Shown here piece by piece: positions 1 to 64,000 of a stretch of DNA of 64,000 nucleotides (positions are counted from its first letter, which is position 1; each line of letters opens with the position of its first letter). Position numbers and translations under genes: made by a program. The notes beneath the pieces are model-generated. The model was not told where the DNA came from and did not search any database. It saw nothing but the letters and a program-made list of their open reading frames with translations. The DNA is from an uncultured Gammaproteobacteria bacterium (GTDB taxonomy: Bacteria; Patescibacteriota; Microgenomatia; UBA8517). The stretch is from contig CAZWNZ010000003.1 in assembly GCA_964635715.1 (NCBI GenBank), positions 37,153 to 101,152 on the forward strand, in the 5' to 3' direction.

Positions 1-89
1 GGATATTTTTTGGGGTTTTTCCCGCCAGGCGAGCCGCCAGACTTTCTCCCATTGAGGCGATTAGGTATGAATAGTTTATAATCTTTTTT

Positions 90-575
90 ATGATATCTTG
101 TCAGTTTGAAAATGGAAGTAAAACACATTTAAGACATATTGTTACGGGTGTGATCATTGTTAAAGATCAAAAAGTCCTTCTCGAAAAGCGGGGGTTTTTC
201 AACGGAAAACCTTTATTGGAGTCAGGAAAATGGGCAATAATTGGCGGATATCTTGATATGAACGAAACTCTCGAGGAAGGTATCAGACGTGAGGTTCGTG
301 AAGAAACAGGGTATGAAATAGGGAATCTAAAACTTTTCCATATAAATGATAGTCCAAATAGGCGCAACGAAGATAGGCAAAATGTTGCCTTTAATTTTTT
401 TGCTACTGCCAAATCACAGTCTCCTGTCGAGTCGGAAGAAGTTATTGAGACTAAATGGTTTGATTTAGATGGTCTGCCCCCGAAAGAAGAAATAGCCTTT
501 GACCAGCATGATGAGTTGATGCTTTATAAAAAATACATAAAAGAAAAATTTCCTCTTCCCGTTGTTGGTCGATAG
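90..575 (+). CDS. NUDIX hydrolase
   Basis: Nudix box GX5EX7REUXEEXGU visible: GGYLDMNETLEEGIRREVREETGYEI. Confidence 0.8.
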   Translation: MISCQFENGSKTHLRHIVTGVIIVKDQKVLLEKRGFFNGKPLLESGKWAIIGGYLDMNETLEEGIRREVREETGYEIGNLKLFHINDSPNRRNEDRQNVAFNFFATAKSQSPVESEEVIETKWFDLDGLPPKEEIAFDQHDELMLYKKYIKEKFPLPVVGR

Positions 576-604
576 AAGATTATACCCACCCATTATTTCA
601 ACCA

Positions 605-1180
605 TTACCCTAATTTAAACCCTTGTGTAATTCCAAAGTTAACAAAACCGTTTACGTCTAATTTTGTTTCTGAAATTTTGGAATTTTTAAAGCCGGCTCC
701 TTCTGATTTTGCTCCAAGAAAATTAGTTTCCGTTAAATTGCATCTTTCGAAAATAGTTTCTCTTAAATCTGAACCCTCAAAACTTACTTTTTCCAAATCG
801 CAAAACATAAAAACCGACTTACTTAAATTTGCATTTGAAAAACTGCAAGATTTTAAATTAAATTTCTTTAATTCACTTTTACTGGCACCTTTTAGTTTTT
901 GGAAAATACAATTTTCAGTTAAAGATTCAGAAAAATCACAATTAATTAACGAAGTGTTAGAAAAATCAAGATTGCTCAATTTACTACCCGGAAATTTACA
1001 GTCAGAGAAGCTTACAAGTTCAAGAAAACTTTCGGAAAAGTCACAAGATTGAAAAACACAGCTTGAGAAATTTATAAATCTTAGGGTAATTCCAATAAAT
1101 TTGCACGATTCAAAAGTATTCTTTGCAAAATCCTGTCCACGAAGATCATTCTCCTTAAAAACCTTATTTTTTATGAGCAT
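605..1180 (-). CDS. pentapeptide-repeat protein
   Basis: Tandem A(D/N)LxX-type pentapeptides (FSNANLSKSVF, FEGSDLRETIFERCNLTETNF). The overlapping + ORF 678..1052 is its antisense shadow. Confidence 0.65.
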   Translation of the reverse strand: MLIKNKVFKENDLRGQDFAKNTFESCKFIGITLRFINFSSCVFQSCDFSESFLELVSFSDCKFPGSKLSNLDFSNTSLINCDFSESLTENCIFQKLKGASKSELKKFNLKSCSFSNANLSKSVFMFCDLEKVSFEGSDLRETIFERCNLTETNFLGAKSEGAGFKNSKISETKLDVNGFVNFGITQGFKLG

Positions 1181-1772
1181 TTAATCTTTTGTTACTTTCT
1201 TTAGCTAAAACAGAAATTTTTTCACCTAGCCAACTGGAAAGATATTTTACTTCTTGCCTATTCTTAATATCACCGTTAAATTTTATTGGTTTGCCGATAC
1301 TTATTGCATATGGTCCTTTAAGATACCATTTACCCCATTCTTCAATACCTTTAATTATGGATTTAATCCATCGGACATTCTGTTGCCTGACACCGATACC
1401 TATCGGGATAATTGGCTTACCCGATAAAATTGCGAGTCTTACTGCGCCGGTTTTTGGTTTTTCGATTTTATGTAAAAAACTACTTACACTTCCTTCTATA
1501 AAAACAATTACCGTAATGCCTTTTTTGAGCTTTGCGAGAGCTGCTTCAAACGCTTCTTTACCACTTTGTTTATTAACCGGAATATGTCCGGCAAGGTGTA
1601 AATATTTTCCAAACACCGGTACGTCAAACAAAACGTCTTTGATGAGCACTGCTGCTTGTCCATTAGAAATAGAAGTTAAAATAAACGGGTCCGTTGTTGT
1701 CGGATGGTTGGCAACAATTATTTTTGCACCGCGTGGAATATAGGAAAGTCTTTTTGCATCCATCCTAAACAT
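1164..1772 (-). CDS. plsC: 1-acyl-sn-glycerol-3-phosphate acyltransferase (lysophospholipid acyltransferase)
   Basis: HX4D-family acyltransferase signature region (IIVANHPTTTDPFIL) and FIEGSVS motif. The start is trimmed to the in-frame ATG at 1772 (MFRMDAKR); the upstream part of the track ORF reads as AT-rich non-coding. Confidence 0.7.
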   Translation of the reverse strand: MFRMDAKRLSYIPRGAKIIVANHPTTTDPFILTSISNGQAAVLIKDVLFDVPVFGKYLHLAGHIPVNKQSGKEAFEAALAKLKKGITVIVFIEGSVSSFLHKIEKPKTGAVRLAILSGKPIIPIGIGVRQQNVRWIKSIIKGIEEWGKWYLKGPYAISIGKPIKFNGDIKNRQEVKYLSSWLGEKISVLAKESNKRLNAHKK

Positions 1773-1920
1773 TATTTTTGAATATACGCTGACAATCAAA
1801 CTGCCTGAGTGGTATAAAACTTTTTTAATAGTGTTTCTAAAGACAAACAACATAAATATACTGTTGAAGTATAAGTATACGCTTTTTATGTGAAAATGTT
1901 GTTGACACATATTCACAACA

Positions 1921-2373
1921 ATGAGAAGATGTATCTCTATGGAAAATGTCGTGAAAGATAAAAAAATGAAAAGCGAACCCAGTGTGACCATCTTTGGACA
2001 TTCTTTGGACGATGAAGAAAAGATTGGAAAATCCAGAACGAAAACATATCTTGATGCAGAGAATTTTACATGGGGTTTTTTGTTCATATTTGCAGGAATA
2101 ATTTTCTTATTGAACACTTTTGGAATCCTTCCCTGGAATGTTTGGGGAACGATTAGTCATTTTTGGCCGGTTTTTCTGATACTTGTTGGAGTTGACATGA
2201 TCTTTGGAAAATCCCTAGTAGCAAAAATAATAGGTCTTAATTTTAAAGTTTTGACTTTTCTGGTAGTATTGGGAGTTGCTTTGACGGCAGTAGCCCCTCA
2301 GACAATATCTTGGCTTCCGATTGAAATAACAAATTTTTTTAATAACATAGTTTTATATTTACAAGTAAAATGA
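1921..2373 (+). CDS. polytopic membrane protein (LiaF-like N-terminal TM module)
   Basis: Several hydrophobic helices. Its stop overlaps the start of the next ORF in an ATGA arrangement (translational coupling). Confidence 0.4.
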   Translation: MRRCISMENVVKDKKMKSEPSVTIFGHSLDDEEKIGKSRTKTYLDAENFTWGFLFIFAGIIFLLNTFGILPWNVWGTISHFWPVFLILVGVDMIFGKSLVAKIIGLNFKVLTFLVVLGVALTAVAPQTISWLPIEITNFFNNIVLYLQVK

Positions 2374-2870
2374 GAGCAAGCATGATTTTCGGCATAATAA
2401 TAGTAATATTCGGTTTGAATATTCTTTTTGACTTCCCGTTTTTTGAGGCTATTTTTGCATTATTTATTATTTGGATTGGTTACAGAATGATTGTGAAAAG
2501 CCACAATGATTCCGGTTCGAATGAGGGAAAAGATCTGAGTGAGGATTTTCTGAATAAAGTTCTTGTTTTCTCCGGGTTGGAAACAAAATTTTCAAGCAAA
2601 GATTTTAAAGGTGGAGAACTGGTGACCGTTTTTGGAGGGATAGATATAGATGCAACAAATTCGTCATCAAAAGAAAAAGAGATCAATTTAGATATGACCG
2701 CGGTATTTGGCGGAATTACAATTAAAGTTCCAAAAAATTGGAAGGTAAAATGTGAAGGATTTGCGTTGTTTGGTGGATATGACAATAAGACAGAAAATCC
2801 TTCAAAGCCTTCGCTTATTGTTAATGTTAGAGGCACTGCCATCTTCGGTGGTGTTGAAATTATAAACTAG
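2370..2870 (+). CDS. LiaF-like / DUF2154-type cell-wall-stress response domain protein
   Basis: N-terminal TM helix, then repeated hFGG motifs (VTVFGGIDID, TAVFGGITIK, FALFGGYD, TAIFGGVEI) typical of the LiaF C-terminal domain. Confidence 0.5.
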   Translation: MRASMIFGIIIVIFGLNILFDFPFFEAIFALFIIWIGYRMIVKSHNDSGSNEGKDLSEDFLNKVLVFSGLETKFSSKDFKGGELVTVFGGIDIDATNSSSKEKEINLDMTAVFGGITIKVPKNWKVKCEGFALFGGYDNKTENPSKPSLIVNVRGTAIFGGVEIIN

Positions 2871-2943
2871 ACAGTTCCTCTTGTTCCCTGAATCAATTAA
2901 CTACTACATAATATTTCATCAAGACATAATATAATTAATACAC

Positions 2944-3924
2944 ATGCCCACAGCTCGCAAAATAATTATTATCACTTCCTTCATTTTTGTTGCTTTTGCT
3001 GCTTTTGTTACATCAAAATCCAAAACGAATTCTCTTTCTATGGAGGACTTAAAAAAAGGGAAATACCCGGGAAGCGATATAAAAGTAGAGGAGACGCTAA
3101 CTTCCGAAAAAGCATATAACCGTTACATAGTTTCTTATTATTCTCAGAGCCTAAAACTTTTTGCATTACTTCTTGTTCCCAACACTACCAAACCTCAAAA
3201 TGGTTTTCCCGTAATAATTTTGAACCACGGTTACATAATTCCGGATAAATATACTCCGGAAGGGAATTACATTCCGTACTACGACGCTTTTGCAAATGCC
3301 GGCTATATAGTGTTCAAGCCGGATTACCGCGGTCACGGAAAATCGCAAGGTTTCCCAACCAGCGCGTATTATTCCTCAGACTATGTGGTAGATACTCTAA
3401 ATGCTATTTCTTCTATAAAAAAATATCCTGGAGTAGATCCCGCCGGAATTGGTATTTGGGGACATTCAATGGGGGGGAATATTTCTCTAAAAGTTGTGGA
3501 AATCTCCGATGATGTAAAAGCTCTTTCTATTTGGTCAGGGGTCGTTGCACCTATTGATGATATTATTTACAACTGGCAAAAGAGAGTTTCCTACAAACCC
3601 GATCCACTTGATTTTGAACTTAGAAACGATAATTTGGATATACTTTTGCAGAAATATGGAACACCATCGGAAAACCCCGAATTTTGGGACAAAATTGATC
3701 CAAATTACTACCTATCTGGCATAAACATTCCTGTTCAAATACATGTTGGTCTTGCCGATACTCAAGTACCATCCGATTTTTCCAAAGGTCTTTATGAGAG
3801 ATTAAATAAATTTGGGAAAAATGCTGAATACTTTGAATACGAAGGAGCTAACCATGATATCAACCAAAGTTTTGATAAAGCAATGCAAAAAACAATAGAA
3901 TTTTTTGATTTGTATTTAAAATAA
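2944..3924 (+). CDS. alpha/beta-hydrolase (S9 peptidase / dienelactone hydrolase-like), secreted or membrane anchored
   Basis: N-terminal hydrophobic segment and a GHSMGG nucleophile elbow (GxSxG). Confidence 0.65.
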   Translation: MPTARKIIIITSFIFVAFAAFVTSKSKTNSLSMEDLKKGKYPGSDIKVEETLTSEKAYNRYIVSYYSQSLKLFALLLVPNTTKPQNGFPVIILNHGYIIPDKYTPEGNYIPYYDAFANAGYIVFKPDYRGHGKSQGFPTSAYYSSDYVVDTLNAISSIKKYPGVDPAGIGIWGHSMGGNISLKVVEISDDVKALSIWSGVVAPIDDIIYNWQKRVSYKPDPLDFELRNDNLDILLQKYGTPSENPEFWDKIDPNYYLSGINIPVQIHVGLADTQVPSDFSKGLYERLNKFGKNAEYFEYEGANHDINQSFDKAMQKTIEFFDLYLK

Positions 3925-3965
3925 TCCTATTTCAAAATGAATGGTTTTGGCTATAATCCTTTTAA

Positions 3966-4997
3966 ATGAGAGAGCGCATCAAATCAATCGATTTTCTAAG
4001 GATTTTTGCCATTTTGGGGGTGCTTCTTATACACACCACAACCAGGACTTTGGAAGCCTCAAATTTTGATTTAATCGGATTTTCCTGGACTCTTTTTTTA
4101 AATCAAGCGGTACGTTTTGCGGTTCCATTATTTTTTATTATCTCAGGCTTTGTTCTGGAAGTAAGTTGGCGGGATGAAAGTTATTGGAAATTTATTAAAA
4201 GACGTTTTTCAAAAATTCTTATCCCCTATATTTTCTGGAGCCTTATCTACTATTTTTTTGTTTACAATCAGAACCACGATAACATTGCCAAAGTGCTTCT
4301 GACAGGGAACGCTTCCTACCAGCTTTATTTCATCCCGTCTCTTTGTGTGTTTTATCTGATTTTCCCTTTTTTGCACAAGTATTATAAATTGATTTCAAAT
4401 AAATTTATTTTAATTTTTTTGGCTGTTTCTCAGCTTTATTTTCAATACCGCGATTATTATGTCAGATATCTTGATTTTGATGACCCCTTCCGCATCGTCA
4501 TTCTTGCATATTTCTTTTTTATCATAGGAATTGTAGCTGCCCGCAGCAAGGAAAAAATTAATTTATTTGTCCATAAATGGAAGTACGTTTTAGTACCTCT
4601 GGCGGTTGCCAATTGTATTTATGTTTTTTGGGAGGGAAAAGTTAGGTATTTGACAACCGGAAATTATCTTTCTTACTACTCCCAATGGCGGCCGAGCGTA
4701 TTCATTTATACTTTTTTAATGGGTCTTACGCTGTTTCGGCTTTTTAATAAAACCAAATTCCAAACATTTATTATAGAAAAACTTTCTAAAATTTCTTTTC
4801 TTGTTTTTTTCAACCATGTAATTTTTTTGGAAATAACATGGCGATTCATTGGGGTATATATATTTAGTTTGATTGGTGGCAGTCTTTTGGGAAAAATTAT
4901 TTTTGATTCGATATTCTTTTTTATAGTTTTTTCGATTTCATTTATAATTTCCTTTTTTCTTCATAAGATTCCTAAAGCAGAAAGGATAATAGGTTGA
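3966..4997 (+). CDS. acyltransferase family 3 (OafA/YrhL-like) membrane protein
   Basis: IDFLRIFAILGVLLIHT N-terminal signature and a polytopic hydrophobic profile. Confidence 0.7.
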   Translation: MRERIKSIDFLRIFAILGVLLIHTTTRTLEASNFDLIGFSWTLFLNQAVRFAVPLFFIISGFVLEVSWRDESYWKFIKRRFSKILIPYIFWSLIYYFFVYNQNHDNIAKVLLTGNASYQLYFIPSLCVFYLIFPFLHKYYKLISNKFILIFLAVSQLYFQYRDYYVRYLDFDDPFRIVILAYFFFIIGIVAARSKEKINLFVHKWKYVLVPLAVANCIYVFWEGKVRYLTTGNYLSYYSQWRPSVFIYTFLMGLTLFRLFNKTKFQTFIIEKLSKISFLVFFNHVIFLEITWRFIGVYIFSLIGGSLLGKIIFDSIFFFIVFSISFIISFFLHKIPKAERIIG

Positions 4998-5034
4998 TCT
5001 GGTGGAGAAGCCTCCAATATGTTAGCCTTAATTT

Positions 5035-6210
5035 ATGAAAGTAATATTAAAGAGGATGGGAAAGGTAATTTTTTTAACATTAGTTTTTATTGCCGGGTTT
5101 CTGGTTGCGAAAAATTATGTATTACCCAAAATTGCAGGTGAGAGTGTAACGATAGAAAACATTGTTTTGCCAAGAAAAGAGGTCAATGGATTTTTACCAT
5201 ATTGGTTGATTAATAAAGCGGATGCCGACTATTCGAAGTATATTACTAATCTTACTTATTTTAGTTTATCGGTTGGCGAGGACGGATCAATTGCAAAGTA
5301 TACAAATCCCGGGGAAAGCGAACCTGGTTACTACTCCCTGATGAGTGGAAAAGCAGACGCTATTCTGCAAAGCGCAAAAGACAATGATGTCGATTTGTCC
5401 CTGTCGGTTTTTAGCGGTGATAACGAGGTAATTACTCAGATGTTAAATGATCCGGAGACGAGTGCAAAAAATTTGATTGAGAGTGTTACCCCAATAATGC
5501 AGGAATATGGTTTTACCGAACTCAATTTGGATATAGAGCAGCCGAGTGACGCATCTGCCGAAGCCAGACTTAAATTTACACAATTTGTAAAGTCGGTTAG
5601 AAAAAATGTTGATTCGGAAAAAATAAACACTTTGTCAATTGATGTCTCTGCCTCCTCTTTTGTAAAAGAAACGAACCTTGCCGATCCTGCATCTTTTGTT
5701 GAATATGTCGATAAAATAATAATTATGGCCTATGATTATCATTACACAGGGTCATACGTTACTGGTCCTGTGGCTCCTATCTCAGGTGCCGGTATAATTT
5801 CTGAGTTTGATACTGAAGCGGCCGTAGCAGCAGCACTTAAGGTTTATCCTGCCAAAAAAATTATTCTGGGAATACCACTATACGGATATTCCTGGGAAAC
5901 GATCGGGTACACACCACGATCGGCAGTAATACCCGCGTCAGGATTTTCCATAAGCAGTCAAAAGGTTGAAGAGTTTTTAGCCGGGTGCTCAGCTTGTAGC
6001 GCCACCTTTGATGATGTAGACAAAGAAAGTTATGTTATCTATAGGGATCAGGAAACGGGTACATATCACCAGATTTTTTACCCGACAGAAGAATCAACAA
6101 ATTACAAAATCAAGTTGGCAAAACAAAATTCGATTGCAGGTCTAGCACTTTGGGCATTGGGTTATGAGGACTCAACTATTTTAGCACCCCTTGCCTCGTA
6201 CCATAATTAA
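5035..6210 (+). CDS. glycoside hydrolase family 18-like (chitinase/peptidoglycan hydrolase-like), secreted
   Basis: N-terminal TM/signal segment, an LNLDIEQP segment matching the GH18 DxDxE catalytic motif, and MAYDYHY. Confidence 0.6.
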   Translation: MKVILKRMGKVIFLTLVFIAGFLVAKNYVLPKIAGESVTIENIVLPRKEVNGFLPYWLINKADADYSKYITNLTYFSLSVGEDGSIAKYTNPGESEPGYYSLMSGKADAILQSAKDNDVDLSLSVFSGDNEVITQMLNDPETSAKNLIESVTPIMQEYGFTELNLDIEQPSDASAEARLKFTQFVKSVRKNVDSEKINTLSIDVSASSFVKETNLADPASFVEYVDKIIIMAYDYHYTGSYVTGPVAPISGAGIISEFDTEAAVAAALKVYPAKKIILGIPLYGYSWETIGYTPRSAVIPASGFSISSQKVEEFLAGCSACSATFDDVDKESYVIYRDQETGTYHQIFYPTEESTNYKIKLAKQNSIAGLALWALGYEDSTILAPLASYHN

Positions 6211-6838
6211 AGGTGTAAGTTTGTCCGTTCTTTGCTTCCACTGTATGACTGACCAATTCTTTGTCATTATAAGCAAAAATTGCATTGCCGGTGATTACCG
6301 ATATAGTGATGGTGGATTTTTCGCTGTCCCTGACAATTTTTATGTCTCCATCAAATTGAGTCAACAGATATGAGGTTCTAACAGTTATAGGATTCTCTCC
6401 GAGATTACTGTAAGTCACTGTCCCGTCTATCTGTGAGAAAACAATGTTTTTGGGAAGCGTCTGGATAACATCTATTTCTGTATTTTCAATAATATCTACA
6501 ATACAGACACCCAAGAAAGTCAAAGTAAAACTGCCATCCTCGCCTGTAAATAAATTTTCACCTTGTTGGATTTCAATGGGGGAATTTATTTTTGCAGCCT
6601 CCGTTGCCATTCTGGCTTGCCATTTAATTTCTCCATCCATGTCAGAGATGTTTCCTTTTAATGATTGGCTTGGTGCTTTTTCCAAAGAAAAACTCGAAAC
6701 ATATGTTTTTATATTTTCCCTTTCCCCCATAGGGGTTGAAGAAGGTGTTGAATGTGTGATCTGTTTATATAAAACAAATATCCCCCCTCCTATAGCCACC
6801 AGCAGTAAAATAGTAATGAAATATATATTTTTCCTCAT
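6176..6838 (-). CDS. hypothetical secreted/membrane-anchored protein
   Basis: N-terminal TM helix and no recognisable motif. It overlaps the GH18 gene 3' end convergently by about 35 nt. Confidence 0.4.
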   Translation of the reverse strand: MRKNIYFITILLLVAIGGGIFVLYKQITHSTPSSTPMGERENIKTYVSSFSLEKAPSQSLKGNISDMDGEIKWQARMATEAAKINSPIEIQQGENLFTGEDGSFTLTFLGVCIVDIIENTEIDVIQTLPKNIVFSQIDGTVTYSNLGENPITVRTSYLLTQFDGDIKIVRDSEKSTITISVITGNAIFAYNDKELVSHTVEAKNGQTYTFNYGTRQGVLK

Positions 6839-6880
6839 GACGACAAACCTTTCTTAATTATACTAACTAAACTATAATCA

Positions 6881-7684
6881 TTGGATATGAAAAGTACCGG
6901 AAATATTATTTCTGTTAAAAATTTAACTAAAAAATTTAAAGATTTTGAAGCTGTAGACGGCATCTCCTTTAATGTAAAAAAGGGTGAAATATTCGCATTT
7001 CTTGGGCCAAATGGTGCAGGTAAAAGTACTACAATCAAGATTTTAACAACGCTTCTTAATCCAACAAAGGGGGAGGTCAAGGTAAATGGTTTTGATTTGA
7101 AAGATAAAGATTTGATAAGACACTCTTTTGGTATAGTTTTTCAAGATCAATCACTGGATGAAGATTTGACCGCTTGGGAAAATATGTACTTTCATGCAAT
7201 GCTTTACAAAATTTCCCAAAAGGATAGAAAAGACAGAATTGAAGAACTTTTAAAATTTGTTGAACTTCTGGATAATAAAGACAAACTGGTTAAGGATTTT
7301 TCCGGCGGAATGAAAAGAAGGCTTGAAATTGCAAGAGGTCTTTTACACCACCCTAAGATATTATTTTTGGATGAGCCAACTCTAGGATTGGATCCCCAAA
7401 CCAAAAATCGTATGTGGGAATATATAAAAAAGGTAAACGAAACTGAAGGTATGACAGTATTTTTTACTACTCATTATATGGAAGAAGCCGAAAAAATTGC
7501 TCAAAGGATTGCCATAATAGATCGTGGAAAAATTGTTGCAGAGGGAACAAGTAAGGAACTCGAGGAATTAACGGAAACTAAAAATTTAGAAGATGCTTTC
7601 CTTTGTCTCACAGGTCATGAGATCAGGGAAGAATCCGGAAACTTCCTTGACGGTATGAGACATAGAAGAAAAATGCACCCCTAA
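6881..7684 (+). CDS. ABC transporter ATP-binding protein
   Basis: Walker A GPNGAGKST, signature SGGMKRR, Walker B LFLDEPT. Confidence 0.85.
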   Translation: MDMKSTGNIISVKNLTKKFKDFEAVDGISFNVKKGEIFAFLGPNGAGKSTTIKILTTLLNPTKGEVKVNGFDLKDKDLIRHSFGIVFQDQSLDEDLTAWENMYFHAMLYKISQKDRKDRIEELLKFVELLDNKDKLVKDFSGGMKRRLEIARGLLHHPKILFLDEPTLGLDPQTKNRMWEYIKKVNETEGMTVFFTTHYMEEAEKIAQRIAIIDRGKIVAEGTSKELEELTETKNLEDAFLCLTGHEIREESGNFLDGMRHRRKMHP

Positions 7685-7691
7685 AAAAATT

Positions 7692-8438
7692 ATGGAAACA
7701 ATTTATGTTCTTTGGCTAAGACAAGTTAAAAAGTATTTTAGATCCAAATCCAGGATTATTGGCTCTTTAGGTCAACCACTTCTTCTTTTAATAGCATTTG
7801 GTTATGGATTTGGATCTATTTATCAAAAAGCAAATGGGGGGAATTATATAAATTTTTTGGCACCGGGAATAATACTTATGAGTGTTCTCTCAACTGCCAT
7901 GTTTTCCGGAATTGATATTATTTGGGACAGACAATTTGGATTTTTGAAAGAAACTTTAGTTGCACCGGTTTCCAGAATGCAGATAGTTTTGGGCAAAACA
8001 TTAGGGGCTGCAACTGTTGCAATTATTCAAGGAGTTATTGTACTTCTTCTTTCAATGTTGGTTGGTTTTCGTCCACAAAGTGCTTTTGCCATTTTTCCAG
8101 CCCTAGGATTTTCTCTTTTGGTTGCAATTCTTTTTTCGTCACTAGGTACTGCTATAGCATCTCTTCTTGAAGATATGCAGGGATTCCAACTTATTATGAA
8201 TTTTCTTATTATGCCTATACAATTTTTATCCGGTGCATTTTTTCCACTTGAAGGACTACCAAAAGCAATTGAGATGTTTGTAAAAATTAATCCTTTGACC
8301 TACGGAGTTGATGGTCTTCGTGGGGCATTGGGTGGAGTGTATACATATAGTCCCAGTTTAGATTTTGTAGTACTCGCGGCTGTTACCACAATTTTACTTT
8401 TTGTCGGCAGCTACTTATTCTCCAAGATACAGATTTAA
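7692..8438 (+). CDS. ABC-2 family transporter permease
   Basis: Six hydrophobic helices immediately downstream of the ABC ATPase. Confidence 0.7.
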   Translation: METIYVLWLRQVKKYFRSKSRIIGSLGQPLLLLIAFGYGFGSIYQKANGGNYINFLAPGIILMSVLSTAMFSGIDIIWDRQFGFLKETLVAPVSRMQIVLGKTLGAATVAIIQGVIVLLLSMLVGFRPQSAFAIFPALGFSLLVAILFSSLGTAIASLLEDMQGFQLIMNFLIMPIQFLSGAFFPLEGLPKAIEMFVKINPLTYGVDGLRGALGGVYTYSPSLDFVVLAAVTTILLFVGSYLFSKIQI

Positions 8439-8648
8439 TATTAACTGAGGGCCCGGGTAATGGCTTCTTTTATGTTTCTTCCGGAGAACCAACCATTTAA
8501 AAATACAATAGCGTGCTTATTTTGATTGCATTTTTTAAGATAATATTTGTTAATATGCCCACCCTTTTTAAGGAGAACTTGGGCAAGCTCGTGTACCGAA
8601 AAATTGTTGAATATGCTTAATTATAACATAATTAATATTTAAATATTT

Positions 8649-9200
8649 TTAAGGTATGCAGTTAGGCCAAATTCCATTTTTTCCTTTTGATAGGGCATAA
8701 GAGGCAGTTTGTACTGATTCCTCGGCAGAATATCTGAGATCTGGATTTGTATCTTCTCCGATTTCAGCTCTTAGGTTTTTCCAGGTTGTCGATCCAAATT
8801 GGTAAAGTCCCGCATATCCCGCATTTTCTGCATTAGATCTAAATCCTGATTCACAGATAGCTATATATCTAAGAACGTTTGTATCTACTCCATATTGTGC
8901 CGCAAATCTATCGATAAAAGCATTGACTTCGGATGAGGAAGCCGGAGTACTTGCCGGTAGCGGGTTTGGCGATTCAGTCATTTTTGGTTCAGGAGAAGAG
9001 ACTTTAGGGGAAGGAGATGGTGCTGAAGAAGGTGTTGTTTTGGGTGTTGGGGTTATTGCTTCAATTGGGGAAGGACTTGGTATAAATGTTTCTTCCCCCA
9101 TACCTAAGACATCCCTTCCGGATCTTTTTCCAAGAATATACATACCTGTCAGATACAGCAGTGAAATGAGAGCAAGGATAAAGTATAGTCTGTTTTTCAT
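8649..9200 (-). CDS. transglycosylase-like (Rpf/SLT-like) domain protein with Pro/Ser/Thr-rich linker
   Basis: N-terminal TM helix, a PT-rich spacer, and a C-terminal CESGFRSN..GLYQFGSTTW motif of the transglycosylase-like domain. Confidence 0.6.
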   Translation of the reverse strand: MKNRLYFILALISLLYLTGMYILGKRSGRDVLGMGEETFIPSPSPIEAITPTPKTTPSSAPSPSPKVSSPEPKMTESPNPLPASTPASSSEVNAFIDRFAAQYGVDTNVLRYIAICESGFRSNAENAGYAGLYQFGSTTWKNLRAEIGEDTNPDLRYSAEESVQTASYALSKGKNGIWPNCIP

Positions 9201-9250
9201 TTGCCAAATTGTAGCTTAGTAAATAGGCAAATGCACGATATAATGTTTAT

Positions 9251-10063
9251 ATGTCAGAGATTAAAAGAAAAACTGTTGGGTTGGCACTTGGGAGCGGTGG
9301 TTGGAGAGGCCTTGCCCACCTTGGGGTGATAAAAGAATTCAGAAAAGAAGGAATACCTATAGATTACATTGCCGGTTGTAGCGCCGGTTCATTGATAGGA
9401 GGACTTTATAGTTATTTTGGCGATACGGATGAGATTGAAGAAATTGTTAACAATCTTACTTATCGTTCGCTTTTTGAAATTTTACTTGATCCTGTGCGTC
9501 AGGCGGGCATTATCGGCGGTGCAAAATATCTGCGATTTATTGAAAAATATATCGGAAATGTGGAAATTCAAGATCTTGGTACAAAATTTACGGCTGTTTG
9601 TACAGATTTGATTGATGGAAAAACTGTCGAACTGGATACAGGTAGGCTGAGTACTGCAATTCGCGCAAGTTCTTCTATTCCGGTAGTTTTTCAACCTGTA
9701 TTGGTTGATGGAAAAACATTGGTTGATGGGGCAAATGTAATGCCGGTACCTGTTCAGACTGCCCGTAAAATGGGCGCAGACATAGTTGTTGCCGTAAATC
9801 TTTATGACAATATTTTTCCATTTAAAATGGAATATCTTAGAAAACAAAAATTAACACCCATGACGATTAGTAGAATTGCCTATCAAATGCTTCTTTACAC
9901 TCTTGCAAAAAACAACTGCAAGGATGCTGATTTTGTTATCAACCCAAAAATTTGGGAAGGGAGTTTTGGTATTTTTAAGAAGTTTATAAATAATAATGCA
10001 ACTATTGAAGATGGAGAAATGGCTGCCAAAGAGATAATTCCTAAAATAAAAAAACTGCTTTAG
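9251..10063 (+). CDS. patatin-like phospholipase
   Basis: GSGGWRG (GxGxxG), GCSAGS (GxSxG nucleophile) and a DGA catalytic Asp motif. Confidence 0.8.
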   Translation: MSEIKRKTVGLALGSGGWRGLAHLGVIKEFRKEGIPIDYIAGCSAGSLIGGLYSYFGDTDEIEEIVNNLTYRSLFEILLDPVRQAGIIGGAKYLRFIEKYIGNVEIQDLGTKFTAVCTDLIDGKTVELDTGRLSTAIRASSSIPVVFQPVLVDGKTLVDGANVMPVPVQTARKMGADIVVAVNLYDNIFPFKMEYLRKQKLTPMTISRIAYQMLLYTLAKNNCKDADFVINPKIWEGSFGIFKKFINNNATIEDGEMAAKEIIPKIKKLL

Positions 10064-10068
10064 AGAAT

Positions 10069-10275
10069 TTACTTACTTTTTTTTGAAAAAGAATCTCCTT
10101 CAGGTATCACTAGCCAGCAAATAAGATAGGGTAGTATTCCGGGAATTCCTCCGGGGATAAGCAAAAGCACCCAAATAAGACGGACTAAAACAACATCAAT
10201 TTTGAAATAATCTGCCAGACCTATTGCCACCCCGCCTATTATTCTTCCTTCAATCGGTCTTCTTAACTTTTTCAT
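10069..10275 (-). CDS. PspC-domain membrane protein
   Basis: GGVAIGLADYFKIDVVLVRLIWVLL PspC signature in a 68-aa membrane protein. Confidence 0.65.
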   Translation of the reverse strand: MKKLRRPIEGRIIGGVAIGLADYFKIDVVLVRLIWVLLLIPGGIPGILPYLICWLVIPEGDSFSKKSK

Positions 10276-10299
10276 GAACTAATTTTAACATTAATATTT

Positions 10300-11451
10300 T
10301 CAGATTCCCATTTTCGTTTTGACTCTGGATATAAATGTGTCTAATTCCGCTTTGGTAATTGAATCATCGGGGCAAAACTTAGCCGGGTTTTGAGAACATC
10401 CGGAAGTAAAACCCATTTTTCCAAAAAGCTGAACGTATTTAAATAGAGGGTGTGTTTGGGGAACGTCTGCAAAAATTGGCACAGTATCTGTTTCGTCCGG
10501 ACTAAATCCGGCGATTCGGATTAAAAAAGTCACCGCATCAGATCTGGTTAATTCTCTTTCCGGACAAAATCTTAATGGGTTAACATTGCATCCTGTGGTT
10601 ATTTTATTTTTATAGAAAGTTTCCACGGCCTGATAATAGGGGGTATTCAAAGAGACATCGGCAAAGGAGGGAGAGGTATTCACGTATATTTGCATGCCAA
10701 ATTTTTCAACTAAATATATTGCAGTGTCACCTCGTTTTATATATTTATATTCTGTCGGAGTCGGAGTGCTTATTGATATTGGAGTTTCGGTTGGGGGGGT
10801 GGTTGGGTTGATGGATAGAGGGGTGGTTAAACTTATTATGTTTGATGGTTGCCCCGACGCCACAACAACAGTTAATGGATCAAATTTCAGGACAGTTGCT
10901 CCTCCTGCCAATACTTTAAAATTTATCTGTGCCAACACACCTATCCCGCTTTTTGTGTATGCTTTTGTTTGATCCACTTTTGCGCCTAAAACAATTTTTG
11001 CGTGACCTATTGCGGAACCATCAGACTTATTAATAGTTCCTTCCTTTAAAGTTATAGGAAGCATATCCCCCATGGGTTGTATGTTTTGAGCCTCTAATTT
11101 TGTGGTTTCATAGGTGACATCAATATCAGCAGCACTGGCATTTAAACCTTTTGTATCTATAACAATAGCCACTGAAAATATATCACCAACCGTTAAATTT
11201 GTTGTTGATGGGGAAAAACTAAGCTCAGCTCCTGACGCCTGAGTTTCCATTGTTTGTTTTTCTTTAATCATGGAGGAACCAATAATAGTTGATACGGTAA
11301 GTACTAGCACAAGAAAAACACTAAAAATTGTTTTACTTTTTGTTCTGAGATGATTAAAAAAATGCTTAAGCTTTAATTTCGTTGAGTTAAAGAAATTTCT
11401 TTCTGGTGTATTCACAACAAAATTTGTGTTTACGATATTATTATTTTCCAT
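10300..11451 (-). CDS. surface protein: N-terminal TM anchor, cohesin-like domain, PT linker, two SLH-like repeats
   Basis: Residues about 75-195 (GDIFSVAIVIDTKGLNASAADIDVTYETTKLEAQNI ... SGIGVLAQINFKVLAGGATVLKFD) match the type-I cohesin beta-sandwich pattern. The C-terminus has two ~55-aa FADVPxxHPxxxxVxxx..TxGC..NPxxFCP...TRxE repeats of SLH character. Confidence 0.55.
   Translation of the reverse strand: MENNNIVNTNFVVNTPERNFFNSTKLKLKHFFNHLRTKSKTIFSVFLVLVLTVSTIIGSSMIKEKQTMETQASGAELSFSPSTTNLTVGDIFSVAIVIDTKGLNASAADIDVTYETTKLEAQNIQPMGDMLPITLKEGTINKSDGSAIGHAKIVLGAKVDQTKAYTKSGIGVLAQINFKVLAGGATVLKFDPLTVVVASGQPSNIISLTTPLSINPTTPPTETPISISTPTPTEYKYIKRGDTAIYLVEKFGMQIYVNTSPSFADVSLNTPYYQAVETFYKNKITTGCNVNPLRFCPERELTRSDAVTFLIRIAGFSPDETDTVPIFADVPQTHPLFKYVQLFGKMGFTSGCSQNPAKFCPDDSITKAELDTFISRVKTKMGI
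10431..10473. repeat. 43-nt exact repeat shared with 11690..11732 (inside the SLH-like repeat coding regions of both genes)
   Basis: gaacgtatttaaatagagggtgtgtttggggaacgtctgcaaa occurs identically at both positions. Confidence 0.8.
10577..10632. repeat. 56-nt exact repeat shared with 11835..11890
   Basis: gggttaacattgcatcctgtggttattttatttttatagaaagtttccacggcctg is identical in both genes. Confidence 0.8.
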
Positions 11452-13081
11452 AGTTGGTAATTAAATTATTGTAGTCGGTCAGGTTGTAAAATGTTCCAAA
11501 GTTTTCTTTAATTAAGTTAAAATCACTAATATTTACGTGGCTATCGGCGTCAAAATCGCCAGTAACAATTCTTTCTTTAATTCTTGAAATAAATATGTCT
11601 AAATCTGCTTTAGTAATTGCTGTATCCGGGCAGAATTTTGCCGGATTGGCAGAGCAGCCGCTGGTAATTCCCAATTTGGCGAAAAGTTGAACGTATTTAA
11701 ATAGAGGGTGTGTTTGGGGAACGTCTGCAAATTTCGGCGATGAATCGGTGATATTGGGCATATATCTTGCAATTCTAAGTAAATATGTAGCGGCTTCAGC
11801 TCTGGTTAAAGTATTATTAAGGCAAAACTTAGCCGGGTTAACATTGCATCCTGTGGTTATTTTATTTTTATAGAAAGTTTCCACGGCCTGGTAGAAAGGA
11901 GATGTGGCGGGCACGTCAGTAAAAGTGGGTGAGTTGGGGATAATTGTTTGCATGTTAAATTGTTCAGTTAAATAATAAGCTGCTCTGCCACGGGTAAAGC
12001 TATTTAAGAGTTTTGTAATGACACCAACTACCTTTTTTGGGGTACCATTGTTATTGTATATACCAAGACCCACATCGGCACTTCCATTTGCGCAGTTATT
12101 TGGAGACTTTAAGGATGAGTATCCCCAAAGACTGAACCCAAAATTATTATTTATTGCGTAATTAATCAAAAGTCTGTCTGTTTCCGCTTGAGTGTCCTCA
12201 TTTCCGTATTGTGGACATGAGCTTGCTCCGAACTCGCCAAGAATGAGCGGCGTGTTGGGATAATATTTTTTGTAACGGCTTACTTGTTGATTCATTTCAT
12301 TAATAACTTGCGACGCGTTTAAGTTTCTTTGTACAGTGCCGTAATTATTAAAACTAAGAAAATCAAATGAAATTGGGTCTTCAATAGGTAAAATGCTTTT
12401 TGATAGAGGAACTGAAAGTTTGTCAATTAACGAGTCATCGTGATATCCGATCAAAAACTTGGACCTCAACTCAGTGGGTAATCTTTTAGGCAAGCTACCC
12501 AAGGTGGGTCGCAAAAGAGCAGCATGAGCCTCAGGTGAATAAGGGGAAACTATTGTATTTGTACCTTCAGTAAACAATAGAATATAAACAGTGTCACTAT
12601 ATTCGCTGATACGGGTTAAGAATTCTTTCATATATGATTCAAAAGCAGCGTATTGGACGGGGTCTTTGAGCCACGAATCGTCATTTATTCCGATAGGGTG
12701 GGACCGTCCGTCATTCCCGCGACCCCAAAGATAATTCATCGGAAGAATTGCTTTCATGTTATTTGCCTTTAGAAGAGCCAATGTGTTCTTCAAATTTTCA
12801 AAATTTTGGTCATTATAAATCGGAGTTGGTAAAGCTTGAGGTTCAAATTTACTCCAAACCATATAAAGCCACACAGTATTAAAACCGGCTGCTTTGATTT
12901 TTTGTAAGTTTGCGGGCAAAGTTGTCCAAGGAGTTTGATAATCTCCTGTGCTTCCGGGAAATGCGTAAGCTACACTCCTGATATTCCAATAAGGGAGACT
13001 ATTTGTTTGCGCGTTGATGGTCGATTTTAAAGTTGTTAAAAAAAAGAGGGCTAAGAATATTGCAAATAGAACCTTTTTCAT
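11441..13081 (-). CDS. secreted GH5-like glycoside hydrolase with two SLH-like repeats and a C-terminal dockerin-like repeat
   Basis: Signal peptide; GH5-type catalytic motifs (LFTEGTN acid/base region, LILGEFG nucleophile); SLH-like repeats paralogous to the neighbouring gene; C-terminal GDFDADSHVNISDFNLIKENFG matching the dockerin Ca-binding repeat DxDxDGxVNxxD. Confidence 0.55.
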   Translation of the reverse strand: MKKVLFAIFLALFFLTTLKSTINAQTNSLPYWNIRSVAYAFPGSTGDYQTPWTTLPANLQKIKAAGFNTVWLYMVWSKFEPQALPTPIYNDQNFENLKNTLALLKANNMKAILPMNYLWGRGNDGRSHPIGINDDSWLKDPVQYAAFESYMKEFLTRISEYSDTVYILLFTEGTNTIVSPYSPEAHAALLRPTLGSLPKRLPTELRSKFLIGYHDDSLIDKLSVPLSKSILPIEDPISFDFLSFNNYGTVQRNLNASQVINEMNQQVSRYKKYYPNTPLILGEFGASSCPQYGNEDTQAETDRLLINYAINNNFGFSLWGYSSLKSPNNCANGSADVGLGIYNNNGTPKKVVGVITKLLNSFTRGRAAYYLTEQFNMQTIIPNSPTFTDVPATSPFYQAVETFYKNKITTGCNVNPAKFCLNNTLTRAEAATYLLRIARYMPNITDSSPKFADVPQTHPLFKYVQLFAKLGITSGCSANPAKFCPDTAITKADLDIFISRIKERIVTGDFDADSHVNISDFNLIKENFGTFYNLTDYNNLITNYGK

Positions 13082-13394
13082 GAGTGAAAATCTAATTTAT
13101 ATATTAACACATCCGGAAAAAATAAATAATCATAGGCAATACACCGATAACGACAGGGCTAACCTTTAAAGCTTGTTACATAATACTAAATACAATTGGA
13201 CGATTTTTCATATCCTGCTTTCTTTGCTTCTTTCTCAGTACAAAACCACTCTTCTCCTTTATATTTTTCGATAATGGATAGATTGTAGAGCCTGCATTCC
13301 GACATGGTGTATTCTTTATTTTTTGTATTTTGGATAATATTTCCTTTGATTGTGCACTGCGGCAATCTTTGTTCTTAAAGATGTTTTTCTCTTT

Positions 13395-14039
13395 TTAGAA
13401 GTTTGCTTTGCCATTTAGTCCTAAAATAATTTCTTCGGAGTTTCCTATTGGGATTCTGACAAAAAATCCTTTTCCGTTAGGAATAGGTAGGGAAGTCTCA
13501 CCTTTTAATCTTCTTTTGATTCCCTCAATTTCTATTTCTGCGGTTCTTTGTTTTCCAAAATCGGAGATTTGTTTTTGTCCGAGTTCAATTTCAAAAAAGT
13601 AAGAGGAAGAATCAACAATTTTTATTTCGCTTCCGGCGGGTGTTACAAAAATTCCCGCAACTAGGTCACTGTCATCAATTATTATTCCGTCGACAGGGGA
13701 AAATAGCGTTGTCTGGTCGAGCACTGCCTTTGCAAGTTCGACGTCTTTTACAGACGCGTTAAGAGTTGCTTGCTTTTCCGTTCTTAAATATTTATCTATA
13801 ACTTCCTTCGGGTCAGGATATTTTTGGGAAAATATTTCAAAGTCTGCCCTCACTTTTTCAAAGTCGGCAAGTTGTTTATCGAGACTTGTTTGAAGTATTT
13901 TTCTATCGAGTGAAGCAAGTATGTCTCCTTTTTTAACAATATCTCCTGTGTGTTTTTGAATAGAAACAACTTTTCCTGAAATTGCAAAACGCACTGAAAC
14001 AATTCGAGCCTTGACACCACCTTTGTATGTCTTTGACAT
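13395..14039 (-). CDS. HlyD-like membrane-fusion/periplasmic adaptor family protein (short, no signal peptide)
   Basis: Lipoyl-like half domains (VVSIQKHTGDIVKKGDILASLD ... LFSPVDGII) flanking a coiled-coil, then a beta-barrel-like C-terminal part. Confidence 0.45.
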   Translation of the reverse strand: MSKTYKGGVKARIVSVRFAISGKVVSIQKHTGDIVKKGDILASLDRKILQTSLDKQLADFEKVRADFEIFSQKYPDPKEVIDKYLRTEKQATLNASVKDVELAKAVLDQTTLFSPVDGIIIDDSDLVAGIFVTPAGSEIKIVDSSSYFFEIELGQKQISDFGKQRTAEIEIEGIKRRLKGETSLPIPNGKGFFVRIPIGNSEEIILGLNGKANF

Positions 14040-14111
14040 TCTAGTCTAATTTTAGATTATCACAATTTTGAAGATGAATAAAATTTCCAATCTTTTTATT
14101 GTCACGACTGC

Positions 14112-14540
14112 TTAAATAAAATCCAAAATTCCTTCGGGATATAAAATTAATTTTCCGTTTTTATAATCGTCGATATTCTGCCAGGAGGCAATTCCTCCTT
14201 CGTTTGAGTCAAGAATCTGTAGCTCAGTTTTTTCATACAAATCTTTGTTTACAAGATCTCCTTCAAAAACCATTAGTATTTCATGCCCATTTTTGCCTTC
14301 GTAGGTAAAAATGGTTTCTAGCGTTGTTATAAATCTCACGTTTTTCAGATTGGTTCCCAATTCTTCCTGAAACTCGCGTCTTAAAGCCGCCTTTGCTCTT
14401 TCTCCGAATTCAATTCCACCTCCAAGAAGACGATAAAAAGTTTCTTTTTTAACAGAATCAAATCCGACTCCGGCCAAAATCTTTTCTTTGTGTTTAATAA
14501 TACATACCGCCAAAGGTCTTATGGCATTTTCTTTTAGCAT
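14112..14540 (-). CDS. NUDIX hydrolase
   Basis: Nudix box GGGIEFGERAKAALRREFQEELG. Confidence 0.75.
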   Translation of the reverse strand: MLKENAIRPLAVCIIKHKEKILAGVGFDSVKKETFYRLLGGGIEFGERAKAALRREFQEELGTNLKNVRFITTLETIFTYEGKNGHEILMVFEGDLVNKDLYEKTELQILDSNEGGIASWQNIDDYKNGKLILYPEGILDFI

Positions 14541-14629
14541 ATGAAATATTCTATCACCAATTTGGAAGATAATTGCCTAGCCTTTTTGCACATGTGGATA
14601 CAATCCACAAAATTATCTAAAGTATTATA

Positions 14630-15073
14630 ATGAATTTTATGAAACGGGTGGTGCAAAAAGTAATTGCCGGAGTAGCCCTCGAAAACGGCGGTAAAATTTT
14701 AATTATTCAAAGAACGGCGAATGAAGATATCTTTCCAAATCTTTGGGAACTTCCGAGCGGGAAGAAAGAACCAATGGAAAAGATTGAAGAAGCTGCAAAA
14801 CGCGAAGCCAAAGAAGAAACAGAACTTGAAGTCAAAATAGGTAAGCCAATTAGTGTTTTTAACTTCGGTTGGGAAAAAGAAGATGAAATAAGAGATGCTA
14901 CGGAAATAGTTTTTCTGGCAACTTTAGAAGGCAAATCTGAAGTTAAGCTTAGCGACGAACATCAAAACTTTGCATGGGTGAATAAAGAGGAAATTGAAAA
15001 TTACAACGCTTCAAAAGAAACCAAAGACGTGGTTAAAGAAGCTTTGTCTAATCTTCCAAAGATCAATCCCTAA
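14630..15073 (+). CDS. NUDIX hydrolase
   Basis: Nudix box PSGKKEPMEKIEEAAKREAKEETELEV. Paralog of 15856..16299. Confidence 0.75.
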   Translation: MNFMKRVVQKVIAGVALENGGKILIIQRTANEDIFPNLWELPSGKKEPMEKIEEAAKREAKEETELEVKIGKPISVFNFGWEKEDEIRDATEIVFLATLEGKSEVKLSDEHQNFAWVNKEEIENYNASKETKDVVKEALSNLPKINP

Positions 15074-15285
15074 TTTTTCTATATTTTCTCTAGTTATCCT
15101 TCAAAAAACATTTTGTCTTTTATAAGTTAGATTATTGCAATGATGGCATATTATTAGTCTTTCCGAGGAGTTTCGGTTATGAAGCGCCCTACTTAGCTAA
15201 ACATCATGGTCTAGGACTCTATAACCCCATAACCAATTATCAACCCATTATTTTTTAATAGTTCCCTGGGGAGAATAGGTAGAAG

Positions 15286-15792
15286 TTAGAAATCTCCCGG
15301 AAATATATCGATAATTTTCGCCCTCAATTTTCTGTTGGCAGCTTCATACTCAACTTCTGCTCCTTTTACATGACCTAATAGTGCTTTACCCAATGGAGAT
15401 TCATATGATATGGAATCATTTTGAAAGAGAATTGCATCAGCTGACCCTAATATGTTTGCTCTGAATTGTTCTCCGTATGTCATAATCTCCACATGAACAA
15501 GGTTTCCGATCTGTGCCGTATCAGTTTCCTTTCGTCTTTCAATGAAAGTGGGACACATTACAGCCTGGCGCCATTGTTCGAACAAAATACCAGTGACGTC
15601 AATCTTTCTATTAGCTTCATCAAAAGCTGCGTTGTCATGAAAATCATTTGTTCCACCAGCAACGCCCAACTCTTTATGTTGTTCGACAAGTTCGTTTGCT
15701 ATATAACCAAACTTTTGTTGAGCTGCGTCGTAAGCACGCCTAGACATAATACCGGAAAGGACTTCAATTTTTCGTTCTCTGCTCATATTCAA
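15286..15792 (-). CDS. GreA/GreB-family transcription factor paralog
   Basis: C-terminal YESPLGKALLGHVKGAEVEYE GreA FKBP-like domain. The N-terminal tip reads NDFHDNAAFDEA instead of the canonical DLSENAEY. Confidence 0.6.
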   Translation of the reverse strand: MNMSRERKIEVLSGIMSRRAYDAAQQKFGYIANELVEQHKELGVAGGTNDFHDNAAFDEANRKIDVTGILFEQWRQAVMCPTFIERRKETDTAQIGNLVHVEIMTYGEQFRANILGSADAILFQNDSISYESPLGKALLGHVKGAEVEYEAANRKLRAKIIDIFPGDF

Positions 15793-15855
15793 AGTGATAT
15801 TCTACCAGAAAATACAGTATTTGAAAATCACAAGAGTCTTGATACAATATGACTT

Positions 15856-16299
15856 ATGAGTAGTAAAAAAATCGTTCAAAAAGTAGTCTTAGGAGGCGTC
15901 GTTTTTGATAAGGGACAGAAGTTTCTAGTAATGCAAAGAAATGAAAATGAGGATATTTACCCAGGTTTATGGGAATTGCCAAGTGGTAAGAAGGAAGAGT
16001 TAGAAGATGCTGAAGCCTCACTTTTGAGAGAAATTAAAGAAGAAGCAGGTATAGATGTAGAAATCATTTTGCCTGTTTCTATTTTTAATTATCAGATCGA
16101 AAAAACGGAAGAGATTCGTGATTCAACCCAAATTAATTTTCTGGTCAAAATGAAGCGTGATCAGGAGGTTCATATTAGCAAAGAGCATCAAAATTTTGCT
16201 TGGGTAGGCAAAGACGAACTGAACAAATACAATTTTTCTGATGCAACCAAAAGGGTTTTGCTAAAAGCATTTGAAATTTTGGAAAAGTTAAATATTTAA
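15856..16299 (+). CDS. NUDIX hydrolase
   Basis: Nudix box PSGKKEELEDAEASLLREIKEEAGIDV. Confidence 0.75.
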   Translation: MSSKKIVQKVVLGGVVFDKGQKFLVMQRNENEDIYPGLWELPSGKKEELEDAEASLLREIKEEAGIDVEIILPVSIFNYQIEKTEEIRDSTQINFLVKMKRDQEVHISKEHQNFAWVGKDELNKYNFSDATKRVLLKAFEILEKLNI

Positions 16300-16856
16300 T
16301 GAAAATCTTATTTGATTTTTCAAGACAAGGTATCTCACAATATAATTCTGCCTTCGAAGAGATTAGAAAAAGTATTCTTGAAAATGGCCACTTTTTAACT
16401 AATGATTTACTTCAAGAAACTAAAAAATTGGGTAAAACGCTCCCCCAAGAGGCCTTTAATAAATTAAGAAAGGCAATTTCCGAAGCTGATGCAATTATTA
16501 TTGAGGGATCAATTGTAAGTATGAGTTTGGGATATATTGTTACAGAATCCATTAATTTGGGGAAGCCTGTACTTTTCCTTTCTGATGGACATCTTAAAAA
16601 CCATAAAAACAGATTCTTGATGTCGATTAAATCGAAACTTTTATATGTTGAGGCTTATCATGATGTTCACCAATTGCGTCCAATTGTAGTAAGGTTTATG
16701 GAAGAGTGTCCCAACATTAAAACACGTTTTAATTTAGTACTTAGTAATAAGTTGGACAGCTACATTATTAAACGCAGTAAAGATCTAAATATTTCGAAAA
16801 CGGAGTATATTGTTGATTTAATTGAAACGGACCTACAGAAGAATATAAAGGATTAA
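16299..16856 (+). CDS. nucleoside 2-deoxyribosyltransferase-like (SLOG-like Rossmann) domain fused to a C-terminal ribbon-helix-helix
   Basis: EADAIIIEGSIVSMSLGYIVTESINLGKPVLFL resembles the NDT family motif. The C-terminal RFNLVLSNKLDSYIIKRSKDLNISKTEYIVDLIE has an RHH (CopG/Arc) beta-alpha-alpha pattern. Its start overlaps the stop of the preceding Nudix gene. Confidence 0.35.
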   Translation: MKILFDFSRQGISQYNSAFEEIRKSILENGHFLTNDLLQETKKLGKTLPQEAFNKLRKAISEADAIIIEGSIVSMSLGYIVTESINLGKPVLFLSDGHLKNHKNRFLMSIKSKLLYVEAYHDVHQLRPIVVRFMEECPNIKTRFNLVLSNKLDSYIIKRSKDLNISKTEYIVDLIETDLQKNIKD

Positions 16857-17776
16857 ATTCTTATTTTATTTCCTGCCACTAGATTTTTTATCGCCACCTC
16901 CACCATTTTTTTGTTCGCTTCTTCCGTCATAGAGGCAATATGTGGAGAACCGATAAAGTTTTTTTGCTTTATCATGCTTTTCTTTATTTTGGGCTCGCTT
17001 TCAAAAACATCAGAAATATAAAATAGACTTTTACTTTTTAGAAGCGGGATAATAGCTTTTTCTTCTACAATGGCGCCGCGTGAAGTATTGATTAAAATTG
17101 TTCCCTTTCTGATTTTTTTGAGATTTTCCTGATTAAATAAATGATATGTCTCTGTTGTCAGTGGAAGATGTAACGAAATTATATTTGAGTTTTTGAGCAG
17201 TTTATTGATTGAACAGAATTCCAAATCATCTGTCAAAAATGATTTTGGATCAACATAAGGATCGTAAACTAAAAACTTATTACAATCAAAAGCGTTTAAC
17301 TTTTTATATACCAATCGTGCGATATTACCGAATCCCACAAGACCTATCACCTGATTGGACATTTCTTGCCCCATATACTTATATCTGTTCCAATTAATCA
17401 AATCGGATTCATTCAAAAGGTTGGTTTTTCTAAGTGCTGATAATGCTTGACAAACAACATATTCAGCTACGGCGTTTGAATTAGCACCGGCAGAATTGTA
17501 AATGTCTATTCCCCGGATTTCACACGAATGGATATCTATATTGTCCACACCTACCCCGACTCTAACAAGGTGCCTTAAATTCGGAAGTTTATTTAAAACC
17601 GAAGTGTCAACTTTTGTGTAACTCCTTACGATTAATGTTTCAATATTCGGAGAATAATTAACGCCTATTGTTTTATCGCCTTTAACTATTTTATAACCGG
17701 CACACTTAAGCAATTTTGACTCTCCATTTAAATAAATTTCATCAGGCTCGCTTATATATGCAATCTTTTTACTCAT
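16853..17776 (-). CDS. D-isomer-specific 2-hydroxyacid dehydrogenase
   Basis: NAD-binding GLVGFGNIARLV and the catalytic-domain layout of the family. Confidence 0.8.
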   Translation of the reverse strand: MSKKIAYISEPDEIYLNGESKLLKCAGYKIVKGDKTIGVNYSPNIETLIVRSYTKVDTSVLNKLPNLRHLVRVGVGVDNIDIHSCEIRGIDIYNSAGANSNAVAEYVVCQALSALRKTNLLNESDLINWNRYKYMGQEMSNQVIGLVGFGNIARLVYKKLNAFDCNKFLVYDPYVDPKSFLTDDLEFCSINKLLKNSNIISLHLPLTTETYHLFNQENLKKIRKGTILINTSRGAIVEEKAIIPLLKSKSLFYISDVFESEPKIKKSMIKQKNFIGSPHIASMTEEANKKMVEVAIKNLVAGNKIRI

Positions 17777-17787
17777 ATTGTTGCGCT

Positions 17788-18207
17788 CTATATTCTTAAA
17801 ATTTTTACTTCACGTCTTTCCTGTCCTGGGTCAGAGCCATGAAATATATCTGCCTCGAATCCCGCATTAATCTGAGATGTTAGCGCGGAAATTTGAGAGC
17901 GAAATCTTGAACGCAATTCCAATTTCACCGTTTTTGCACGAGTTTGGCCTTCCAGAATAATTGCTGTGATAGCTGATCCGGCAATTCTGTCATAGTAACT
18001 TCCAGACCATGGATAATGAATTACATTGTTCCACAAGTCTTCAGCTTGACTTCTGGTTAAAACTGTTTGCACCTGATCCAATATGTTGGCTCCTGCAACT
18101 TCATGCAGGTTGTACCAGATTTGTTGCTGTTGTTCATTAGGCAGTAGTGTGAATTCTGGTTTAAGTATTAATACGGAGAATTGATTTTGTAGGATTGATT
18201 CTTTCAT
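17788..18207 (-). CDS. ndk: nucleoside diphosphate kinase-like protein (divergent)
   Basis: FSVLILKPEFT (cf. Ndk TFSIIKPNAV), AIILEGQ (cf. VSVLEGE) and IFHGSDPGQERREV (cf. the catalytic NGTHGSDSVESAAREI His motif). Confidence 0.5.
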   Translation of the reverse strand: MKESILQNQFSVLILKPEFTLLPNEQQQQIWYNLHEVAGANILDQVQTVLTRSQAEDLWNNVIHYPWSGSYYDRIAGSAITAIILEGQTRAKTVKLELRSRFRSQISALTSQINAGFEADIFHGSDPGQERREVKILRI

Positions 18208-18214
18208 TTATGAA

Positions 18215-19417
18215 TTAGATTGAATAATTCTTAAGAGTTTTTTTGATTATTGAAGCATATTCCTTCAGTACTTTTTTGTATTCCGGGGTATCGTATATGT
18301 CAATCGGAAATTTTATGGCATTGTTAAAAAAGTTTTCAGCTATTGGGAAATCACCTTTCTTATAATTTACCAGTCCCTTATATCCAGGATAAAGTAGGCT
18401 CGGGTCTTGGAACAACTTCAGTAAATTAAGGGGACAGGTTGAACCCGGCATGTCTGCGTCCAAAATACCATTTTCGATTAACTTATCGCAGAATTCTTTG
18501 GTGGATATTGAAATCTTTTTAGGGTTAATTTGGATAACAAATGCGTACCAACTAGGTTCCACACCGTCAATAAACGCTGGAGTTTTTATGGCCTCAACGT
18601 CTTTAAGTAACGTCGCCAAATATTTTGCATTGTTATTCATTATTTTATGCCACATCTGTAGATGGCTCATTTGCTCTTCAGCAATCGCAATGGCAAGAGG
18701 ATGGGCTCGAAGCTTTAATCCAAAGCCCGTTAATGCGTAAGGGTAATATTTGGAATCTGGAAGAATTTCCTGTTTGCATCTTTTGTTGTAGTGCCCAAAA
18801 AGTAGTCCACGTTCATAGACCTCACTGTCGTCTGTGACCATTATTCCGCCCTCACCTCCGGTAATAATTTTCTGACCCTGTAAACTAAACGCCCCAACTG
18901 TTCCGAAAGTGCCTACGAGTTTGTCTTTGTATATTGCTCCATGGGCATGCGAGACATCTTCTATGAGTTTTAGATTATGTTTTTTACAGATGGCAATAAT
19001 TTTATCCATTTCACAGGGAACACCCCACATATGAGTAACAACCAACCCTTTTGTCTTGGGGGTAATAAGTGACTCAATTTTATTCGGATCGATGTTACCA
19101 TCTTCTCTTGCGTCGCAAAGTATCGGAATTGCTCCGGTTTGAAATAATGGAGTAACTGTGGCAAAAAAAGTGTATGCCGGGCATATTACTTCGTCTCCAG
19201 GGCCAAAACCACAACCAACCATCGCAGCATGTAACGACGCGGTTCCGGAACTAAAAAGCAGGGCATATTTGGTACCATACACTTTTGCAAATTTGTTCTC
19301 AAATCTCTCAAAAATCCCTGATCTGTTATAAATAGAAATTTCCCCTTTATTTAGTTCAGTATTGACAGCCTTTTTAGTCTCTTTTGTTATATGAGGCCAA
19401 ATGTATTTGTAATTCAT
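18215..19417 (-). CDS. DegT/DnrJ/EryC1/StrS-family PLP-dependent sugar aminotransferase
   Basis: FSLQGQKIITGGEGGIMVTDD lysine-containing motif typical of the family. Confidence 0.85.
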   Translation of the reverse strand: MNYKYIWPHITKETKKAVNTELNKGEISIYNRSGIFERFENKFAKVYGTKYALLFSSGTASLHAAMVGCGFGPGDEVICPAYTFFATVTPLFQTGAIPILCDAREDGNIDPNKIESLITPKTKGLVVTHMWGVPCEMDKIIAICKKHNLKLIEDVSHAHGAIYKDKLVGTFGTVGAFSLQGQKIITGGEGGIMVTDDSEVYERGLLFGHYNKRCKQEILPDSKYYPYALTGFGLKLRAHPLAIAIAEEQMSHLQMWHKIMNNNAKYLATLLKDVEAIKTPAFIDGVEPSWYAFVIQINPKKISISTKEFCDKLIENGILDADMPGSTCPLNLLKLFQDPSLLYPGYKGLVNYKKGDFPIAENFFNNAIKFPIDIYDTPEYKKVLKEYASIIKKTLKNYSI

Positions 19418-19422
19418 AATAT

Positions 19423-20388
19423 TTATTTTTTATTTATTGCTTCGTAAATCTCTTTAATAAATTCCATGTTTTTTATATTATTTTCTTGAACATCTTTGAA
19501 TCCTGTACCACTTTTAATCCTGGTCATAAAAAAATCGAGTTGTTTATCCATCATTTCTTCTGTGTTTTCCGTGGTTATATCGTTAATCAATTCTCCCAAT
19601 TTGTTTTTAATCTTTATGTTTTTCTTGTCTCCAATCAGATGACCGTTTGATCCATGGAGACTGTAAGTTTCGATTTTTTCGCCAGTTGATCTCGACAGAG
19701 TTATCGTGCCGTTAAGGCCTGTTTTGTATCCAAACAATATCGATGCAGTGTCTTCGGTGTAAGTTCCGGCAAGTTTAGAATTTGCAAGTGCGGAAGTTCT
19801 GGCAGCGATAAAATCCGGTTTACCGAACCACCATACCAACTGATCAATAATGTGGTAACCCATATCTAAAATACATCCTCCTCCCGCAACTTCTTTATCG
19901 CCTCTCCAGCCCTCGGCTGGATTTTCGATATTTAATTTATATATAGCGTTAAAGAGGAATGGAGTACCAATTTCCGAAATTGACTCTTTCGCTTTCTGGT
20001 ATAAAGAACTAAAGCGCCTTTGTGTACAAATAAAACCATATTTTTCAAATCCTTTAATTTTGGTTAAGGTCACAGCCTCTTCATTATTTCTGGCAAATGG
20101 CTTTTCCTTCATAAAGAAGATCTTGTTTGCACAAAGAAATGCGGCAATTGATTTATATTGATCGTGAGGTACCGAGACAATGCAGAAATCAATATTTTTT
20201 ACAGGAAGATCTTTGAAGTCTCTAAAATAAGGAACGGAAACTAGATTTGGGTACATCGATTTAAAATTGGAATAAGAAGCACTGGATGGGTCACAAATGG
20301 CCACAATTTTCACATCCTCTCTCCTGATTAAGGAGGGGAGATGGTCGTTTAAGTTTTGCCTACCCAGACCAATAATTGCGACTTGCAT
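19423..20388 (-). CDS. Gfo/Idh/MocA-family oxidoreductase
   Basis: N-terminal MQVAIIGLGRQ Rossmann motif and the family's architecture. Confidence 0.8.
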   Translation of the reverse strand: MQVAIIGLGRQNLNDHLPSLIRREDVKIVAICDPSSASYSNFKSMYPNLVSVPYFRDFKDLPVKNIDFCIVSVPHDQYKSIAAFLCANKIFFMKEKPFARNNEEAVTLTKIKGFEKYGFICTQRRFSSLYQKAKESISEIGTPFLFNAIYKLNIENPAEGWRGDKEVAGGGCILDMGYHIIDQLVWWFGKPDFIAARTSALANSKLAGTYTEDTASILFGYKTGLNGTITLSRSTGEKIETYSLHGSNGHLIGDKKNIKIKNKLGELINDITTENTEEMMDKQLDFFMTRIKSGTGFKDVQENNIKNMEFIKEIYEAINKK

Positions 20389-20406
20389 AAAACCGTGTAT
20401 AATTTA

Positions 20407-20438
20407 ACAATGCGTACTAAATACGCATTGTATGCGTA
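20407..20438. promoter_or_regulatory. candidate operator: three TACGCA half-sites, CAATGCGTA-ctaaa-TACGCATTG overlapping ATACGCAT-tgt-ATGCGTAT
   Basis: Perfect 9-bp inverted repeat overlapping a perfect 8-bp inverted repeat, in the divergent intergenic region between 19423..20388 (-) and 20522..21205 (+). Confidence 0.4.
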
Positions 20439-20521
20439 TTCTATACTTGTTAAAAAAAAGTGTCAATAGATAAGAAAAAGAAGTAAAAAACAGTGGAAAC
20501 TAAGAAAGGAAAATTTTTAGT

Positions 20522-21205
20522 ATGGTTACAAAAAAATGCAAGGTATTAAAAATAAGCCCTTTTCGACTAGAAGTCGAAGGTACTGATGGTTCGGGAAAAA
20601 GCACATTGATGGATTCCTTGAAAAAATCCCTACACTCTAGATATCCCAGTAAAAGAATAGTTTGTCTGCCTGAATTTTCAGATACTCCACTTGGGTATAT
20701 GGTAGGAAATGTCATAAAAGAAAAAACTTTCTTTTCGTTAGGTGTAAAAAAATCCAACCTCCCGCTGGCAGAAACTTTATGTCTGGCCGGGGATTATATT
20801 GCCAAACTGGAGAAACTCAAGCAATGTCCCAATCCTAACCCGGATATTATTATATCTGACAGAGGCATTGCGACTTTTTGGGTATATCAAGAGATGAGAC
20901 TTAATAAAACATATCGTAATTCTGAGGATGTGTTTAAGGAATGGATGGATCACATGTTTTCTCAGATCGAACCTCCCGATCTCACAGTAATTCTTACTTC
21001 TTCTGAGGAAAGTTTAAGACAAAGATTGGCTAATCGGGGCGATAATGTTACGAATGAATCAATGAAGTTCATACTTACTGCTCAATCAAAATATATTAAT
21101 CTGGCATCCAATAATGATAATTTCTTGATTATAGAAAATTCCGATGGAAATTTACATGAAGTTGTGGAAAAAGTTGTGAGCGCAGTTGCCTGTAAAATCA
21201 GTTGA
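20522..21205 (+). CDS. thymidylate kinase-like (dNMP kinase family) protein
   Basis: P-loop LEVEGTDGSGKST (cf. Tmk IEGxDGxGKST) and a DRG(I) segment at the DR(Y/F) position. Confidence 0.6.
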   Translation: MVTKKCKVLKISPFRLEVEGTDGSGKSTLMDSLKKSLHSRYPSKRIVCLPEFSDTPLGYMVGNVIKEKTFFSLGVKKSNLPLAETLCLAGDYIAKLEKLKQCPNPNPDIIISDRGIATFWVYQEMRLNKTYRNSEDVFKEWMDHMFSQIEPPDLTVILTSSEESLRQRLANRGDNVTNESMKFILTAQSKYINLASNNDNFLIIENSDGNLHEVVEKVVSAVACKIS

Positions 21206-21510
21206 CATTATTTACTGTCAATTCTTCAATATATTTTTCGGCGATTGGAACCCTTTTTATAATCATCAATTATTGTTTTAATTAAGGGTTTGGGAAATAA
21301 GTTTTCAGACAAATTGTTTTCATAACACGCCTTTCTCCGGATAATGAAGCCAATAACTATTAGGCGCTTGGCTAAGAGACAGGGATTCCTGCCTCGAGTT
21401 GCTTTGGTCAAGGTGGGCGTACCCCGTTAGGCAGATCCAGAATCTGCAGTCCTACCCGCCTAGACTCGACAGTCTAGTCGAGGCTGGCGATTAGATGATC
21501 ATTGGCAAAG

Positions 21511-21581
21511 CTGTGGAGCTTGGATTCGGACCAAGATAACATCCTCCAGAGGGATGTGTCCTACCGTTAGACGACTCCACA
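21511..21581 (-). tRNA. tRNA-Gln (anticodon CUG)-like
   Basis: Manual cloverleaf: acceptor TGTGGAG/CTCCACA (U1:A72, G73 as in bacterial tRNA-Gln), D arm GTCT-AACGGTA-GGAC, anticodon arm CATCC-CTCTGGA-GGATG, T arm CTTGG-TCCGAAT-CCAAG. The T loop has C at position 55 (non-canonical). No encoded CCA. Confidence 0.55.
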
Positions 21582-21587
21582 ACTTTG

Positions 21588-21839
21588 CTAATGATAAGTT
21601 TTCTTAAACAGGTTCTTTAAAAACTTCCTGCCGGCGCAAGATTTTAAATATTTTTCTCTCTTTCTTGCCTCTTCTCTATTGTTAAATTTTTCTGTGTAAA
21701 TAACATTCCAGGGCATGTATCTTTTAGTATAAAAACTTTCTCCTAAATTATGTTGAGACAATCTTTCGTCAAGATTGTCTGTAATTCCTACATAACTTTT
21801 ATTTACTGTGAGACTTTTTAAAACATACACGACATACAT
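21588..21839 (-). CDS. small GIY-YIG nuclease-family protein (YhbQ-like)
   Basis: YVVYVLKS...KSYVGITDNLDERLSQHN GIY-YIG core in an ~83-aa protein. It ends 7 nt upstream of the tRNA-Gln on the same strand. Confidence 0.8.
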   Translation of the reverse strand: MYVVYVLKSLTVNKSYVGITDNLDERLSQHNLGESFYTKRYMPWNVIYTEKFNNREEARKREKYLKSCAGRKFLKNLFKKTYH

Positions 21840-21977
21840 TTTCCACAGACTAGCAGGCTTATTGTATCATCTGAAGCTGAAAATTTCTTAATATTGCTGG
21901 TGGTAGGAGGACGAGTTATTTTTAATATTTCTTAAAAATAGCTTGTCGCTACCACCTCGCTCTATGTGAAAATTATT

Positions 21978-22376
21978 TTATTGGGATGGGTAGATAACTT
22001 CTTTGCAAATTAGTAACTGAACTCGAGGATCAAATGCGATGTTTCGTGGTTTTAGTACTGATTGATCCTGGATCCTTGTTAATGAAAGCTGATTTAGCTT
22101 TCCGCAGGGGGTATTTGGATTATCAATATCCCTCAACTCTTTTGGTGAAAGATTGTATCCGTTCATATCCCTTAACAAGTATCCAAATACAGCCTTTGTT
22201 CCTCTGTTGATAGGCAAATGATTACTGAGTCGGAATAGGTCCACCAAGCATTCAGGTAGTACTCTATTTCGCGATTCAATAATTGCTGCAATTTCATCAG
22301 TCCAAAATTGCAATTGGCCAAGATAACTCACAAGCTGATCATCTTTTGGATTTATCGAGTTCAAATTAATTTCCAT
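21978..22376 (-). CDS. hypothetical protein
   Basis: Clean 132-aa ORF with no recognisable motif. Confidence 0.35.
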   Translation of the reverse strand: MEINLNSINPKDDQLVSYLGQLQFWTDEIAAIIESRNRVLPECLVDLFRLSNHLPINRGTKAVFGYLLRDMNGYNLSPKELRDIDNPNTPCGKLNQLSLTRIQDQSVLKPRNIAFDPRVQLLICKEVIYPSQ

Positions 22377-22446
22377 CCCCTTACTCTCCTTTTTGAAATA
22401 ATTTTTAGGTGCGAGGCCCTATAATACACCTTTAAATTGACAATAA

Positions 22447-22827
22447 TCAAATAAAACGTAGGATTTTAGGAAGAAAAATAATTGCCCCGACCAGGAAAGC
22501 CGCAATTGAAGAAATCAAAACCGCTCCGGCTGAAACGTCTTTGGCAATTTTGGCTTTTTCCTGAATTTCGGGACTTATCATATCCACCATTGCTTCAACG
22601 GCGGTATTTATAAGCTCCAGAATAAGTACGAAGGCAATGACAACAATGAGATTAAACCATTCGGAAACTGAAATTTTCAAAACTATACCCAAAATAATTG
22701 CGGCAACCCCCGCCAAAATTTGAACCCTGAAATTTCTGCCTTTCCTAAATTCGGTTGCAATACCCTCGAAGGCAAACCCGAAACTTTTGGCTAAAGAGTG
22801 TTTTGATTCCACACACCATGATATCAT
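22447..22827 (-). CDS. dgkA: diacylglycerol kinase (DgkA family)
   Basis: RNFRVQ, ELINTAVEAMVD and AKDVSAGAVL motifs of prokaryotic DgkA. The start is trimmed to MISWCVE; the upstream part of the track ORF is antisense to the PAP2 gene. Confidence 0.65.
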   Translation of the reverse strand: MISWCVESKHSLAKSFGFAFEGIATEFRKGRNFRVQILAGVAAIILGIVLKISVSEWFNLIVVIAFVLILELINTAVEAMVDMISPEIQEKAKIAKDVSAGAVLISSIAAFLVGAIIFLPKILRFI

Positions 22828-23305
22828 GAAATATATGGAAAGTGCTGTTCTGGAGTTCTCTGCAACATTTTTAATTTGGATTTTATACGCAAGCTTTATT
22901 GTTCTTTGGTTTGTTAATGGGCGGGTTAAAAGAGAACAAATTTTCAAGGCAATAATCGCAGGTTTGCTGGCTTGGACGATTGCCCAGGGAATCAAACTTG
23001 TTTTTCCAACACTTAGGCCATATATGCTAAATGGCGAACCTGTCGGGGTACTGATAACTCCGATCGGGTCTGCCTTTCCTTCGGCACACACTGCCTTAGC
23101 TTTTAGCTTGGCTGTTACAATTTTTTTACTTGATGGCAAGGTGGGCTGGATATATTTAAGCGCAGCTATGTTTATTGGAATTGCCAGAGTTCTTGCAAAT
23201 GTTCATTACCCGATAGACATAATAGGAGGAGCGCTTATCGGAACCTTAGTGGCAATAATTATAAAAAAAATCCAGACGCTTGGGATTTTGAAAAGGAGGA
23301 AGTAG
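22826..23305 (+). CDS. PAP2-family phosphatase (undecaprenyl-diphosphatase/PgpB-like)
   Basis: KLVFPTLRP (KX6RP), PSAHT (PSGH) and ARVLANVHYPIDI (SRX5HX3D) motifs. The start is chosen at the internal Met to avoid overlap with dgkA. Confidence 0.65.
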   Translation: MKYMESAVLEFSATFLIWILYASFIVLWFVNGRVKREQIFKAIIAGLLAWTIAQGIKLVFPTLRPYMLNGEPVGVLITPIGSAFPSAHTALAFSLAVTIFLLDGKVGWIYLSAAMFIGIARVLANVHYPIDIIGGALIGTLVAIIIKKIQTLGILKRRK

Positions 23306-23444
23306 GCGAGTTATCCCACATATCGTTCACGCCTCAAGCTGCAATTACTGCGGGACTGCGGCCGCAAGATATATAAATTATCTCACCTACCTTGACTTCT
23401 AGCACTTAATTATGTAGACTGCTAATATTGAATTTTAATCATAC

Positions 23445-25874
23445 ATGACAGATTTAAAAATAACCCAAAAAACGATAAGAAATGTTCCCATTGTTCCGGT
23501 ACGTGGCTCTGTTGTTTTTCCTCATACAGATACACTTGTTTCTTTTGGACGTGCAAAAAGCATAGCTGCTGTTAACTTCGCTTTCCAGAAAGATAGAGTT
23601 ATCGCAATTTTTTCACAAAAAGATCCCAGAACCGTAGATCCGGAAGAAGAGGATCTAAACACAATAGGAACAATAGCAACTATCACTCAGATGATGACTA
23701 CCGAGGGAGAAATTCATGCTCTTGTACGTGGTCAAGCTAGGATTACTCTTCGTGAGATAATTGCGAAAGAACCTTATCTTATGGGAAAGGTTGAAGAAAT
23801 ACCGGAAGAAACTAGCCAGGATCCTGCTTTAGGAGTTTTAGCGAAAAAGATGCAAGAGCTTTTCAAAAAAGCGATTAATCTTGGCAAACAGGCAGAAATA
23901 ATGACGGTTATGAAACTTGTTTCCGGAGGTGCTGATCCCATTGAAGTGAGTGATCAAATTGCATCTCTTCTTGACATATCACCGAGTGAAAAACAAAAAA
24001 TTCTGGAAAAGATAAATATTAGAAAGAGATTGGAAGTTGTTTTTGAATATCTGACAAAAGAGGTTAATGCATTGGAGATAGAACAGACGATTTCTTCAAA
24101 GACTCAAGCCAGGTTTGAAAACCAGATGAAAAAGGCAATGCTTCGTGAAAAGAAAAGAACTATTGAGCAGGAATTGGGTGAGATGGACGAAGATGGGGAA
24201 ATGTCGACAGAAGAATTCAAAGAATATAAAACAAAGATAAAAGCTGCAGGAATGCCGGCGGATATTAAAACGCGTGCAGAGAAAGAACTTAAGCGTTTAA
24301 GTGATATGTCTCCCAATAATCCTGAAGGTGCCTATATTAGAAATTATTTGGATTGGATTTGCGACATGCCTTGGAGTAAAGAAACGCCAAATAACGTAGC
24401 GATCAAAAAAGCTTCAAAAATATTGGAAGACGAACATTTTGGAATTGAAAAAGCCAAAGAACGCATTTTGGAATATCTGGCAGTAATGAAACTTAAAAAA
24501 ACATTAAATCCTGAGCGAGCGAAGAGGGCTGAAGGGCATCCGACCATTCTTTGCTTTATTGGACCTCCCGGAGTTGGAAAAACTTCTATTGGACGTTCAA
24601 TTGCTAAAGCTCTAAACCGTAAATTTGTAAGGGTTTCCTTAGGAGGTATTAGGGATGAGGCTGAAATCAGGGGTCACAGGCGTACATATGTTGGAGCCAT
24701 GCCTGGACGCATTATTCAAGGAATGAAGACCGCTGGTACTAAAAACCCGGTTTTTATGCTCGATGAGATAGATAAGATCGGAGTAGATTTTAGAGGTGAT
24801 CCATCAAGTGCACTTCTGGAAGCGCTTGACCCTGAACAGAATAAAGAATTCTCCGATCATTACTTAGAAGTTCCTTTTGATCTTTCAGAGGTAATGTTCA
24901 TTTGTACAGGAAATGTTTTGGATACCATTCCGGCTCCTCTTAGGGATAGGATGGAAGTTATTACTTTTCCGGGTTATACAGAAGATGAGAAGTTTCAAAT
25001 TGCCAAGAAATTCCTTTGGCCGAAACAGGTTGAAGTACAGGGATTGGCCGGTAGGAAAATCGAAATAGCCGATTCTGGTCTCAAGGAAGTTGTTGGAAGT
25101 TATACAAGAGAAGCCGGAGTTAGAAATTTGGAAAGAAATTTGGCAAACATTTGTAGAAAATTGGCCAGACTCATTGCTGAAAACAAGAAACATCCACTTA
25201 AAATTGAGGCAAAAGATGTCAAAAAACTTTTGGGAAACAAGAGATTTACTTCCCAAATTGCAGACAAAAATGACGAAATAGGCCAAAGTACGGGTCTTTC
25301 CGTGACACCTTTTGGTGGAGAAATTCTTTTCATTGAAGTCTCCATTATGCCCGGTAAAGGTAGACTTACTCTTACGGGACAGTTGGGAGATGTCATGAAA
25401 GAGTCTGCTAAGGCAGCATTTACTTGGACAAGATCTCATTATGACGAGTTAGGTCTTAAATCAAACTTTGCTGAGGATATTGATGTTCATATTCATGTGC
25501 CAGAAGGTGCGGTCCAAAAAGACGGACCGTCAGCTGGGGTGGCGATAACCACAGCCTTGGTATCTGCACTGACAGGAATTCCGGTCAAACGTCATGTTGG
25601 TATGACCGGAGAAATTACCCTACGGGGTCGTGTTTTGGAAATTGGAGGCTTAAAAGAAAAATCAATTGCGGGGCACCGGGCAGGCCTCACCACCATAATT
25701 TGTCCTAAAGACAACAAAAAAGATATGGATGAGATTCCATCTCAAGTTAAGAAGGATATTAAATTTGTTTTTGCTGAAAAAGCTGAAGATGTTTTAGATG
25801 TTGCCTTGGTTTCACCTTTACCTAAAGGAAATGTAAAAAGTACTCCAATTTCGACGATGCTCGCAGCAAACTAA
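23445..25874 (+). CDS. lon: ATP-dependent Lon protease
   Basis: Walker A GPPGVGKTS, Walker B MLDEIDK, C-terminal PKDGPSAG catalytic Ser motif, 809 aa. Confidence 0.95.
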   Translation: MTDLKITQKTIRNVPIVPVRGSVVFPHTDTLVSFGRAKSIAAVNFAFQKDRVIAIFSQKDPRTVDPEEEDLNTIGTIATITQMMTTEGEIHALVRGQARITLREIIAKEPYLMGKVEEIPEETSQDPALGVLAKKMQELFKKAINLGKQAEIMTVMKLVSGGADPIEVSDQIASLLDISPSEKQKILEKINIRKRLEVVFEYLTKEVNALEIEQTISSKTQARFENQMKKAMLREKKRTIEQELGEMDEDGEMSTEEFKEYKTKIKAAGMPADIKTRAEKELKRLSDMSPNNPEGAYIRNYLDWICDMPWSKETPNNVAIKKASKILEDEHFGIEKAKERILEYLAVMKLKKTLNPERAKRAEGHPTILCFIGPPGVGKTSIGRSIAKALNRKFVRVSLGGIRDEAEIRGHRRTYVGAMPGRIIQGMKTAGTKNPVFMLDEIDKIGVDFRGDPSSALLEALDPEQNKEFSDHYLEVPFDLSEVMFICTGNVLDTIPAPLRDRMEVITFPGYTEDEKFQIAKKFLWPKQVEVQGLAGRKIEIADSGLKEVVGSYTREAGVRNLERNLANICRKLARLIAENKKHPLKIEAKDVKKLLGNKRFTSQIADKNDEIGQSTGLSVTPFGGEILFIEVSIMPGKGRLTLTGQLGDVMKESAKAAFTWTRSHYDELGLKSNFAEDIDVHIHVPEGAVQKDGPSAGVAITTALVSALTGIPVKRHVGMTGEITLRGRVLEIGGLKEKSIAGHRAGLTTIICPKDNKKDMDEIPSQVKKDIKFVFAEKAEDVLDVALVSPLPKGNVKSTPISTMLAAN

Positions 25875-25904
25875 TTGTGACCATAATTGTCTCTTTCAAG
25901 TTGT

Positions 25905-25977
25905 GTCGCCAGAGGGATTCGAACCCTCAATTTCTTGGATGAGAACCAAGTATCCTAAGCCGTTAGATGATGGCGAC
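25905..25977 (-). tRNA. tRNA-Glu (anticodon CUC)
   Basis: Manual cloverleaf: acceptor GTCGCCA/TGGCGAC, D arm ATCT-AACGGCTTA-GGAT, anticodon arm CTTGG-TTCTCAT-CCAAG, T arm GAGGG-TTCGAAT-CCCTC. Confidence 0.75.
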
Positions 25978-26107
25978 AAATGTTTCTGAGCGACACCGTC
26001 CTAAGATCGTTAAGCATAGCTTGCACTACCTTTCCATTGTAGACGATGAGGCCTTAAGTTCAATATTTTAGCACATTTTTGATTTGTTTTGATACCTTTT
26101 GAATTTC

Positions 26108-26136
26108 TTGACAAGGTTATTGCAAACGTATAAAAT
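26108..26136 (+). promoter_or_regulatory. sigma70-like promoter (TTGACA-17-TAAAAT) upstream of greA
   Basis: Consensus -35 at 26108-26113, a 17-nt spacer, and -10 TAAAAT at 26131-26136. Confidence 0.45.
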
Positions 26137-26219
26137 CTCCATCGTTGGCCTAAAAAGTAAATGCGATCTCTCCAAGGTTTGCGCGTGGGGAGAATTTTTT
26201 TTCACCAAAACACAATAGA

Positions 26220-26678
26220 ATGAAAAACAATGTGAAATTGACTCAGGAAGGGCTTATTGCCCTAAAAACTGAGCTTAAAGATTTAAGGGATGTAAAAAGA
26301 CCCAAGCTTGTTGATAGGCTCGCAAATGCCCGTTCTCAAGGAGATTTAAGCGAAAATAGCGATTATCAAAGCGCCAAAGAGGAACTTGAGTTTCTTGATG
26401 GTAGAATTGACGAGCTTGAGGAAGTCATTAAGAATGCAAAAGTTACGGCTGCGAAAAAAAGCGGCGGAGTTGACGTGGGAACAAAAGTTACCGTAAAAGT
26501 TGGCACAAATAAAGTAATTTTTAACATAGTCGGTGAATGGGAAGCCGATCCTGTGAATAAAAAGATTTCTCACGAATCCCCGCTTGGAAAGGCACTTTTT
26601 GGCAAAAAAGTTGGAGAAAAAGTAGACGTTGAAGCTCCTGCCGGGAAAGTTCAGTACGAAATTGTTGCGATTGAGTAA
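26220..26678 (+). CDS. greA: transcription elongation factor GreA
   Basis: GDLSENSDYQSAKEE coiled-coil tip and SHESPLGKALFGKKVGEKV C-terminal domain. Confidence 0.9.
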   Translation: MKNNVKLTQEGLIALKTELKDLRDVKRPKLVDRLANARSQGDLSENSDYQSAKEELEFLDGRIDELEEVIKNAKVTAAKKSGGVDVGTKVTVKVGTNKVIFNIVGEWEADPVNKKISHESPLGKALFGKKVGEKVDVEAPAGKVQYEIVAIE

Positions 26679-26725
26679 ATTCTTCTAATGCTTGAGAAGG
26701 CCGGAGTTACGAGTTAAACTAAGGC

Positions 26726-28186
26726 ATGGCGTTGCAAAGTTTAGACGAACTAAAAAAGGTTAGGATGGAAAAGCTTCAGAAGTTAAAAGGTATGGGAATT
26801 GACCCATATCCTTCAAAAATTACCATCGATGGAAAATTGACTAAGATTTTATTAGCAAAAGAGTCCATGGGAAAAATGGTGCTTTCGGCAGGCAGAATTT
26901 GGTCGATAAGGAAGCATGGCGGGGTTGTCTTTATGGACTTAAAAGATGACACTGGAGTGATTCAGCTTTTATTTCAGAAAAAAGTTTTGGGCAATAAATT
27001 TCAAACTCTTCAACTTTTTGATATGGGCGACTTTTTGGCTGTAAAAGGAGAGATTATAAAGACAAATGCTGGCGAGATAACGATTAGTGTTAACGAATTT
27101 CAACTATTAGCCAAGTCAGTAAGACCTTTGCCTTCTACGTGGTACGGTTTAAAGGATGAAGAAGAGCGCTATAGACAGCGTTATGTGGATCTTCTCCTAA
27201 ATGATGATTTAAGAGATTTGTTTAAGAAAAAAGCGCTTTTTTGGCAATCAATGCGCGAGTTTCTAATTGAAAATGGGTTTTTGGAAGTTGAAACTCCTGT
27301 CCTGGAAAATACCGTAGGAGGAGCTGATGCCAATCCTTTCATCACACACCACAACGCTCTTGATATAGATCTCTATCTGAGAATTTCAATGGGTGAGTTG
27401 TGGCAAAAGAGGCTAATGGTTGCCGGTTTTGGCAAAACATTTGAGATCGGAAGACAATTTAGAAATGAGGGAATGGACCGCGAACACCTTCAAGATTACT
27501 CACAAATGGAATTCTATTGGGGCTATGCAAATTATGAAGATTCAATGAAATTGGTTGAAGAAATGTATAAATACGTTGCAAAGAAAACTTTCGGAACTCT
27601 TAAATTCAAAATCGGCGGTCACGAGGTAAATATGGAGGGTGATTGGAAGAAAATTGATTATCGGGAAACTCTTCTTAAAGAAACTGGCGTAGATATATCA
27701 AAAATTTCTGATGAAGATTTAAGAAAAGAGCTCAAAAAGAGGAAAGTAAAATACGATGATATTGATGAGAGGGGACGTCTTATAGATTCACTTTGGAAAA
27801 CAGTCAGAAAGAACATTTCCGGACCCGTGTTTTTGACCGGGCAACCTGTGGAAGTTTCTCCGCTTGCCAAAAGAATTAAAGGAAATCCTGATTTTGTGGA
27901 GAGATACCAGGTAATTATTGCCGGGAGTGAAAACGGAAACGGATATTCAGAGCTAAACGACCCTATTGATCAAGCAAAACGCTTCAGTGAGCAAGAGAAA
28001 TTACGTGAGAAAGGGGACGAAGAAGCCCAAATGAAAGATAGTGATTTTGTTCGCGCTTTGGAATGTGGCATGCCGCCAACTTCAGGATTTGGAGTATCTG
28101 AGAGGCTCTTTTCATTCTTGGCTGGAAAATCAATAAGAGAAACTGTATTATTCCCATTATTGAGACCGGAGGGAGGTGAAAAATAA
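26726..28186 (+). CDS. lysS: lysine--tRNA ligase (class II)
   Basis: OB-fold FMDLKDDTGVIQLLF, motif 2 FEIGRQFRNEGMDREHLQDYSQMEFYW, motif 3 region GFGVSERL. Confidence 0.95.
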   Translation: MALQSLDELKKVRMEKLQKLKGMGIDPYPSKITIDGKLTKILLAKESMGKMVLSAGRIWSIRKHGGVVFMDLKDDTGVIQLLFQKKVLGNKFQTLQLFDMGDFLAVKGEIIKTNAGEITISVNEFQLLAKSVRPLPSTWYGLKDEEERYRQRYVDLLLNDDLRDLFKKKALFWQSMREFLIENGFLEVETPVLENTVGGADANPFITHHNALDIDLYLRISMGELWQKRLMVAGFGKTFEIGRQFRNEGMDREHLQDYSQMEFYWGYANYEDSMKLVEEMYKYVAKKTFGTLKFKIGGHEVNMEGDWKKIDYRETLLKETGVDISKISDEDLRKELKKRKVKYDDIDERGRLIDSLWKTVRKNISGPVFLTGQPVEVSPLAKRIKGNPDFVERYQVIIAGSENGNGYSELNDPIDQAKRFSEQEKLREKGDEEAQMKDSDFVRALECGMPPTSGFGVSERLFSFLAGKSIRETVLFPLLRPEGGEK

Positions 28187-28452
28187 TGAAAGATAATTTG
28201 AAAATAGATTTACTTTTAAGCCTGTCATTTTCTTTTTTTGGTTTACTTTTAATTTTCGGCCTTGGATTTGTATTTCCATTAATTGATCCTTACGCATCAA
28301 TCAAATGGATAGTTATCATCTGTGCCGTAATATTTTTCTATTCCTTTATCAGCTACATAGTTGTTAGAGTGATGGAAATAGTAGCCTGGAGAAAAAGTCT
28401 TACAAAAGAAGTTAAAAAAGTCGTAAAAGCTAAAAAAACTTCCAGAAAGTAA
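28186..28452 (+). CDS. small membrane protein, hypothetical
   Basis: Two hydrophobic helices and a basic C-terminal tail. Confidence 0.35.
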   Translation: MKDNLKIDLLLSLSFSFFGLLLIFGLGFVFPLIDPYASIKWIVIICAVIFFYSFISYIVVRVMEIVAWRKSLTKEVKKVVKAKKTSRK

Positions 28453-28486
28453 GATTTATTTAAAAAAGCATTGTCTCCTGCCCGAA

Positions 28487-29113
28487 ATGCTTTTTATCGG
28501 TTGTATGAAAAAAGACGATATAGAATTTGAAGTAAAGTTTTATCCTGTAGATAAAGAAAAATACCGCGAAAAACTTCGTGACATTGGTGCTGTGCTAAAA
28601 AATCCTGAAAGGAAAATGTACAGAGTTGTGGCTGACTATCGTGACAATCCAAATCTTGGGGACAGAGAATGTGTTCGCGTTAGAAATGAGGGGGACGTTA
28701 CTCGTCTTAGTTTTAAAGCTTTTGCCAATGGTGCAACTCTCGTTAGCGATCAAAAAGAGATAGAAACGGAGGTTAAAGATTTTGATAAAACTGTTGCGAT
28801 ATTTGAAAAGATTGGGATGAAATTCAACAGAAGACAGGAAAACTTTAGGGAGGAATGGGATTTTGAGGGTGTGCAAATAACAATCGATACATGGCCGAAC
28901 CTGGAACCGTACACAGAGATTGAAGGATCTTCGGAGGAAGAGATTAAAAAAGTTTCCAGCTTATTAGGTTTTGATTGGAGCAAAAAGATTATTATGCCTA
29001 TTTCTGGAGTGTATGCTATGGTTTATGGTGTTCCCGACAAAGAAGCTCTTGAGGAAACTTCAAATATATCTTTTGACAACCTTCCCTTTGAAGAGAAGGA
29101 AAAGAAAACATAA
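28487..29113 (+). CDS. CYTH-domain protein (triphosphate tunnel metalloenzyme / class IV adenylate cyclase-like)
   Basis: N-terminal IEFEVKF (ExExK) signature and a downstream acidic/basic strand pattern. Confidence 0.6.
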   Translation: MLFIGCMKKDDIEFEVKFYPVDKEKYREKLRDIGAVLKNPERKMYRVVADYRDNPNLGDRECVRVRNEGDVTRLSFKAFANGATLVSDQKEIETEVKDFDKTVAIFEKIGMKFNRRQENFREEWDFEGVQITIDTWPNLEPYTEIEGSSEEEIKKVSSLLGFDWSKKIIMPISGVYAMVYGVPDKEALEETSNISFDNLPFEEKEKKT

Positions 29114-29130
29114 AGCTGTATAATAAAAGT

Positions 29131-30375
29131 ATGCTTGATATTAACTTCATTCGTGAAAATAAAGACTTAGTCAAAAAGAGAATTGAGACTAAGGGTTTTG
29201 AACCTTCGTTGATTGATAAAGTTTTAGAGCTTGATGAAAAGCGTAGGAGTGTGCTCCTTGAAATTGAACAGCTTAGAGCAAAAAGAAACAAGATTGCCGG
29301 TGAAGGTAAACCCTCAGAAGAAGGCAGGGCGATCAAAGAACTTTTGAAAGACAGGGAGCCGGAGCTAGTTAAGATTCAGGAAGAGTACAAAGACACCTTA
29401 TTTAAAATTCCAAATCTGCCAAGTGCACAGTCTCCAATTGGTAAAAGTGAAAAAGAAAATCGGGAAATAAGAAAATGGGGGGAACCAAAAAAATTTGGAT
29501 TCAAACCCAAAGATCACTTGGAACTTGGCAAAAAATTGGGAATATTGGATTTTGAAACCGGAGCCAAAGTGGCAGGATCACAATTTTACTTTCTTTATGG
29601 TGATGGAGTACTTTTGGAAATGGCTTTAGTAAATTATGTTTTAAATAAGCTTTCCGGGATGGGATTTATACCCGTAATTACTCCGGATTTGGCAAAAAGC
29701 CGCTATTATTTAGGAACGGGTTATGCCCCCAAAGGCGATGAAGCTCAGACCTATACGATAAGTGATTCAGACCTTGGGCTTATTGCAACTGCAGAAGTGA
29801 CTTTAGCAGGAAGTCATGCAGATAATGTTATTCCTGAACAAAAATTGCCTATTAAATATATCGGTTATTCACATTGTTTCAGACAGGAAGCTGGGGCTTA
29901 TGGAAAATACTCTAAGGGGTTGTATCGTGTACACCAATTTACTAAGACTGAGATGTTTGTTTTTTGTAAGCCGGAGGATTCGGAAAAAATTCACGGGGAA
30001 CTTTTGAGGATTGAGGAAGAAATTTTCCAGGACTTGGAAATTCCTTATCGTGTAGTTGAGATGTGTACGGGAGATTTGGGTGCGCAGGCCTCGCGGAAGT
30101 TTGATATCGAAGCTTGGATGCCGGGCAGAGGGGATTATGGTGAGGTTACGTCAACCAGCAACTGTACGGATTATCAGGCAAGAAATTTAAATATTAAATT
30201 TAGAAGAGAATCGGGTGAGACGGAATATGTGCATATGCTCAATGGTACTGCAGTCGTAATGTCAAGAGTCCCTGTGGCAATTCTGGAAAATTATCAGGAA
30301 GAAGACGGAAGTATAAAAGTTCCAGATGTTCTTCAAAAATGGATGGGTAAGGAAAAGATCGAGGCGGAAAAGTAA
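29131..30375 (+). CDS. serS: serine--tRNA ligase
   Basis: MLDINFIRENKDLV start, N-terminal coiled-coil, class II motifs (FRQEAGAYG, GTAVVMSR). Confidence 0.95.
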   Translation: MLDINFIRENKDLVKKRIETKGFEPSLIDKVLELDEKRRSVLLEIEQLRAKRNKIAGEGKPSEEGRAIKELLKDREPELVKIQEEYKDTLFKIPNLPSAQSPIGKSEKENREIRKWGEPKKFGFKPKDHLELGKKLGILDFETGAKVAGSQFYFLYGDGVLLEMALVNYVLNKLSGMGFIPVITPDLAKSRYYLGTGYAPKGDEAQTYTISDSDLGLIATAEVTLAGSHADNVIPEQKLPIKYIGYSHCFRQEAGAYGKYSKGLYRVHQFTKTEMFVFCKPEDSEKIHGELLRIEEEIFQDLEIPYRVVEMCTGDLGAQASRKFDIEAWMPGRGDYGEVTSTSNCTDYQARNLNIKFRRESGETEYVHMLNGTAVVMSRVPVAILENYQEEDGSIKVPDVLQKWMGKEKIEAEK

Positions 30376-30383
30376 AAACTTCA

Positions 30384-30420
30384 GAGGGCACTTCTTGTTT
30401 TTTTTGCAAAAAATGCCCTC
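30384..30420. terminator. candidate bidirectional hairpin terminator between convergent serS and 30437..30874
   Basis: GAGGGCA ... TGCCCTC stem flanking a T-run/A-run (ttttttttgcaaaaaa). Confidence 0.35.
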
Positions 30421-30436
30421 AGGACCAATGTCGTTG

Positions 30437-30874
30437 CTATCTTATTTTTTCCCCATCGATCCAAATTTGTTCGGTTTTTACTTCACCATCTTTGATTATC
30501 CACAACCATTTCAACGAGCCTTCGGTAGACTCTACGTTGTAAGATCCATTGCTGGAAATTCCAACATGACTGCGCGCGTCATAAAAGCTTTCGTAGAGTA
30601 TTGTGCCACTGTCGATGTTTGTCACAGTGAAAGTTCCGGAACTTTTTTGGTTTTGAATTTGTGTTCCATTGGAATTTCCGGAATAGTTAACCGACCATTC
30701 GTCAAAGGATGTTTGTATAGTTTCGTCATCGATATATTCCGACGAACTACTACCACTGTCCTTCTCTGAATCTGCACATACCGGGGTTACTATGACGAGG
30801 GCAATGACGACGGCAACGATTACTAACAAATTAAAGAGCCGTTTCATTTTTACCTCCTTTGGGGTAAAAAACAC
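30437..30874 (-). CDS. hypothetical secreted protein
   Basis: N-terminal signal/TM helix and a Ser/Thr/Asn-rich mature part. Confidence 0.4.
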   Translation of the reverse strand: MFFTPKEVKMKRLFNLLVIVAVVIALVIVTPVCADSEKDSGSSSSEYIDDETIQTSFDEWSVNYSGNSNGTQIQNQKSSGTFTVTNIDSGTILYESFYDARSHVGISSNGSYNVESTEGSLKWLWIIKDGEVKTEQIWIDGEKIR

Positions 30875-30964
30875 TTCCGAATTGAAGCGTAGTTATATTA
30901 TACAAAGTTAAATCCTATAGTCAAGTTTTGGAGACTTATAAACTCGATATTCCGGCTTTTTATG

Positions 30965-31465
30965 TCAAAACTCTTTTACTATTTTTTCTTTTGTCTTTTG
31001 ATTCTCGTCAAATAATAAATCTGCTTCGATTTTTGATCCACTCAGTACTTGAGGTAACCAGTATTTATCGTCATCCCACATTTGGTTGTAAGGAACTTCG
31101 GAAATTTTAAACCACTTGGGAATCATTTCTTCCGATTCAGTTGGCTCACCTTTCCATTTGTTTACCAAATAGACGGTAACTTGCTGGTTCCAATCCGGTT
31201 TGTGAGCGAAATAGAAATTTAAGCAAGCTATCTTAGCTGGGTTTTCTATGAACACCCCAATTTCTTCTTCAACTTCCCGCTTTGCCGCTTCTTCAATTGT
31301 TTCACCATCTTTAAGCTTTCCGCCGGAACCGTTCCATTTTCCTTCTCCAAAACCGCGTTTTTTCATTGCCAGAAGAACAGAATTATCTTTTATAAGAAAT
31401 ACTAAAGTTGCCTGTCTTAATGGAGTAAGTATTTCCTTTTTAATTTCACTAAGTGTTTTCTTCAT
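30965..31465 (-). CDS. NUDIX hydrolase (MutT-like)
   Basis: Nudix box GGKLKDGETIEEAAKREVEEEIGV. It overlaps the rarA stop by 4 nt. Confidence 0.8.
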   Translation of the reverse strand: MKKTLSEIKKEILTPLRQATLVFLIKDNSVLLAMKKRGFGEGKWNGSGGKLKDGETIEEAAKREVEEEIGVFIENPAKIACLNFYFAHKPDWNQQVTVYLVNKWKGEPTESEEMIPKWFKISEVPYNQMWDDDKYWLPQVLSGSKIEADLLFDENQKTKEKIVKEF

Positions 31466-32685
31466 TCTGTTTTTATATAATACTTTTTCCCTTTTAACTT
31501 TTCCGGCAGATGACTCTTTGTATCATATTTCTCATACCCTTTTCCATATCCAACCTCATCCATCAATTTGGTGACAGGGTTTCTGATTTTTAAAGGAACT
31601 GGAAGATTGCCGAACTTATTAACATCTGCCAGAGCTGACATATACGCGTCATACGCGCGTCTGTCTTTTTTGGCAGTGGCCAAATAAACTACTCCTGCTG
31701 CCAAATTTTCCTGACATTCGGGATAGCCAATAGTATTACAAGCCTGAAAAACTGCATTGGCAACTACCAGTGCAGTGGGGCTGGCAACATCTTCGGAAGC
31801 AAAAATAACCATTCTACGGGCAATGTAGAGAGGATCTTGTCCTGCCGCAACCATTCGGGCAAGATAATAAAGAGCTGCATCAACATCGCTTGCGCGCATT
31901 GATTTGATAAATGCCGAAATCACATTATAAAAATCCTCACCACGTTTATCAAAAGTATATTGACGTCTTTGGAGTGCTGTCTCCAAATCCGGGATTTTTA
32001 TTGTCGGCTTTCTGGTTAGAGTAGAGGCGATTTCCAAAACATTGAGCATGGTTCGGGCATCCCCATTACTTGCCTCAAGTAAAAATTTCTCTGATTCTTT
32101 TCCAAGTTTCTTCTTTAGATGTATCAGTGCACGATTTAGTATTTTTAATAACTCTTTTTCTGAAAGCTGATTGAGGATTAAAACCCGGCAACGGGAAAGT
32201 AGTGGTCCTATTACTTCAAAAGAGGGATTTTCTGTTGTGGCTCCGATGAACAAAATCTTCCCCGTTTCGACGTATGGTAATAATTTATCCTGCTGCGCTT
32301 TATTGAAGCGATGTATTTCATCAATAAAAACAATAGGAGATTTTGTCGTATCTTGAATAACGAATCTGGAATCTTGTATATTGGTTTTTCCATAATTCTT
32401 AATTCTTGATTCATCATTCAGCAAATCTTCGATTTGCTTCACCTTTGTATTAACAGCAGAGAATTCAAAAAAATCTCGTTTCAAATTTCCTGCAATAATT
32501 CGTGCTAGTGTAGTTTTGCCTGTTCCTGGAGGACCCCAAAAAATCAAAGAGGGGAAGAAGTTTGAAGTTTTGGCATTGGCAAAAAGTTTATATATTATTC
32601 CATCCTTCCCGACAATATTTTCCTGCCCAACAAAATCCTTGAGTGTTTTTGGTCTTAAGAGCTCGGGTAGGGGTATATTGGCCAT
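31462..32685 (-). CDS. rarA: replication-associated recombination protein A (RarA/MgsA AAA+ ATPase)
   Basis: Walker [18 protein letters not shown], Walker [17 protein letters not shown]-terminal MgsA helical domain. Confidence 0.9.
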
Positions 32686-32762
32686 GTGAGATTAAATTTA
32701 AATTAAATGCTATTCGATAAATATATATCACCAAATAAAATCCGAAGCAACCTGGTATTACA

Positions 32763-32790
32763 CACTTCAGTGATTCAAATCATTGAAGTG
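32763..32790. promoter_or_regulatory. imperfect 13-bp-arm palindrome with core TGATTCAAATCA
   Basis: CACTTCAGTGATT-ca-AATCATTGAAGTG (one mismatch) in the divergent rarA / 32826 intergenic region. Confidence 0.4.
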
Positions 32791-32825
32791 AGTTGAATAT
32801 AATCGTGATAGATTATAATTGATAA

Positions 32826-33458
32826 ATGATAGGTACTAAAATACTTGAGGAACGAAAATCTGAATTCAACGGGAATCTTCGTGTTGTTAAAACTTTGGGG
32901 ATAGGAACATATATCCAGTCAAATGGTTTAACTCAATCCGGTGGAATAGTTGAAAAAATTTGGAAGCAAACACTACGATCCCTAAATCATAAATCATTAA
33001 CCATAAATCATGTATTGGTTTTGGGGCTTGGTGGGGGGACTGTCGCAAAATTGATTAGGAAAAAATGGCCGGGCGCAAAAATTACCGGTGTTGAAATTGA
33101 TCCGATAATGGTTGAGCTAGGAAAAAAATATTTTAGGTTAAATGAAGCAGATGTTGATGTAAAAATTACAGATGCTATTAAATTTCTTAACTATAAATCA
33201 TCAACCATTAATCATTATGATTTAATTATTGTTGATCTTTATAACGGCGATCAATTTCCCAAACAGTTTGAAACTGAAAACTATATACAGCTTGTAAGAT
33301 CACACCTTACAAAATCCGGGGTCGCAATATTTAACAGGCTTTACTATGGCGACAAAAGACCCAAAGCAGTAAAGTTTGGAAATAAACTTCAAAAAGAATT
33401 TCTCAATGTGGAATGGTTTTACCCTGAAGCGAATTTAATGTTTTTGTGTTCAAAGTAG
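32826..33458 (+). CDS. spermidine synthase-like class I SAM-dependent methyltransferase-fold protein
   Basis: VLVLGLGGGTVAKLI ... GVEIDPIMVELGKKYF ... DLIIVDL pattern of the spermine/spermidine synthase family. Confidence 0.55.
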   Translation: MIGTKILEERKSEFNGNLRVVKTLGIGTYIQSNGLTQSGGIVEKIWKQTLRSLNHKSLTINHVLVLGLGGGTVAKLIRKKWPGAKITGVEIDPIMVELGKKYFRLNEADVDVKITDAIKFLNYKSSTINHYDLIIVDLYNGDQFPKQFETENYIQLVRSHLTKSGVAIFNRLYYGDKRPKAVKFGNKLQKEFLNVEWFYPEANLMFLCSK

Positions 33459-33492
33459 GCTCCAACCTGCTATACTCAATGAGCAGATTAAT

Positions 33493-36219
33493 ATGCTAAA
33501 AATATTTTCAAAATTACTGGATGTAAATGCAAGGGAAGTTGAAAGAATTACGAAGATTGTTGACCAGGTCAATTCCTTCGAATCAAAAGCAAAAAAACTG
33601 AAAGACGGAGATTTTTCCAAAAAGACGGAAGAGTTCAAAAAACGCTTGGAAAAAGGCGAAACCCTCAATGACTTACTGCCCGAAGCTTACGCTTTAGTTA
33701 GGGAGGCATCCTACAGAGTTTTGGGAATGCGTCATTATGATGTTCAGCTTATTGCTGCAGTTGCACTGTTCGAAGGTAAAGTTGCAGAACAGAAAACAGG
33801 AGAAGGAAAAACTTTGGCTGCAATTCCGGCACTTTATTTGCGTGCATTGACTGGCCGTGGGGCTCATCTTGTAACAGTTAATGATTACCTTGCCAGAAGA
33901 GATGCCGGATGGAATGCCCCGGTTTTTCACCTTTTGGGTATGAGTGTTGGTTCTATTGTTCAGGAAACAAAATCATATGTTTACGACCCTGATTTTACTG
34001 ATTCAAGTCATGGTGACGAGAGACTGGCGCATTTAAAACCCGCAGAAAGGCGCGAAGCCTATTCCTGCGATATTTTATACGGAACGAATAATGAATTTGG
34101 GTTTGATTACCTTCGGGACAACATGGTTAATTCGCTTTCCGATATGGTTCAGCGTGGACATCATTTTGCAATCGTTGATGAGGTTGATTCAATTCTCATT
34201 GATGAGGCCCGCACCCCTCTTATTATTTCCGCTCCTGATACCGAACCAACTCAAAAATATTATAAATTTGCCCAAATGGTTGACAAACTTAATCCGGATA
34301 CCGATTACACAATAGATGAAAAATCTAAGAGTGCGAGCCTAACGGAGACAGGAATTACTCGAGTAGAAAAAATACTCGGTGTAGATAATCTATATGAAAA
34401 AGATTTTGACTCAATCCATCATATAGAAAATGCTTTGCGTGCGAGAACTTTATATCTTCGGGATAAAGATTATGTCATTAAAGACGATCAGATAGTTATT
34501 GTTGATGAGTTTACCGGACGTCTTATGGTAGGACGCCGTTGGAGCGATGGACTTCACCAAGCAGTAGAGGCTAAAGAGAGTGTCCCCATTCAACAGGAAA
34601 GCAAGACCCTAGCTACGATTTCATTTCAAAATTACTTCAGGATGTATGATCATCTTTCCGGAATGACGGGTACAGCCGCAACAGAAGCAGAAGAGTTTAG
34701 AAAAATATACAAACTTGAAGTTATTGTTGTGCCGACAAATAAGCCAATGGTTAGGCGGGACTTGTCCGATACAATTTACAAAACTCTAAGAGGTAAGTAT
34801 GGAGCCATTGTTGAGGAAATTGGTGAGTGTCACAAAAAAGGTCAGCCTGTGCTGGTTGGTACTACTTCTATTGAGAAAAACGAAATTATCTCAGAATATC
34901 TTAAAAGAAAAAAAATTCCCCATAATGTATTAAATGCTAAAAATCACGAAAAAGAAGCAGAAATTATTGCCAAAGCTGGTGAGCCGGGAGCCGTAACTGT
35001 TGCCACGAACATGGCAGGGCGCGGAGTTGATATTGTTTTGGGAGGAGCAATGCCGGACAGGGTTGCGGGTGTTGATGATGAAAAATACAAGACGTCTGCG
35101 ACTTATAAAAAATGGAAAGAAACACATGAGAAGGTTATTAAGGCGGGAGGGCTTCATGTTGTCGGTACGGAACGCCACGAGTCAAGGCGTGTTGATAATC
35201 AGCTTAGGGGTCGTGCGGGTCGTCAAGGAGACCCTGGGTCATCTCGTTTTTATCTCTCAATGGAAGATGATCTGATGAGAATTTTCGGTGGCGAACAAAT
35301 AGGTGGCATGATGGACAGGCTTAACCTTCCTGAGGACCAACCGATAGAAAATTCCTTGATAAGCAAAGCAATAGAGCAGGCTCAGGTTAAAGTTGAAGGG
35401 TTCCATTTTGATATAAGAAAACGTTTGGTTGAATTTGACGACGTCGCAAATCAGCAAAGAGAGATTATTTACAAACAGCGCCGAAAGATACTTGAGTCTG
35501 GTGAAGTCAAAGAAGAAATTCGGGAGAAACTTAAGAGTCAAATAGGAAAAATTACTGAATTTGAGAGCTTTGGTGTTGATGGAGAAATCGATGCCGAAAG
35601 AATTGCTGTTGGTCTTGCCGAAGTTATTCCTTTTGATGACGCGTCCTTAAGGAATATAAAAAACCAGATCGCAAAAATTAAAGACATGGGAGAAGTCAGA
35701 AAATTCCTTAATCAAGTTTTGGACGATGTTTATGTAAAAAGGGAAAAGGATTTAACACCGGAAGTTATGAGAGAGGTTGAAAAATTTGCATATCTGGGTT
35801 CGATTGACCGTCTTTGGATGGACCACATCGATCATATCGATGATCTTAGAGAAGGAGTAACTCTTCGTGCTTACGGACAAAGGGATCCTTTGGTTGAATT
35901 TAAAAATGAAGCTTACGGATTATTTGAAAATTTAATAGGAAAAATAGATAAAGAGCTATCCAGAAGAATTTTCAGAATCGGAGTCGCAAGGCCCCAATCG
36001 GAGATTCCTTTGCATCTGGCCCGTGAGAATATAGATAAGAGCGATCTAACAGGGTTGTCTGGGAGCGGAGCTTCGACTGCACGGGAGGGAACGCCGGCAT
36101 TTTCTTCTTCGTCTGCCAATGGTGAGACAACATCCTCCAAACTTGGCAGAAATGACCCGTGCTGGTGCGGGAGCGGAAAAAAGTGGAAGAAGTGCCATTA
36201 TCCCAAACTTCCTCAATAA
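33493..36219 (+). CDS. secA: preprotein translocase ATPase SecA
   Basis: DEAD-like motor motifs (MRHYDVQL, EGKTGEGKT, VDEVDSILIDEARTPLIIS, TNMAGRGVDI) and the C-terminal zinc motif CWCGSGKKWKKCH. Confidence 0.95.
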   Translation: MLKIFSKLLDVNAREVERITKIVDQVNSFESKAKKLKDGDFSKKTEEFKKRLEKGETLNDLLPEAYALVREASYRVLGMRHYDVQLIAAVALFEGKVAEQKTGEGKTLAAIPALYLRALTGRGAHLVTVNDYLARRDAGWNAPVFHLLGMSVGSIVQETKSYVYDPDFTDSSHGDERLAHLKPAERREAYSCDILYGTNNEFGFDYLRDNMVNSLSDMVQRGHHFAIVDEVDSILIDEARTPLIISAPDTEPTQKYYKFAQMVDKLNPDTDYTIDEKSKSASLTETGITRVEKILGVDNLYEKDFDSIHHIENALRARTLYLRDKDYVIKDDQIVIVDEFTGRLMVGRRWSDGLHQAVEAKESVPIQQESKTLATISFQNYFRMYDHLSGMTGTAATEAEEFRKIYKLEVIVVPTNKPMVRRDLSDTIYKTLRGKYGAIVEEIGECHKKGQPVLVGTTSIEKNEIISEYLKRKKIPHNVLNAKNHEKEAEIIAKAGEPGAVTVATNMAGRGVDIVLGGAMPDRVAGVDDEKYKTSATYKKWKETHEKVIKAGGLHVVGTERHESRRVDNQLRGRAGRQGDPGSSRFYLSMEDDLMRIFGGEQIGGMMDRLNLPEDQPIENSLISKAIEQAQVKVEGFHFDIRKRLVEFDDVANQQREIIYKQRRKILESGEVKEEIREKLKSQIGKITEFESFGVDGEIDAERIAVGLAEVIPFDDASLRNIKNQIAKIKDMGEVRKFLNQVLDDVYVKREKDLTPEVMREVEKFAYLGSIDRLWMDHIDHIDDLREGVTLRAYGQRDPLVEFKNEAYGLFENLIGKIDKELSRRIFRIGVARPQSEIPLHLARENIDKSDLTGLSGSGASTAREGTPAFSSSSANGETTSSKLGRNDPCWCGSGKKWKKCHYPKLPQ

Positions 36220-36221
36220 AT

Positions 36222-36848
36222 TTATTTTAAATGTGTGGTGTCGCTCCAGGTTTTTAGCGTCCAACCGTATTTATCTGTATACTCACAGATTGTAACTCCG
36301 GTATTTTCCAGATACATATGTTTTTTTATTTTTAAAAGAGTTTCCGGTGTTAAATCTTCTCCCAGAAGCATTTTTGCAACAGTAGATTCTATAAAAGCCG
36401 AATGGCTTACACACAATACAGTTTGACCTTCATGATGTTTTACCAGATGATCCAACACACCCTCTACTCTTTCATTTAACTCATTAAAAGTTTCTTCGTC
36501 AGAATATTTCCAGTTCTTCTTGTGGTAATTTTGAGAAATTAAAGATTTAATTTTAACAACTTCCGGATCGTCAACTTTTTTCCCTCTAATTTCACTTGGA
36601 CTGCCACATTCTGCAAGACCCTCCCAGTGTTCAATGGGAATATTCAGCATTTCGTTTATAATTTCCGCTGTTTTTGCAGCTCTTGTCATGGGGCTTGCGT
36701 AAATCAGGTCAAAGTGAATGTTCTCCAGTCTTTTTGCGATAGCTTTTGCCTGATTCACACCTTTTTCCGATAGTGGGGTTTCCGGCAGGTGATGTATATT
36801 ATTTTTGTTTCCTTCGGACTGTCCATGTCTGACAAAATAAACAAGCAT
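36222..36848 (-). CDS. histidine phosphatase family protein (phosphoglycerate mutase-like)
   Basis: N-terminal VYFVRHGQSEGN RHG motif. Confidence 0.8.
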   Translation of the reverse strand: MLVYFVRHGQSEGNKNNIHHLPETPLSEKGVNQAKAIAKRLENIHFDLIYASPMTRAAKTAEIINEMLNIPIEHWEGLAECGSPSEIRGKKVDDPEVVKIKSLISQNYHKKNWKYSDEETFNELNERVEGVLDHLVKHHEGQTVLCVSHSAFIESTVAKMLLGEDLTPETLLKIKKHMYLENTGVTICEYTDKYGWTLKTWSDTTHLK

Positions 36849-36878
36849 ATGCGTATTATAAAATGTTATATTTGAATT

Positions 36879-37217
36879 ATGAAGGTGAATAATTATCTAG
36901 GGCAGGATGTTGAAGTTGTTATAGATCGACCTTTAGGGTCGAAACATCCAAAACATGGTTTTACCTATGCCGTAAATTACGGTTTTGTTCCGGGAACAAA
37001 AGCAGCGGACGGAGAGGAACTCGATGCCTACTTTTTAGGGACGGAAAAACCTGTTAAAACAGGAACAGGAAAATGTATTGCGGTTATTCATAGAACAAAT
37101 GACGATGATGATAAATTAATAATTAGTGCAAACGGCAAAGATTTCACTAATGAGGAAATTGAAAAACTAACAGAATTTCAGGAAAAGTGGTTTGAACACG
37201 AAATAATCAGGAAATGA
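36879..37217 (+). CDS. short inorganic pyrophosphatase-like protein
   Basis: AVNYGFVPGTKAADGEELD parallels family I PPase NYGxIPxTxxxDGDPxD, and WFEH parallels HFFEHY. It lacks about 40 N-terminal residues of canonical PPases. Confidence 0.4.
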   Translation: MKVNNYLGQDVEVVIDRPLGSKHPKHGFTYAVNYGFVPGTKAADGEELDAYFLGTEKPVKTGTGKCIAVIHRTNDDDDKLIISANGKDFTNEEIEKLTEFQEKWFEHEIIRK

Positions 37218-37795
37218 AAATTATATTGGCATCAAATTCAGCAATAAGAAAAAAATTAATGGATAGTTTGGAGGTTCCGTATAAAATCATTCCGGCAAAC
37301 ATTGATGAAAAAAAGATTCGTGATAGGAATCTAAGAGTTCGGTCTGAAAAGATAGCGAGAGCAAAAGCTGAATTTGTTGCAAAAAATAATGGAGGAATAA
37401 TTATTGCCGCTGACACTTTCGGATCTGTTAATGGTCAAGTTTTAGAAAAACCGAAAAACCTGGAAGAGGCAAAAGAGATGTTAAAGCTTCAATCGGACAA
37501 AGAATGCTTAATGTATACAGGTTTTTGCTATATAGACAGAAAAAACGATGTGGATTTTTCAGATTCGGTTGAGATAAAGTACACTTTTCGAAAACTTTCC
37601 GATGAAGAAATTAATTATCAGATAAAAAACGTGCCCGTACTTCAATATTCTGCAGCTTTTGCTCCAAATGATCCAAATCAAATTAGTCTGATTGCAGAAA
37701 TGGATGGTTCCTTTACAGGTCTTATGTATGGAATTCCTGCTGAGATTTTAATTCCGTTACTGCAAAAATCTGGAGTTAAATCATTTTCAAGATAA
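37214..37795 (+). CDS. maf: Maf-like nucleoside-triphosphate pyrophosphatase
   Basis: IILASNSAIRKKLMDSL...IDEK N-terminal Maf signature. Confidence 0.8.
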   Translation: MKIILASNSAIRKKLMDSLEVPYKIIPANIDEKKIRDRNLRVRSEKIARAKAEFVAKNNGGIIIAADTFGSVNGQVLEKPKNLEEAKEMLKLQSDKECLMYTGFCYIDRKNDVDFSDSVEIKYTFRKLSDEEINYQIKNVPVLQYSAAFAPNDPNQISLIAEMDGSFTGLMYGIPAEILIPLLQKSGVKSFSR

Positions 37796-37967
37796 ACTTA
37801 CATCTTGTTGGGAATATTTTCTATAAATTTTTTTTGCCGGAATTTTTTCTAAATAACCAATTTCATCCTTTGAAAGCATAGCCAATTCTAACATTTGTGA
37901 CCAAGCAATTTACAAGAATCATCAAATACTTTATTATTTGTTTACGTTAGTTTTAAAGGGGGTGAGG

Positions 37968-38660
37968 ATGTTGAAAAAAATCTATTTAACTTTAACTTTA
38001 GTATTTACTTTAGGTTTTTTGGCGGTTGTTTTTAATGGAAATAGCTTTGCCAAAGCACAGACATCTGCTGGCAACCAGAATGATTTAAGAATTGAAGTAG
38101 ATACAGCTTCCCCTACGGGCAATCAAACTCAAAATCAGGTAAGCACTCAAAATATGGGTGAAGATACAAACTTGCAGGTAAGAACCGAAGAGCAGGAAAG
38201 CACAGGAGCCGGCAACGGAACGGGTTTGGAAAACAAAAATCCAAACGCCGTTGAACACATGAGCATTGTTGCACAAAGAGTGCAGGAATTGCTTCAGGTG
38301 AAGACAAAGGGCGGAATTGGTGATCAGGTAAGAATAATTGCCCAAGATCAAAATCAAGCGCAAGACCAAATACAAGCCCGTCTTGATAAAATAGAGGCTA
38401 AGGGCAATTTAGTAAAGTCGCTTTTTGGCTCGGATTATAAAGCCATTAAAGATCTGAAGCAGCTGCTCGAGCAAAATCAGTTGAGGATTCAAGAACTGCA
38501 GCAGTTAATGAATCAAGTTACAAACGAAGCTGATGAAGCAACTATCCAAGAAACAATAGAAGCTTTAACTCAGGAAAACATTTCTTTGCAGGAAATTATT
38601 TCCTCGGAAGAAAGTATGAAGAGTCTTTTTGGATGGTTAGTCAAACTTTTTGTTAATTAG
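37968..38660 (+). CDS. secreted Gln-rich coiled-coil protein, hypothetical
   Basis: Strong SD (aaagggggtgagg) precedes the ATG at 37968. Signal/TM helix, then Q/E-rich heptad-like sequence. Confidence 0.45.
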   Translation: MLKKIYLTLTLVFTLGFLAVVFNGNSFAKAQTSAGNQNDLRIEVDTASPTGNQTQNQVSTQNMGEDTNLQVRTEEQESTGAGNGTGLENKNPNAVEHMSIVAQRVQELLQVKTKGGIGDQVRIIAQDQNQAQDQIQARLDKIEAKGNLVKSLFGSDYKAIKDLKQLLEQNQLRIQELQQLMNQVTNEADEATIQETIEALTQENISLQEIISSEESMKSLFGWLVKLFVN

Positions 38661-38670
38661 TTAGTTTGAA

Positions 38671-38714
38671 AAACAAGCAATCTTTTGATTGAAGGGGATT
38701 GCTTGTTTTGTTGT
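38671..38714 (+). terminator. rho-independent terminator-like hairpin
   Basis: AAACAAGCAATC ... GATTGCTTGTTT perfect 12-bp stem followed by tgttgt, directly after the 38660 stop. Confidence 0.5.
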
Positions 38715-38726
38715 ATAATTACTTTC

Positions 38727-39260
38727 ATGGAAGAACAAAGCACTCAGTCCTCGGGAAATAAATTTATTCCTGTTTTGATATTTTTAGCAACACTCCTTGT
38801 TGTTGGGGCAATTTACCTTGTTGTTAACAAAAAAGATAGCAATCAGTACTTACAAACAACCGACCAGTCTGGTACTATTGACTCGAATGTTGAATCTGAA
38901 GAAATTGTTTCTTCTGAAGAAGAAATGGAAAAAGTAACTGAATTAAAAATTGAAGATGAAGTTGTCGGAACGGGAACTGAGGCGATTTCCGGGAAAACTG
39001 TAACAGTAAATTATTTGGGCACTCTTACAGATGGGACAAAATTTGATAGTTCTTATGACCGGAATGAACCCTTCAGTTTTACTCTTGGTGCAGGGGAGGT
39101 TATTGAAGGTTGGGACAAAGGAGTAGTTGGAATGAAGATTGGTGGAAAAAGAAAACTAACGATCCCATCCTCAATGGCTTATGGTGACAGTGGTATTTCC
39201 GGCGCTATCCCCGGAGGTGCAACATTGGTTTTTGAAGTTGAACTTCTCAAAGTTGAATAG
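38727..39260 (+). CDS. FKBP-type peptidyl-prolyl cis-trans isomerase
   Basis: [58 protein letters not shown] core. The start is trimmed to the ATG after the terminator hairpin. Confidence 0.8.
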
Positions 39261-40358
39261 ATGTCACAACTCTTTTTTAAGTCTAAGAATGGCAATATCC
39301 CTCTACCTCTATTTTTTCCTGATGCAACACGCGGTGTCATAAGATCTTTAGACACCGGTGATATAGAATCTACAAAAACAAATGGAATTTTAGTAAATAC
39401 TTTTCATCTTTGGCAGGAACTTGGTGGAGATGTTCTGGAGAAGTTTGGAGGTATTGGGAATTTTATGAATTTTTCCGGTGGAATTATTTCCGATTCAGGA
39501 GGTTTCCAAGTAATGTCCGTAATTAAATCAGGCGCTCTTAAGGGACGGATTACGGATGAGGGTGTGATTTTTCATCCAACCAAAAAAACCAAAAAGATAC
39601 TGACTCCCGAAAAGTCGATAGAATTTCAAATAAAACTAAAAACAGACATGGTCGTTGTACTGGATGACTTTACAGATCCCAAATACTCGTATGAAGAGGC
39701 GAAAGATTCTGTTGAAAGGACTATTCTTTGGGCAAAGCGCAGTAAAGATGAGTTTGAAAAGCTTTGTAAAAGTAAAAAAATAAGCGAGAAAGAAAAACCT
39801 TACATTCTAGGAGTGGTTCAAGGAGGGAAATACCAGGATCTTAGAAAATATTGCGCCGAAGAATTGGTAAAAATCGGCTTTGATGGTTTGGGTTATGGAG
39901 GTTGGCCAATTAATGATGAGGGTGATTTTGATTATGAATCTGCTAAAACTATTGCTGACAATACACCCAAAGATTATTTCCTCTATGGACTTGGTGTAGG
40001 AAAACCTGAAGAAGTTGTTGCCTTAAATAAAATGGGTTTTAACATCTTTGATTGTGTTCTTCCCACCCGCGACGCCAGGCACGGCAGACTTTATGTTTAT
40101 AACGCAAATTGTATAGAAGAAATTGATGTTCATAAACCGAACTTTTATTCTTTTTACACTCCCGACAAAGAAAGACATTATAAAGACAAATCACCGGTAA
40201 GTCTTGCGTGCAATTGTTTGCTTTGCAAAAGATATTCCAGATCGTATCTTGCCCACCTTTTCAAGATTGGAGATTTTACCGCAGGAAGATTAGCAACAAT
40301 CCATAACTTACGATTTTACTCGCTACTAATGGAGAAACTAGACTTGACAAATCCGTGA
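39261..40358 (+). CDS. tgt: queuine tRNA-ribosyltransferase (tRNA-guanine transglycosylase)
   Basis: SDSGGFQ substrate-binding motif, IFDCVLPTRDARHG nucleophile region, C-terminal CxCxxC...H zinc site (CNCLLCKRYSRSYLAHL). Confidence 0.85.
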   Translation: MSQLFFKSKNGNIPLPLFFPDATRGVIRSLDTGDIESTKTNGILVNTFHLWQELGGDVLEKFGGIGNFMNFSGGIISDSGGFQVMSVIKSGALKGRITDEGVIFHPTKKTKKILTPEKSIEFQIKLKTDMVVVLDDFTDPKYSYEEAKDSVERTILWAKRSKDEFEKLCKSKKISEKEKPYILGVVQGGKYQDLRKYCAEELVKIGFDGLGYGGWPINDEGDFDYESAKTIADNTPKDYFLYGLGVGKPEEVVALNKMGFNIFDCVLPTRDARHGRLYVYNANCIEEIDVHKPNFYSFYTPDKERHYKDKSPVSLACNCLLCKRYSRSYLAHLFKIGDFTAGRLATIHNLRFYSLLMEKLDLTNP

Positions 40359-40372
40359 CATAGTGTCTATAC

Positions 40373-41035
40373 TTGCGCACTACTATGGAAGAGGCTCAAA
40401 ATCAATCTCAAGGATTTTCCCAGGGGACTCCACAACCGGGGGAAGACAGAGTTTCTTTTCCCACTGTCGGCAGCGATAAAAAAAATGGCGGCGCAAAAAC
40501 ACTTTTGATCATTGGTATTCTGATATTGGTTGGGATTTTAGGCTATGTGATTTATAAAAGTGCATCCGGCAACAATGAGGATACTGCTTTAACAGAACCG
40601 ACCTCTTATGAAAATATGGCAGCTCCCGACGAAAATCCTGTTCCAACCGAAACTCCAATTCCCGAATCGTCACTAACAGCTGAAGATAGAGAGGACGTTA
40701 CCATACAAGTACAGAATGGAACCGGAGTATCAGGTGAAGCAGCTTATTTAAAGGATATATTGGAGGATATGGGTTATTCGGAAGTAGCCACAAGTAACTC
40801 TGCTTCTCAGGATGCTACATCCACTAAGGTTAGTTTTTCAAGCTCGGTCTCAGCAGCTGTCAAAAGCGAGATAATCGCAAAGCTGAACTCTTTGTATAAG
40901 AGTGTTAGCGAAACAAGTTCAACAAGTTCCTCATATGATGTTGTCGTAATAACAGGTTTGAAGAAAGGCGCTACTGCAAAACCTTCGGCTTCACCTTCTG
41001 CTTCTCCGACCCCAACTGCTACCCCCGAGGATTAA
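40373..41035 (+). CDS. LytR_C (LytR/CpsA/Psr C-terminal) domain protein
   Basis: TM helix, PT-rich linker, VTIQVQNGTGVSGEAAYLKDILEDMGY LytR_C-like motif. Confidence 0.5.
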   Translation: MRTTMEEAQNQSQGFSQGTPQPGEDRVSFPTVGSDKKNGGAKTLLIIGILILVGILGYVIYKSASGNNEDTALTEPTSYENMAAPDENPVPTETPIPESSLTAEDREDVTIQVQNGTGVSGEAAYLKDILEDMGYSEVATSNSASQDATSTKVSFSSSVSAAVKSEIIAKLNSLYKSVSETSSTSSSYDVVVITGLKKGATAKPSASPSASPTPTATPED

Positions 41036-41064
41036 TATATTTTCGATTATGCTAAAATGAGTGT

Positions 41065-41523
41065 ATGAATGGCTTGCCCAAGATACCTTCAGGTCAATTT
41101 GATTTTAATATAGGAGGCATTACTATCCCTATACAATATTGGCAAGTGACTGCAATAATAGCCTTTGTTTTTGTTGTAGTTCTTCTTTTAGCCAAACTTC
41201 GGCGACACAGGGTTGACTGGTCGTTTAAAGGTGTGGCCTTCGGAGTATTTTTTGGATTCCTTTTGGCTTTGTTTATGGAAGGGTTTTTGATAATTGGAGG
41301 AAGAACCGCTTTAACATCAGTTTTAGGCTGGGAAAATCCACCTCCGTTTTTGGCCACCGCCCTTGATTCAGGTAAAAACAAGCTGGTGCAAGTTTTGGGG
41401 ATAAAAGACCAAATCCCATCTTCTTTTGCCAGTGAGAATGTTACCGCGAACGATGCTATAGAAATTTTACAGAGATTAAATCCAGCTGATACAAAAACTG
41501 TCAAATCAGTTTACTGTAGGTAA
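41065..41523 (+). CDS. membrane protein, hypothetical
   Basis: Three hydrophobic helices. Confidence 0.4.
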   Translation: MNGLPKIPSGQFDFNIGGITIPIQYWQVTAIIAFVFVVVLLLAKLRRHRVDWSFKGVAFGVFFGFLLALFMEGFLIIGGRTALTSVLGWENPPPFLATALDSGKNKLVQVLGIKDQIPSSFASENVTANDAIEILQRLNPADTKTVKSVYCR

Positions 41524-41594
41524 TTTCTCTGTTTTCTTTTCCTCTTTTACCCTCCACCTTTCACCTTTTACCTAGTTTAGGTATACTTCAAGGT

Positions 41595-42650
41595 ATGAAA
41601 GAAGAAAAACAAACACCTGAGGAATTAATAATAAGGTTGCAAAAATTAATTGAGGTAACCCGGCTTTCTGAAAAGAAAGAAAAAATTATTGATTTGGAAG
41701 CCAAAGTTTCTGAACCTGATTTGTGGAATAATCCGGAAAACGCAAAAGCCTTAACACAGGAACTCTCCGATTTGAAAAAAGAGATAGAGGAAGTGGAGGA
41801 ACTTTCAGAAACATTGGAGATTTTAAAGCAAGTTAAGGATGAAAAAGAACTGGTAAAAGCCGAGAGGGATCTTGCCAAGCTTGAGCTTTTGTCTTATCTT
41901 TCTGGCGACTATGATGCCAAAAATGCTCTAATATCAATTCACGCGGGACAAGGTGGTACTGAAGCTATGGATTGGACAGGAATGCTTTATAGAATGTATT
42001 TAAGATTTTGTGAGCGTAAAGACTGGGGTACTCAAACTTTAGATTATACTGCGGGGGAAGAAGCTGGAGTTAAAAGCGTTACCTTTAAAGTTTCCGGTCA
42101 TTATGCTTATGGATACCTCAAGGGTGAAGCCGGTACTCACAGATTGGTCCGCCAATCTCCTTTTAATGCAGATAAATTAAGACAGACCTCTTTTGCATTA
42201 GTTGAGGTTATGCCTGAACTTGAAGATATGGATCTTAAAGATCTCCAAATAAAAGATGACGATTTGGACTGGCAATTTATTCATGCCGGCGGCCATGGTG
42301 GACAGAATGTTAACAAAGTGGCAACAGCTGTAAGACTTACACATATACCTACCGGAATTGTTATCACAGCGTCAACAGAGCGATTCCAGGAGCAGAATAG
42401 AAAAGCTGCTTTGGACTTATTGCGTGGTAAACTTTGGCTGAGACAGCAGGAAGTTGAGAAGGGTCTTAAAAAGGAGATTAAAGGAGATTATCGTCCGGCT
42501 TCGTGGGGTACCCAAATCAGAAGCTATGTTTTGCACCCGTATAAAATGATTAAAGATCTTCGGACTGAAGTCGAAACTGGAAATACGGTGGCGGTACTGG
42601 ATGGAGAAATTGATGAGTTTGTTGATGCTGAACTAAAACTGAAAATATAA
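41595..42650 (+). CDS. prfB: peptide chain release factor 2
   Basis: SPF tripeptide (RQSPFNA) and GGQ motif (GGHGGQNVNK). Single uninterrupted ORF; no CTT TGA frameshift site near codon 25. Confidence 0.9.
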   Translation: MKEEKQTPEELIIRLQKLIEVTRLSEKKEKIIDLEAKVSEPDLWNNPENAKALTQELSDLKKEIEEVEELSETLEILKQVKDEKELVKAERDLAKLELLSYLSGDYDAKNALISIHAGQGGTEAMDWTGMLYRMYLRFCERKDWGTQTLDYTAGEEAGVKSVTFKVSGHYAYGYLKGEAGTHRLVRQSPFNADKLRQTSFALVEVMPELEDMDLKDLQIKDDDLDWQFIHAGGHGGQNVNKVATAVRLTHIPTGIVITASTERFQEQNRKAALDLLRGKLWLRQQEVEKGLKKEIKGDYRPASWGTQIRSYVLHPYKMIKDLRTEVETGNTVAVLDGEIDEFVDAELKLKI

Positions 42651-42652
42651 AT

Positions 42653-43117
42653 TTGCGTTTTTGTCTTTTAGGGTGTTATATTGAGAATTACATGGAACCT
42701 CATAATAATCAGGGCGGTAAAAAGAAATGGCCGTATATTTTAGGATCTCTTTTGATTGTTTTGGCAGGAATCGGAACTGCTTGGTTTATTTCTTCGAAAA
42801 CGAATATTGGGACAGGTTCCGGATCGGAAGCAGCTCCTGGAGTTAAAGTCACTTCTACCGAAGCAGGCAAGCTTGATCCTAATATTAAATACGACACTGC
42901 AACAGGTGTTCTGGAAGAAGGGGGTATTGCAGGAGAGGGAACCTATCATCTTGCGCGCAATGGTGGAGGATCTTCTAAAGATGTAGCACTTACATCCAGC
43001 ACAGTGAGTCTTGATCCATTTTTAGGCAAAACGGTTGAAATTTGGGGCGAAACAATATCTTCAACAAGGCCCGGCGGATGGCTAATGGACGTTGCCAAAA
43101 TAAAAGTTGCTGAGTGA
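42653..43117 (+). CDS. hypothetical membrane-anchored secreted protein
   Basis: Single TM helix, then a Gly/Ser/Thr-rich soluble part. Confidence 0.4.
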   Translation: MRFCLLGCYIENYMEPHNNQGGKKKWPYILGSLLIVLAGIGTAWFISSKTNIGTGSGSEAAPGVKVTSTEAGKLDPNIKYDTATGVLEEGGIAGEGTYHLARNGGGSSKDVALTSSTVSLDPFLGKTVEIWGETISSTRPGGWLMDVAKIKVAE

Positions 43118-43161
43118 TTATTAGGACTGGCGTAATTCGTTTTCACCTGCTAGTCTAAATT

Positions 43162-43947
43162 ATGTCTCAAGAAGAGCCTATTTTAATAAGTTTTAAAAAT
43201 GTATCTAAGTCATATGGTTCTATTGTGGCGTTGGATGATGTTTCCCTCGAAGTTAGAAAAGGGGAATTTGTATTTTTAACAGGGCCTTCAGGTTCCGGCA
43301 AAACCACGATTTTAAAATTGATTTTAGGAGAAATCATACCCAACAAAGGTGAAGTTAAGGTAGAAAATCTCGATGTGGCTAATTTGATTGAAAAAGATAT
43401 ACCTTTATTCCGACAGAAAATCGGTGTAATTTTTCAGGATTTTAAAGTTCTTCCTGACCGCACTGTATACGAAAATGTGGCTGTTGCTTTAGCTGTGATT
43501 GGACTTTCCGAGAATGAATGGGAAGAGAGAGTGAAGCATGTTTTAAATCTTGTTGGCTTGGAGAATCAGATGAATATGTTTCCATCTCAGCTTTCCGGAG
43601 GAGAATTACAAAGGGTATCTCTTGCCAGGGCTCTTTCAGTTAACCCCAAAATTATTTTGGCAGACGAACCAACGGGCAATCTTGATTGGGAGACATCAGA
43701 CGTTTTAATGAGGCTTCTTGAAAAAATCAACAAAGAAGGAAAAACTGTGATTATGGCCACTCACAATATGGAGATAGTAGATAAATACAAGAAGAGAGTA
43801 ATTCATGTTGAAAAACCTAAGCTGTCGATTAAAGAAGAAAAAGATGCCGATGAAATAAAGAAACACAAAAACGAAAATGAAAACAAAAAGAAGGAGAATG
43901 ATTCCAAAAAGAATGTTGTCGATGATGATAAAATAAAAGATCAATGA
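43162..43947 (+). CDS. ftsE: cell-division ABC ATPase FtsE (with Lys/Glu/Asn-rich C-terminal tail)
   Basis: Walker A GPSGSGKTT, signature LSGGELQRVSLARAL, Walker B ILADEPTGNLD. Confidence 0.85.
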   Translation: MSQEEPILISFKNVSKSYGSIVALDDVSLEVRKGEFVFLTGPSGSGKTTILKLILGEIIPNKGEVKVENLDVANLIEKDIPLFRQKIGVIFQDFKVLPDRTVYENVAVALAVIGLSENEWEERVKHVLNLVGLENQMNMFPSQLSGGELQRVSLARALSVNPKIILADEPTGNLDWETSDVLMRLLEKINKEGKTVIMATHNMEIVDKYKKRVIHVEKPKLSIKEEKDADEIKKHKNENENKKKENDSKKNVVDDDKIKDQ

Positions 43948-44858
43948 GCACCCATTTTAAAACTGCATGGAGTTACATTAGAAGATCCCCATTTCAGGCT
44001 CTTGCTGCCTCATTTGTTTTAACACTGACATTTTTTGTTACAACAATTGTTTCTGTTTTGGTTTATTCATCGTCAAAATTAATTACTTATTTTGAAACCA
44101 GGCCTCAGGTCATAGCTTTTTTGAAAAGTGATGCTGGCGATACAGATGTGGCAAACCTTCAGCATAAATTGGAAGAGAATCTATATATCGAAGACGTCAA
44201 ATATGTAAGCAAAGAAGAGGCACTGGCAATATATAAAAATGCAACCAGCGACAATCCCCAACTGGGGGAGTTGGTAAGCCCTTCTGTTTTTCCATCATCA
44301 CTAGAATTTTCAGTATCGGATTTATCTTTCGCCCAAAGCGTAATCGATGAGGTAAAGGCGGAAAGTATTGTTGAGTCGGTTGGTTTTACGGCCGCCATTG
44401 GCGGAGAAGCCAGCTTGGGTGATGTAATCAGCCGTCTTAAAACAATTACAACATATGTGAGAATAGGCGGACTCATATTTGTCGGTCTTTTGGCAATTAC
44501 TTCTTTAGTTATCCTTCTGGTCGTAACCAGTATGCGCGTTGTCAAAAGGAGGGAAGAAGTAGAAATACTCAAGTTAATTGGTGCCTCCAAAGGTTTTATT
44601 AGAAGCCCATTGGTTATTGAGGCTTTTATATATACGCTTTCCGGAGTATTTTTTGGCTGGGCAATCGCTTTCATTGCAGTTCTCTATCTTTCGCCGTCGG
44701 TGGTGACATATTTTGGCACCATTCCAATTCTTCCGAAAGATATACTGGGGTTATTTGAGCTTTTTGGCGTAATTCTGGGGATAGAACTATTGGGCGGTTC
44801 AATTTTAGCATCAGGTGGAAGTTTGATGACCATATCCAGGGTTAAAAAGATGAGATGA
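43944..44858 (+). CDS. ftsX: cell-division permease-like protein FtsX
   Basis: N-terminal TM, large extracellular loop, three C-terminal TM helices. Its start overlaps the ftsE stop. Confidence 0.75.
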   Translation: MSTHFKTAWSYIRRSPFQALAASFVLTLTFFVTTIVSVLVYSSSKLITYFETRPQVIAFLKSDAGDTDVANLQHKLEENLYIEDVKYVSKEEALAIYKNATSDNPQLGELVSPSVFPSSLEFSVSDLSFAQSVIDEVKAESIVESVGFTAAIGGEASLGDVISRLKTITTYVRIGGLIFVGLLAITSLVILLVVTSMRVVKRREEVEILKLIGASKGFIRSPLVIEAFIYTLSGVFFGWAIAFIAVLYLSPSVVTYFGTIPILPKDILGLFELFGVILGIELLGGSILASGGSLMTISRVKKMR

Positions 44859-44870
44859 TAGAATTATGCA

Positions 44871-46049
44871 ATGGAATATGTTTTTAAAAAAAGTTTTTTA
44901 CTTCTTAGCGTCCTTCTAATATTTTTTGCATTTACAAAAAATGCTTATGCACAAACTTGCGGTAGCTTGGATGAATGCAGCACTTTAATTAAGCAATATG
45001 AGGAACAGATTACTAAACTTCAAGGTCAGGCAAGCACTTTGAAAAATCAAATTGCCCAATTTGATACACAGATAAAATTAACCTCACTTAAGATTGCCCA
45101 AACCGAAGAACAAATAAAGATGCTTGGGGGAAGAATTGACCAACTTGGAGATTCGTTAAATTCTTTGACGGAAGCATTTAACGCCAGGGCGGTGGAGACT
45201 TATAAATTATCAAAAATAGAAAATAATATTGTTTTGATTCTTTCCGTGGGCAATTTGGAGGAAGTTGTCACAAAGTTTCATTATTTACAGAGAATTCAGG
45301 AGGAGGACCAAAATTTACTTATAAGACTTGAACAAGCCCAGACAACTTACGAGGGTGAAAAAACAGAGCAGGAAACTTTGCAAGCCCAGCTTGAAACCCA
45401 AAAGACAAATCTAAATTCGCAAAAAACTGCAAAGAATAGTCTCCTGTCAGCTACTAAAAATGATGAGTCTAAATATCAAAGTTTACTTAGCCAAGCCAAA
45501 GCGCAGCTTGCTGCTTTCCAAAGCTATGTTACCAGACAGGGTGGAGCATCTATTCTTAGTGGGCAGACAAAATGTAATGATTGGGGATGTTATTACAATC
45601 AAAGGGATGCTGAATGGGGAAATATCGGGTTAGGAGGTTCGTCATATACGGTTGCAAATTATGGGTGCTTGGTTACTTCCGTTTCAATGTTGGCAAGTCA
45701 CTATGGTAAAAATATTAAACCGGGTGATATAGCTGTCAGTAGCGATGCTTTTGTTCCGGGTACCGGTTACCTATATCATTCATTTTTTGCCAATGGTGTT
45801 TCTATTTCCGTGTCGGCTGTTTCCAAAAGCCTGCTCGATTCGGAACTTGCGGCAGGACGACCTGTGATAGCAGGTCTTTACTCCGGGCCTGACCATTTTA
45901 TCGTTATCGTTAGAAAAGACGGAGATAACTATATAATGAAAGATCCGTTTTTGGAAAACGGAGCTGGTTCCGATGGAAATGGTAGACCGTTGACCGATGA
46001 ATATAGTGCCTCCGATATAACAAGTTTGCGCTTGGTAAGCTTCAACTAA
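44871..46049 (+). CDS. secreted coiled-coil protein with C-terminal C39-like/papain-like cysteine peptidase domain (PcsB/EnvC-like)
   Basis: Signal peptide and ~200 aa of Q/E/L-rich coiled-coil. The C-terminal YGCLVTSVSMLASHYG segment has Cys and His spaced as in Peptidase_C39-like domains. Confidence 0.5.
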   Translation: MEYVFKKSFLLLSVLLIFFAFTKNAYAQTCGSLDECSTLIKQYEEQITKLQGQASTLKNQIAQFDTQIKLTSLKIAQTEEQIKMLGGRIDQLGDSLNSLTEAFNARAVETYKLSKIENNIVLILSVGNLEEVVTKFHYLQRIQEEDQNLLIRLEQAQTTYEGEKTEQETLQAQLETQKTNLNSQKTAKNSLLSATKNDESKYQSLLSQAKAQLAAFQSYVTRQGGASILSGQTKCNDWGCYYNQRDAEWGNIGLGGSSYTVANYGCLVTSVSMLASHYGKNIKPGDIAVSSDAFVPGTGYLYHSFFANGVSISVSAVSKSLLDSELAAGRPVIAGLYSGPDHFIVIVRKDGDNYIMKDPFLENGAGSDGNGRPLTDEYSASDITSLRLVSFN

Positions 46050-46163
46050 CTTTCACTGATGATAGCGTTAATGAATGATACAAAGATTTAATATTATTAA
46101 TATATTCATCATTTCATTTATGTGTTAGTATATAATTACGATAGTAACTAATCTACAAAACCC

Positions 46164-46192
46164 TGTTTCACTGATTCAAATCAGTAAAACAG
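46164..46192. promoter_or_regulatory. 14-nt-arm inverted repeat with core TGATTCAAATCA, 13 nt upstream of the YerC/TrpR-like gene
   Basis: CTGTTTCACTGATT-ca-AATCAGTAAAACAG (one mismatch). Confidence 0.45.
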
Positions 46193-46204
46193 TGATCTGC
46201 TGAA

Positions 46205-46648
46205 ATGGCAAGAATATCTAAATATCCGATTTCTAACGATGTGTATAAAAGAATATCAGATATATTTTTATGGGTATTGGTGAACCTAAGATCCAAAAAC
46301 GAATCATTAAACTTTGTCAATGAATTTTTAACTCCAACTGAAAGAATAATGTTGGCCAAAAGATTAGCAATCAGTCTACTTCTAGCAAAAGAATATAGTT
46401 ATAGAGATATTTCAAGAACTCTCCGAGTCAGTACTGCGACAATAGGAACAGTGTCTACTCAATATAAATACGGTTCCGTTCTGAAAAAATTAGTTTTTAT
46501 TCTTTTGGAAGATGAAAAGTTAGAAGACTTTTGGTTATCTGTTGGTGAAACAATATCTTCAATAGGATTAATTGGTGGTAAGGGTGCTGGAAGTTGGAGA
46601 TATCTGAATACAGAAATAAAGAAAAAACGTTCTCAAAAAGCGTTCTAA
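46205..46648 (+). CDS. TrpR-related YerC/YecD-family DNA-binding protein
   Basis: LTPTERIMLAKRLAISLLLAKEYSYRDISRTLRVSTATI helix-turn-helix pattern typical of the YerC/YecD (Trp-repressor-like) family. Confidence 0.45.
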   Translation: MARISKYPISNDVYKRISDIFLWVLVNLRSKNESLNFVNEFLTPTERIMLAKRLAISLLLAKEYSYRDISRTLRVSTATIGTVSTQYKYGSVLKKLVFILLEDEKLEDFWLSVGETISSIGLIGGKGAGSWRYLNTEIKKKRSQKAF

Positions 46649-46657
46649 TTTGTATCA

Positions 46658-47815
46658 ATGATTCAAATCACCAAATCAAAAAGAATAACAATAAGTTTCA
46701 TTGTAAGTTTGTTTATATTTTTATTATTTATGACAATAAACACAAAAGTTAAAGGACAGGTTGTTATAAATGAATTTCAATTGAGTCCGTCCAACGAACA
46801 ATGGATTGAACTCTACAATAAAGGTGAAGATTCTGAAAATTTGTCTGGATGGATAATTGATGATAATGGTGGAAGTAGCGGTGTTTATACAATTCCCTCA
46901 GATACATACCTGTTGCCAAATAAATGCCTCTCCTTTAAAGGCACCTTTAACTGGAATGTATCTAGCCAAGACATAGTTAGACTTATTCAGCCTTCTGGCG
47001 TATTTGAATCATATTCTTATTTAAAATCTCCTGGAGATTATGTAAGCATAGGGCGAATAGTGGATGGTGATGGCGACTTTACCATACTTGGTTTGCAATC
47101 AAGAGATAAATATAATTCGAATGGAGAAAGTTGCTTAATGCCAGTTTCAACACCGTCTCCATTACCCTCTCCGATATTGACCCCATCTCCGACTATTTCA
47201 CCAACTTCCCCAAAAGCTGTTTATAAAATTAACCAACCAAAAGACAATGATGGAAATGATCTCTCGAGCGTTAAAATTTATGTCGATGGTAACTACACTC
47301 ATCATGAAGATGAAGAAGTTCTTCAGTTTTTTGATGGGCATAAATGTAGCTCCGATGTTTTATGTGGTTTGGGTACTCACACAATCAGTTTAAAGAAAGA
47401 TGGCTTTTCGACTTGGGAAGACACGCAGGATTTGCTAGCAGGAGTAAATTTGGAAGTAAATCCTGTTTTAGACAAGTTAAGCACAGCCCTACCTACAGCC
47501 TCGCCTACCGTTTCACCAATTTCGACAAAAACTCCGAAGCCAACTCCAACAAAAACACCATCACCAACCGATGTTGCAGCTTCAGAGTCTGCGGTTTTGG
47601 GAATTCATGAAAGTTTTTTAAAAACTACAGATCCAAGTCAGGAAGCCATACAAAAAAGTGAAGGGAAAGCTCCTATTCTACCCATTATTTTAGTTTTTGC
47701 AGGTTTGTGCTTTATAGCTATCCCTATTTTTAGTATTATTAAGAATGGCCAAAAAAGTTCTGAGACTCATAAACCTTTGGATTCCTCCGATTCTTTGGGC
47801 AGCAATGATATATAA
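46658..47815 (+). CDS. lamin-tail-domain (LTD) surface protein with PT-rich linkers and C-terminal TM anchor
   Basis: VVINEFQLSPSNEQWIELYNKGEDSENLSGWIIDD LTD signature, Pro/Ser/Thr linkers, C-terminal hydrophobic helix. Confidence 0.55.
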   Translation: MIQITKSKRITISFIVSLFIFLLFMTINTKVKGQVVINEFQLSPSNEQWIELYNKGEDSENLSGWIIDDNGGSSGVYTIPSDTYLLPNKCLSFKGTFNWNVSSQDIVRLIQPSGVFESYSYLKSPGDYVSIGRIVDGDGDFTILGLQSRDKYNSNGESCLMPVSTPSPLPSPILTPSPTISPTSPKAVYKINQPKDNDGNDLSSVKIYVDGNYTHHEDEEVLQFFDGHKCSSDVLCGLGTHTISLKKDGFSTWEDTQDLLAGVNLEVNPVLDKLSTALPTASPTVSPISTKTPKPTPTKTPSPTDVAASESAVLGIHESFLKTTDPSQEAIQKSEGKAPILPIILVFAGLCFIAIPIFSIIKNGQKSSETHKPLDSSDSLGSNDI

Positions 47816-48167
47816 ATTTTCCTCAGGAAGCATTCCTAAAGCTTCGGAATCTTATTGGCTGGATTTTGTTATCAAAAAAATAGGTCATATGATTCTTTTT
47901 GCCACTTTGGCAATTCTTAATTACCGTGCTCTAATTGGTGAGGGTGTTGAAAGAAAAAAAGCTGCAATTTGGGCAGTTGCTGGATCATTTTTGTATGGAG
48001 TTTCAGACGAAATTCATCAGATGTTTACACAAGGCAGGGAAGCAAAGCCGAGGGATGTTGCGATAGACGGGGTTGGCGCCGGAATAGCAATTTATATAAT
48101 TTATAAATATGTTTTAAAGCTCCCTAAAGGATTGCGTGACTTATTGGCGAAAGTTGGGATAAAATAA
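47745..48167 (+). CDS. VanZ-like family membrane protein
   Basis: DEIHQMFTQGREAKPRDVAIDGVGAGIAIYI VanZ motif. The track ORF overlaps the LTD gene 3' end by 71 nt; the alternative ATG at 47805 reduces that to 11 nt. Confidence 0.6.
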   Translation: MAKKVLRLINLWIPPILWAAMIYKFSSGSIPKASESYWLDFVIKKIGHMILFATLAILNYRALIGEGVERKKAAIWAVAGSFLYGVSDEIHQMFTQGREAKPRDVAIDGVGAGIAIYIIYKYVLKLPKGLRDLLAKVGIK

Positions 48168-48171
48168 CGTT

Positions 48172-49164
48172 ATGTCGAAAATACTGGTAACAGGTGGTGC
48201 GGGCTACATAGGTTCGTTTATGGTTCGTGAACTTCAAAGTAAGGGGTTTGACCCAGTAATAGTTGATAATTTGTCTCAGGGCCATAGACAGGCAGTCAAA
48301 GATTTTAGATTGGAAAATATTGATTTGGTTAGTGAAAAAGAGAAACTTGATACCCTTTTGGCTTCAGAGAAATTTGACGGAGTAGTACATATGGCTAGCT
48401 TTATTCAAATGGGTGAGTCCTATAAAGACCCGGGGAAATATTATAGAAATAACGTTTACGGATTTATGAACTTGCTTGATTCCATGAGAAATGGAGGTGT
48501 AAATAAAATTATTATTTCCAGCAGTGCAGGCGTTTATGGCAATCCAGTTAAACTTCCCATAGAAGAAAATGATCCTAAAAATCCGCTTAATCCTTATGGA
48601 GAAACAAAATATATTTTAGAGCGCATGCTGGAAGACTATGATGCCGCTTATGGCATTAAATTTATCAGTATACGTTACTTTAATGCTGCAGGTGCGGCTC
48701 TTGATGGAAGTATTGGTGAGGATCACCCGTTGGAGAGCCATCTTATCCCTAACATTATTAAAAAAGCTTTGAAAGGTGAAGAAATTGAAATTTTTGGTAA
48801 TGATTACAACACCCCCGATGGAACAAATATTCGTGATTATATCCATGTTTTGGATCTTGTTGAAACACATTCAATAGCAATACAAAAGCTAATTGAAGGA
48901 GCGGGTAGCAATTTTTACAATGCAGGTATAGGCAGAGGTTATTCGAACAAAGAAATATTAGATACAGTTCGACAATCAATGGGGATTGATCTGAAGATTA
49001 AATATGTACCCAGAAGGCAAGGGGATGCAGATGCGCTTTTTGCATCAATTGAAAAAATTCAAAAAGATTTTTCTTGGACACCTAAATATGGAATAAAAGA
49101 AATAGTGGAAACTGCACTTACCTGGCATAAAAGTCATCCTTCAGGATATGCTAATATGGATTAG
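48172..49164 (+). CDS. galE: UDP-glucose 4-epimerase
   Basis: ILVTGGAGYIGS NAD-binding motif, YGETKY catalytic motif, ~330 aa. Confidence 0.85.
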   Translation: MSKILVTGGAGYIGSFMVRELQSKGFDPVIVDNLSQGHRQAVKDFRLENIDLVSEKEKLDTLLASEKFDGVVHMASFIQMGESYKDPGKYYRNNVYGFMNLLDSMRNGGVNKIIISSSAGVYGNPVKLPIEENDPKNPLNPYGETKYILERMLEDYDAAYGIKFISIRYFNAAGAALDGSIGEDHPLESHLIPNIIKKALKGEEIEIFGNDYNTPDGTNIRDYIHVLDLVETHSIAIQKLIEGAGSNFYNAGIGRGYSNKEILDTVRQSMGIDLKIKYVPRRQGDADALFASIEKIQKDFSWTPKYGIKEIVETALTWHKSHPSGYANMD

Positions 49165-49172
49165 TAGTTATT

Positions 49173-50132
49173 TTGTTTTATGCCATGAAATTTATCCATT
49201 TTGTAAGACATCTTTTTGTTCCTTATGTAAGCAATAATCAGAAAGCAAAGCTTCTACACCCTATCAGTCTTTTTGTAATAGCACTGGTTTTGGTTAGCTT
49301 TCAGTTTGTGCTTACTTTTGCCGGTAAATCATTCCCGAGAGTATTGGGATATGCGGCAAATATTTCTCCGGGGGAGGTTATAAGGCTTACCAATGTGGAA
49401 AGGTCAAATAACGGACTGGCTCCTTTGGCATCAAATGATGTGCTTTCTCAGGCAGCAATAGCTAAAGGAAATGATATGTTGGCTAAAGGCTATTGGGCAC
49501 ATTTTGCACCTGACGGAACATCTCCTTGGACGTTTTTTTTAAATTTTGGATACAAATATAGGTATGCAGGAGAGAACCTTGCTCGTGACTTTGCGGATGC
49601 GGGAAGTGCAGTAAATGCCTGGATGAATTCTCCTACACATCGCGAAAATATTTTAAATGCAAACTACCAGGAAATAGGAATAGGCGTTGTTGAAGGGAGT
49701 CTGGCGGGAGTCGATACCACAATAATTGTTCAATTTTTTGGTACGCCTTTAGAAAATACAGCTGCTAATATTCCACAGGCCAAAGCTCAGGATGTAGCTT
49801 CTGTTGCAACAGCAAAAAATTCGGTGGTGCCTAAACCAACAACAACACCTTCCCCAACGCCGATACCAACTCCGACTGCTACGCCGATTCCGGAGCCTGA
49901 GCAAATAGTGAATGCAACCAGTTCGTCTATCACTTTTGTTTCACCGTTTTCTTCTACAAAAGGCATTTCACTTTTAGTTACGGGTTTGCTTTTGATGCTT
50001 TTGTCGATTGATTTTGTTGTGGTAAAGCGTAATAAAATTATCAGAACCGGAGGTAGAACTCTTGCACACATAGCTTTTCTGGGAATGATTTTGGCGGTTA
50101 TTTTAATATTAAAGGCGGGGCAAATAATATAA
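49173..50132 (+). CDS. CAP/SCP/PR-1-like domain protein (YkwD-like), with PT linker and C-terminal TM
   Basis: RLTNVERSNNGLAPL ... WMNSPTHRENILNANYQEIGIGVV CAP-domain motifs. Confidence 0.7.
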   Translation: MFYAMKFIHFVRHLFVPYVSNNQKAKLLHPISLFVIALVLVSFQFVLTFAGKSFPRVLGYAANISPGEVIRLTNVERSNNGLAPLASNDVLSQAAIAKGNDMLAKGYWAHFAPDGTSPWTFFLNFGYKYRYAGENLARDFADAGSAVNAWMNSPTHRENILNANYQEIGIGVVEGSLAGVDTTIIVQFFGTPLENTAANIPQAKAQDVASVATAKNSVVPKPTTTPSPTPIPTPTATPIPEPEQIVNATSSSITFVSPFSSTKGISLLVTGLLLMLLSIDFVVVKRNKIIRTGGRTLAHIAFLGMILAVILILKAGQII

Positions 50133-50147
50133 TATAGTAAATAAAAT

Positions 50148-50408
50148 ATGAAAGCATTTCTTAAAGATTTAAGTCACTATATGGTTCTTTTTGGGATACT
50201 TTTAGCCGGTTTTACCGGATTAATTCTTTTTTCTTACGATAAGTCTTACCAGGTAGCAGTCTCAGGTGCTCTGGTTTTGTCTTATATATCATGGGGAATA
50301 GTACATCACTACCTTCACAGAGATTTACATCTGGAGACGGTGATTGAATATGCAGTGGTGGGTATTTTGGGATTTGTGATAATCTTTTCTCTAATAATTA
50401 GGACGTGA
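50148..50408 (+). CDS. small membrane protein, hypothetical
   Basis: Three hydrophobic helices in 86 aa. Confidence 0.35.
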   Translation: MKAFLKDLSHYMVLFGILLAGFTGLILFSYDKSYQVAVSGALVLSYISWGIVHHYLHRDLHLETVIEYAVVGILGFVIIFSLIIRT

Positions 50409-50447
50409 ATTTGACACTGGATACATGATATACTTCTTCTTAACTCG

Positions 50448-51353
50448 ATGGGAACAAGTAATCTAAAAAAAGTAACAAAAGCGGTTATCCCGGCAGCTGG
50501 CTTTGGAACGCGTTTTCTTCCCCAAACTAAAGCGATGCCTAAAGAGATGCTTCCGATTGTTGATAAGCCGGTAATTCAGTATGTTGTTGAAGAGCTTGTT
50601 GAGGCTGGAATCAAAGATATTGTTATAGTAACAGGCTACCATAAACGTACAATTGAAGATCATTTTGATTTCCCCAATTTGGATCTTATCGAAAATCTTA
50701 AGATGGGTGGAGAAAAAAAGAAGCCTCTTTTGGAACAAGTTGAGAAAATTGCCAATATGGCAAATTTTGTATATGTCAGACAAAAAGGGCCATATGGCAA
50801 CGGCACACCTCTTTTGAACGCTAGACAAATTATTGGAGACGAACCGTTTATTTACGCATGGAGCGACGATTTTATTGTAGCAGAACCATCAAGGTTTAAA
50901 CAACTTATTAAAACTTATGAAAAGTATGGCTATAGCTGTATGTCCGGAATAAAAGCGAATAAAGATGAAGATTATGATAGATATGGTTTTGTCGGTGGTC
51001 ATGAGTTGGAAAAAGGAGTAATTGATGCAGAAGTGATTGTTGAAAAACCAGGTAAAGAGAACGCACCTAGCGATTTGGCTACGGTTTCAGGGTTTTTATT
51101 TACGCCGGATATTTTCAATTATCTTGACAAAGCCATGGAAAGGCTTAATGGTGGTCAAGAATTTTATTACAACGATGCTCTTAAATTAATGCTTGAGGAT
51201 GGCAAGCATGTTTTGGGAGTCGAGATTGTTAACGGAAAGTATTATGACACCGGTAATAAGCTTGAATATCTTAAAACTGTGGTTGAATTCGCTCTAAAAC
51301 ACCCCGACATGAACGGAAAATTCAGGGAATATCTTAAAACTCTTGACCTTTAA
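50448..51353 (+). CDS. galU: UTP--glucose-1-phosphate uridylyltransferase
   Basis: KAVIPAAGFGTRFLPQTKAMPKEMLPIVDKPVIQYVVEE N-terminal nucleotidyltransferase signature. Confidence 0.85.
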   Translation: MGTSNLKKVTKAVIPAAGFGTRFLPQTKAMPKEMLPIVDKPVIQYVVEELVEAGIKDIVIVTGYHKRTIEDHFDFPNLDLIENLKMGGEKKKPLLEQVEKIANMANFVYVRQKGPYGNGTPLLNARQIIGDEPFIYAWSDDFIVAEPSRFKQLIKTYEKYGYSCMSGIKANKDEDYDRYGFVGGHELEKGVIDAEVIVEKPGKENAPSDLATVSGFLFTPDIFNYLDKAMERLNGGQEFYYNDALKLMLEDGKHVLGVEIVNGKYYDTGNKLEYLKTVVEFALKHPDMNGKFREYLKTLDL

Positions 51354-51355
51354 AT

Positions 51356-53278
51356 ATGAAGCTACTTGTAACAGGTGCGGCGGGATTTATTGGCGCAAAT
51401 TTTGTCCACTATTGGCTGGAAAAATACCCAAATGATGAAGTAAGGGTAATCGATGCTTTGACGTACGCCGGGAATATTGAAAATTTATCTCCTGTAATTA
51501 AAAAAATTAAGTTTTTTGAAGCTGATATTAATGATAGGGTAAAAGTATCTGAGGCAATGAAAGGGGTGGATGTGGTTGTTCATTTTGCGGCAGAAAGTCA
51601 TGTTGACAGGAGTGTTTTTGACCCCAGTAGATATTGGCAGACAAATGTTCATGGTACCTTGACCCTTCTTGAAGAGGCCCAAAAGTTGGGAATTAATAGA
51701 TTTCATCATATTTCAACAGATGAAGTATATGGTGAATTGCCTTTGGGTACAGATGAAAAATTTAGTGAAGAAACTCCCTATGCTCCGCGCCCCGACAATT
51801 TGTATGCTCTTAGCAAAGCAGAAGCCGATAAAGTGGTAATGGATTTTTATCAGAGAACGGGGATGTATATTACGATTTCAAATTGTTCCAATAATTACGG
51901 TCCATATCAATTTCCCGAGAAATTTATTCCAATTGTCGTTACTAATTTAATTGACGGAATACAAGTTCCTGTACATGGAGATGGTCGAAATGAAAGGGAT
52001 TGGATACATACAATGGATCATGCTTCAGCAATAGATCTTATTTTACAAAAAGGCAAAAGAGGAGAGACTTATCTGGTTGGTTCCAACAATGATAGAAATA
52101 ACGATTATATAGCCAGAAAAGTGGTTGAGCTTTATGGAAAGGATGATAGCGTTATTCGTCATGTACCGGATAGACACAGTAACGATAGACGCTATGCAAT
52201 TAATGCCACAAAAATTATTACAGATCTTGGTTGGAAACCAAAGATCGGCCGTGACAATTTTGATGACGGTTTGAAGGAAACTATAAAATGGTATAAAGAA
52301 AACCAGGATTGGTGGCGCCCGCTTCTGAAAAGACGGGCTCTTATAACCGATGACGAGAAAACCATCAGTGCTTTTATTACTTTAGACCGTGAAACCGGAA
52401 AAACTAAGTTCATTTTTGGAAAGCTTCAAGACCAAGATAAGATAAAACTTCCGGAAAGCGACCTCAAAGAACATTTTGTTGAGGAAAACCTTGTTCGCTA
52501 TGAAATTGTTGAGAAAAATATTCAGTCTAAAAAATGGTATCAGGCAAGTAGTGAAGAAATTAAAAAAGAAATACATGCTTTAGCTATGAACCCTTCAACT
52601 TTTGGGTATGTTGAAGATTTGGCAATGAGGGAAGATAAAATTGACGGAGATACACTTTTGAAACTAACCAAAATAGTTCACGGTGACGCTGAATATGGTA
52701 TTTATGGAATCGGCACATGGTTTGAAGTTGAAAACAAAAAGAAAGAAAGAAGAATGGAGGGTTATTATTCGTGGGGTTGGGGACCTAAGTCCGGCGCAAA
52801 ACTTCTCGTTCTCATTAAAAGACATGGTGAGATAACTCATTTTGCATTTCAAAGAGAGGCAAAATTCCCGACAGGTTCGGTAGTTTACAATCTTGCCGGA
52901 GGGTTCCCTAGATTGAACGAAAGTGTTTTGAATTTCATTATCCGCTCTCTTAAAAAAGATTTAAATCTTAATGTTAAGGATGGTGATGTAACCTTGACTG
53001 AAATAGTTAGTCTTGGCCGTGTTGTTCCAGATTCAGGTATGACAAACAATCACCCAAATCTGTATGCAATAATATTGGAACTTGGGGATTCAAAATTCCC
53101 TGAGGTTCAAGCAGGAGACAAATTTGAAGAAGGCGAAGGTATTGTCCTTTGGCCTATAAGTGAAGTTTCGGAGATTGTTAGTAAATGTGACGATTCTTAC
53201 TTTTTGTCTGCCATATCCAGACTAACTCTATCCGGAATATATACAATAAATTTATCGGTAAATAATAAAAAAGAATAA
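51356..53278 (+). CDS. rfbB: dTDP-glucose 4,6-dehydratase fused to a ~300-aa C-terminal domain of unknown function
   Basis: The N-terminal 330 aa carry LLVTGAAGFIGANFV and YALSKAEADKVV (YxxxK). The C-terminal half has no canonical motif except a degenerate Nudix-like segment GGFPRLNESVLNFIIRSLKKDL (G-X5-E-X7-R). Confidence 0.75.
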   Translation: MKLLVTGAAGFIGANFVHYWLEKYPNDEVRVIDALTYAGNIENLSPVIKKIKFFEADINDRVKVSEAMKGVDVVVHFAAESHVDRSVFDPSRYWQTNVHGTLTLLEEAQKLGINRFHHISTDEVYGELPLGTDEKFSEETPYAPRPDNLYALSKAEADKVVMDFYQRTGMYITISNCSNNYGPYQFPEKFIPIVVTNLIDGIQVPVHGDGRNERDWIHTMDHASAIDLILQKGKRGETYLVGSNNDRNNDYIARKVVELYGKDDSVIRHVPDRHSNDRRYAINATKIITDLGWKPKIGRDNFDDGLKETIKWYKENQDWWRPLLKRRALITDDEKTISAFITLDRETGKTKFIFGKLQDQDKIKLPESDLKEHFVEENLVRYEIVEKNIQSKKWYQASSEEIKKEIHALAMNPSTFGYVEDLAMREDKIDGDTLLKLTKIVHGDAEYGIYGIGTWFEVENKKKERRMEGYYSWGWGPKSGAKLLVLIKRHGEITHFAFQREAKFPTGSVVYNLAGGFPRLNESVLNFIIRSLKKDLNLNVKDGDVTLTEIVSLGRVVPDSGMTNNHPNLYAIILELGDSKFPEVQAGDKFEEGEGIVLWPISEVSEIVSKCDDSYFLSAISRLTLSGIYTINLSVNNKKE

Positions 53279-53847
53279 TGGGATCACAAAATATAATAAA
53301 AACCTCAATTGAGGGAGTAGTCTTGGTCCAAAGACCAATAAAAACTGATAATAGAGGTTTTTTTCACGAAATTTTTCGAAAAGAAGAACTTAAAGAGGCA
53401 ACGGGGGTTGGATTTGATCCGATCCAATGGAGTCATTCAATGAGCCATCCCGGAGTAATCCGTGCGGTTCATACTGAAAACTGGAATAAGCTTATCTACC
53501 CTGTTACGGGAATTTTGTATGCCCCAATCGTAGATCTGAGACCGGAGTCAAAAACATTTGGTAAGACTGAATACATAACTATTGATAATACTAAAGAGGA
53601 TTCTCCCCGCCGGGCGATATTTTTACCAAAAGGGGGAATTGGAAATTCCATTTGTGCTTTGGGGGACTATGACCTTCATTATTTGTATCTGGTTGACGAA
53701 TATTGGGATGACTCAAAAGCAAAAGGTGTTGCCTGGGACGATCCTGACTTGAATATTCAATGGCCTGTAGACAGTCCTATTCTATCGGAGCGTGATAGAA
53801 ATAATCCTACCCTGAGGGAAATGTTTCCTGATAAATTTACTCAATGA
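53278..53847 (+). CDS. rfbC: dTDP-4-dehydrorhamnose 3,5-epimerase
   Basis: RmlC cupin motifs (DNRGFFHEIF, WSHSMSHPGVIRAVH). Confidence 0.8.
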   Translation: MGSQNIIKTSIEGVVLVQRPIKTDNRGFFHEIFRKEELKEATGVGFDPIQWSHSMSHPGVIRAVHTENWNKLIYPVTGILYAPIVDLRPESKTFGKTEYITIDNTKEDSPRRAIFLPKGGIGNSICALGDYDLHYLYLVDEYWDDSKAKGVAWDDPDLNIQWPVDSPILSERDRNNPTLREMFPDKFTQ

Positions 53848-54746
53848 AAAAAATATTAATAATTGGAGGCAGCGGCATGGTTGCTTCAAGGTTTGTCGAT
53901 CTTATGAAGGACAAATATGAGATTACCGTTTCTGACGAGAAAACATTGGATATTACCAACAAAGAAGCTGTAATAAATTATTTTGACATAAGTACATTTG
54001 AAAAGGTTATTAATTTCGCTGCATTCACAAATGTTGATGGGGCAGAAGCTCAAAGAGGAGATGAAACCGGATTGGTGTGGAATTTGAATGTTGAAGGACC
54101 AAGGTATTTATCCGAGGTTTGTAAAAATAAAAATATATTTTTGATACACATTTCCACAGACTTTATTTTTCCAGGTAGCGAAGTGAACCCTGGTCCCTAT
54201 TCTGAAGATGCCGAGCTGCCAAGTGGTTTAGATGACAAGATGGGGTGGTACGGTTGGACCAAAAACAGAGCAGAAAAAGTGGTTTCCGAATCTGGCTGCA
54301 AGTATGCAATTGTAAGATATGGATATCCATTTAGAGCCTCGGAGTATGATATAAAGAAAGATTGGGCAAGAAATTTACTCGGGTTATATAACGAACAAAA
54401 ATTGTACCCTCTTTTTGCCGACCAGATTCAAAGCGTAATGTTTATTGATGATTTAGCCTTGCCACTTAGTAAAATTATAGATGACGAAATTCAAGGTGTT
54501 TTTCACTTGGTTTCCAAAGATACAACGACTCCGTACGAAATAGGTTCCTATTTATTAGAAAAGTATGTTGGAAAACCGGTGGAACTTCAAAAAGGTTCAA
54601 TGATTGAATTTTTAAAAGCTCCCGGCAGAACTCCAAGGCCAAGATTGGGTGGACTCAAGGTTGAAAAGACTGAAGAAACTCTGGGTGTAGAAATGCCGAC
54701 TTGGAAAGAAATGATTGATAAATTTATAGATCAGATTAAAAAATAA
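53844..54746 (+). CDS. rfbD: RmlD-family NAD(P)-dependent reductase (dTDP-4-dehydrorhamnose reductase-like)
   Basis: MKKILIIGGSGMVASRF Rossmann start, ~300 aa, positioned after rfbB/rfbC. Confidence 0.55.
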   Translation: MKKILIIGGSGMVASRFVDLMKDKYEITVSDEKTLDITNKEAVINYFDISTFEKVINFAAFTNVDGAEAQRGDETGLVWNLNVEGPRYLSEVCKNKNIFLIHISTDFIFPGSEVNPGPYSEDAELPSGLDDKMGWYGWTKNRAEKVVSESGCKYAIVRYGYPFRASEYDIKKDWARNLLGLYNEQKLYPLFADQIQSVMFIDDLALPLSKIIDDEIQGVFHLVSKDTTTPYEIGSYLLEKYVGKPVELQKGSMIEFLKAPGRTPRPRLGGLKVEKTEETLGVEMPTWKEMIDKFIDQIKK

Positions 54747-54748
54747 AT

Positions 54749-55381
54749 TTAAGTTCTTTCAGCTCTCCACTTTTTTATTTCTGCATGATTCCCCGAAAGA
54801 AGGACTTTTGGGACACCCCATTTTCCATACTTATCAGGTCTTGTATATTGGGGATATTCTAAGTATCCGGGTTCTTTGTGTGACTCGTCGGCAGATGATT
54901 CATCTTTTCCCAAAACTCCGGGAAGCAAGCGGATTATTGAATCAACTAGAACCATAGAGGGAATTTCCCCTCCAGTTAGTACGTAGTCACCAATTGATAT
55001 TACTTCATCAACAAGGTGTTCATGGACCCTATGATCGACCCCTTCGTAATGTCCGGCGATTAAAATTAAATGTTTCGTGTTTGAAAGTTTTTTTGCTTTG
55101 CCTTGAGTAAACCTTTCACCAGTAGCATCAAGAAGTATTACTTTTGAATCTTTGGTTTTTATATCTTTAAGTGCGGCATCGATTATATCAACCCTTAGAA
55201 CCATTCCAACTCCTCCCCCATAAGGTCTGTCGTCTACATTTTTTCGATCAGTTTCACCCCAATCACGTAGATTATGTACTTTAATATCAATCAAACCTTT
55301 ACTCTCTGCACGTTTGATTATTGAGGCATCAAAAGGACCCTTAAACATGTCCGGAAAAAGAGTGATGATATCAATTTTCAT
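54749..55381 (-). CDS. trmD: tRNA (guanine37-N1)-methyltransferase
   Basis: MKIDIITLFPDMF start and the SPOUT-knot region LIAGHYEGVDHRV. Confidence 0.9.
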   Translation of the reverse strand: MKIDIITLFPDMFKGPFDASIIKRAESKGLIDIKVHNLRDWGETDRKNVDDRPYGGGVGMVLRVDIIDAALKDIKTKDSKVILLDATGERFTQGKAKKLSNTKHLILIAGHYEGVDHRVHEHLVDEVISIGDYVLTGGEIPSMVLVDSIIRLLPGVLGKDESSADESHKEPGYLEYPQYTRPDKYGKWGVPKVLLSGNHAEIKKWRAERT

Positions 55382-55403
55382 ATGTGTATTGTATCATTTA
55401 TGT

Positions 55404-56567
55404 ATGGACAAAGTCGTGATTGTCATGCCTGCATATAAAGAACTGGAAAACCTTAGACTTATGATTCCAGAGCTTCTTGAAAAGTATTTCCCTGAAATAA
55501 CAGGCGCTGAAATGCACCTTCTTGTAGTTAATGATTTACCGCTTGGTGGAGGGCAGGGGGACGGCTCGGGAAATTTTATTCGTGAGGAGATGAAGAAATA
55601 TAAGAATCTTCACATTCTTGAAGGAGAAAAACAGGGTCTTGGATGGGCCTACATTAAAGGGTTTACCTATGCAATGAAGGAACTTGGTGCCGACGCAGTG
55701 ATGGAAATGGACGCAGATTTCCAGCATCCTCCTCGCTTTGTGAAGCCAATGGTTGAAGCCTATCTTAATGGTGCAGATTATTGTATAGGTAGTCGTTATA
55801 TTAAGGGAGGTTCTGTTCCAAAAGAATGGGCACTTTCTAGAAAAATAGTTAGTTACTTTGGAAACCTTTTTATAAGAATTTGTTTACTCAATTTCAAGTA
55901 CCACGATTTTACAACTGGTTTTAGATTGACAAGAATTAAGGGGGTTATGGATCATATAGATTTACCAAATCTAATGGAACCAACAAGGTTTGCTCATAAG
56001 ACGGATCTTTTATATCAAAGTCTTAAGTTGTCCAAAAAGACCGTGGAAGTTCCACTTGAATTTGCCTCCAGAACAAAGGAACAATCAAAGTTTAGCTGGA
56101 TAGAATTTGTAACATCTCTTAAAGTAGCAATCATTTTAGGAGTCAAAGACAAGATAAGGTTTGTGAAATTTGGCGTTGTTGGTGGTACGGGGTTTGTTGT
56201 CAATTATGTAGGATTAGAACTTCTCAGCCGTCTTGGACTTTCCACATACTTAGCCACATTGTTTGCAACAGAAGCTTCGATAATTTCAAATTTTATCCTG
56301 AATAACATCTGGACATTTAAAGATAAGACGATAACATCATTCAAAGGTTTGGTCGTCCAGTTTTTGAAGTTTAATTTTTCTTCGCTGTTTGCGGTTATAG
56401 TTCAACCGCTAATCGTGTCCGGAGTTTCAAAATGGTTAGGAGACACATCGTTGGTACATTTCGGAGCGCTTGTGTTTGCGCTTATTTTTGTAATTGTTCC
56501 TTACAACTACACGGTTTACAACTTATTCATCTGGCGAACTTGGAAACTTCCTTGGAAGAAGAATTAG
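55404..56567 (+). CDS. GT2 polyprenyl-phosphate sugar synthase (DPM-synthase-like) fused to C-terminal GtrA-like membrane domain
   Basis: VVIVMPAYKELENL ... DADFQHP GT2 motifs, then FVKFGVVGGTGFVVNYVGLELL GtrA-like TM domain. The start is trimmed to the ATG after the divergent trmD. Confidence 0.7.
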   Translation: MDKVVIVMPAYKELENLRLMIPELLEKYFPEITGAEMHLLVVNDLPLGGGQGDGSGNFIREEMKKYKNLHILEGEKQGLGWAYIKGFTYAMKELGADAVMEMDADFQHPPRFVKPMVEAYLNGADYCIGSRYIKGGSVPKEWALSRKIVSYFGNLFIRICLLNFKYHDFTTGFRLTRIKGVMDHIDLPNLMEPTRFAHKTDLLYQSLKLSKKTVEVPLEFASRTKEQSKFSWIEFVTSLKVAIILGVKDKIRFVKFGVVGGTGFVVNYVGLELLSRLGLSTYLATLFATEASIISNFILNNIWTFKDKTITSFKGLVVQFLKFNFSSLFAVIVQPLIVSGVSKWLGDTSLVHFGALVFALIFVIVPYNYTVYNLFIWRTWKLPWKKN

Positions 56568-56932
56568 ACTGCAACCCCGGAATTTTGATAAATAACGCCT
56601 GAAAGGACATTTATTTCGATCGTATTAGAAACCTGATTATTAATTTCTTGACCCGTCATTTCCCGGTCGATTTCGGACTTTATCATCTCTGAGTAATTTC
56701 TTACCTCTCGATATAAATATGAACTGGAATCGCCGTTATAAATTGGACAGGTGACAATAGCGGATTGGTTTATTTCGTCGGGCTGTTTTGAGGCCGTATG
56801 ATTATTTCCGTATATTCTGCAATCTGGGCAAACTTCCCGTGGGGGGAAATGTTTTTCTAAACAATGGGGACATTCAGTTCCGGTTAATGAGTATCTTTGT
56901 CTGTTTAGTCTCCAATGCCTTGGATTTTCCAT
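56564..56932 (-). CDS. DUF35-like Zn-ribbon/OB-fold protein
   Basis: CPHCLEKHFPPREVCPDC rubredoxin-like Cx2C...PPR..CPxC motif, then an OB-fold-like segment. Confidence 0.35.
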   Translation of the reverse strand: MENPRHWRLNRQRYSLTGTECPHCLEKHFPPREVCPDCRIYGNNHTASKQPDEINQSAIVTCPIYNGDSSSYLYREVRNYSEMIKSEIDREMTGQEINNQVSNTIEINVLSGVIYQNSGVAV

Positions 56933-57014
56933 CGTACATAGTTAGTCTTAAATTTTTGTTTTACCCCACGCACCGATCATTGAATATCTGTTCACTTAAT
57001 ATCTTGTTGTCTTG

Positions 57015-58154
57015 TCAGAGGAGTGGGCCCCAATTTGCTATCGGCATTATGTTTTGAGATATAAAGGCAAGTGAGTATAAGTAAACCGGTAAAATAATAA
57101 TTACTGCCGCGATTTTGAATTCTTTTCTGGTCAGTACATCGGAAAAAGCAACAAAAAGAAATGGAACTCCCGGAAGAAAATATCTCAAAAGATCTCTGTG
57201 GGATACAAAAAGTATCACGAAATAAAAAAGTGCTGTAAACGAGGCCAGTTCATATTCTTTTTTCTGAAAAAGTCTGAATACTCCGAGTGCCCCCAGTGCG
57301 TAAATAAAAATAATTTCTTCAAGCCAGTGAGTACCCACCCAGGGAGCAGCATAGTTAAAAATTTGGAACGGAATAAAACTGAGATGAATATTGTCTCCTG
57401 AATGAAAATAGGCAAAGAAATCGCCCAAAACAAACTTGTAAAATATAAAAACAAATAGTAATCCCAAAGGAATCAAAATTAATGGATAAGTTTTTTTAAT
57501 ATTGAAATTGATTTTTTTGTTCATGATTGAATTAATAATGTAGTAAATTCCATACGCTCCAAAAAGAAGAATCCCCGGTGATTTTGTCATTGCAGCGACC
57601 ATTCCCCAGATTCCGCTCAGCCAATATTTTTTGTTTTTGAAGAAATAGACAGAGGCTAAAATGCCTGCTACAAAAAGAGGATCTGCCGAACCTACTGAGC
57701 GGACCACCAACCATCTTGCAGGCAAAAATGAGAATAAAAATGTTAAAAATATCGCATTTTTCTGATCGACAAACTGAGAAATCAGTTTATTGAAAAATAA
57801 TATTGCCAGGAATGAAGAAATAAGAGTAGCTATTAACATGGCATAGGGGTAATTTATTACGGTTCCAAAAAGTTTGATCAAAAGAGGGAAAAGGGGAAAA
57901 TGTGCTGCATAGTATTCTGTGGGTAAAGTAAATTGAAAATTGGCTGCTATTTGGGCTTTGCTGTATAAAGTTTTAGCAACAACGAGATAAAGAGGGCCGT
58001 CGTAATTGGAAACAATCACTTCCATACCGTCTTGTGGTAACGGAATTCCCCAAAAAGATTCCAATTTGGCAAAGAATGGAATCCAAACTAAAATTACAGG
58101 AATCAGAGTGAAAAACAAAATTAACAAAAATTTACTGATTTTTCTTCCCATCAC
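57015..58154 (-). CDS. polytopic GT-C-like membrane glycosyltransferase, hypothetical
   Basis: About 11 hydrophobic helices. It is flanked by GT2 genes. Confidence 0.4.
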   Translation of the reverse strand: MMGRKISKFLLILFFTLIPVILVWIPFFAKLESFWGIPLPQDGMEVIVSNYDGPLYLVVAKTLYSKAQIAANFQFTLPTEYYAAHFPLFPLLIKLFGTVINYPYAMLIATLISSFLAILFFNKLISQFVDQKNAIFLTFLFSFLPARWLVVRSVGSADPLFVAGILASVYFFKNKKYWLSGIWGMVAAMTKSPGILLFGAYGIYYIINSIMNKKINFNIKKTYPLILIPLGLLFVFIFYKFVLGDFFAYFHSGDNIHLSFIPFQIFNYAAPWVGTHWLEEIIFIYALGALGVFRLFQKKEYELASFTALFYFVILFVSHRDLLRYFLPGVPFLFVAFSDVLTRKEFKIAAVIIILPVYLYSLAFISQNIMPIANWGPLL

Positions 58155-58198
58155 TATGATATTAGCATGCCGGGAGCCTAATATGCTAGACTTCGTAT

Positions 58199-58909
58199 GT
58201 GGATACTAAAATTTCTGAATTATCCGTATTTCTGCCCGCATTTAATGAGGAAGGGAATATCGAAAGTACGGTAAAAAAGACAATCGCGGCCTTGAGCCAA
58301 AATATCAAAAAATGGGAACTGATTGTGGTTGATGATGGATCAGCTGATTCCACAGGAGAAATAGTTAACAGGATAGCCGGATTGAATGGTGACGTAAGAG
58401 TTATTAGGCATGAAAAAAATCTTGGTTACGGCGCTTCTTTAAAAACGGGCTTTTATAATTCCCGATATCCTTGGATTGCATTTACCGATTCTGATGGACA
58501 ATTTGATTTTACTGAAATTGACAAGTTTATTGAAAAACAACGAGAAACAGGGGCAGACATGGTAATAGGTTACTACAAGAAAAGAAGAGCTTCTTTAACA
58601 AAAATTATGACAAGTAAACTTTGGGAAATGGTGGTCTTCTTACTCTTCGGACTTAAAGTTAAAGATATAGATTGCGGTTTTAAACTAGTTTCAAAAAAGG
58701 TAATCGACAAAATACCAAAACTTGAAAGTGAAAGAGGTGCCTTTATCAGCAGCGAGCTTTTAATAAAAGCCAGGAAACAGGGTTTTAAGATTGTTGAAAT
58801 TCCCGTCACCCATTATCCAAGAACAAAAGGTGGTGGAACAGGAAGGAATCTTAACGTCATTTTAAGAAGCTTTGTAGACTTATTTAGACTTTGGAAAAAA
58901 CTTTTATAA
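58199..58909 (+). CDS. GT2 polyprenyl-phosphate sugar synthase-like glycosyltransferase
   Basis: LSVFLPAFNEEGNI ... VVDDGSADST ... FTDSDGQ DXD-type motifs. Confidence 0.8.
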   Translation: MDTKISELSVFLPAFNEEGNIESTVKKTIAALSQNIKKWELIVVDDGSADSTGEIVNRIAGLNGDVRVIRHEKNLGYGASLKTGFYNSRYPWIAFTDSDGQFDFTEIDKFIEKQRETGADMVIGYYKKRRASLTKIMTSKLWEMVVFLLFGLKVKDIDCGFKLVSKKVIDKIPKLESERGAFISSELLIKARKQGFKIVEIPVTHYPRTKGGGTGRNLNVILRSFVDLFRLWKKLL

Positions 58910-58920
58910 ATATTAAAATT

Positions 58921-60459
58921 ATGAGAATTAAAAATTGGATTAAAAAAAATCCTGTTGAATTTTGGATATTGTTCGCAATTCTTATAATCGGCGCCTTTTG
59001 CCGTTTTTACAGAATTGATGAATATATGGTTTTTTTAGGAGATGAGGGAAGGGATGCCATTATAGCTAGAAGAATTTTTACCGAGTTGCACCCGCCGCTT
59101 ATTGGCCCCGGAACTTCTGTGGGAAGTATGTATTTGGGTCCTTTGTACTACTACATGATGGCAATTCCTCTTTTAATTGCAGGATTCTCACCAATTGGGC
59201 CGGCAGTTATGGTTGGCACCCTTGGTGTTACCACAATAGCTTTTATTTGGTGGATAGGAAAAACTTGGTTTAATAAATCAGCCGGCCTAATTGCGGCTGC
59301 GATTTACTCAATTGCTCCGGCGGCGATTGTTTACTCGCGTTCATCCTGGAACCCGAATATAATGCCGTTTTTTGCACTTCTTTGCATATATTCTATTTGG
59401 AAAGTTTGGCGCAAAAATGAATTTAACTGGCTGATCGTTTTGGGCATTTCTTATGCTTTTGTTCTGCAATCACACTACCTGGGTCTTCTTTTGACCCCAA
59501 CGTTGCTTTTATTTTGGATTCTGTCATTGAGAAATTTGAAATTGATTAAAAATTCAAAATTGAAAATTAGGAATTTTTGGAAAAAGACAATACTTGGTGT
59601 TGGATTTTTTCTGATCCTCATGAGTCCTCTTTTAATTTTTGATATCAGACATGATTGGATGAACACGAGATCAATTTATAAGTTTATTGTCGAACGTCAA
59701 ACAAATTTTTCTATGAATTTTAATTTTACAGTCTCGCGACTGCCCGAAATATTTAATTTAATTAACAAAAGTTTAATTGTGGGCAAAAATTCTTTAGCAG
59801 CAGTCTGTTCCTCAATCGTTATGGCCATCGGAATTATTTATGCATTAATAAAAAGCCGTGTTGGAAAGAAAAAGGTTGGAATAAAATCAGAATATTGGAT
59901 ACTTTTTTCCTGGCTAATGTTTGGCCTTGTCGGTTTTGGAATATATAAACAAAATATTTATGATCATTATTTTGGATTCTTGTTTCCGGTTCCATTCTTT
60001 TTTATAGGTGTTATTATTTCAAAGTTGATATCCGGTAGAATTCCGGCAAAAATATTAGGAGCCGTTTTACTGGTCTATCTAATTTTAATTAATTTAGTAT
60101 CAAGTCCTCTCTTAAAAGAACCAAACAAACTGTTGCAGAGAAGCATTCATGTTTCAAAAATTATTGAAGAAAATTCGGAGGGACAAAAGTTTAATATAGC
60201 CGTAATTGCCGATACAAACTATGAAGCCGGATATAAATATTTCTTACTGAAAGACGGTTATCCTGTTGTTGATATAGATTCTCAAGTAAAAGAATCGGTA
60301 ACCAAGCAGCTTTTTGTTGTCTGCGAACTGTTACCGAACAGTAAATGTGATCCGACACATTCGCCTAAGGCAGAGGTTGCAAATTTTGGATGGAGTAAAA
60401 TAGATAAAAGTTGGGAAGTTGATGGTACGATAGTGTATAAATTAGTGCACACACAATGA
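58921..60459 (+). CDS. GT-C (ArnT/PMT family 39-like) membrane glycosyltransferase
   Basis: N-terminal FLGDEGRDAIIARRIF loop motif after TM1 and ~12 TM helices. The start is trimmed to the ATG after the upstream stop. Confidence 0.6.
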   Translation: MRIKNWIKKNPVEFWILFAILIIGAFCRFYRIDEYMVFLGDEGRDAIIARRIFTELHPPLIGPGTSVGSMYLGPLYYYMMAIPLLIAGFSPIGPAVMVGTLGVTTIAFIWWIGKTWFNKSAGLIAAAIYSIAPAAIVYSRSSWNPNIMPFFALLCIYSIWKVWRKNEFNWLIVLGISYAFVLQSHYLGLLLTPTLLLFWILSLRNLKLIKNSKLKIRNFWKKTILGVGFFLILMSPLLIFDIRHDWMNTRSIYKFIVERQTNFSMNFNFTVSRLPEIFNLINKSLIVGKNSLAAVCSSIVMAIGIIYALIKSRVGKKKVGIKSEYWILFSWLMFGLVGFGIYKQNIYDHYFGFLFPVPFFFIGVIISKLISGRIPAKILGAVLLVYLILINLVSSPLLKEPNKLLQRSIHVSKIIEENSEGQKFNIAVIADTNYEAGYKYFLLKDGYPVVDIDSQVKESVTKQLFVVCELLPNSKCDPTHSPKAEVANFGWSKIDKSWEVDGTIVYKLVHTQ

Positions 60460-61439
60460 ACTATAAAGAATCGGTAAAAATACTTTCAGAAATAAAAAAG
60501 GCAGACAAAATTTTAGTAAACTGCCACAGGGGACCGGATTCTGATTCGGTTGGTTCTGCCTTGGCTTTATCACAGATATTACAGGAGATGGGGAAAGAAG
60601 TCATGGTAATTTGTCCCAGCGATATTCCTTCGGATCTGATGTTTCTCAAAGGTGCAGAAAAAATTGTCAGGGTTAATTTTACTTCATTTGATTTTACTGA
60701 TTATGGCCTTTTTGTAATTCTTGACTCGTCAACTTACTCGATGGTTACAGGGATGAAAGATTCTGAAAGACCAACTATAAATTCAGTTGTTATAGATCAT
60801 CATTTTTCCAATGACAAATTCGGAAAAATTAATTTGGTTGATTCGAAAATGACATCTACAGGCGAATTGCTTTACAGATTATTTAAAGATTGGAAAGTGA
60901 CTGTTTCAAAAGAGATAGCGGAGTGTTTACTTACAGGAATAATTGGTGACACAGGAACTTTTCAATATCAGAATGTAGGTTCGGAAACTTTAGAGGTCGC
61001 GGCGGATTTGATGAAAAAAGGTGCCGACAAAGATAGAATTGTTTACAATATTTACAGAAGCATTGAATTTAAGGAAGTAAAAATGTGGGGTAAGTTTGTG
61101 GAAAGTATGATGATTGATGAAGGTTTCATTTGGTCTGCAATTCCCCTCTCAACTTATAAGGATTTTGGCGAATATATTTATGCAAAGGAAGACGTTGCAA
61201 ATTTATTTTTCCCGATCATCAAAGGAACAGAATTTGGAATTGTGATGGTGGAGACTTCCGACGGAGTTCTCTCGGTTAGTTTCAGATCCAGAACAGGGTT
61301 TGATGTTGCCAAGATTGCTGAAGAAATCGGTGGGGGAGGACATAAACTGGCGGCAGGGGCACGGATTGAAGGAATTCCTTTTAACGATGCTGTTAATTTA
61401 GTTTTAAAAGCTGCCAGAAAGCATGTTAAAAAAGATTAA
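60456..61439 (+). CDS. nrnA: DHH/DHHA1 phosphoesterase (NrnA-like oligoribonuclease/pAp phosphatase)
   Basis: ILVNCHRGPDSDSVGSALAL, VVIDHHFS (DHH) and GGGGHKLAAGA (DHHA1). Confidence 0.8.
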   Translation: MNYKESVKILSEIKKADKILVNCHRGPDSDSVGSALALSQILQEMGKEVMVICPSDIPSDLMFLKGAEKIVRVNFTSFDFTDYGLFVILDSSTYSMVTGMKDSERPTINSVVIDHHFSNDKFGKINLVDSKMTSTGELLYRLFKDWKVTVSKEIAECLLTGIIGDTGTFQYQNVGSETLEVAADLMKKGADKDRIVYNIYRSIEFKEVKMWGKFVESMMIDEGFIWSAIPLSTYKDFGEYIYAKEDVANLFFPIIKGTEFGIVMVETSDGVLSVSFRSRTGFDVAKIAEEIGGGGHKLAAGARIEGIPFNDAVNLVLKAARKHVKKD

Positions 61440-62913
61440 AAAGACTTCAATATATAAATTCTTACTGATTTTGATTTTAGGTCTGGCGTCCTTTTTGAGA
61501 TTTTATCGCCTTTCAGATCTTCTAGGTTTTTGGTATGACCAGGGAAGAGATGCCTTGGTAATTTGGGATATGGTCTATAACGGAAAGTTTACCCTTATTG
61601 GGCCAATGATGGGATTTACCGGAATATTTAGAGGGGCTTGGTATTACTACTTAATAGCTCCGCTTTATGCGTTAGGTCATGGTAACCCGATATTTGCTTC
61701 ATTTTTTTTGATAGCCACAACTATTGTTGCGTTGTATCTTTTGTATAAATTGGGTAAGGAGATTGGTGGTGAAAAAACCGGACTTACGGCTATCTTAATA
61801 GCTTCGGTTTCGATGTATATAATAGGCGCTTCACGCTGGCTTTCCGACCCGACACCTACACTTTTGATCAGTGTACTTTTGGTTTGGATGTTGTTTAAAT
61901 ATTCAGAAGGTAAAAAATGGACACTTCCTCTTTCAGGTTTTCTGGCAGGAATGGCTATGCAATTTAGTGCTGCGGCCGAAGTTTTTTACATCCCCGCGAT
62001 AATTTTAGTTGTTGTTTTACTTCGGAAAAGCGTAAGAGCGAATTTTAAATACATATTGTTAACGGCAGGGGCATATATTTTACCTTTTGCTCCCCAGCTG
62101 CTTTTTGAAATACGCCATCCGGGAGTTCAAAGTAGCGCACTTTTTAACTTCATTTTTCATGAAAATACTTTTACTTATGCTTTTTGGGAAATAATAAAAA
62201 CAAGAATTCCTTTTGATTACAATATGTTTGCTTCTAAATTTTGGATAAACGGAGGAACTCTTTTTGTTCCATTTTTTGTGATTTTTATTTTGCTTTTAAT
62301 AATCCATTGGAAGAAACTTTGGAAAAACGACAAATTCAAAATTATTTTCATTATGGCAGTATCTCCGCTTATCGGAACTTTGTTTTTTGTCAGCAACCTT
62401 GGTGGGGTATATGAATATTATTTTACCGGTTACTATTTAGTTTGGATATTGTTGTTTTCTTATGTTTGTATGGATTCTTTTAAAAATACATTCATCAAGA
62501 TAACTGCTGCAATTTTTATTATCGTTTTGTTGGCAATGAATATACATGCTTATACTAAACAATACTCAGTACCTTTAGATGATACCGAAATTATTGCCTT
62601 CAGCAATCAAATTGAAGCAATTGACTGGATTTATAAAAGTACGGAAGGACGGGAATTTAATGTTGATGAATATGTTCCGCCGGTAATCCCTTATGCTTAC
62701 CAGTATTTGTTTCAATGGTTAGGCAATGAGAAGTATGGAAGGCTTCCTCAGGACAAGCAGGTTTCGCTATTGTATACTTTATACGAAGTCGACACCTCCC
62801 ATCCTGAGCGTTTACAGGCTTGGTTGGATAGACAGGAAGGAATAGGAACAGTTTTAAGTGAGGAAAGGTTTGGCGGAATTGTTGTCCAAGAAAGGGTAAG
62901 AATAAACAAATGA
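61423..62913 (+). CDS. GT-C (ArnT/PMT family 39-like) membrane glycosyltransferase, paralog of 58921..60459
   Basis: FWYDQGRDALVIWDMV loop motif and the same polytopic layout. Confidence 0.6.
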   Translation: MLKKIKKTSIYKFLLILILGLASFLRFYRLSDLLGFWYDQGRDALVIWDMVYNGKFTLIGPMMGFTGIFRGAWYYYLIAPLYALGHGNPIFASFFLIATTIVALYLLYKLGKEIGGEKTGLTAILIASVSMYIIGASRWLSDPTPTLLISVLLVWMLFKYSEGKKWTLPLSGFLAGMAMQFSAAAEVFYIPAIILVVVLLRKSVRANFKYILLTAGAYILPFAPQLLFEIRHPGVQSSALFNFIFHENTFTYAFWEIIKTRIPFDYNMFASKFWINGGTLFVPFFVIFILLLIIHWKKLWKNDKFKIIFIMAVSPLIGTLFFVSNLGGVYEYYFTGYYLVWILLFSYVCMDSFKNTFIKITAAIFIIVLLAMNIHAYTKQYSVPLDDTEIIAFSNQIEAIDWIYKSTEGREFNVDEYVPPVIPYAYQYLFQWLGNEKYGRLPQDKQVSLLYTLYEVDTSHPERLQAWLDRQEGIGTVLSEERFGGIVVQERVRINK

Positions 62914-63659
62914 AACCATATTTAAGTGTCGTAATACCTGCATACAACGAGGAGATCAATCTTAAAAGAGGAGTTTTGAATAGTGTTTATGAGTATCTCA
63001 AAACTAAAGATTTTAGCTGGGAAGTGTTTATATTAGACGATGGAAGCAGTGATAAAACGGTTCAGCTGGTTAATGAGTTTGCCAAAAAACACAAAAATTT
63101 CTTTCTAAAAAAGGAACCTCATAGGGGAAAAGGTGGAACCTTGATTGCGGGAACTGACTATGCTACAGGAGAATATATTCTTTTCGCCGATATGGATCAA
63201 TCTACTCCAATGGATCAGTTTGATAAGTTTGTTCCAAAACTCAATACCGGGTTTGATATTGCGATAGGAAGCAGGAGTGGAAGACCGGGTCAGCCACTAA
63301 TAAGGAAAGTTATGGCATATGGGTTTGTTATATTAAGGACTTTAATTTTAAGACTTCCTTTCAAGGACACTCAATGCGGATTTAAGGTCTATAAAAGCTC
63401 AGCAGCAAAAGAAATTTTTAAAAGGACTCAAATATACAAAAAGGGGAATGTTTCAAAAATGGGTTCGGTTACAGCAGGATTTGATATAGAAGTCCTTTAT
63501 ATTGCAAGAAAATTAAAACTCAAAATTGCCGAAATTCCTGTTGAATGGTATGAATATGGTCAAAGAAAAGAGGTTAATCCAATCACAGATTCGATAGAAG
63601 GTTTAAGGGGAATAATGATGGTTCGCCTCAACGCCATCAAGGGTAAATACAAAGTTTGA
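62910..63659 (+). CDS. GT2 polyprenyl-phosphate sugar synthase-like glycosyltransferase
   Basis: LSVVIPAYNEEINL ... ILDDGSSDKT ... FADMDQS motifs. Confidence 0.8.
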   Translation: MKPYLSVVIPAYNEEINLKRGVLNSVYEYLKTKDFSWEVFILDDGSSDKTVQLVNEFAKKHKNFFLKKEPHRGKGGTLIAGTDYATGEYILFADMDQSTPMDQFDKFVPKLNTGFDIAIGSRSGRPGQPLIRKVMAYGFVILRTLILRLPFKDTQCGFKVYKSSAAKEIFKRTQIYKKGNVSKMGSVTAGFDIEVLYIARKLKLKIAEIPVEWYEYGQRKEVNPITDSIEGLRGIMMVRLNAIKGKYKV

Positions 63660-63664
63660 CTTCC

Positions 63665-64000
63665 ATGGATAGAATTACTCTAAAAAATCTTAAAAAAGAG
63701 ATGGAAAGTTTGTCGGATCCCGCGCGGGCAAAGTTTTCCGAACGATATTTTAAAACCGGTAAAGGTGAATATGGAGAAGGGGATGTCTTTTTGGGAGGAA
63801 TCAGTACACCTAATGTTAATTCGTTTATTTTAAAATACGAAGAATTATCGATGGAGGACATAAAAAAACTTTTAGAGTCCAAATACCATGAGGAAAGATC
63901 TGTTGCCTTGGGAATTTTAAAAAAGCATTACGAAAAAGCTTTAAAGAAAAATGATGAAAAGGAAAAGCGTGACATTTATGAATTCTATTTGGGAAATACA
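63665..64000 (+). CDS. DNA alkylation repair enzyme-like (AlkD/HEAT-repeat family), 5' partial, runs off the window
   Basis: N-terminal RITLKNLKKEMESLSDPARAKFSERYFKTGKGEYGEGDVFLGG pattern of the DNA_alkylation family. Confidence 0.55.
   Translation, partial: MDRITLKNLKKEMESLSDPARAKFSERYFKTGKGEYGEGDVFLGGISTPNVNSFILKYEELSMEDIKKLLESKYHEERSVALGILKKHYEKALKKNDEKEKRDIYEFYLGNT

Follow-up and report, generated by a model that had tools for sequence, protein, structure and literature searches.

Fusion of dTDP-glucose 4,6-dehydratase to a predicted Nudix-fold domain with a remodelled Nudix box

A dTDP-glucose 4,6-dehydratase (RfbB/RmlB) gene in the 64,000-nucleotide stretch of DNA analyzed in this work (hereafter, the window) encodes a C-terminal extension that is predicted to contain a Nudix fold of the ADP-ribose/NDP-sugar pyrophosphatase type. 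In the clade of fused proteins to which it belongs, the Nudix box is remodelled rather than random or degenerate. As judged from the sequence, the extension would be a hydrolysis-impaired NDP-sugar-binding module that acts as a sensor or scaffold on RmlB, a reading in which we place moderate confidence. The databases list the fused protein under the name "dTDP-glucose 4,6-dehydratase" or as a "hypothetical protein" (UniRef100_A0A0G0LLG5 and AKM82859.1, for example).

Results

Gene, operon and dehydratase half

The open reading frame runs from an ATG to a TAA and has no internal stop, as the initial annotation had stated (Table 1). Only 2 nt lie between its start and the stop codon of the galU-like gene upstream, and the ATG of rfbC overlaps its TAA (TAATG). 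The rmlA models score much weaker than TIGR01099 on the upstream nucleotidyltransferase, which is therefore of the GalU and not of the RmlA type. With such a neighbour, the dehydratase may use either dTDP-glucose or UDP-glucose. The downstream rfbC and rfbD products score 116 bits with TIGR01221 (cutoff 156) and 140 bits with TIGR01214 (cutoff 224), respectively. They correspond to the ordinary rhamnose route, and no 3-ketoreductase or aminotransferase adjoins the fusion gene in the window. This arrangement recurs: each of the 20 fused loci has galU upstream of the fusion, directly adjoining it in most, and rfbC-rfbD were near it in nearly all, again adjoining in most.

Table 1. Coordinates of the fusion gene, its predicted parts and motifs, and its operon partners
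Feature	Position in window	Strand	Remarks
GalU-type sugar-1-phosphate nucleotidyltransferase, upstream operon partner	50448..51353	+	TIGR01099 266 bits, under cutoff of 327
Whole fusion gene, RfbB/RmlB + Nudix-like extension	51356..53278	+	640 aa; ORF list
dTDP-glucose 4,6-dehydratase domain, aa 1-323	51356..52324	+	TIGR01181, Pfam GDP_Man_Dehyd/Epimerase, Foldseek
GxxGxxG (GAAGFIG), aa 7-13	51374-51394	+	NAD-binding motif
S-T-D-E (STDEVYG), aa 120-126	51713-51733	+	catalytic Thr-Asp-Glu
YxxxK (YALSK), aa 150-154	51803-51817	+	catalytic Tyr-x3-Lys
Linker, aa 324-376	52325..52483	+	strands/beta-hairpin (AFITLDRETGKTKFIFG), then disordered stretch
Helical bundle, aa 377-427	52484..52636	+	KKW...EDLAxR; W394, D421 and R/H425 invariant
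Three-stranded N-terminal beta domain, ADPRase/NDPSase type, aa 428-476	52637..52783	+	ends in invariant S472-W473
Nudix alpha-beta-alpha core, aa 477-630	52784..53245	+	AF2, hhalign, Foldseek
K503, predicted beta-phosphate-binding Arg position (Bd-NDPSase R64)	52862..52864	+	K503 to P0222 R102 to 5C7Q R64
Remodelled Nudix box, aa 516-538, GFPRLNESVLNFIIRSLKKDLNL	52901..52969	+	register from hhalign
PDSGMTNN hallmark, aa 558-565	53027..53050	+	aligned to specificity loop L8, Bd G115...E119 (5C7Q 112-119)
L9-like flexible loop GDKFEEGEG, aa 587-595	53114..53140	+	D588 ~ Bd-NDPSase catalytic Glu140 (predicted)
DDSYFL, aa 612-617, N-terminus of helix alpha3	53189..53206	+	counterpart of NDPSase D-X-K, here D-x-Y
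rfbC (dTDP-4-dehydrorhamnose 3,5-epimerase), downstream partner	53278..53847	+	TIGR01221 E 2e-33
rfbD (dTDP-4-dehydrorhamnose reductase), downstream partner	53844..54746	+	TIGR01214 E 7e-41

Residues 1 to 323 are predicted to form a complete dTDP-glucose 4,6-dehydratase in which the catalytic motifs are present. This part matches TIGR01181 from end to end (residues 2 to 323 on model positions 1 to 321; 387.1 bits versus a cutoff of 365.1), and its model superposes on Streptococcus suis RmlB (1KER) with 47% identity and a TMt of 0.86. Foldseek matches to 1KER, 1KEP, 6BI4 and 1R66 had E values of 1e-34 to 1e-37, TMt values of 0.86 to 0.93 and an rmsd of ~2 Å. The RfbB identity proposed for this half in the initial annotation thus agrees with the above-cutoff score, the motifs and the RmlB fold. 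Canonical RmlB/RfbB enzymes (S. suis 1KER, Salmonella enterica 1G1A and DesIV 1R66) are 40 to 47% identical over the N-terminal 323 residues, with TMt values of 0.81 to 0.93, but end at about 310 to 360 aa, whereas the window protein continues to residue 640; none of the PDB matches of the fusion to RmlB structures spans the extension.

Conservation of the fusion

The same fusion, which the initial annotation had proposed to look for in related genomes, was found in at least 125 distinct full-length proteins of 626 to 644 aa and in no fewer than 120 clusters formed at 90% identity (562 to 644 aa, nearly all 626 to 644 aa). Intact fusion ORFs are present in 20 species-representative genomes, 19 of them with 629 to 642 aa and one with 993 aa that include an intein. 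The named genomes among these 20 belong mostly to Candidatus Woesebacteria, two genomes with the fusion are complete (CP011214.1 and CP066686.1), and a protein identical to that of the window (P0228) is recorded on a 107,706-bp NCBI contig. That the long ORF is an assembly join, a frameshift artefact or a two-gene read-through has a negligible probability. The gene is indeed split on three metagenome contigs (L001, L007 and L008), but the splits fall at three different places and can be explained by a quasi-duplication of 29 nt and by frameshifts of a single base, of which one lies at a T-run and another on a contig of 2.9x coverage. The junction between RfbB and the extension is unbroken in L007 and L008 as well as in the at least 125 full-length proteins, including those of complete genomes. 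Given the many intact homologues and the two complete genomes, an artefact is rejected for the lineage. The fused gene is under purifying selection (dN 0.14 to 0.35, with saturated dS), and identity to the window protein is 49 to 79% in the Nudix-like part versus 69 to 89% in RfbB.

Architecture and fold of the extension

The extension had been described as an uncharacterised single domain without recognisable motifs beyond a Nudix-like box. Its uncharacterised status stands, as a Pfam search of residues 324 to 640, i.e., the last ~317 residues, matched no family even at an E value of ≤10. The other two statements had to be revised: the extension consists of four parts (Table 1), and it carries several invariant family motifs, namely, KKW, EDLAxR, SWGxGxxSGA, KF, PDxGMTNN and DDxYFL. 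The linker was found in fused proteins only, according to the family alignments; its pLDDT is ~50 in the isolated model, and in the full-length model its strands reach ~62 to 79, with residues 360 to 376 below 50. The conserved family alignment begins at the helical bundle, which is family-specific and without counterpart in solved ADPRase/NDPSase structures; the AF2 helices at residues 374 to 423 have pLDDT values of 85 to 96. In the same type of model, the strands of the beta domain comprise residues 432 to 442, 451 to 459 and 465 to 473, and the core helices residues 524 to 536 (alpha1), 601 to 610 and 614 to 626. The AF2 model of residues 324 to 640 has a pLDDT of 76.5, and the pTM of 0.85 of the full-length model suggests a defined arrangement of domains.

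A Foldseek search with the extension model returned 118 PDB matches at an E value of ≤1e-3. The best 50 of these 118 were all Nudix proteins of the ADP-ribose/NDP-sugar pyrophosphatase class (E ~1e-7; TMt 0.52 to 0.69), including NUDT5, the Escherichia coli GDP-mannose hydrolase YffH, Bd-NDPSase, Bacillus methanolicus ACT and the Mt, Ec and Kp ADPRases, and the alignments extended over ~200 columns across whole ADPRase/NDPSase chains. Alignment of the fused clade with Pfam-positive Nudix proteins (P0219, P0222, P0225, P0226 and P0227) by hhalign gave 98.7% with an E value of 3.9e-16 over residues 477 to 627, with the box aligned. The AlphaFold analysis suggested in the initial annotation, together with hhalign, hence accords with its proposal of a Nudix-fold module of the sugar-nucleotide pyrophosphatase type. 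The 21.1-bit cutoff of PF00293 is passed by the family members P0164, P0178, P0219, P0222, P0225 and P0226, and the window protein gave no match to this NUDIX profile at an E value of ≤10; its homology to Nudix proteins at the sequence level is established exclusively by transitivity. With the single sequence, the best matches were the ADPRase domains of NadM-Nudix (2QJT/2QJO, PRK05379), at non-significant E values of 0.006 to 1.

The Nudix box

The pattern G-x5-E-x7-R by which the box had initially been recognised is by itself weak evidence for a Nudix protein: the window ORFs contain 8 matches in 20,403 residues, or ~0.12 per 300 aa, at least four of which are strict Nudix boxes and one of which is the motif of the fusion. 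The four strict boxes bear out the earlier remark that the window holds many Nudix genes. The register proposed for the fusion motif was nevertheless correct, because hhalign places exactly the segment of residues 516 to 538 on the Nudix box, pairing RSLKKDLNL of the window protein with RELFEETSI of the Pfam-positive proteins. In the AF2 model, the box falls on a loop-helix-loop element, with the helix at 524 to 536.

The catalytic signature GX5EX7REUXEEXGU, in which E16, E19 and E20 are metal ligands, is absent from the window protein. Positions G1, E7, R15, U17 and U23 are present, and E16, E19, E20 and G22 are replaced by S531, K534, D535 and N537, respectively. The initial statement that the EExGU glutamates are missing holds for E19, whereas position 20 is kept, though only as Asp; E16 and G22 are replaced as well. 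The box, initially called degenerate, is better described as remodelled, as the replacements (Ser, Lys and Asp) are each conserved in at least 90% of the 125 fused proteins: G1, E7 and R15 are found in 100%, Ser at position 16 in 119, Lys at position 19 in 112 and Asp at position 20 in 118, with position 22 being variable. Deep-branching fused members retain RKLEEELGI or RKLEDDLGI, in which positions 19/20 are EE or DD and G22 is kept. In the NDPSase subfamily, the Mg2+ ligands are E16N, E19N and E20N, and the single substitution E140Q in Bd-NDPSase inactivates the enzyme or traps its substrate (PMC4629899). A similar case is PDB entry 3O61, the title of which describes an E100A mutant of YffH crystallised with intact GDP-mannose.

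Predicted ligand contacts

Residues were mapped to solved enzymes through two chained alignments at 10 to 25% identity, with an additional extrapolation for D588. On this basis, position 503, which is Lys in 121 and Arg in 4 of the 125 fused proteins, would correspond to R64 of Bd-NDPSase, which binds the beta-phosphate (PMC4629899). The PDSGMTNN hallmark falls on loop L8, the specificity loop of NDP-sugar hydrolases (PMC4629899); D559, G561, T563, N564 and N565 are invariant in all 125 fused proteins and also across the family. The L9-like loop has a low pLDDT in the isolated-domain model. Its residues D588 and E591 are paired by hhalign with D183 and E186 of the Pfam-positive Nudix proteins, and D183 would in turn match Bd E140 by the extrapolated alignment; position 588 is Asp in 84 and Glu in 21 fused proteins, and position 591 is Glu in 122. 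Another predicted contact is D613 (124/125), the counterpart of Bd D163, where DDSYFL is aligned with KDSFTL of the Pfam-positive proteins. The Asp-X-Lys motif at helix alpha3, through which NDPSases recognise the sugar (PMC4629899), is not found here, as the sequence is D613-S-Y615 and Tyr replaces Lys in 124 of the 125 proteins. From its position just upstream of the GA motif, S472-W473 appears to lie near R37/E38 of Bd-NDPSase, which stack on the base (PMC4629899). The Pro located 15 residues past G22 in ADPRases (the Dunn rule, cited in PMC4629899) is absent: S552 is found at +15, and the nearest Pro, P558, at +21. The putative nucleoside, phosphate and sugar contacts thus stay conserved in the fused clade, and E522 (E7), D535 (E20), D588 and E591 together could still hold one metal ion.

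Standalone family members

A family profile retrieved 159 representatives at an E value of ≤1e-3 among 1.84 billion, corresponding to ~160 clusters at 50% identity and mostly from CPR/Patescibacteria. The invariants of this family are the KKW/EDLAxR helices, SWxxGxxxGA, KF, GG, LGxxxPDxGMTNN and DDxYFLxxxxR, and the window protein has 18 of the 18 invariant columns of the 43-sequence alignment (A2). Many standalone members carry a canonical REUXEEXGU helix, for example P0160 (GGFSVGNEEAFQTFLREIEEEVGL), and P0084 is a tandem-duplicated member of the family. One standalone gene (L030) lies divergent from rmlA-rfbB-rfbC-rfbD and keeps E16, E19 and E20, another (L029) adjoins rfbB/cupin/rmlD-like genes, and for most standalone members examined, rfb genes were not nearby. 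The fused domain is best read as a descendant of a pyrophosphatase family whose members are also encoded next to rfb genes.

Discussion

Comparison with known systems

Among solved enzymes, E. coli YffH (3O52/3O61) and Bdellovibrio Bd3179 (5C7Q/5C7T) belong to the same fold class, with a three-stranded beta domain and a Nudix core, and share the basic beta-phosphate residue, the L8-type loop and the Asp at the alpha3 N-terminus, at an identity to the window protein of 10 to 16%. The latter differs from them in lacking E16, E19 and G22, in having D-x-Y in place of D-X-K, and in its additional helical bundle of ~50 residues, in which a Trp and an Arg are invariant, and its fusion to RmlB. Dimerisation by N-terminal domain swapping is among the defining traits of NDPSases (de la Pena et al. 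2015, PMC4629899). Of the ADPRases (human NUDT5, E. coli NudF and Mycobacterium tuberculosis Rv1700), NUDT5 gave the best Foldseek E values among the best 50 matches, and NadM-Nudix (2QJT/2QJO) provides a precedent for C-terminal fusion of the same Nudix subtype to an enzyme of nucleotide metabolism. These proteins have intact boxes and are active, whereas the window protein lacks the diagnostic Pro and has another partner and pathway. The ADPRase-type fold has likewise been kept as a sensor after loss of catalytic residues in NrtR, TRPM2 NUDT9-H and DBC1 (PMC5389931), which sense ADPR/NAD metabolites; their partners are DNA-binding, channel and deacetylase-regulating modules, unlike the biosynthetic SDR enzyme found here. 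EvaA (4J7G), a Nudix-superfamily protein whose substrate is the RmlB product, contains two Nudix-like domains in each chain versus one in the window protein.

A genetic parallel is Gmm/WcaH/NudD, the gene of which reportedly adjoins gmd, encoding GDP-mannose 4,6-dehydratase, in the colanic acid cluster of E. coli (Frick, Townsend and Bessman 1995). There, too, a Nudix protein with a non-standard box is linked genetically to a 4,6-dehydratase of an NDP-hexose and would tune an NDP-sugar pool; Gmm is, however, an active enzyme on its own and belongs to another Nudix subtype, whereas the window domain is fused.

Alternative readings

It is unlikely, though to be taken seriously, that the extension is still an enzyme, either an NDP-sugar pyrophosphatase that serves flux control or "housecleaning" of dTDP-sugars, as has been suggested for Gmm/WcaH beside Gmd, or a Nudix enzyme of altered chemistry with a reduced or metal-poor site. 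The residues of such a site would be E522, D535, D588, E591 and K534. Retention of E7, R15, D535, E591 and an acidic residue at 588 (105/125), fixation of the replaced box positions without drift, the glutamates or aspartates of deep-branching fused members and the complete set of ligands in the standalone relative beside the rfb operon all speak for catalysis, and a modified box combined with another chemistry has precedent among Nudix enzymes, for example, in the EvaA 2,3-dehydratases (PMC8987622). Against this, two of the three Mg2+-ligand glutamates are gone, one of them exchanged for a cationic Lys in most fused proteins, G22 is not conserved, and the single Glu changes in Bd-NDPSase and YffH mentioned above suffice to inactivate the enzyme or trap the substrate. 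A specific enzymatic version, in which the fused dehydratase delivers dTDP-4-keto-6-deoxyglucose to an EvaA-like NDP-hexose 2,3-dehydratase, is very improbable. These 2,3-dehydratases are indeed Nudix-superfamily proteins, their substrate is precisely the RmlB product, and their box is degenerate, with one dead pocket that holds dTDP-rhamnose (PMC8987622); in addition, a tandem-duplicated family member exists. But neither Hexose_dehydrat nor any other Pfam family matched the window protein (E≤10) or the 43 family members searched (E≤1), the best 50 of the 118 structural matches are ADPRases/NDPSases and not EvaA, the model has a single Nudix core, and the neighbours are rfbC and rfbD in place of a 3-ketoreductase or aminotransferase. 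With no family match, the wrong fold neighbours and a single core, this version is weakly refuted.

Binding of ADP-ribose or another NAD-derived metabolite, by which the extension would shield or control RmlB, an enzyme with a tight NAD+ dependence, in the manner of ACT, DBC1 or NrtR, is quite improbable. NadM-Nudix domains were the best single-sequence matches, the top folds include NUDT5 and B. methanolicus ACT, ACT works by clearing ADPR, which inhibits an NAD-dependent dehydrogenase at submicromolar levels (PMC12926040), and there are non-catalytic Nudix domains that serve as sensors of NAD metabolites (PMC5389931). These single-sequence matches are, however, non-significant, Ser occupies the position of the ADPRase Pro, an inactive domain could not clear ADPR, and both the neighbourhood and the fusion point to NDP-sugar genes and not to NAD metabolism. 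We consider it similarly improbable that the extension is a purely structural relic, i.e., a scaffold for RmlB dimerisation or stability without ligand. The homodimeric nature of both partner families (for the NDPSase/ADPRase side, PMC4629899), the tight packing suggested by the full-length pTM and the loss of catalytic residues are compatible with a relic, but the invariant residues map beyond the core hydrophobics to the pocket (K503, PDxGMTNN, D613 and W473), and the remodelled box residues are conserved as well.

Proposed mechanism

In the Woesebacteria fusion lineage, the three metal-binding glutamates were swapped for a fixed Ser/Lys/Asp set while the putative contact positions were kept. 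According to the sensor or scaffold reading favoured above, the extension would have lost Mg2+-dependent pyrophosphate hydrolysis, Lys534 may stand in for the lost metal charge, and a nucleoside-diphosphate sugar would still be bound, with a dTDP- or UDP-6-deoxyhexose from the same pathway as the most plausible ligand. The structural neighbours, among which are enzymes of ADP-ribose, of GDP-mannose and of UDP-glucose, do not narrow the ligand. Non-hydrolytic Nudix binders are documented (PMC5389931; PMC4629899), and the dead Nudix-type pocket of EvaA binds dTDP-L-rhamnose (PMC8987622). The two extension domains of an RmlB homodimer might pair like ADPRase-type dimers, and the extension would tune RmlB as a ligand sensor, a retention site or an obligatory structural partner. 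This putative role is in line with the non-catalytic module, regulatory or channelling, that the initial annotation had suggested. The strict Ser/Lys/Asp conservation would fit an altered catalytic site equally well.

A more far-reaching version, which we regard as doubtful, is that the R-S-L-x-K-D site is a metal-independent nucleotide-sugar receptor that makes RmlB the feedback-controlled step of 6-deoxyhexose synthesis. The operon of this lineage is without an RmlA-type, dTDP-rhamnose-inhibited nucleotidyltransferase. In such a receptor, a pathway-associated pyrophosphatase would have been recruited as an allosteric module and then turned into a pseudoenzyme; in a stronger variant, the site would have gained a new, non-hydrolytic catalysis on the RmlB product.

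Implications

The fusion finding overturns no established principle. Half of an annotated protein is an unrecognised domain; once named, it marks out a new Nudix subfamily that is confined mostly to CPR bacteria and has no Pfam model. The fusion and two independent gene neighbourhoods tie this subfamily to NDP-6-deoxyhexose synthesis, and the rfb link provides a testable first hint at the function of the standalone members. The graded series from REUXEE over RKLEEE to RSLKKD may serve as a model for a Nudix hydrolase that becomes a probable ligand-binding pseudoenzyme. CPR bacteria are ultra-small, their metabolism is minimal, and they rely on the cell surface; if the proposal is true, they would control rhamnose synthesis economically, through a sensor built into the enzyme of its first committed step.

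Integrity and distribution of the fusion

The fusion gene is one uninterrupted ORF, 640 codons from ATG to TAA, in agreement with the initial annotation, which had read it as an RfbB fusion without an internal stop. It begins 2 bases beyond the stop codon of its upstream neighbor, its own stop codon and the following start codon overlap as TAATG, and no break in base composition was found across it. Residues 2-323 match the dTDP-glucose 4,6-dehydratase equivalog model TIGR01181 from end to end (387 bits; cutoff, 365), and the NAD-binding GAAGFIG, catalytic S-T-D-E, and YxxxK motifs were all identified. In the full-length AlphaFold model (pLDDT 86.2, pTM 0.85), the RfbB half can be superposed on experimental structures of RmlB (for 1KER, 47% identity and a TM of 0.86).

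The same fusion, which the initial annotation had suggested looking for in related genomes, was found there repeatedly. A whole-protein search retrieved the identical protein on a 107.7-kb NCBI contig and, with clustering at 90% identity, at least 120 further clusters with the fusion. These proteins have 562-644 aa (626-644 aa in nearly all cases) and match the query with coverages of 87-100% and identities of 65-88%. Their database names are only "dTDP-glucose 4,6-dehydratase" or "hypothetical protein," and their sources are mostly Candidatus Woesebacteria and Microgenomates. Among one-genome-per-species contigs, an intact fusion ORF is present at 20 loci, two of them from complete genomes (CP011214.1 and CP066686.1); 19 of these ORFs encode 629-642 aa, and one encodes 993 aa because of an intein. 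This intein of ~363 aa (Cys...His-Asn, followed by Thr, with a LAGLIDADG-type endonuclease) is inserted exactly within the catalytic motif of the RfbB half, between Ser and Thr-Asp-Glu, and is supported by matches to the Pfam families Intein_splicing (30.8 bits), Hint_2, and LAGLIDADG_3.

In three metagenome contigs, the gene is split, each time at a different position. In L001, the break is at the domain junction, where the "GLKETV(N/E)W" segment has a quasi-duplicate of 29 nt. In L007 and L008, the reading frame is shifted by a single base within RfbB, in one case at a T-run and in the other on a contig of 2.9x coverage. These breaks are probably assembly or sequencing errors; genuine pseudogenes are possible. 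Since they fall at different positions and have error-like causes, and intact fusions occur in the clusters and loci mentioned, the possibility raised at the outset that the long ORF is an assembly artefact is excluded for the fusion lineage and is hardly credible for this gene. Querying the protein collection with the extension alone returned 14 proteins and none of the full-length fusions, which is due to a word-index limitation and not to true rarity. Several of the 14 were apparently standalone or split, and a rare fusion with possible gene fission was considered on this basis; it was rejected in view of the frameshifts at three places and the number of full-length clusters.

Features of the fusion, its neighborhood, and the loci compared
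Feature	Locus	Position	Remarks
Fusion gene	Window	51356-53278 (+)	RfbB, aa 1-323; extension, aa 324-640
Fusion-specific linker	Window	aa 324-376	Short strands/beta-hairpin and a disordered stretch (full-length model)
Family-specific helical bundle	Window	aa 377-427	Invariant Trp394, Asp421, and Arg/His425; absent from solved relatives (full-length model)
Three-stranded N-terminal beta domain	Window	aa 428-476	ADPRase/NDPSase-typical (full-length model)
Alpha-beta-alpha Nudix core	Window	aa 477-630	Box on loop-helix-loop 516-538 (full-length model)
Degenerate Nudix box	Window	aa 516-538; nt 52901-52969	Motif of the initial annotation
GalU-type nucleotidyltransferase of the rhamnose operon	Window	50448-51353	TIGR01099, 266 bits, below its cutoff; rmlA models far weaker
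CAP/SCP-domain membrane protein	Window	49173-50132	
86-aa membrane protein	Window	50148-50408	
Strict Nudix boxes	Window	246-314 (+); 15985-16053 (+); 14352-14420 (-); 31253-31321 (-)	GX5EX7REUXEEXGU; four ORFs
Fusion gene with intein	L027 (CAZIPM010000001.1)	3943-6924	Orthologous; 993 aa
Break in fusion gene	L001	~5872-5900	Quasi-duplicate
Break in fusion gene	L007	~3100-3150	Frameshift
Break in fusion gene	L008	~1730-1760	Frameshift
409-441-aa partner protein	L002	8780-10105	Also in L003, L004, L031, and L033
409-441-aa partner protein	L034	3771-5000; 6008-7333	
HD-domain gene	L029	5304-5912 (-)	Precedes the standalone member
Gap without called gene	L002	7813-8780	After the standalone gene
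Gap without called gene	L005	7882-8647	After the standalone gene

Identity of the extension

Direct sequence annotation of the ~317-residue extension came back empty: no Pfam family matched even at an E of ≤10, residues 324-640 gave nothing significant against Pfam, NCBIfam, and the PDB (phmmer), the ADP-ribose pyrophosphatase domain of NadM-Nudix proteins being a non-significant match at an E of 0.006-1, and a 43-sequence family profile found no Nudix protein in the PDB. The evidence of homology therefore comes from a fold search and from comparing profiles with each other. An AlphaFold model of residues 324-640 based on 43 family sequences (mean pLDDT, 76.5; >80 across most of the folded core), a check proposed by the initial annotation, showed a Nudix fold, and its best 50 PDB matches are all Nudix-superfamily ADP-ribose or NDP-sugar pyrophosphatases (E about 1e-7; target-normalised TM, 0.52-0.69), among them human NUDT5, E. 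coli YffH, Bdellovibrio Bd3179, the B. methanolicus activator ACT, and the ADPRases of M. tuberculosis and Klebsiella. Several proteins matched by the family profile reach the Pfam NUDIX gathering score, and the comparison of the fused-clade domains with five weak-tail hits of this profile, four of which pass the Pfam NUDIX cutoff, gave a probability of 98.7% (E of 3.9e-16 over 146 columns). The alignment pairs RSLKKDLNL of the window with RELFEETSI, and the Nudix-box segment proposed initially is thus the right one in the right register. The bare G-x5-E-x7-R pattern is by itself poor evidence; it has 8 matches in the 20,403 ORF residues of the window, of which four are strict Nudix boxes and one is the fusion motif. 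The four ORFs with strict boxes confirm the earlier remark that the window holds many Nudix genes.

The full-length model divides the extension into four parts (see the table). The extension descends from, and by prediction works like, ADPRase/NDPSase-type Nudix enzymes. It lacks their signature box, the D-X-K motif, and agreement with the ADPRase Pro rule, scores below the Pfam NUDIX threshold, and is best placed in a family of Nudix-like proteins that is unnamed and occurs mostly in CPR bacteria. Only 159 members of this family were retrieved at an E of ≤1e-3 when 1.84 billion cluster representatives were searched exhaustively with an HMM. The extension profile recovers standalone proteins of ~240-300 aa, none of which has a name or a Pfam domain; the named sources are Collierbacteria and other Patescibacteria.

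Replacements in the box and predicted contact residues

Many standalone family members possess a fully canonical box, e.g., GGFSVGNEEAFQTFLREIEEEVGL, so that the ancestral state was presumably an active hydrolase. The RfbB-fused clade forms a graded series, with RKLEEELGI, RKLEDDLGI, or RKLKDELGI in the deep branches (46-49% identity) and RS[LIM]xKDLxL in the branch of the window. G1, E7, and R15 never vary among 125 distinct full-length fusions, of which 119 have Ser at position 16, 112 have Lys at position 19, and 118 have Asp at position 20, with position 22 being variable. These counts bear out the loss of the EExGU glutamates reported initially. In the NDPSase subfamily, E16, E19, and E20 are the Mg2+ ligands (PMC4629899). 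Together with the fold and the profile-profile homology, these replacements support the earlier view of a Nudix-fold module that derives from a sugar-nucleotide pyrophosphatase and has a degraded box.

Contact residues were mapped by chained alignments (window to Pfam-positive relatives, and the relative P0222 to Bd3179, a Bdellovibrio NDPSase) in combination with published contacts; drawn from low-identity alignments, all correspondences with Bd3179 are putative. The beta-phosphate-binding Arg64 would correspond to Lys503 (K/R in 125/125), the specificity loop L8 (G115...E119) to the invariant family hallmark PDxGMTNN, and the sugar-recognition Asp163 of the D-X-K motif to Asp613 (124/125), with Tyr replacing Lys. 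The invariant Ser472-Trp473 would be located at the place of the base-stacking Arg37/Glu38 strand, and the catalytic-loop Glu140 may, by extrapolation, map to Asp588 (D/E in 105/125), with Glu591 nearby (122/125). A coupling between box decay and the loss of Glu after GMTNN was rejected, as canonical-box members likewise have GMTNNHP.

Across orthologues, identity to the window protein is 49-79% for the Nudix-like part versus 69-89% for the RfbB half. The dN of the Nudix-like domain to orthologues (0.14-0.35) points to purifying selection, a conclusion that is qualitative only because synonymous sites are saturated. In the family member P0084 (571 aa), the entire Nudix-like module is duplicated in tandem, with a degenerate box in the first copy and a near-canonical one (EAQEELGL) in the second, an arrangement that recalls the active-plus-dead pocket architecture of EvaA.

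Genomic context

Each of the 20 fused loci has a galU-like gene upstream of the fusion, in most cases directly next to it. Most of the 20 have the full order galE - CAP-domain protein - small membrane protein - galU-like - rfbB::extension - rfbC - rfbD - trmD(-) - GT2 in common. The CAP/SCP-domain and 86-aa membrane proteins between galE and galU are likewise encoded upstream of the fusion in 20/20 loci and are also found near the rfb genes of L030, a locus with a standalone family member. The transferase of the window is of the GalU type, unlike the short RmlA-type enzyme of L030, and no RmlA-type gene is present within the 64 kb; the pathway could thus start from UDP-glucose instead of dTDP-glucose, or its transferase may be promiscuous. 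Control might then also be exerted at the RmlB step, which is speculation.

Two standalone members in which E16, E19, and E20 are all intact adjoin 6-deoxyhexose genes in other CPR lineages: that of L030 (5998-6771) is divergent from an rmlA-rfbB-rfbC-rfbD operon, and that of L029 (6010-6795) is oriented convergently to rfbB and to genes for an RmlD-like protein and a small cupin. Gene context is a useful clue to function only at these two loci, as the remaining standalone loci examined showed no 6-deoxyhexose link and mostly hypothetical neighbors. Degenerate-box standalone members of the Collierbacteria type are consistently adjacent to the gene of a conserved 409-441-aa protein (30-41% identity between distant loci; faint HD-domain match, E of 0.009), and the two genes seem to form a pair. 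The L029 member, too, is preceded by a gene with an HD domain. At two loci, the standalone gene is followed by ~770-970 nt without a called gene. An Rfam scan of such ORF-free gaps identified only tRNAs and rRNA, with one tRNA at the start of the L005 gap and no match in the L002 gap, which has no ORF of >87 aa.

Proposed function

An RmlB with intact motifs is joined to a Nudix-fold domain in which a conserved Ser/Lys/Asp set replaces the metal-binding glutamates, and the nucleoside, phosphate, and sugar contacts appear to persist. Mg2+-dependent hydrolysis would have been lost in this domain and NDP-sugar binding retained, with Lys534 making up the charge formerly supplied by the metal. The ligand would likely be a dTDP- or UDP-6-deoxyhexose from its own pathway, and the domain may sense or retain this ligand or be an obligatory structural partner for the dimeric dehydratase. 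We regard this joint reading as the most economical and give it about an even chance of being correct. Consistent with it, the proteins of both parent families form homodimers, NDPSases complete their pocket in trans (PMC4629899), non-hydrolytic Nudix binders are documented (PMC4629899, PMC5389931), and the dead Nudix-type pocket of EvaA binds dTDP-rhamnose (PMC8987622).

Residual or altered catalysis through E522, D535, D588, and E591, acidic residues that are invariant or frequent among the fusions, is rather unlikely, the three Mg2+ ligands being mostly replaced by Ser, Lys, and Asp. Sensing of ADPR or NAD metabolites, which the ADPRases among the fold matches bring to mind, is improbable. 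The domain may also be a pure scaffold, a role that its decayed box would allow; the conservation of the predicted pocket residues makes this a long shot. An EvaA-like 2,3-dehydratase is very improbable; the identity was considered for the extension and rejected, having neither sequence support nor support among the top-ranked folds.

Precedents and relevance

Each ingredient of the RmlB-Nudix fusion has a precedent. Nudix fusions are known from NadM-Nudix; the Nudix enzyme Gmm/WcaH is encoded beside GDP-mannose 4,6-dehydratase and represents a Nudix protein coupled to a dehydratase gene; and NrtR, TRPM2 NUDT9-H, and DBC1 are precedents as non-catalytic Nudix sensors. The searchable literature yielded no paper on an RmlB-Nudix fusion or a CPR Nudix family; the fusion proteins are already in public databases, where their C-terminal half is unannotated. 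The fusion is a real, conserved feature, and the initial interpretation is supported. Although not a conceptual surprise, the fusion family is of value for annotation and offers a natural series that probably leads from enzyme to binder.
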